Source: Saccostrea cucullata | Taxonomy: Eukaryota | NCBI RefSeq assembly: GCF_032062105.1 | Contig: NW_026920084.1 | Span: 62,001-126,000 of the forward strand | Length of the DNA stretch: 64,000 nucleotides | Direction: 5' to 3' | Shown here: positions 1 through 64,000 of the stretch, one piece after another | Layout of the letters: each line of letters begins with the position of its first letter | How positions within the stretch are numbered: position 1 is the stretch's first letter | Made by a program: the position numbers and the translations under genes | Notes under the pieces: generated by a model | The model's database searches: none | Told to the model about the DNA's origin: nothing | The model's input: the letters and a program-made list of their open reading frames with translations, nothing else

Positions 1-42250: not shown

Positions 42251-45200
42251 ATGGACGACGATCAACGAAGAGCATTTGAATTGGCAACTTCTGGACATAA
42301 CTTGATAATTACTGGACAAGCCGGGACAGGAAAAACTTTTCTTGTCAAACAAATTGTAAGGTATTTAAGACAACTGAAGAAAAATGTTGCTATTGTATGT
42401 TCTACCGGTATCGCCGCGACTCATTATGGTGAATTAAGGGCACAGACATTGCATAAATGGGCCGGGATAGAGGATGGCAGACACTTGAACGAAGAAATAA
42501 TACACTTAGTAAAGACTGATGAAAGGTTCAATGTTGCTAAGAAAAATATTGAAAATGCCGAAATACTAATTATTGATGAAATTTCCATGATTAGCGCAAA
42601 AATCCTACATCAAGTTCAGTTACTTTGTAAAAATGTCAGAAATTCAAAACTCATCTTTGGCAATATCCAGGTGATACTTGTGGGAGACTTTTATCAACTC
42701 CCACCTATTTCAAACGAACTTTTTGGAGATCTTGGAAATCATTGCTATAGATTACCTTGGTTTGAAAATTATTTCCCACACAAAATTAACTTAAATATTA
42801 TCCACAGACAGGAAGATCAGCTCTTGATTCAATGTATTAATGAACTTGAAATTGGAAATCTCTCAGAAGATTGTGTTGCATTTCTTCTTTCTCTTGATAG
42901 ACCAATACAAAATGAGAAATCATGTGTACACTTATTTGCTAGAAATTTAGATGTAGACTTGTATAATTACAACAAATTGCAAGCACTTCAAGGGGAGTTA
43001 AAGGTGTACAAAGCTGAGGATGAGGGCTCTCAACACTATCTCAACAAATTTCTGGCCCCTAAGAATCTAGGATTAAAACTTGGTTGTCCTGTTATGCTGA
43101 TTAAAAATTTAAGTGACACATTAGTGAATGGACTTTGTGGAACTGTGACAAATTTATGTAATGATTCTGTAGATGTGAAATTTATGGAAAATCATAGTAC
43201 ACCAATTACAGTGTCCATTTCAAGAGAAATTTTCACAATATTTGACCCTGTGGATAAAATTGTTTTGGCGAAAAGAGTACAAATGCCCTTAAAAGTAGGA
43301 TTTGCTATGACAATACACAAATCCCAGGGAATGACCTTGAAAAATTTAGTTATTGATTGCACAAATTGTATCCAGCCTGGGCAACTTGGAGTTGCCATAG
43401 GCAGAGCAGTATCTGTTCAGGGTTTGAAAGTAATAAACTTCCATAAAAATCTATGCAAAAAACATCCAGGTCATGTATACAATTTTTACGACAGTTTTTC
43501 AATTGGCATTGTGAAATGTGATCTAAGTTGTTGCAGGGATAATGTTGACATTAGTACTCTGACAGCAGATACTGGTCATAAATCTGAAGACACTGATGAT
43601 GCTATCGAGTCAAAAGTTTTGAATGAGGATTCAGAATTTTCTGATTCAGAGATTGAAGAATTAGAATTCATAGACAATATTCTTAGTGATCCTGGTCAAA
43701 ATGCACTTCCTGATCAGTTTTCACAATCAAAACTCATTTTGGACTCTGCAGTGCAGAAATATTCTGACACACCAGTAGAAACAATTATTTTCAGTTTCAG
43801 GGATGCAATCTGCAAAAGTTATAAATATTTTGATGACTGGTTTCATGAGCAATTTTCAATAATGGAAGACATAGGACTGAATACTTTTCCTGAAGGGGAA
43901 ATGTCTTTTTCTCAGAAGCATAGAAATGATTATTTTATTAGATTCAACAAGTATCTTAACTCAGATGATTATGAAAAAAGTGCAAAAACCTTGCTTAATT
44001 ATTATGAGCAAAATTCTGAAGGGCCAGCATTTCAGCTTTTAACTGCAGTTATGTTTCAGATAGAGAAAGAATTTTTTCTTCAGCTTTCTTCCTATCTTCA
44101 GTTATCTGCCCCTGAGCCTGTAAAAAAGCTAACTGTTCAGTCTGACCTGGAAATGGACTCTGCAGGAAAAGGGAAATTAAGGTACATAAGTGGATACATA
44201 TTAGCCAAATTGAAACATACTTTGTCAAAAAAAATCAGAAATATATTATTCACCAAAGGTAAAGAAACAGAGTTGTCAAGATTTCAATCACAAATGGAAA
44301 TTCTCAATTCATTGTGTACTTCATTTGATCATTTAAATGCTACAGCAGTAGAGCCGGAGACCCTACTTGAAGTTAAACACAGACAAAATGACAGAGAGAG
44401 TCTCACTAATGTGTCTGATTTGACCTTTAGTTTTTTCCAAAAACTTGAATTACTATGCCGTGAAAAACTTACTCATGATAAGCTAGTTGATGATAGAAAA
44501 TATTTATTCAGTTCTATTAAGGGAGAAATACTCGATAGTTCTTATATTTTTGACACATGGATTCAGTGTGTTGCGAAGTCGAGAAATCAATTGAATGAAA
44601 ATCAAACTGAAGATATTTCTGATCTTTTGTCTTCAATGGTCATGACCTGTGATAGTTACACAGAGATTTTCCAAGCAGTTGTCTCTTTATTCCTCAAAGT
44701 AAATTTAAGTCAGTTTCGAAGAGATTTCTTAACATTTTTGAAAAAAGAGAAGAGTGTCGCACTGCGTAAAAAGGTCATGAAAAGGTCAAAAACAGTTGTG
44801 AAAACTTTCAACATGAAATTTTTCTCAGAAGATGACTCTAGCAATAAAGAAGTTTCATTATTAAGGTTAAAATCTGAACTTTTACAAAATGAAAAATTCT
44901 TTACTGAACATTCATTTACCAAAAAGGATTTGATCTCAATATGTCAGCATTTTAATTTGAAAGCTACTATGAAGCAAAAGAAGGATGATATCATAAAAGT
45001 GCTTGTCGATGGAATTCTAGAAAATGTTCATGCATCCAATCAATCTGTACTTGACACTGAACAGGCAGGACCTAGTAACTCTCAACCTTCGTATGCTGAT
45101 CTGACTCCCGCTGGCTCTGTATCATCTGGACCTGGCCTTTCACCACAACCTAGAGAAAGAGGTAAGAGAACATCAAGCAAAGGAAAAGGTAAAGGGAAGG

Positions 45201-45295
45201 GCAAAGGAAAGAAAAGAAAAACATCTGCTGACAGAGATTTGAACATGACAGAGGAAGATCTTACTAGGTATGTCATCTGGTCTGAAATTTATTAA
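42251..45295 (+). CDS. Transposon-encoded PIF1-family (SF1B) DNA helicase, ~1014 aa, with a long C-terminal extension
   Basis: GQAGTGKT, STGIAA, TLHKWAGI, IIDEISM, FGNIQVILVGDFYQLPP, HRQ, PVMLIKNL..LVNG, QMPLKVGFAMTIHKSQGMTL, GQLGVAIGRA. The C-terminus has YISGYILAK, a SAP-like motif and a KGKGK NLS-like tract. First ATG at 42251. Confidence 0.92.
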   Translation: MDDDQRRAFELATSGHNLIITGQAGTGKTFLVKQIVRYLRQLKKNVAIVCSTGIAATHYGELRAQTLHKWAGIEDGRHLNEEIIHLVKTDERFNVAKKNIENAEILIIDEISMISAKILHQVQLLCKNVRNSKLIFGNIQVILVGDFYQLPPISNELFGDLGNHCYRLPWFENYFPHKINLNIIHRQEDQLLIQCINELEIGNLSEDCVAFLLSLDRPIQNEKSCVHLFARNLDVDLYNYNKLQALQGELKVYKAEDEGSQHYLNKFLAPKNLGLKLGCPVMLIKNLSDTLVNGLCGTVTNLCNDSVDVKFMENHSTPITVSISREIFTIFDPVDKIVLAKRVQMPLKVGFAMTIHKSQGMTLKNLVIDCTNCIQPGQLGVAIGRAVSVQGLKVINFHKNLCKKHPGHVYNFYDSFSIGIVKCDLSCCRDNVDISTLTADTGHKSEDTDDAIESKVLNEDSEFSDSEIEELEFIDNILSDPGQNALPDQFSQSKLILDSAVQKYSDTPVETIIFSFRDAICKSYKYFDDWFHEQFSIMEDIGLNTFPEGEMSFSQKHRNDYFIRFNKYLNSDDYEKSAKTLLNYYEQNSEGPAFQLLTAVMFQIEKEFFLQLSSYLQLSAPEPVKKLTVQSDLEMDSAGKGKLRYISGYILAKLKHTLSKKIRNILFTKGKETELSRFQSQMEILNSLCTSFDHLNATAVEPETLLEVKHRQNDRESLTNVSDLTFSFFQKLELLCREKLTHDKLVDDRKYLFSSIKGEILDSSYIFDTWIQCVAKSRNQLNENQTEDISDLLSSMVMTCDSYTEIFQAVVSLFLKVNLSQFRRDFLTFLKKEKSVALRKKVMKRSKTVVKTFNMKFFSEDDSSNKEVSLLRLKSELLQNEKFFTEHSFTKKDLISICQHFNLKATMKQKKDDIIKVLVDGILENVHASNQSVLDTEQAGPSNSQPSYADLTPAGSVSSGPGLSPQPRERGKRTSSKGKGKGKGKGKKRKTSADRDLNMTEEDLTRYVIWSEIY

Positions 45296-45878
45296 CTCCA
45301 AATTTAGGTGCAGAAAATATTTAAATGTTTCTAATGTTAATTTTAATGTTAATTCAGTGGATTTTCCATATGAAAATTCTGTTTTTTGTAATGTCATAAT
45401 TTTACAGAGAAAAACCATTGGAAAAAATATTTAACATTTTCTCAAGAATAGTAAATGCATGATTAGTATTTGTTGTGGAAGCATCTCTCTGGTAGTTTAT
45501 ATTCAAGTTTTCTCAAAATAGGGTGGGACCAACAGAAGTGTCAGATCAAAGTTGCACATAGGAGCTGGAGAGAAATCCTGATTAAGAATTAATAGCAAGA
45601 CCAGTGAGTCAGGTGAGGATTGTAGCCCATGGACCTCATGTTATAATTCATGTGAGAAATACTAGTACTGTATACACAAAAGAGGCCAAGTCTTCTGTGA
45701 CAGTATTACATTGATAGGTTGGCCATTATCTATATCAAAAATTAAAAAATATCTGCAAATTCATTACTTAGATAAGTTTCTATTTACACTGTATATGTTT
45801 CTATGATGTACCTAAAATTTGTCTATAAATACTTTTTATGATTGATTGTGAAATACATGTATAATAATGTACTTTATA

Positions 45879-48350
45879 TTATTTCAGAAACCTTTTAGTA
45901 TGCCATATCTTTCCTTCTGAGCTTCTTTTTGGATGTTGTTCTGGCAATTCAGCACCTCCCGAGGCTCCCCCAGTGTTTGATTTCCTCGATACAGAGGCGT
46001 GTCCTAGAATAACAGAATTCATTGTGTTGCAGTATCCTAGGTAGGTAGGATTGGTATTAGCCCCATTATGTAGTGTCCTCTGTTGACAAAAAACATTTTC
46101 TATAACATCACTGTTTGTTCTTGATGGAATAATGGAGGCATTTGATTTTTTCAGTTTGTAAAGACAGAGCTCCTCAAAACCAAGCACAGATGATATAATG
46201 TCTTGTCTAGTCTGGTGTGAAATTAAATGCTTTTCTTTATTTTTTATTGTTTTGTTGTTTTTTATGCTATTCTCCCACTGTACGAACCAATCCATTGCAT
46301 CATGATTTTCTTTCAAACGATCATCACTTACATCAGTGACAGGTCTAGTATCTCTGAAGTTTTTAATGAGGACACTAGTACATTTTAGGAGTTTAACTGT
46401 CACATCCAGTTGTGACCCTTCTGAACCAAGACTATCTTGATAAAGTTCCATGAGATGTAGCATATTCCCATCTAGTACATCCTCAGCTAAGTGATTCCTC
46501 ATTTTGGCCTCAGGTGTCATAAACAAGTGTTCTTGGGATAATTTATGGTGTACTGGAAATGCATGAGATGATATGTCCCATATATAAGCTTTCCTAAAAT
46601 GATTCCACTCAATGTACTTATCACCGAGCATTAAATGTCTCTTGCAGCTAGCATCAGTACCACTTTTCAATATGTTATTGCGAATTTTTTTTATCACATG
46701 GGAGATGTCCATTATGAAAAAAATTTGGGGGTTATCTAGACAATATATGTTTTTGAATGAGCAGGTTACTGGGTTCATTGTGCTAAATTCTGGTAGTAAA
46801 AGATTGAATAAGTCTCTGTTGGACTGAGCCCCATCGGTACTTATATACTGTATTTTAAAACCAAAACTTGATAACATATTCACGGATTCCCAAAGCAACA
46901 AGTAAAGTTCATGTCCTGAGGCTGTAGTTGAGGGAAAATGGGCAAATGGGAATCTGAACCCTGTAAACCCCAAAAACAGGAGTTGGAGGGCATGTGTTGC
47001 TAAAGGTAACTGTCTTTTACTTGACGAGATCTGGTTAAAAACAATGGACTCAGGAGTGCATTCTGAGAATCCAATTAATTGAATTTCACCATCTTTTTTC
47101 TTGAATTGTAGATCTGATTGAACAGACATTTCGTCAAATATTAGGCCGCCCTCTAACCCCTCTGGTGGAATTTTCTTCAGCTGGGCTTCATTCCTCATCC
47201 AATGAAGCACTTCTTTAGAGAATCCTGCCTCTTGATGAACTTCATTTTTAACTCTTTGTAGGAGTTTTTGAGAGGGAAGAACCAAAAACTTGCTATTTCT
47301 TAAATCTGTGTAACCACGAGGGCTTCTACACCACAAATTTAAACATAACCGAACTACATCCCTATTCCACCTTCTCCCATTGGGATGTCTATCAAGTGCT
47401 ATTTTTTGTGACTTTAAAAATGTTTTCATTTTGTTAGTACAATCAGGAAAAATTTTGCTCAACAGTTCAGACATGTCTTTATTGTCTGCTTCACACAATG
47501 TAACTGTATTATGCAAATCATCACTTTCCACACAGAGTTCACTTGGATTGCGTCTGCAATTATTTGTATTTTTGAAGAATGATTTTTTTTCAACGTTTGA
47601 TTCAGACTGTTCTTCATTTTTATCAGATTGATATTTAGTTGATCTCTGGAGTTTTTTACAAAAGGTACAGATAAATGACATATTTGTTGCAGCTTGAATT
47701 GGTAAAACATTTATACAGTTTTTTGAGCGGAAGCAAATACTGCTGAAATTTTCATCACCAACTTTGGACAAGTGCTCTTCAAAAAAGGTAGTTTTCTTTT
47801 TATTTTCCCCAATTTTCTCAGCCCCTTTGCAAAAAGAAAGGTGTCTTATAATTTGGAATATTGTGCTGAAACTGTAATGTTCATTTTGTTCATTGATGCC
47901 AAGACTTGCTGGTTTAATAGTTCTTCCACGAATATTCATATGCCAAATTTTATCACTTTTCAGAGAAATTTCAATCATTACTTTGTTATTGTTTATTATG
48001 TCACCAGTAAAATGACCTAATTTAATACAGTCTGCAGTCTTTGAAAGCAAAAAAAAATCTTCTGGGATAATTGAACTTATTTCACTGAAAGGAACATCAG
48101 ACAGTGGGGATTTTCTCCACGAGATTCCCAAATATCTCTTTGTCAATTTTGACCAGTCATCTTTTGAGCGAACTTGTATTATTGTGACATTTTCAAATAA
48201 CCTCTTTATTATATTTCCTACTGCAAGACCAGTCACTGTAGCCTTGAATTTTGTTATAATGTCCTGTAAATCAACGTATTCAGTGCCTGTGGAAGCTTCA
48301 AAATTTTCTAGTAACCAGATGTATAAAGAAGAAATATTTTTTTCACTCAT
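45879..48350 (-). CDS. P-element/THAP9-like DDE transposase, 823 aa
   Basis: RW...CLNLWCRSPRGYTDLR..LVLPS, LIFDEMSV (D), STDGAQSNR (D), MDISHVIKKIRN (D-x2-H), KMRNHLA (GTP-binding insert), SDVIENVFCQQR (E), NPT. Confidence 0.9.
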   Translation of the reverse strand: MSEKNISSLYIWLLENFEASTGTEYVDLQDIITKFKATVTGLAVGNIIKRLFENVTIIQVRSKDDWSKLTKRYLGISWRKSPLSDVPFSEISSIIPEDFFLLSKTADCIKLGHFTGDIINNNKVMIEISLKSDKIWHMNIRGRTIKPASLGINEQNEHYSFSTIFQIIRHLSFCKGAEKIGENKKKTTFFEEHLSKVGDENFSSICFRSKNCINVLPIQAATNMSFICTFCKKLQRSTKYQSDKNEEQSESNVEKKSFFKNTNNCRRNPSELCVESDDLHNTVTLCEADNKDMSELLSKIFPDCTNKMKTFLKSQKIALDRHPNGRRWNRDVVRLCLNLWCRSPRGYTDLRNSKFLVLPSQKLLQRVKNEVHQEAGFSKEVLHWMRNEAQLKKIPPEGLEGGLIFDEMSVQSDLQFKKKDGEIQLIGFSECTPESIVFNQISSSKRQLPLATHALQLLFLGFTGFRFPFAHFPSTTASGHELYLLLWESVNMLSSFGFKIQYISTDGAQSNRDLFNLLLPEFSTMNPVTCSFKNIYCLDNPQIFFIMDISHVIKKIRNNILKSGTDASCKRHLMLGDKYIEWNHFRKAYIWDISSHAFPVHHKLSQEHLFMTPEAKMRNHLAEDVLDGNMLHLMELYQDSLGSEGSQLDVTVKLLKCTSVLIKNFRDTRPVTDVSDDRLKENHDAMDWFVQWENSIKNNKTIKNKEKHLISHQTRQDIISSVLGFEELCLYKLKKSNASIIPSRTNSDVIENVFCQQRTLHNGANTNPTYLGYCNTMNSVILGHASVSRKSNTGGASGGAELPEQHPKRSSEGKIWHTKRFLK

Positions 48351-48415
48351 TTTGAATACCTTTGCTTAATTTCATCTCTTTCCTTATTTTTTGCGCTTTA
48401 AAACAACCGCCGAAA

Positions 48416-48960
48416 TATTTCCCGTACTTTTTTTCGCAAATTTCGGCTCTTTCCGTTGGTTCTATTACATTCGGAACTCTCCGAGTACAGAAGTGGAGTT
48501 ATCGTTCCTGTAGTAAATTACTACGAGGTGTCGTTTTTTCGTCACTTCCGTAATTTCTGCTTTGACATTTCTGGATTTTTGGCGTTTGACGGTTAATAAA
48601 GGGATAACAGAATAATGTTTGGTTGATAAAATGGCACGATTTACGACAAAAACCTCTACCGAATTAAGGCATGACTAGACATTTTGGTGACATGTAATAG
48701 GTATATGATATTTTAGGCCCGATATTCAAGAGGGGTCCGAATTAACAACCCGAAGTGACTTACCTTCTCTATTTTATAATACCCTGGTATGACTTTTTTC
48801 GTAAATCGTTAAATCTATGTTATTTTTTGGGTTTTTCATATGGAATACATTGTAAATAAGTACTAGAAACATAATTCTTGAGAAAAAAAGAAAAAAAAAT
48901 ATTTTGACCAGGGGTGTATATTGGGAGGGGGGGGGGGGGTCCTGTCCACAAGTACCTGTG
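48416..48960 (-). repeat. Right terminal inverted repeat (545 bp)
   Basis: Reverse complement of 41704-42247. Confidence 0.95.
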
Positions 48961-50561
48961 ACACACTTTAAATGCTTTACATCAAAGTCCAAATTCTACT
49001 TGCAGAGTTACGTAGCATCAGCGTTAATATGCAGTCTTTCATCATAAATATTTGATCTAGATATGCAAACAATTACATAATCCACGTAAATTGGATGGTC
49101 ACTTGAAGTGGGTTTTACGAGATGGAGTGATTGTTGAGAACTCTTCATATATTCCTTTCAAAAGACATCTCTCTTTGAATATTCTAACATTTCAAGTAAA
49201 TATTGTCAATATTTCATAAGTTGCTGGATTAATATTTGAAAAGATTTCTATAAGCCCTCTCATAACACTCTCAGCAGGTTGCCCCTTAATGATAAAAGTA
49301 AATTACCTCAGATCGAAATGAGAACCCTACGCTACCAATACATTTGTTGACATAAATGGCTTTCTCTTGTCAATAAGGATCCATTATTCTAATAGAAAAA
49401 AATTACTACGTTAGACTTTTTTCCCCCCAAGATTCATCATATATATAATTTTGGGATCGGTGTTAGGTCAGCTTTAATATAATTTTTCTTTGCCCTCCTC
49501 CGACTCAGGATTAATGTTTGGGGTCGGTAGTTTTTCCTTAGAAAACATCATTGTTGAAATTTTAAATGCATAAATATAGTTTCCAAAATGTTCATAAAAT
49601 TTTGACTCGAGCCATTTTAACCAGCCGGTTGGAGATAGCAACAGTAGCAAAACATTTCTTTAAAGGTGGTCTTACTAATGAAATTATGGTAACATCATAT
49701 TACGGTTTATCTACATATTTTGGAAGCAGAAATCCAAGCAGTTTGTATGACGTCCCTTAGAGAAAATTTTCAATCAAACTGAGAAGCCGGTTCAGGACTG
49801 CAAATCTAGACCTGCACTCGGTACTTCCGATGAGGGGTCATTTTCAATCGCTCCCACCATAGGCACTTAGGAGCTGGAAACCCCACCTCCTACTTTTCAT
49901 ACCCCGCTTGGAAAGGAGGAGGGTATAAAGTGATCTGGATGCCTATTATAGGGATCACTATTATAGTGACCCTCCCAAAAACATTATGACTTTATTATAC
50001 CATTATACCTTCGATTTACGTCGCTGCTTTTCTGTCGCTCATTTCGGGTATTATTGTATTTTATGCTTTTTTGTCGTGTTAGAAATGGTATCCGCTATTA
50101 TACCATACATGTATAATCTATTATAATAATCCTATTTCTAGGCAAGCGTATGTTCTTTGAAAGATATTTTCATGAACGATCTCCAACATTGACGTCGGAA
50201 TGAGAATTAAAAGCTGGTTTCGCACCGTTGAAAGGTTAATAAAAAAAAAAGTATACCAAGAATAGTTGTGAAATACATCCAATTTTATAGGATATCATTC
50301 TGGAAGCGGGAGAAAGCTAAAAATACAAGAAAAAATATCAAAATTGAGCGACAAAAAGAGCCGCGGTGTAAATCGAAGGTTTTTACAAGGTTTTGGATCT
50401 GTAGCTCTCTGCTTTATTTGTCCGAGTTTTCTCAAGCTACAGTTTTGCAGCTATAGTCCCCTTTCTCATCCTTGTCGCAAAGTAACTTAGTATACGAAGC
50501 ATAACAGGGACAGCCTGGGGAACCAAAGAAATAGGCTATCACGCTCCAATCGCATCATCTC

Positions 50562-50798
50562 CAAAGGCGGATCTATGGTCGGCGCGCCGGGCGTGCCCCC
50601 CCCCCTCCCCCGTTTGAATTTTTTTTGTATAAAAATTCATATGTCCATTATCCTAAAATCAAGGAAAAAATATTTTATTTCTAAGAATTTTACAGTTGAC
50701 CCCCACCTGGGCCTTGCCCTAGACCCACTTGGGGCTTCAGTGCAGCCCCCTCCCTGAATCCTTTATCCCCCGCTACGAAATTCCTGGATCCGCCACTG
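50562..50798. mobile_element. MITE (CA..GGCGGATC / GATCCGCCACTG termini)
   Basis: Short TIRs with a C-tract-rich interior. Confidence 0.6.
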
Positions 50799-50859
50799 AT
50801 GTCGGGCCTTTCCGTCAGATGTCGTTTTCCCGACCACTGACGGAAAGGCCCGAGATGAT

Positions 50860-50930
50860 GCGATTGGTCCGCTTCCCCAGTGGTGACGTCATGACGTTGC
50901 CAAGGATGCGGAATGTGCTGACGTATTAGT
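50860..50930 (+). promoter_or_regulatory. Probable promoter of the downstream gene: inverted CCAAT, full CRE TGACGTCA plus TGACG half sites
   Basis: attgg at ~50863, gtgacgtcatgacgt at 50883-50897 and tgacgt at ~50919, in a CpG-rich patch ~100-160 bp upstream of ATG 51022. Confidence 0.55.
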
Positions 50931-51021
50931 CCTCTGTTTTCGCAACCAGTTCATAGTTACGTCTTCATCTGTAGAGAGCGGGCGTGTTTTTAGTCAAGCA
51001 AGGAAAAAGTCTGATTTAACA

Positions 51022-54000
51022 ATGAAAAGAAAGGTTTCAACGACGGATTTCGACACTGTGGATTTATTACGGGTACATGCCATCATCTGTTATATTAAAT
51101 TATTATATACTAATATCCAACGATTAGGAGACGACCATTTGATTCGGGAATGGGGGGGGGGGGGCTGGCAAAAAAAAAATTCCGAGTCAGATTTTTTTTT
51201 CGTGTCGTTGAAGGAGATATTATTTATTTCCAAGAAGATTAAATACAGATTATTTATATACACTGTACACTGAATAAAATCTTACCAACAAATTATTTTT
51301 CTTCTTTCCAAAATCTGCCCCCCCCCTTCAGAATCAAATGTCGTTCCCTTAACGATTTTGTACAGTCTAGACGGGATTGCAAATTATTGCATGATTAATA
51401 TCTTAATTTTATAATCGAATCAAATGGAGTAAGGGGGCGGTTTATGATGGTGTTTAACTGACTGTTCTAGCCTATATATAAGTTCGTAATAAAACCCTAT
51501 AGAACAAAAATTCTTAACCTCTAACTACTCAAGATGTGTAGCACTTGATTTTTTTTTTATCAGTTAGAGGTAGGCTGGCTACTTACTAATAATAATTCAG
51601 GAGCTCTTGCAAGGATGTAGACCCTTTTCCTATGACACATTTTGTCTAGGAGTTATTCCCCCTAGCCGCCATATTGTGGGGCAACATTCCCAGATCCCTT
51701 CATTATTCAACCAAGTTCAACTTGTTATACTGGTTACTGAGGTAAAGATAATGCTATTTTTCTTATGAATATACGTTTGTTAAAGCCTCTATTAATTCAT
51801 AATTATAAGATTGGAAACATTTCCCCCCATATATTTCTTGCATGCGCATTTAAAATTGGTTGCTCAAAGAGGTAAATTCACTACTTTGCCCTACAAGAGT
51901 AAGGGGAATAATAGGCAAAATATGTCACAGGAAAAGGGTGTATAACCTGCAAAGTGAAAATAATATTTTCATTAGTAGTTTACGATATCATTGTATTTCA
52001 AGATAGAACGTTTTTGAGGATTTATTTTTCTATGAATTAATTTTTTAAGAGAAAGGGTATAACTTTATAGAGAAAACTATGAATTGGGTGGCAACTGATA
52101 TTTTTTTTTAACTTTGCTGTTTATAATTTCAGCCAGCAAAAAGGCGCAGACTAGACGACGATAATCAAACGGATGGGCCTGGTGCTGCTGCACCCTGTCA
52201 CCAAAATCAGGCCGCAGACAGTCATTTGATACTGGCCAAAAATGTCGTGTCATCTACTCAACATGACTCCAGAGAGAAAGAAATACTCCATGTTGCTCAA
52301 ATGGAAGACAAGCAGACACCTAATGCTAACTTACAAAGTGAAACTGACAGAGTAGAGAACACCAATGTGCCTGTGGACGACCAGAAAGAACAGCCCTCAC
52401 AAATCAACAGATTTTTGCTGTGGCTTCTAAATATATACCCCAGCAAACAACGAGTAGTACTGAAACCGCCACCAATACCACAACAAAATGAGCTGAATAA
52501 ACCAAGCCTCAGTAATAATGGGGTAGGTATACAGATTTTTTTTCAACTTTGTCTAAAGTCTATCATTTCGTTTTATTTATTTTCAAAATTGCTATAACTT
52601 GCTATTTCTCTCAAAAATAAAGCTTTCGTTATCTGAATTTGCAGGAAGGAGCAACAAAAGTATGCGAGGACTTTCCTGGCTCGTCTTCTGGTCTGACAAT
52701 ACTGGCCCAGACTGCATTATCAGCTGATTACCTTTCCAGTAACAGTTACCCAACAAAAAGTGCAGAAACTGACACAAAGACAATCACCGAAGGAGTGAGA
52801 AGTCAGCCCTCCAAACTTGACCGACTTTTGTCTTATCTTATGCCTTCTGGTTATCCTTCTGAGACAGGACCAGGGTCATCAACCAAATCAGTCTGTCACA
52901 GGGAGGCGGATAAACCGAGCGGCAGTTCTCAGGTGAGTATTATACTAGTAGTCACGTGTAATCATATTACTAGTATTTTGTTAGTTACATTAATGAAATA
53001 TTACAGCGGTATAAATATGTGACATTTCTTTCAAATCTAGCCAAGTCATAAAGGAATGCAGGTAATTATGATATATTTTTCATGCTTTCATTATCTGTTT
53101 TCAGTCAAACACCTCTGAAAGTACAAAAAAACGTAGAAAGGGCGTGCCACATAAGCGACCTTCCTCGTCCTCTCAGACCGCCTCGACTGAGGGCGTACCA
53201 AACAAAAAGGTCAAACTGAGTGATAAAAGTAGTTCCATCAAAAAGGCGAAAGAAAAAGTTAAAATCAAGCCACCTCAGTCACTTATTGGGCAATACAGGA
53301 GGAAATCTGAGGTGCCTAGGGTAAGTCTTTTGATGTAAATTTCTACTGTATACAAGTTTGGACAAGGACTAAAACCTCTCTCTTTCTCTCTCTTTCTCTC
53401 TCTACACATTTCCTGATTTTTCTCTTTCTGTGTCGTTCTTTAGCGACAGCCTTTCTACAACTCTCTGATCGCCAACTGGAGGAACCAGTTGGATGAATGG
53501 GTAAGACTCTATACAGAGAAAAATTAACATCTTTTTTTTTAATTAATACTACAATTACATATCTTTGATTTCTTTCCTTTACTCTGTCTTTCATACATTA
53601 TTGGTTCTTACAATACAAAAAGAGCAAGTATGTTAAAAATCAAGCCAATCACCTATAAAAAGTAAAAAAAAAAATTAAAGATGGGATTTTTCTATGAATA
53701 ACACTTTTTTTCAGAATGAAAAGAATCGAGAAATTGATTCCAAAGATGCTCACAAAATGAAGTACCCCTCTCATCTGGTGAGTCATATACCACCTGAACG
53801 TTTTTTTTAAATAGTGGGATTTTTAAAAATTATATTTTTTTATCCATAGGTTAATTAACTTTAAATTTTAAATTTAATTAATTTAAATAAATTCTTTATT
53901 TCAGCATGAGTGGTTAGAGAGAGTCAAATTTAACCACACTCGCAAATGGCAGACGCTCAAGTATTCAGAACCAAAATGGACAGCATGGCAATTAGCACAA

Positions 54001-54027
54001 ACCAACGGTTCTCCCAAACGTGCTTAA
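51022..54027 (+). CDS. Uncharacterised ~395-aa low-complexity, probably nuclear protein; coding exons 51022-51072, 52133-52522, 52645-52932, 53105-53320, 53444-53500, 53715-53777, 53905-54027; 3'UTR exon from 54165, AATAAA 54456
   Basis: Seven GT-AG exons join in phase 0 with no internal stops. NLS-like MKRK, PAKRRR, KKRRK and NKKVK are present, and the C-terminus is Trp-rich. Confidence 0.7.
51124..51352. mobile_element. Kolobok-like MITE in intron 1
   Basis: ttagg.gacgaccatttgattc / gaatcaaatg.tcgttcccttaa inverted ends. Confidence 0.5.
51622..51939. mobile_element. MITE in intron 1
   Basis: acccttttcct.tgaca.attttg.ct / ag.caaaat.tgtca.aggaaaagggt TIRs. Confidence 0.6.
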
Positions 54028-56800
54028 GTGAGTGCATTCTAAGTCTGGATGACAGTAATTATACATGGACGTGGGCATTAAAAATTCTAATGAAAGGAAT
54101 CAATTTTTATTATATGGCTGCTATAGTTTAATTTTTTTCATATATTTTATTTTCCTTTTTTCAGATTTGACATGTCGATGGCGGCCCCAAACTTTCCTTC
54201 CGCCACATAAAACTGTGCAATATATTTATGAACTTTGGTGCAATCATCACTGTGCCTGTCTGCAGGGCTAACAGTCACGTGTTATTTTTTTTTTTTACGA
54301 GCACATATTTTTTATTTTACTACTGATTCTCATGATCATGATGGCACCGAAGAATGAGATGATTTTTTTGGCTTTGCGTTTTGTTTGTTTTTAATCACAC
54401 ATCCGTCCTTTTTATCATGAATTCAATTTATACATTTGTTGAGAACTGTTTTATAAATAAAACTTTATGCCTTTTAGAAAAGAGTTCTTTCTTACAGGAT
54501 TTTTTGTAACTATCTAACAACGAATGCAGAACCTTTGCATGAATTGATAAAACTTGACCAGTACAAGTCCACGAACTTTTTGATAACTGTCCTCAGTGGT
54601 CCTTCCAGAGCTTAAACGCGCCCCCTGGTGTCCCATCCAGACTTAATGAAAACCAGGACTATGTATCCAACAATTTAACTTGAAGAATTTCATGCGTTAT
54701 TTATATGCCTTCTTTACGTTTACCGATTCAAAGAGCATAATCCATAATATCACAGAAATTACACATGGATTTCTGCTACTCACTTATTTGTGCATTTTTA
54801 TTATCACAACTGTAGATATTCCCCAAGATTATAAGAGGCTTAATTGATTTTGCCAATTACTTTCTTTGTGCTAACACCAGTCGCTTATTGTCATCTGCTT
54901 AGTCAAATTGCTTATTGCCTAATGATGTGTACTAATTGCCTATTTCTCAATAGAATGAGCTTATTGTTCTTCTGCATTACTAGCCTTATTTTCAGCTTTT
55001 GATTGTCTTTGCACATTCCTAGTGCTTTATTGCATTAGGAAATAAACATTGGGCATAGTAATTTTCAATATTAATCAATCACTTTGATTTTTTTAGTAAA
55101 CCTTTAAAAAGAAATAATCTATTGACAATGAAAAACTTCTATTCTAACAAGTCTATTCAATACAAAAAAGAAAAAAAAATCATGTATAAGAAACTCCTAT
55201 GCAGAAAAAAAACTGTAAGAATCCCTAAAACAGCTGCATGAACATATAAATGACAATAATTTACATACTGATACATGAAGTTTTCGCCAACTGTATCCTT
55301 TGTTTTCGGACAAAATATTTTCTCTTCCTGATACATATTCTCTGAGATATGAAGAGGTCTTGCTCGTTGGATGTCATGTACGATCTGTTTATATAAGACA
55401 GAACGCTTGGCATTTCCTTTTAGGGCTTTACCTTCAAATCCTATTTTTTCTTAAATGAAATATGAAGGTAACAAACAGGAATTAAGCTCAAAAGTCTGTT
55501 GAAAGTTTGAAAAAGATACCTGCTGAGAGCAGAGCAAACAGGGACCCCAAAAAACTTCAGAGGTGGGATCACGTGCCATGGAGGAGTAAGCATCGATCGT
55601 TTACATCCATTGTCATCGTGTGCTCCTTGTCACGATCGTGCTACCGGGAAAATACATAGACGTAAGGCCTAACAATTTATATAAAAATCAATTTCTGACC
55701 TAGACCAAAGAAAATAAATGAAAACAATGACACCTCTGACGTCTGTAAAAACAGAATAATTTATATTCCAGCAGCTTCAACATCCATGACAAATGAACAA
55801 GAAGTATTTGCTTGAATTATGTAAAAAAAAAATCAAGCTCAGAAGTCCAAATCAAAAGCAGAGCAAACGCAGACCTTTAAAACATCAAAGATGGAATCAG
55901 GTGACATGAAGGAGTAGGTACTCCCTTTCTACGTTCTGAGCTCCTTGTAAGAGTCAGCATTCGACTTCAGGATAGATAATTTGTAATCGCTGACAAGCTC
56001 AGTGTATCGAATATAGAACTTGCTAAATCGAGATTGTTCAGTGATATCTTTGTTCCATCAAATCGTTTGTCAATAGCTTGCATCGTTTTGGAATTTTTTT
56101 CTAGAACAGGGCATGTCCTTGCGTGACGAATCAACTGGGGGAAATGTAACCCAACATGCAGGTGATCGGGGAATAATGCTGCACAAGTAAGGGAAGCTGA
56201 CATAGAAAACATCGGTCATAATGTTTATCATTATTTTTTTTTTTTAGATTTCCATAAAGTTTTTTTTTCTAGTAAAACATTAAAACATAAAACAGATGTG
56301 TCAGTCACTAAGGAATCCAAAAACTACATATACGTACATGTCTCCCGGCTTATTCGTTACTTTTTAAAAGACTTTGCTTAATGCACGTCTGTACATCTAA
56401 AGCGATGGAAGGCTACAGCTAATGTTGATGTTACATGGATTTCAACAGCTGCTTCATATTAAAGAAAATATTTGCTTATAATGGTACTCATTGAAATTCC
56501 AAATTCCAAATTCAAATGATTTGTTAACAAAAATAACCTATACGTACATGGCAGACCTGTTTCATACCAATTTTTAAAAGACTTTGTTTTTTACAGAATT
56601 TGACTAAAACGAATGTTCACTAATAATTGATTTATACACAGATTTCACGGCGGGTGTGACAACATTTTGTAAATTTTATGGTCGTTATAATGACCTTGTT
56701 AACAAAAATAACCTATCGTTGAGTGGCAGACCTGTTTCATACCACTTCTGGATTTTCCATGAATGTTCCGTGTAATTGATTTTATGTCCTCTTCACATAT

Positions 56801-56925
56801 TGATATTGTTTATGGTTATGATATTGTTTATGGTTATGATATTGTTTAAGGTTATGATATTGTTTATGGAACTATGATATTGTTTATGGTTATGATATTG
56901 TTTATAGTTATGATATTGTTTATGG
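56801..56925 (+). repeat. 18-bp minisatellite (tgatattgtttatggtta) x ~7
   Basis: Direct tandem copies are visible. Confidence 0.9.
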
Positions 56926-58559
56926 ATTTTTTGAGGTCGATCACTGTACAATGTCTACATACCCTTAACATTTTCCAAATGACCGTTAACATTAAGATAA
57001 GTAAATTCACGAGTTTTAATTTTTTTGAAAAGGCAGTTGTCTATGCAAATTATCCCACATTTGTAACTGTCGTTGATGCCCTGGCATACCCAACAAATAG
57101 ACAGTGATTCCATAAATAAATTCTACAAGCTTAAGGTGACAAGATCTTGGTATACTGCAGTAGATGAACGATGTGCCTTCAAGGCTGTATTTAGTTACTC
57201 GTATATCATTGAAATAGTTTGGTTCAGGAAAAAAAATACTCACAAGTGATGGATAAACCAGGTGTTCAACTCTGTTTGTTTTGGTCTTTAGTCTCTTCTT
57301 CTGAAAACAAATGCATTGATGCAAGAATTTGAAATGAATGTGAAGCTGCTCATGCACCTATTTTTCATTTCTTTAATTACTTCTTTCTCAGTTCTGCGTT
57401 GCTATTTCCTTGGTTATCACTTGAAATATGATTAGTGCAAAAGAAAAAAAAGTCTTCAATACTTGTAATTTTAGAGGCTTGGGAACCATTTTGCGTTGCT
57501 AAAATATTCTTCAATTATGCTTTTGTTATTATTTTAAAGTTATAAAAGGGTATTTGAAATTGTTGAAAGTGTTGTTGAAAAGTGGAGATTGCAATTTTCA
57601 TGGCTAAAACCTGTTGGTTCCATCTATTCATGTATCAGATGTGACATTCACAATCTAAGGGACAAATCAATATATCAACCATAAAAAATCTCCATAACGA
57701 ACAGAATGGCAGCAATTAGTGGATCCTAGGTCATATGTTTAGTTGTTTACTCAATATTTACTGTCGAATTTTCACATTATCTTCTCTACCTTATTGAACT
57801 GAGTTTTTTTCTTTGTAATATACATGTGTATTGACATGCCATTACTGGAACTACTAGTAATACACTGCTTGAAACAGGATTTAACATTTTGAAGTCACGT
57901 TTTTTTGAATAAAAAGTATCTGCAATCGGGGAAAAAATTATCACATAGATAAGAGTGCTGAACCCCCCCAAAAATCATTTATTCTTTCATCTACAACTTC
58001 AGCTGATAAAAACTTAATTTTGATACACAAAAAAAGGAAGCTCAATTGATAATTATGCAAAAATTATCATACTCTTTTATTACTTCAAAAAAGTAAAATT
58101 GTAAATGTTCTTTTGAAAAGAACTCATTCACCCATGCCTTGGGTTCTTATAATTAGATAAGCCATCACTAAAAATAGTTCGACTTTGTGTAATTTTCTTG
58201 TTCTTAGAGTACTTGAAGAATCCCCTATGGTATACTAAACCATAACAAGATCAATATTTTATTTGATTACTTCACTAAGGAAGACATGAGTCAAATTCGA
58301 GAGAAATTATTGATGAATAAATCCACCACTCTTTCATAGAATGGCCTTACCGTGAGTGGACCTTTCTATATCAAACTTGGCTTGATTGTGGAGGAGGAAT
58401 GGTTAAAAGAAGACAAAATTGAATGCACTTTTACCGTGTACGATTCATGAAATATTTGTATGCTTTCTCGAACATTGTCCTGCCATACTGAGATATTCCG
58501 TACAAAGAAAGTCTAGATTTATTTGTCAGCAACTCAGGTACCGTACACAGGGCAAACTA

Positions 58560-59040
58560 ACCAGCTTAGCTGTATGACAAACGAGATGATTTCAACTTTT
58601 CCATCTGCATTTATGACGTAATATTCCGCTATCACCTGAATATTAACATCTCCCTAATTTGATACTAAAGAGCATGTTCCGACTAAAATCAGTTTTTAAA
58701 CGGAGACAGCTACTAACAGATAAGTTGCTGTAACAGGAATTTCAGAAACCTAGTTTAAAGTCAGTGTTACGTAAATACTATTTGTCGTTATAATGGTCTT
58801 GTTAGCAAATATGAACTATCAATAAGTCCCATTTTGGCTGTTTTGTTTCATACCAATTGTTAGGTCTTGTTTTGGTACAGAATTGCACTGCGAAATATCC
58901 CATTTACTCATCAATACACAATGCTCATAGCGGGTGCGACCGGTCGACAGCTAGGGGATGGTTTCTTAATCTAGGCCACTGATTCCAACTCTGGAATTCC
59001 AAGGTGTTTATGCCCTCTTCATGGAATTTTATTGTTTAAA
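58560..59040 (+). mobile_element. Degenerate Penelope-like 3' fragment
   Basis: tatgacaaacgagatgatttcaacttt (YDKRDDFNF), similar to 34420-34900. Confidence 0.55.
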
Positions 59041-61214
59041 GATTTTTTTTGACTGATAACTTTTTTATTTTCATAGTGGGTATTAAAGCTTTGAGCAGAT
59101 TAGTCACAAAACTGATGAACATGTACCGTATATAAATTAATAATAATAATCTGCAAAGTCTTATCTTTGAATTGTTTGAATTTTGATTAATTTTGAAAAC
59201 ACAAACTTAAGTTTTGGCTGTTTCCTGAAGATAGCACATTGAAGCTTTTTCATTTTCTGACAAGTTCATTCATTTGAAGTATTTCTTGCATAGTCTTCAA
59301 AACTGCTGACAAAGTGTCATAAAACGACCATTTATTAAAGACCAACTTGATGAATTTAAAATGTCAGATAACATATTTAAAATATTATTTTGTTGATATA
59401 ATGATATATTGATAGGTTACATCAGTACATGTAAGATTTTGTGATACACTAAAATATATTTATATGGCAGATATTGCATGGTTGTGGCACCTATTAGTCT
59501 TAGTTGTCAGGTTTATTTCTGCTTTTATACAGATTGTTTTAATCAGAGTAACCCGTATATGTCTGGTATTTTAGTAATTTAAAACATCTGTGCATTCCCT
59601 CTGAGTCCAAGGCACATCAAAGATTTTTTTTCAGATTATGATAAAAACTGGTAATTTAAAGAGATGTGGGCCAGTTTTTTTTTCTTGCCTTGGGGGAGGA
59701 CTAATCGCGGAACAGATTTGAAATTTTATCCTCTTATACTTTTTGCGTAGATTTGCCATTTGGAGACTAAATATAAATAAATACTTCTCTGTTGTACTAA
59801 CTTAATTAGCAAAAAGACTTATTCTAATTGGCTGCACTTGACTGCACACGTTCTGGTGTACTCAGGTGTGTTCAGGCCTGTGGCCATTCTTATGTTTTGT
59901 AAAACAGTAATCTTGTTTGTTTTATAAGATTAAATATTGTTTAAATGATTAATTTTGGAAAGCTTCTTTTCCTCATAATGCTACATTTTCTTAAAATAAT
60001 TCTTCCTTGACCGCTGTTTCATATGTGTTATTTGAGAAAACTTACCTAGGCTTGAATCATTCTTCCATTTTTAAACGTAAGGATACTTTAAACAGATTTG
60101 TTTCGTGTACATTTTCAGTCTTTTTGCAAGTCCCTATTTTTGCCACATATTGTTTATACATGTAATGGGAGAGTTTAATCTTTTTTGTTCAGTTTTTGAT
60201 CGCCATCCAATACTTGACAATCTATATCACCTTTTAGCTTCTTTTTGAGATTTTTTTCAAGGTCATCATCAAGAAATATTGCAAAGAACATTTACTTTAA
60301 CAAAGTACCAGGATAACCATAGTTCTGCCTCAGAAATAAAATGAAAGTAAATAAAAAAAATTATTTGTATTTTTTGCGAGGTACGAGCTTTTATTGTCTT
60401 CATTCAGGGTTTGATTCCTCAGACCAATTAAATTTTATAAATTTATAAAAATTTTAAATTAAATAAGGTTTCATTAAACATGACTACAAGAAATGGTATG
60501 AATTTTCTGCTTAGAAGGCTTCATATGTACTATAAAACTTCTCCAAGAGCCTCTGTGGGCCTCCCTAAAACCGCCCTCTAAAGGGACCTCAAGGTGGGCC
60601 TATAAATCAATTAGCGCCCCTCTAACTTAGAATTTGTCCCCAGACTATTAGAATCAAACTTTAATCTTCACACTTTTACAAATCAGCTTGACTTCAAAGC
60701 ATTCTTTAATTATCACTATAAGCGGTTAATCTTTGATTTTAAATGGTAAAATAACATTGTCATTTTTTAGCTTTCTTCGTGAGTCGACATGTGAGACAAT
60801 TCCTTTTGATTATTGCTTTGTAATTTGGTTTATTCAATAATTTCGCAAAAAAAAAAAAAAAAAAAAATCGTTTAATTCTCCCTCACCTTTTTTGAAGTCA
60901 AAGTGTTGCAATTTATTCTTTATAATTTGTTAAATCTACTTAAATCGTGACTCTCGACCTTCAAAGGTAACTTTATTTGCACTTTTTGCGACCTGGCCAT
61001 TGATCTCGAACACATGCATGTTTGGATTAAATAATTACACACTTCATTAGAATGAAACAATAATTTTTCATTGAAAAAAAAATTTAAAAGAAGATGGGTG
61101 AACAAAGCCTGCTGAATGGCTACAGAGCGACAAACATGAAAGTCACAAACTAAATCTCAATTATTACAAATTTTCTTTGATATTTCATCAAACATTAACA
61201 TTCTACATGCTTTG

Positions 61215-61430
61215 TTTAGAGCACTTGCGTCGAGGGTTCAAATCCCACTGTGGAACGTTCCGCAGAAGGTGCTGGCACAAAAAAGATCCCTCACTGCTTA
61301 ATGGCCGTAAGTGCCGAGTATATAAAGGTCAGAATTTATAGTCGGTTCGCCACGACAGGGGGTAGCGTCTCCAAAGAGTGAGAAAAAAAATCTCTCGAGA
61401 GACGTTACACAACAAACAAACGATCAATCA
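61215..61430 (+). mobile_element. tRNA-derived SINE
   Basis: B-box ggttcaaatccc, aaagatccctc body and (caaa)n tail. Confidence 0.55.
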
Positions 61431-61934
61431 ATCTTTTGACCTGCAATATAGATTCTCTTTCTTTTACATTTATATTGTAACATCACATTATACAGTATTT
61501 TAAGTAATTCAAACATCAGAATTCAATCCATCCTATTTTCAAACATTTATTTAACCCTGTCGTACTCCAATTATTTTTAATGTATCCACAAGCTGTTGTC
61601 TTCAAAACAAATTTGTATTGTTGTATTTCCTGTAATAACGCGGATGAGTAATATTTGTTTTTTAATAATTGGACATATTTTATTGACCATATGAAATATG
61701 CCACCATACTCACAGCCTGTAGAAGTATGCGGAAATATTTTTCAACACATGCCTGACTACAAATGGATTCAAATGAAATCTCTATATATTAACACCAGAT
61801 CAATGTATCGATCTTTGAATAATCTCTCTACATCCATTCTTACTGGTTCTTGTTTATATGACTTTTTGATCATAAACAAAAACGAAAGAAAACCATTACA
61901 TTGCATCACATCATAGATTTGAGATGACGCCAAT

Positions 61935-62800
61935 AACAAGATGCCGATGGGCCACAACGCCCACCTGATTCATTATGTACCTGCTGTTCTCTATAAGCAG
62001 CTTTATTCCCTATAAAATCTTTTTATTGCTTCCCCGTACACTCAGTGGTCATGATTTTAACAAACCTGAATCTAATCTAACTGAAAGTGTCATTTATATG
62101 AGTAATTATCCCTGCTATTTAAATTTTTTTTTAAAACTCTGATCGTGCATTTTGGGTCACCCTCTTATGGGATCATGATTTTAACAATTGTGATTCTACA
62201 CAAACCGAATCCACAATTATGCCATATAATTACTACTTGGCACATATTTGCTGCTTTTGAGTAGACTTTTCCTTTAGATATATGCATAATTTTTTTTATC
62301 GTCCATTGTGGCCCCATATCCTATCCAAAGGACAAAATTTGTATTTTCTCTTCCTGTAGATTCTTTCATACCAATATTAATTATCATGTCCTTGCTTATT
62401 CTTGAAAAGAATATTTTAAAATATTTTCCTATATACATGTACATGTACTCGTATTCCTAAGTAAAACTTTGCTTGCTTAATTTGGCCCCACTCTACTCAC
62501 GGGGGTCATGATTTAAAAAAAAAAACCTTACAACGATATGTATAATGATCAGACGGTTTAAATAATTTTATCTTTCCTGGTCCATTAATTGGCACATAAA
62601 AAAGAATAAATTATTAAAAGATGTCAATTAATTTTAAAATTCTATGTAACATCCCTTGAAATAGGACTCGATTCTTCTTTGGATGCATTATTGCAAGTTT
62701 GGTCAAAACTGACCTAGTGCTTCTAGAGAAAAAGATTGAATATGTGAAACTTTACAACGACAGACAAATTTCGGAAAAGCCTTTGGTCCCGACTTCCATA
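61935..62800 (-). mobile_element. Old degenerate HINE-type element with ~160-bp internal repeats
   Basis: aacaagatgccgatgggccacaacgcccacctga end, repeated gg.tcatgatttt, and a gacagac tract near 62760. Confidence 0.55.
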
Positions 62801-63693
62801 CAACTGTAGTAAGATTTAATATTATGCAAAAAAGCGATCAAAGTGTGAAGAACAATTACGCCTCTCTGTGAAATCCTAGATGGCAATCTCACGCGCGTGC
62901 ATATTTAAAAGATAAATCAAGACAATATCTCCTGTGTTATCTAATTATACCAGTTCTCCAAAATGTCGATTTTAATGCGTATAATTATGGTGTTCTTACA
63001 AACACTGGTATTTCACTAATTCTCAAACATCTGTCCGGAATATTTTGCCTTCTCTAAGGAATGGGCATCAATAATCTTTATTTACTTGTTCATGCATTTT
63101 CCATCAGTTACGGTTTCGTGTTCAGCTAGATCTAATTTGAAACGTGTTGTACCCGATATAAATGCATTCACAGTTCATTTTAGAAGTGTAAAATTCTCTC
63201 TATTTTTTGAATATTTTCTGTAAATCTGACTTTATTTCTTTAAAAAAAAATCTGTAATGCAAAAATAGACCAATTAATTCAAATATTTCTTGAAAGGTCA
63301 TGGATTTTCATTCTCTATCGTTATCAAGGGTTATCAATATCTATTCAGTTGGGTAATGTGAATTGTAAGTCAAGCATAATTTTGACCGTCTTCCTTGGTC
63401 TAAAGTTGGCAGCTAATACAATGGAATAGACAGTCAGACGGAAGAGGAACATCAATACATTACTCTCAAAAGAAAAACGGAGAGAAGGTATTCTCCCGGC
63501 ACTTCCTTTCCGAGCTTCTATAGGGAGCATTGTTGGCTATTAATTAGCAGATGGCTCGATGTGTCAAGAGTCCGGAAAATTCTCCACAGTTTTTAGGTAT
63601 GAAAATGTTGAGAATGAACATGTATCAATACAAGAATAGTCTAGAGTTTAAATTAATTTGAATAGTAAAGCTGTTTTTATTAGTGACATATTT

Positions 63694-64000
63694 ATTATAC
63701 CCCCTCCCCACTTGAAAAGTGGGAGAGTATATAGTGATCTGGATTTCCGTCCGTCTGTACGTCTGTCTGTTACGGTTTGGGGTACACATCTCTTATCTTC
63801 AACTCCTCTTATACTACCGAATAAAATTTAATTAGACTTTCACAGAATCGATATTATCTTTGTTATATAGCGCTGTTGTGCACCTTTTATTTTCCTTTTT
63901 GATCGGACACGTATTTTTAGTTTTCCAAAGCAAAACATGGATACTGTCATTCTTTCTATAATGTTGAAGGGTATACCCTTGATCTGCGCATGGTTTTGAA
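63694..64000 (+). mobile_element. HINE-like element 5' part (continues beyond the window)
   Basis: ttatacccctcccc...gggagagtata hairpin and (ctgt)n tract, homologous to 2040-2360. Confidence 0.65.

What the first reader, a model, noticed from the sequence alone, without database searches (positions are those of the whole stretch)
44150..44790. P-transposase C-terminal domain appears relocated onto the helicase (split transposase)
The transposase ORF ends ~70 aa after the catalytic E/NPT motif, without the C-terminal domain of P/THAP9 transposases, which as I recall it has a Y-I-A-G-Y-x-x-x-K motif followed by an 'RgGL..pS...f' segment. The PIF1 ORF instead contains LRYISGYILAKLK (44183 on) followed by QNDRESLTNVSDLTFSFFQKLE...REKL and a helical tail. 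Inference: the transposase CTD has been moved to the second protein and could dock the helicase on the transpososome, making an obligate two-subunit transposase.
Basis: inference. Interest (0 to 1): 0.88.

Follow-up and report, generated by a model that had tools for sequence, protein, structure and literature searches.

The report
Split P transposase carried on helicase
A recently active jumping-DNA family in shellfish keeps its cut-and-paste enzyme in two genes, with the enzyme's DNA-gripping tail domain fused to a DNA-unwinding helicase, which suggests a two-subunit, helicase-carrying version of the classic single-protein fly P transposase; the partnership itself is not yet shown.

Summary
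The relocation is supported. Window 41704-48960 is a young P-superfamily DNA transposon (545-bp TIRs, 8-bp TSDs, about 8 near-identical copies) with two convergent ORFs. The transposase matches Drosophila P transposase only up to the RNase H/CTD border and stops 72 aa after catalytic E751; all 75 aligned relatives are equally short. The 44147-44800 segment of the PIF1 ORF has no sequence-level hit, but its model (pLDDT 95) ranks the Drosophila P transposase CTD first among 48,161 chains (6p5a_B, Z 10.6, rmsd 2.6, 118/118 residues; next Z 7.0). P/THAP9 transposases also take the top two ESM Atlas rows (TM 0.59, 0.65; next 0.38). The split is family-wide: 48 of 54 transposase loci in this genome have a CTD ORF within 25 kb, always on the opposite strand, either convergent or with the transposase inside an intron of the PIF1-CTD gene. 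The same layouts occur in mussels, scallops and a snail, with remnants in a hemichordate. Sparse RNA reads show no transposase splice. Physical docking, obligacy and the helicase's job remain inferred. No paper describing this was found; Repbase was not searchable.

The parts
41695..41703 (.). left target-site duplication (ACACACTTT; 9 bp here or 8 bp plus a homopolymer T; 8 bp in other copies)
41704..42247 (+). left terminal inverted repeat, 544 bp, starts CACAGG; ends 4 nt before the ORF B ATG
42251..45267 (+). ORF B exon 1 (genomic frame stops at 45295): PIF1 helicase - acidic linker - unknown helical domain - P-transposase CTD - SAP-like - basic tail; spliced product about 1018 aa
42251..43540 (+). 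PIF1-family SF1B helicase with Walker A/B and motifs III-VI present
43691..44146 (+). about 150-aa domain between helicase and CTD, unidentified
   Evidence: no Pfam or Atlas hit
44147..44800 (+). P-transposase C-terminal domain fold (ORF B aa 633-850 from ATG 42251), ending in a basic helix (12 K/R in the last 40 aa)
44182..45064 (+). alternatively removed 883-nt GT..AG intron; its removal deletes the CTD and shifts frame (656-aa helicase-only product); donor not conserved in the nearest relatives
44915..45010 (+). SAP-like short helical motif (weak)
   Evidence: homolog P0128 hits PF18953 at E 0.0047, below cut-off
45522..45612 (+). ORF B exon 2 with the stop; further spliced 3' exons (45888-46040, 46155 on) run antisense into the transposase ORF
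45879..48350 (-). ORF A: P-type transposase, 823 aa: non-THAP N-terminus, HTH, RNase H with GTP-binding insertion, D406/D506/E751 and DxxH; no CTD
48416..48960 (-). right terminal inverted repeat, 545 bp
48961..48969 (.). right target-site duplication

Best explanation
A lineage of P-superfamily cut-and-paste transposons in marine invertebrates encodes its transposase in two pieces. ORF A is the catalytic core (N-terminal DNA-binding region, HTH, RNase H with GTP-binding insertion), cut in the flexible linker where the CTD normally follows. ORF B supplies the CTD in trans, fused behind a PIF1 helicase and usually ahead of SAP-like and PHD modules. Shown: the domain identity, its absence from ORF A, constant linkage on the opposite strand, and purifying selection. 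[quoted passage not shown] This tethers a 5'-3' helicase at the integration complex. Its most likely job is after strand transfer: stripping the stable complex and helping to process and fill the single-stranded gaps, or favouring copy-restoring gap repair at the donor site (about 0.4 for this specific role). The PHD/SAP modules would read chromatin at the target.
For: Structure: 6p5a_B ranks first of 48,161 chains, Z 10.6, rmsd 2.6, all 118 modelled CTD residues (617-734) aligned to model residues 1-201, next Z 7.0 (same). The top two Atlas rows are a THAP/P transposase (TM 0.59) and a THAP9_C cluster (TM 0.65, rmsd 2.4), next 0.38. The ORF A model matches 6pe2_A/6p5a_A at E about 4e-20; the family tail after the last RNase H helix has a median of 38 aa, maximum 79, and is disordered at its end. 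48 of 54 transposase loci in this genome have a CTD ORF within 25 kb, 48 of 48 on the opposite strand. Transposase and CTD distances co-vary over 12 elements (Mantel 0.68, p 0.0002). The family is active: about 8 full copies at 98-100% identity with distinct 8-bp TSDs. [quoted passage not shown] Both ORFs start just inside identical TIRs, which would allow co-expression.
Against: No interaction or complementation data; a two-chain model could not be run. Foldseek, Pfam, PDB-sequence and language-model feature searches gave no link to the P CTD; identity is 16% and the domain is all-helical, for which the tool warns that Z under about 13 can be generic. Co-divergence follows from linkage alone. 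Six transposase loci lacked a nearby CTD hit (partial copies or small contigs, not examined). A CTD-skipping splice form exists. One Priapulus protein has the CTD without PIF1.
Confidence: 0.66

Rival explanations
1. The domain is the P CTD, but ORF B uses it for its own DNA binding (recruiting the helicase to element ends or gaps, or acting as a regulator), while ORF A transposes without a CTD; ORF B is a helpful but dispensable accessory factor.
For: No binding data. ORF A keeps a conserved post-catalytic S-x-K-S-N-x-G motif and a basic tail that might replace the target-binding helix. A helicase-only splice form exists.
Against: The CTD makes many DNA contacts in the P strand-transfer complex; it is retained, under selection, beside 48 of 54 transposase loci across families down to 35% identity.
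Confidence: 0.22
2. A single full-length transposase is rebuilt at RNA level (trans-splicing) or by DNA inversion between repeats, so the protein is not really split.
For: The two halves are always close together; the ORF B transcript overlaps ORF A antisense; read depth is too low to exclude rare joints.
Against: Only + strand GT..AG joints were seen, none from ORF A. None of 162 CTD-family proteins carries the catalytic core, while 60 carry PIF1. Public gene models splice PIF1 to the CTD across the nested transposase.
Confidence: 0.04
3. The structural match is a generic helical resemblance and the domain is unrelated to the P CTD; ORF A simply lost its CTD.
For: No sequence-profile match; Foldseek miss; 16% identity; all-helical fold.
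Against: The exact domain predicted beforehand ranks first in two independent libraries with clear gaps, covers the whole target and matches the one domain missing from ORF A.
Confidence: 0.06

Closest known systems
Drosophila P element and THAP9/Pdre transposases (P superfamily; PDB 6P5A/6PE2)
   Same: HTH, RNase H with GTP-binding insertion, DDE triad and DxxH, CTD fold, TIRs, 8-bp TSD.
   Different: The CTD is in a separate, opposite-strand gene fused to PIF1 (+SAP-like/PHD); no THAP domain (RFX-like winged helix in homologs); TIRs of about 545 bp instead of 31 bp (fly) or 13 bp (fish).
AcademH / AcademHP DNA transposons
   Same: A DDE transposon that also encodes a helicase (PMC10045372).
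   Different: Academ transposase and 9-10-bp TSD. From my own knowledge its helicase is SF2/RecQ-like and no transposase domain is known to be moved onto it.
Two-protein transposons: PIF/Harbinger (transposase + Myb protein), Kolobok, MuDR, CACTA TnpA/TnpD, RAG1/RAG2
   Same: Transposition uses, or is thought to use, two element-encoded proteins (own knowledge).
   Different: In those the partner is an unrelated added protein; here it carries a domain excised from the transposase itself.
Helitron/Helentron RepHel
   Same: PIF1-family helicase; in this genome the next-nearest PIF1 matches after the family lie in much longer frames, mostly 1,000-2,800 aa, at 30-37% identity, probably RepHel proteins (inference).
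   Different: No HUH Rep domain, no rolling-circle ends; this element has TIRs, TSDs and a DDE enzyme.

Membership tests
P superfamily DNA transposon | DDE transposase with P-type RNase H, GTP-binding insertion and HTH | tested here: met
   PF21787 in 75/75, PF21788 in 26, PF21789 in 10, PF12017 in 7; 6p5a_A E 1e-12 by profile; Foldseek E about 4e-20; D406, D506, E751, D548, H551 invariant
P superfamily DNA transposon | TIRs and 7-8-bp TSD | tested here: met
   545-bp TIRs; 8-bp TSD in L002, L004-L007 and in the Pecten element L048; the window copy reads 9 bp
Canonical P/THAP9 transposase | N-terminal THAP zinc finger | tested here: not met
   no THAP hit; two homologs hit RFX_DNA_binding above cut-off, the window protein itself does not
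Canonical P/THAP9 transposase | CTD in the same polypeptide as the catalytic core | tested here: not met
P superfamily DNA transposon | GTP dependence and 17-nt staggered cleavage | not testable with these tools
   biochemical property
P-transposase CTD (6P5A chain B; Pfam THAP9_C / Tnp_P_element_C) | all-helical CTD fold ending in a basic helix | tested here: met
P-transposase CTD (6P5A chain B; Pfam THAP9_C / Tnp_P_element_C) | sequence-profile match to PF22824 or PF12596 | tested here: not met
   profile-profile comparison with these families could not be run
PIF1-family helicase | PF05970 and SF1B motifs | tested here: met
   E 2.5e-26, 2B domain, motifs present; activity untested
Helitron | HUH Rep domain, no TSD, no long TIRs | tested here: not met
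AcademH | Academ transposase and 9-10-bp TSD | tested here: not met
   transposase is P-type; TSD mostly 8 bp

The most novel reading that the evidence does not exclude
An obligate heteromeric, naturally split eukaryotic transposase in which the excised CTD serves as the adaptor that installs an element-encoded ATP-driven helicase (and a PHD chromatin reader) on the transpososome, giving the element its own disassembly or gap-repair motor, with splicing that skips the CTD acting as an off switch in some families.
Probability: 0.45. Interest if true: 0.9.

Novelty: new variant of a known kind. Interest (0 to 1): 0.8.

Why it matters
P transposase is a textbook single-chain enzyme. According to PMC7776569, how its strand-transfer complex is disassembled and repaired at the target has not been investigated. 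A natural lineage that severs the CTD and bolts a helicase and chromatin reader onto it makes that question testable, shows that the CTD can probably work in trans, and offers a ready-made two-component design (for example a swappable targeting module) for transposon tools. It also explains many mollusc genes annotated as 'PIF1' or 'uncharacterized' as transposon ORFs.

Tried and rejected
Sequence-level tests of the CTD link all failed: Pfam on the segment and on 116 homologs, PDB sequences with the family profile, PF22824 and PF12596 on the genome, ESM Atlas features, and Foldseek on PDB. A PHD exon in this family was sought and not found, though sister families have one. A conserved regulatory splice of the CTD was considered and not supported, because the donor is absent in the nearest relatives. 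A hidden CTD on the minus strand downstream of ORF A was not found. The middle domain gave no hit. The transposase tree could not be rooted, so which layout is ancestral is not decided. Nine paper searches found no description; two papers wanted (AcademH, the 2019 structure paper) were not held. No two-chain structure prediction was possible.

Full report
Observation. The motif LRYISGYILAKLK lies at 44177 on (Y at 44183) inside a 1023-codon + strand ORF whose N-terminal part is a PIF1 helicase (PF05970, E 2.5e-26). The convergent minus-strand ORF (48350-45879, 823 aa) is a P-like transposase (PF21787) that ends 72 aa after the E of ENVF. Both lie in one element, 41704-48960, with 544/545-bp TIRs starting CACAGG. 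About eight full copies at 98-100% identity exist in the 1.17-Gb genome, with different 8-bp TSDs; the window copy reads 9 bp. The closest named transposase homolog is from the oyster Saccostrea cucullata at 98%, so the host is probably an oyster (inference).

The transposase lacks the CTD. A 75-sequence family profile aligns to Drosophila P transposase chain 6p5a_A from residue 133 to 564 of 569 (E 1e-12). The model matches 6pe2_A and 6p5a_A at E about 4e-20. D406, D506, E751 and DxxH are invariant; after the last RNase H helix the family has a median of 38 and at most 79 residues, and the end of this tail is disordered in the model. The Drosophila CTD spans residues 566-751 (PMC10824691). 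The truncation is therefore a family trait, not damage to this copy.

The segment in the helicase ORF is the P CTD fold. Sequence methods fail, as does Foldseek. A 116-sequence alignment gave a model with pLDDT 95. Against 48,161 PDB representatives the top match is 6p5a_B, the Drosophila CTD: Z 10.6, rmsd 2.6, 118 of 118 residues (617-734) on model residues 1-201, 16% identity; the next chain scores 7.0 (repeated). In the ESM Atlas the two best rows are a THAP-P transposase (TM 0.59) and a cluster carrying THAP9_C (TM 0.65, rmsd 2.4); the third is 0.38. Helical folds can give middling Z by chance, but here the domain named in advance comes first in two libraries with clear gaps. I put the homology at about 0.93. 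From memory only, the Drosophila YIAGY motif begins near residue 629, which would be in register with model Y13; I could not see the residue alignment.

The split is lineage-wide. The CTD profile finds 911 representative proteins. Of 162 examined, 60 carry PIF1, 46 match a strict PHD pattern, none carries the catalytic core, and every one with a long N-terminus has PIF1. In this genome 48 of 54 transposase loci have a CTD ORF within 25 kb, always on the opposite strand: 33 convergent and 15 with the CTD on the transposase's 5' side. In those of the second group where PIF1 pieces were found, they lie so that the transposase sits antisense inside an intron of the PIF1-CTD gene. The nested layout recurs in Littorina, Pecten, Mizuhopecten and two metagenome contigs with similar PIF1 intron positions; the convergent one recurs in Mytilus. 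The Pecten element has CACAGG TIRs of about 600 bp and an 8-bp TSD. A hemichordate locus holds PIF1-CTD-PHD with a convergent transposase fragment. Transposase and CTD distances co-vary (Mantel 0.68, p 0.0002, 12 elements), which shows linkage, not binding. The CTD is under purifying selection (pS about 0.8, pN about 0.3).

RNA. Only 27 raw reads and one contig set were laid. All four joints are + strand GT..AG; none comes from the transposase. Three extend ORF B by a short exon to about 1018 aa and carry its 3' end antisense into ORF A. One removes 44182-45064, deleting the CTD and giving a 656-aa helicase-only product; other reads retain the CTD. That donor is missing in the nearest relatives, so it is probably family-specific. 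The low depth makes the absence of a transposase splice weak evidence alone, but strand geometry rules out cis-splicing to the CTD.

Mechanism. [quoted passage not shown] The break here falls at that linker and the basic helix is kept (12 K/R in the last 40 aa). I infer that ORF B supplies the CTD in trans and so tethers PIF1, a 5'-3' helicase known to displace proteins and assist repair synthesis (own knowledge), most likely for disassembly and gap processing after integration. Both ATGs lie just inside identical TIRs, consistent with co-expression. Confidence in the trans-acting subunit model is 0.66; the main rival (0.22) is that ORF B is a dispensable accessory that uses the CTD for its own DNA binding. 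Origin is open. An inversion of the catalytic core relative to PIF1 and CTD, or an inverted duplication with complementary domain loss, would both fit; the tree is unrooted. A Priapulus protein joins the transposase N-terminal region directly to the CTD and PHD without core or PIF1 (E 2e-23), a single case that links the two halves but may be a secondary fusion.

Comparison and verdict. It is a member of the P superfamily by core, TIR and TSD, but fails two features of canonical P/THAP9 transposases (THAP domain; CTD in cis). Helicase-encoding (AcademH) and two-protein transposons are known, but I know of none where the partner carries a domain excised from the transposase, and nine paper searches found no description; Repbase could not be searched, so prior cataloguing of the element type is possible. 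Verdict: new variant of a known kind, interest 0.8.

Noticed in passing
L053:10001-12800 (P0252, Priapulus caudatus XP_014663331.1): The transposase N-terminal region (aa 20-237) is fused directly to the CTD and a PHD finger, without catalytic core or PIF1; no TIRs were found around it, so it may be a domesticated gene or a repressor-like derivative.
   Followed up: partly
window 47541-48350 (-): The transposase N-terminus has no THAP domain; two homologs (P0041, P0091) match the RFX winged-helix family above cut-off.
   Followed up: partly
window 45888-46600 (+): Spliced ORF B transcripts run antisense into the 3' end of the transposase ORF, a possible source of double-stranded or small RNA.
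   Followed up: no
G000 contigs C22251, C21297, C11585, C383, C4904 and others: Many roughly 2-2.6-kb elements with paired ends 85-89% like the first 435 bp of the TIR: probable non-autonomous derivatives.
   Followed up: no
L005/L006 (G000:C18601:31853-46887): Two near-identical full copies inserted about 525 bp apart in opposite orientation, each with its own TSD, suggesting local hopping as known for P elements.
   Followed up: no
G000 contigs C6715, C18547, C17391, C3264: Strong PF21787 hits outside this family and without a nearby CTD-family hit: probably canonical P-like transposases in the same genome.
   Followed up: no
window 36665-40574 (+): Host gene resembling a heparan sulfate 3-O-sulfotransferase (by its translation; not tested) ends about 1.1 kb left of the element.
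   Followed up: no
window 43691-44146 (+): A domain of about 150 aa between PIF1 and the CTD has no Pfam or Atlas match; it was not folded.
   Followed up: partly

Follow-up and report, generated by a model that had tools for sequence, protein, structure and literature searches.

The window, a stretch of 64,000 nucleotides of Saccostrea cucullata DNA, contains a young P-superfamily transposon of 7,257 bp whose transposase lacks a THAP domain and begins instead with a domain modelled as an RFX-type winged helix, likely captured from a host RFX gene. A second, convergent gene is predicted to provide the C-terminal domain (CTD) of the enzyme in trans; in it, a CTD-like fold is fused to a Pif1-family helicase. 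The exchange of THAP for a winged helix is not local but extends across a clade of transposons in marine invertebrates.

The element is flanked by target-site duplications (TSDs) at 41695..41703 and 48961..48969 (both forward strand) and bounded by terminal inverted repeats (TIRs) of 544 bp on the left (41704..42247, forward strand; first bases CACAGG) and 545 bp on the right (48416..48960, reverse strand), giving CA...TG termini. Five copies are 99.3–99.8% identical, non-autonomous short copies are present, and activity is further indicated by eight near-identical N-termini, 425 exact matches to 23-mers of the ends (0 for the control) and 8-bp TSDs. The duplication was 8 bp long in eight of ten end pairs (two of which represent one insertion), 9 bp in the window copy and lacking in one; five further elements had an 8-bp TSD and another (L068) had none. 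As the left TIR stops 3 nt short of the ATG of ORF2, it likely holds the ORF2 promoter and, as the right TIR ends 65 nt before the transposase ATG, it likely holds the transposase promoter; the position and identity of the two repeats suggest that they carry the same promoter, one per gene.

The transposase gene, ORF1 (45879..48350, reverse strand), is intronless and encodes 823 aa. Its helix-turn-helix (HTH), RNase H core and GBD-like insertion lie at 45981..47375 (reverse strand), with the residues D406, D506, D548xxH551 and E751. The core of the window copy matched Pfam PF21787 (8e-15) and the family profile matched 6p5a_A (3.1e-12), while the GBD-like region aligns to 6p5a 285–408, with no PF21788 match in the window copy and matches above cut-off in 4/40 relatives. 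Among the features that define the P superfamily, the DDE RNase H core with D(2)H and the CA...TG TIRs with a 7–8 bp TSD are present; the N-terminal THAP (C2CH) and the CTD in cis are absent, with ORF1 stopping 72 aa after E751. Ahead of the core is an RWD/UBC-like beta domain (47646..48095, reverse strand) common to the RFX-type, THAP-bearing and DNA-binding-domain (DBD)-less P clades, whose structural matches were middling (Z 5–6.5; FANCL Z 6.5) with the domain modelled within a longer chain. It is closed by a likely zinc site of four invariant cysteines (C174, C212, C228 and C231, each kept in 71/71 sequences of alignment A2); the region after the N-terminal domain, which an earlier note on this DNA had described as Cys/His, is thus a four-Cys site.

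The N-terminal domain itself (48111..48350, reverse strand) comprises residues 1–80, counted from the start ATG at 48350, with the motif YIWLLEN beginning at residue 10 and KRYLGISW at residues 71–78. Its AlphaFold model (pLDDT 92.8) has the topology helix-strand-strand-helix-helix-strand-wing-strand, with helix 2 shorter than in RFX, and its best structural matches among 48,161 chains were RFX5 (Z 10.4) and RFX1 (Z 8.1), the next winged helix scoring 5.8. A profile of 32 transposase domains searched against the PDB returned RFX5 (3e-11), RFX1 (9.7e-9) and ARID2 (0.028), and profile–profile comparison with 10 canonical RFX domains scored 99.2% over 77 columns. RFX_DNA_binding was matched at E<=0.1 by 8 of the 40 relatives scanned (2 above the curated cut-off) and THAP by 0, and among the best 150 of 746 library matches to a transposase-only profile, 56 carried the canonical RFX wing motif and 29 the RWD/Cys4 domain of the transposases. 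The window domain alone gave 0 Pfam matches at E<=10 and none in a single-sequence search of the PDB, so the RFX resemblance is not visible from the window copy alone; a search of residues 1–250 against the protein database yielded 0/722 candidates. Once relatives are included, the resemblance is beyond chance. Both the winged-helix fold and the profile homology expected of the RFX superfamily were found, and the agreement between profiles and model bears out the earlier suggestion that the N-terminus resembles the RFX DNA-binding domain; model, structure comparison and profiles each returned the winged helix that had been anticipated there.

The domain shares with the RFX DBD (PF02257; RFX1 1DP7, RFX5 8ZJR) and the ARID2 RFX-like domain its fold, the helix-1 WL..N, the helix-3 G..I..LF, a terminal YxGI strand and an apparent intron in the Trp codon. 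It differs from the RFX DBD in its short helix 2, in the lack of an RFX dimerisation domain and in its identity to RFX1/RFX5, which is 16% in the structural alignment. In the window copy, residues 57–64 read IIQVRSKD and residue 46 is Asn (N46), so that neither the canonical RRLGxRG wing nor the lysine of FGK is kept. The domain consequently lies outside the strict definition of an RFX factor (>=40% identity plus the DNA-contact residues), which is given in PMC2873420 as 40% identity and nine contact residues and below which, in that account, ARID2 also falls. The TIR contains neither an X-box nor a half-site. The single X-box match in the element, at 46996, is inside the coding region, is expected in 8% of shuffles and is absent from other families, and was rejected as a binding site in favour of chance or a codon-driven origin. 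Because the RRLGxRG wing and an X-box in the TIR are both lacking, we regard the domain as RFX-like rather than an RFX factor, with DNA binding predicted.

Facing the transposase, ORF2 (42251..45295, forward strand) encodes a fusion of a Pif1-family helicase with a P-CTD-like domain, of 1014 aa if unspliced and 1018 aa with the RNA-supported intron 45268–45521. The helicase forms the N-terminal ~440 aa (Pfam PIF1, 3.5e-26); the 25 Pfam matches listed for ORF2 include helicase/P-loop families, and Pfam gave none on the C-terminal 531 aa. The helical CTD-like domain (44144..44809, forward strand; model pLDDT 91.4) matched the CTD of the Drosophila P transposase (6p5a_B 617–734) in an exhaustive structural alignment over 118/118 residues (rmsd 2.6), ranking 1 of 48,161 with Z 10.8 (next 6.7). 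The match is helical, and its Z does not reach the level under which the tool advises caution for helical bundles. The exhaustive aligner alone found this match, PDB sequence search, Pfam and Foldseek having returned nothing for the domain. Within ORF1 relatives, a CTD motif after the catalytic E was present in 0/107 RFX-set and 0/92 sister-set proteins. The models thus place a CTD-like fold in ORF2, from which the transposase CTD is predicted to be supplied in trans. Pif1 was also present in 33 of the 39 RFX-bearing own-genome loci fetched (copies not deduplicated). In an intron-rich P family, 10/10 contigs have an ORF2 homologue without helicase on the opposite strand, and one of these contigs (L228) contains a THAP exon as well. 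It seems that in several P clades, including THAP-bearing ones, two genes make up the enzyme. The ORF2 transcript has three GT..AG introns within 45268..46154 (forward strand; 45268–45521, 45613–45887 and 46041–46154), and its 3' UTR is antisense to the 3' end of the transposase gene. One contig of run X1 shows an alternative GT..AG intron (44182..45064, forward strand), whose excision takes out the greater part of the CTD-like domain and changes the reading frame, leaving a 656-aa helicase-only product.

We consider it probable that the element is a recently multiplied cut-and-paste P transposon that combines an end-tethering winged helix of host RFX origin with a CTD provided in trans by the facing Pif1 gene. 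The two identical TIR promoters would co-express ORF1 and ORF2, and the winged helix would bind a non-X-box site near the element ends, doing the job of THAP in Drosophila P, while the DDE core would cut and insert, producing 8-bp duplications. By analogy with the Drosophila transpososome, for which the roles of THAP and of the CTD are described in PMC7776569, the ORF2 CTD would dock between GBD and RNase H and so bring a 5'-3' helicase to the complex, which could melt the ends or promote repair of the gap left at the donor site. Removal of the CTD by splicing would turn transposition off. A fuller scheme, a two-subunit P transposase in which host RFX replaces THAP (a capture marked by the common intron), a CTD–Pif1 helicase is delivered to the transpososome, mirror TIR promoters and a splicing switch operate and ascidians have re-domesticated the RFX-like and RWD/Cys4 unit as a protein of the host, is put forward tentatively, its chances falling slightly short of even.

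The winged helix might instead be a chromatin- or target-DNA-binding module, involved in nucleosome or promoter targeting, with the HTH and core recognising the ends. Such a role would suit the wide divergence of the wing motif among families whose terminal 12–20 bp are nearly identical, as well as the best structural match, which is titled a nucleosome-bound RFX5 complex. It would also suit the existence of a sister clade of about 100 proteins that have no recognisable N-terminal DBD (7-bp TSD in L128); because this clade keeps intact ORFs and TIRs, the N-terminal DBD may be dispensable for end recognition. However, the domain sits exactly in the THAP slot, THAP binds sites inside the ends (PMC7776569) and target preference in the flanks of 43 ends is only weak, and we judge a targeting role to be unlikely.

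The end-tethering reading includes a host origin for the winged helix, on which the apparent position of an intron bears. Of 30 transposon loci compared at the Trp of helix 1, 5 have TGG and 25 have AGG preceded by an AT/pyrimidine-rich tract. The same Trp-codon junction occurs in 4 of 5 host RFX loci covering helix 1; in host RFX locus L110 the intron lies three codons earlier. A matching upstream micro-exon was found in only 5/25 loci (control 1). The Trp12 codon of the window copy (48315–48317) is uninterrupted, and is apparently intron-split in most relatives. Since 25/30 relatives and four host RFX loci have the same apparent intron, these sequences make capture from a host RFX gene likely; the domain tree, in which 5/65 branches are starred, does not pin down the donor. 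An origin in a D5 primase-helicase of a virus or of Polinton type, from which the Pif1-like helicase may also have come, seems to us a good deal less credible. D5-type proteins do occur among the profile's best 150 (5/53 scanned), Pox_D5 matched 2/40 relatives weakly, there are weak fold matches to phage and virophage primases (best E 0.002–0.1) and Polinton-like elements carry superfamily 1 helicases (PMC5499653), but these are set against the intron position common to transposons and host RFX loci, the Z of 5.3 for the phage P4 origin-binding domain versus 10.4/8.1 for RFX5/RFX1, the C-terminal position of the winged helix in D5 and the viral contigs, in which 0/55 candidates are relatives. 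Foldseek against viral models returned none at E<=0.001. Very improbable is the reverse direction, in which host RFX factors would descend from the transposon domain as THAP factors do from P transposases: in the domain tree, the transposon domains show far greater diversity than RFX factors do, and ascidian proteins with two such domains and an RWD/Cys4 domain, without the catalytic core, indicate that domestication can occur, but RFX factors are found in opisthokonts and amoebozoans (PMC10530576), whereas the named RFX-type transposases encountered here belong to molluscs, one coral and one hemichordate.

In agreement with the earlier report of no C2CH THAP signature, a THAP profile gave no match in a six-frame search of the element with 1 kb on either side, nor in any of the RFX-bearing loci, and a motif scan of the element found no such signature. 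The term swap is justified because in THAP-bearing relatives it is THAP that fills this slot, ahead of the same RWD-like/Cys4 domain (P0223, RWD-profile match 7e-6; P0231 and P0394, THAP by Pfam). No THAP exon was found upstream, where just those 65 nt separate the ATG from the TIR common to both genes; one likely-RNA contig is unspliced across 48250–48434, which is weak evidence, and three raw oligo-dT RNA runs gave zero reads on the domain, most reads coming from non-autonomous copies of the ends. That a THAP exon is spliced on from upstream, making the winged helix an addition rather than a replacement, would fit the upstream exon of most relatives and the separate THAP exon of another P family in the same genome, but is scarcely credible given that no THAP signal came from the element or from the RFX-bearing loci, that the candidate upstream exons have 6–36 codons and finish in the split Trp, and that the window copy has an in-frame ATG and an uninterrupted Trp codon.

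The earlier proposal that the DNA-binding domain was swapped in this lineage is therefore supported, and the swap extends to a whole deep clade. In a quick, unrooted catalytic tree, the RFX-type enzymes sampled (25/25) fell on one side of a branch with SH-aLRT 100. The sample comprised 25/72 RFX-type, 14/72 DBD-less and all 21 third-group proteins without a Drosophila-type outgroup, and the intended outgroup, L192, was placed inside the THAP-bearing group. As the tree is unrooted, the order of events is argued by parsimony with Drosophila P/THAP9 taken from the literature, which would put THAP first; loss followed by gain is a possible course, because a third clade with neither domain exists.

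The element resembles Drosophila P/THAP9 (PDB 6P5A; PF21787-21789) in its HTH, in an RNase H that is split and carries DDE and DxxH, in a putative GBD-like insertion, and also in CA...TG ends, 8-bp TSD and non-autonomous short copies (PMC7776569). It differs in that THAP and a leucine zipper give way to an RFX-like winged helix plus an RWD-like/Cys4 domain, the CTD lies on a convergent gene, fused to Pif1, rather than in cis, the TIRs are symmetric and 545 bp rather than 31 bp long, and ORF1 is intronless. Galileo likewise has very long TIRs, together with a THAP and a single transposase gene. The 7-bp TSD of Galileo/1360 (PMC3698922) is that of the DBD-less sister clade (L128), whereas the element described here has 8-bp TSDs and two genes. 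Kolobok lineages (Kol0/KolX, KolobokH and Kolobok-1_CCri with RecQ) are similar as TIR transposons with a second gene or helicase and DxxH, but have TTAA TSDs, RR...YY ends, RecQ and a KolX ballast fold (PMC9587614), where here there are variable 8-bp TSDs, CA...TG ends, Pif1, a P-type core and a P-CTD-like domain; lacking TTAA TSDs and RR...YY termini, the element was rejected as a Kolobok. Helitron RepHel shares a Pif1-family helicase within a mobile element, but is defined by Rep (HUH) plus helicase without TSD, and was likewise rejected, there being no HUH in the ORF2 Pfam listing and the element having a DDE enzyme, TIRs and TSDs. Helitrons are called the rolling-circle group with a Pif1 domain in PMC8788227, P elements going unmentioned in that context.

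In our literature search, no paper described P elements that are split or that carry an RFX domain or Pif1; Repbase and Dfam were outside its scope and may list such families. Reviews define P transposases by THAP and a one-chain, six-domain enzyme, and the usual traffic described is from transposon to host, as for THAP factors. Here the domain used by a large, active clade in marine invertebrates is that of a transcription factor and apparently came from the host. The element offers a natural split system for asking what the CTD does and why a cut-and-paste element keeps a Pif1 helicase, and a case for studying how a captured DNA-binding module acquires a new specificity. Young and intact, it is a candidate gene-transfer tool for bivalves, and these transposons will account for many gene models labelled 'Pif1' or 'RFX-domain' in the genomes of molluscs and corals.

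The element occupies 41704–48960 of the window, bounded by inverted repeats of 544/545 bp (ends CACAGG...CCTGTG), and carries two convergent genes, the 823-aa transposase ORF1 (48350 to 45879, minus strand), whose first 80 codons encode the RFX-like domain, and ORF2 (42251–45295, plus strand), which starts with a Pif1 helicase. It lies ~1.1 kb past the last of the exons at 20086–22028, 36659–37279 and 39849–40574, which, by their motifs, we take to belong to at least two tandem heparan-sulfate 3-O-sulfotransferase-like genes. A diverged repeat array at 30002–32725 has a sub-period of ~147 bp and three 55–58 bp units carrying internal palindromes. The core of ORF1 is P-type: residues 374–518 match PF21787, the family profile matches Drosophila P transposase (6p5a_A) at 3.1e-12, and the catalytic residues are D406, D506, D548xxH551 and E751. 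Residues 86–235 form an RWD/UBC-like domain with middling structural alignment (Z 5–6.5) and four Cys invariant in 71/71 sequences.

Core, ends and target-site duplication (TSD) place the element in the P superfamily. The window copy has a 9-bp TSD, and TSDs were 8 bp in 8 of the 10 end pairs examined (two of the 8 being one insertion) and absent in one; five further elements each have 8-bp TSDs and locus L068 has none. Both 8- and 9-bp TSDs are documented within one P family in PMC3698922. Comparison with PMC9587614 and PMC8788227 excluded Kolobok and Helitron, respectively. Five full copies are 99.3–99.8% identical to the window copy, and eight N-termini across the genome are 98–100% identical. 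Exact matches to the terminal 23-mer number 425 in the genome (control 0). Short non-autonomous copies of 195–571 bp are represented by L036, L039, L056 and L059 plus these 425 end matches, and many ends part from the autonomous TIR sequence after about 30–55 bp. On contig C18601, a gap of ~500 bp separates two full-length copies in head-to-head orientation (L073 and L074); each has a separate 8-bp TSD, which suggests local hopping. The closest named match (98%) is a protein of the oyster Saccostrea cucullata; mussels, clams, a snail, a coral and a hemichordate supply the other named relatives.

The residues highlighted in the earlier note as an RFX-like winged helix are present at the N-terminus of ORF1. 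Residues 1–100 of the window copy alone had no match in Pfam or PDB, and in a protein-database search with residues 1–250 none of 722 candidates scored as a match. Within the 120 core relatives listed, 2 carried RFX_DNA_binding (PF02257) and none carried THAP; rescanning 40 of these gave 8 with RFX_DNA_binding (2 above cut-off), 2 with Pox_D5 and none with THAP, while 31 ORFs from collected loci added 7 transposon ORFs (one above cut-off). The AlphaFold2 model of residues 1–247 (87 sequences, pLDDT 92.8) had RFX5 as its top Foldseek match (E 0.0033, TM 0.71 over the target), and an exhaustive aligner ranked RFX5 first (Z 10.4, rmsd 2.9, 76 aligned) and RFX1 second (Z 8.1, rmsd 2.7, 68 aligned) of 48,161; the next winged helix reached Z 5.8, and the origin-binding domain of phage P4 reached Z 5.3. 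A profile of 32 transposon domains, containing no host sequences, matched RFX5 (3e-11), RFX1 (9.7e-9) and ARID2 (0.028), gave 99.2% against 10 canonical RFX domains, and picked up host RFX loci in the same genome. It had 746 matches among 1.84 billion proteins, the best 150 comprising 56 with the canonical wing motif, 29 with the transposase second domain and 65 with neither. Predicted fold and transposon-only profile uphold the assignment as an RFX-type winged helix. A strict RFX factor is ruled out by 16% identity, a short helix 2 and a wing reading IIQVRSKD where RFX has RRLGxRG, and the domain falls below the RFX definition of PMC2873420. Three small own-genome ORFs with weak RFX_DNA_binding matches (L124, at 22 bits, L126 and L120) fall outside both the RFX factors and the P transposases.

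No X-box or half-site was found in the TIR, and the sole X-box match, at 46996, lies in coding sequence; 8% of shuffles would be expected to contain one, and other families do not share it. The winged helix would tether ORF1 at a non-X-box site near the ends; that it instead serves as a chromatin or target binding module is a distinctly less likely reading.

Capture from a host RFX gene is the favoured origin, on sequence grounds. Among 30 transposon loci, the helix-1 Trp position reads AGG behind an AT/pyrimidine-rich tract in 25, the pattern expected where a splice acceptor divides TGG as TG|G, and TGG in the other 5 (including the window copy). The same junction occurs in 4 of 5 host RFX loci covering helix 1, the fifth having its acceptor three codons earlier, and a short fitting first exon was found in 5/25 loci (control 1; clearest in L065), these introns being deduced from DNA rather than transcripts. 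A viral D5 source for the winged helix, to which 5 D5-type primase-helicases among 53 scanned profile matches would point, is rather unlikely, since the shared intron favours host capture over an intronless D5 domain. The reverse direction, with RFX itself derived from a transposon, is improbable given the spread of RFX across opisthokonts and amoebozoans (PMC10530576). These two readings bear on the origin step alone. The branching of an 80-column domain tree does not decide the donor.

The earlier note's absence of a C2CH THAP was borne out: six-frame translation of the element, extended by 1 kb per side, gave no THAP signal, and neither did any RFX-bearing locus, making a hidden THAP exon barely credible. 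RNA support is thin: a single contig from a likely RNA run covers 48250–48434 with no joint, and none of three raw RNA runs has reads in this region. In related P transposases, THAP immediately precedes the same RWD-like/Cys4 domain (P0231 and P0394 by Pfam); P0223 matches the RWD profile at 7e-6, P0231 itself only at E 6, and the Cys4 pattern occurs in 74/120 sister-set proteins. The RFX-like domain replaces THAP, as the proposed swap in this lineage had it. A quick tree, unrooted and built from 61 cores (25/72 RFX-type, 14/72 DBD-less, 21/21 others, plus L192), puts the RFX-type enzymes together on the same side of a long branch (support 100). From Drosophila P and THAP9 (PMC7776569), an ancestral THAP follows by parsimony, the core tree here being unrooted.

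Another P clade has nothing recognisable at this position. This DBD-less clade (L127–L130 and most of P0122–P0220), often named THAP9 in databases, has a basic, low-complexity N-terminus matching neither THAP nor RFX; in its member L128 the TIRs measure 31 bp and the TSD 7 bp. Four proteins of 889–1036 aa (P0274, P0294, P0344 and P0374) contain a pair of RFX-like domains and, at the C-terminus, an RWD/Cys4 domain, along with long linkers of low complexity; they lack a catalytic core and may reflect domestication. Two of the four are assigned to named ascidians, Styela clava and Phallusia mammillata.

THAP and a C-terminal domain (CTD) in cis are the two features of a textbook P element that are lacking. 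ORF1 ends 72 aa past E751, and no CTD motif follows a recognisable catalytic E in 107 RFX-set or 92 sister-set proteins. The model of a helical domain in ORF2 (44144–44809, plus strand, pLDDT 91.4) had the Drosophila CTD (6p5a_B) as its top match, with all 118 residues aligned at Z 10.8 and rmsd 2.6 (next 6.7), a result to be read with caution because the domain is helical; Foldseek, Pfam and PDB sequence searches did not find it. On this model, the transposase appears split over two genes. The same CTD domain forms a convergent, helicase-less gene in the DBD-less clade and, in an intron-rich family, lies on the other strand from the core in 10/10 contigs, with a THAP exon also in L228; the split is therefore older than the RFX swap, and the Pif1 fusion accompanies the RFX clade. 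That intron-rich family, which includes L227, L228 and L230 (contigs C3325, C12886 and C2632), carries THAP on its first exon, and its CTD-only gene is convergent.

Among 39 RFX-bearing own-genome loci (copies not deduplicated), Pif1 was found in 33 and CTD in 30. Transcripts of ORF2 are spliced at three GT..AG joints, and in one contig the CTD is spliced out, leaving 656 aa. Of 41 RFX-type loci with ORF2 matches, 23 are simply convergent, 5 have an upstream piece only and 13 have ORF2 pieces flanking the transposase (L135, L136, L139–L142, L146, L149, L161, L164, L233, L235 and L244), placing it antisense within an ORF2 intron.

We found no description of such an element in the literature covered (subscription papers, supplements and Repbase lie outside it), and PMC10027918, on transposon-derived factors in animals, does not mention RFX. 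The most likely mechanism, which we hold with fair confidence, joins the observed anatomy and folds through binding and timing steps that we infer. Both ATGs sit just inside a TIR (3 nt and 65 nt, one per gene), so that one promoter sequence is likely common to both genes and the TIRs would co-express them. With ORF1 tethered by its winged helix, the DDE core would carry out excision and insertion. The Drosophila CTD lies between RNase H and GBD and touches transposon and target DNA (PMC7776569); here ORF2 would supply the CTD, bringing Pif1 for end melting or donor-gap repair.
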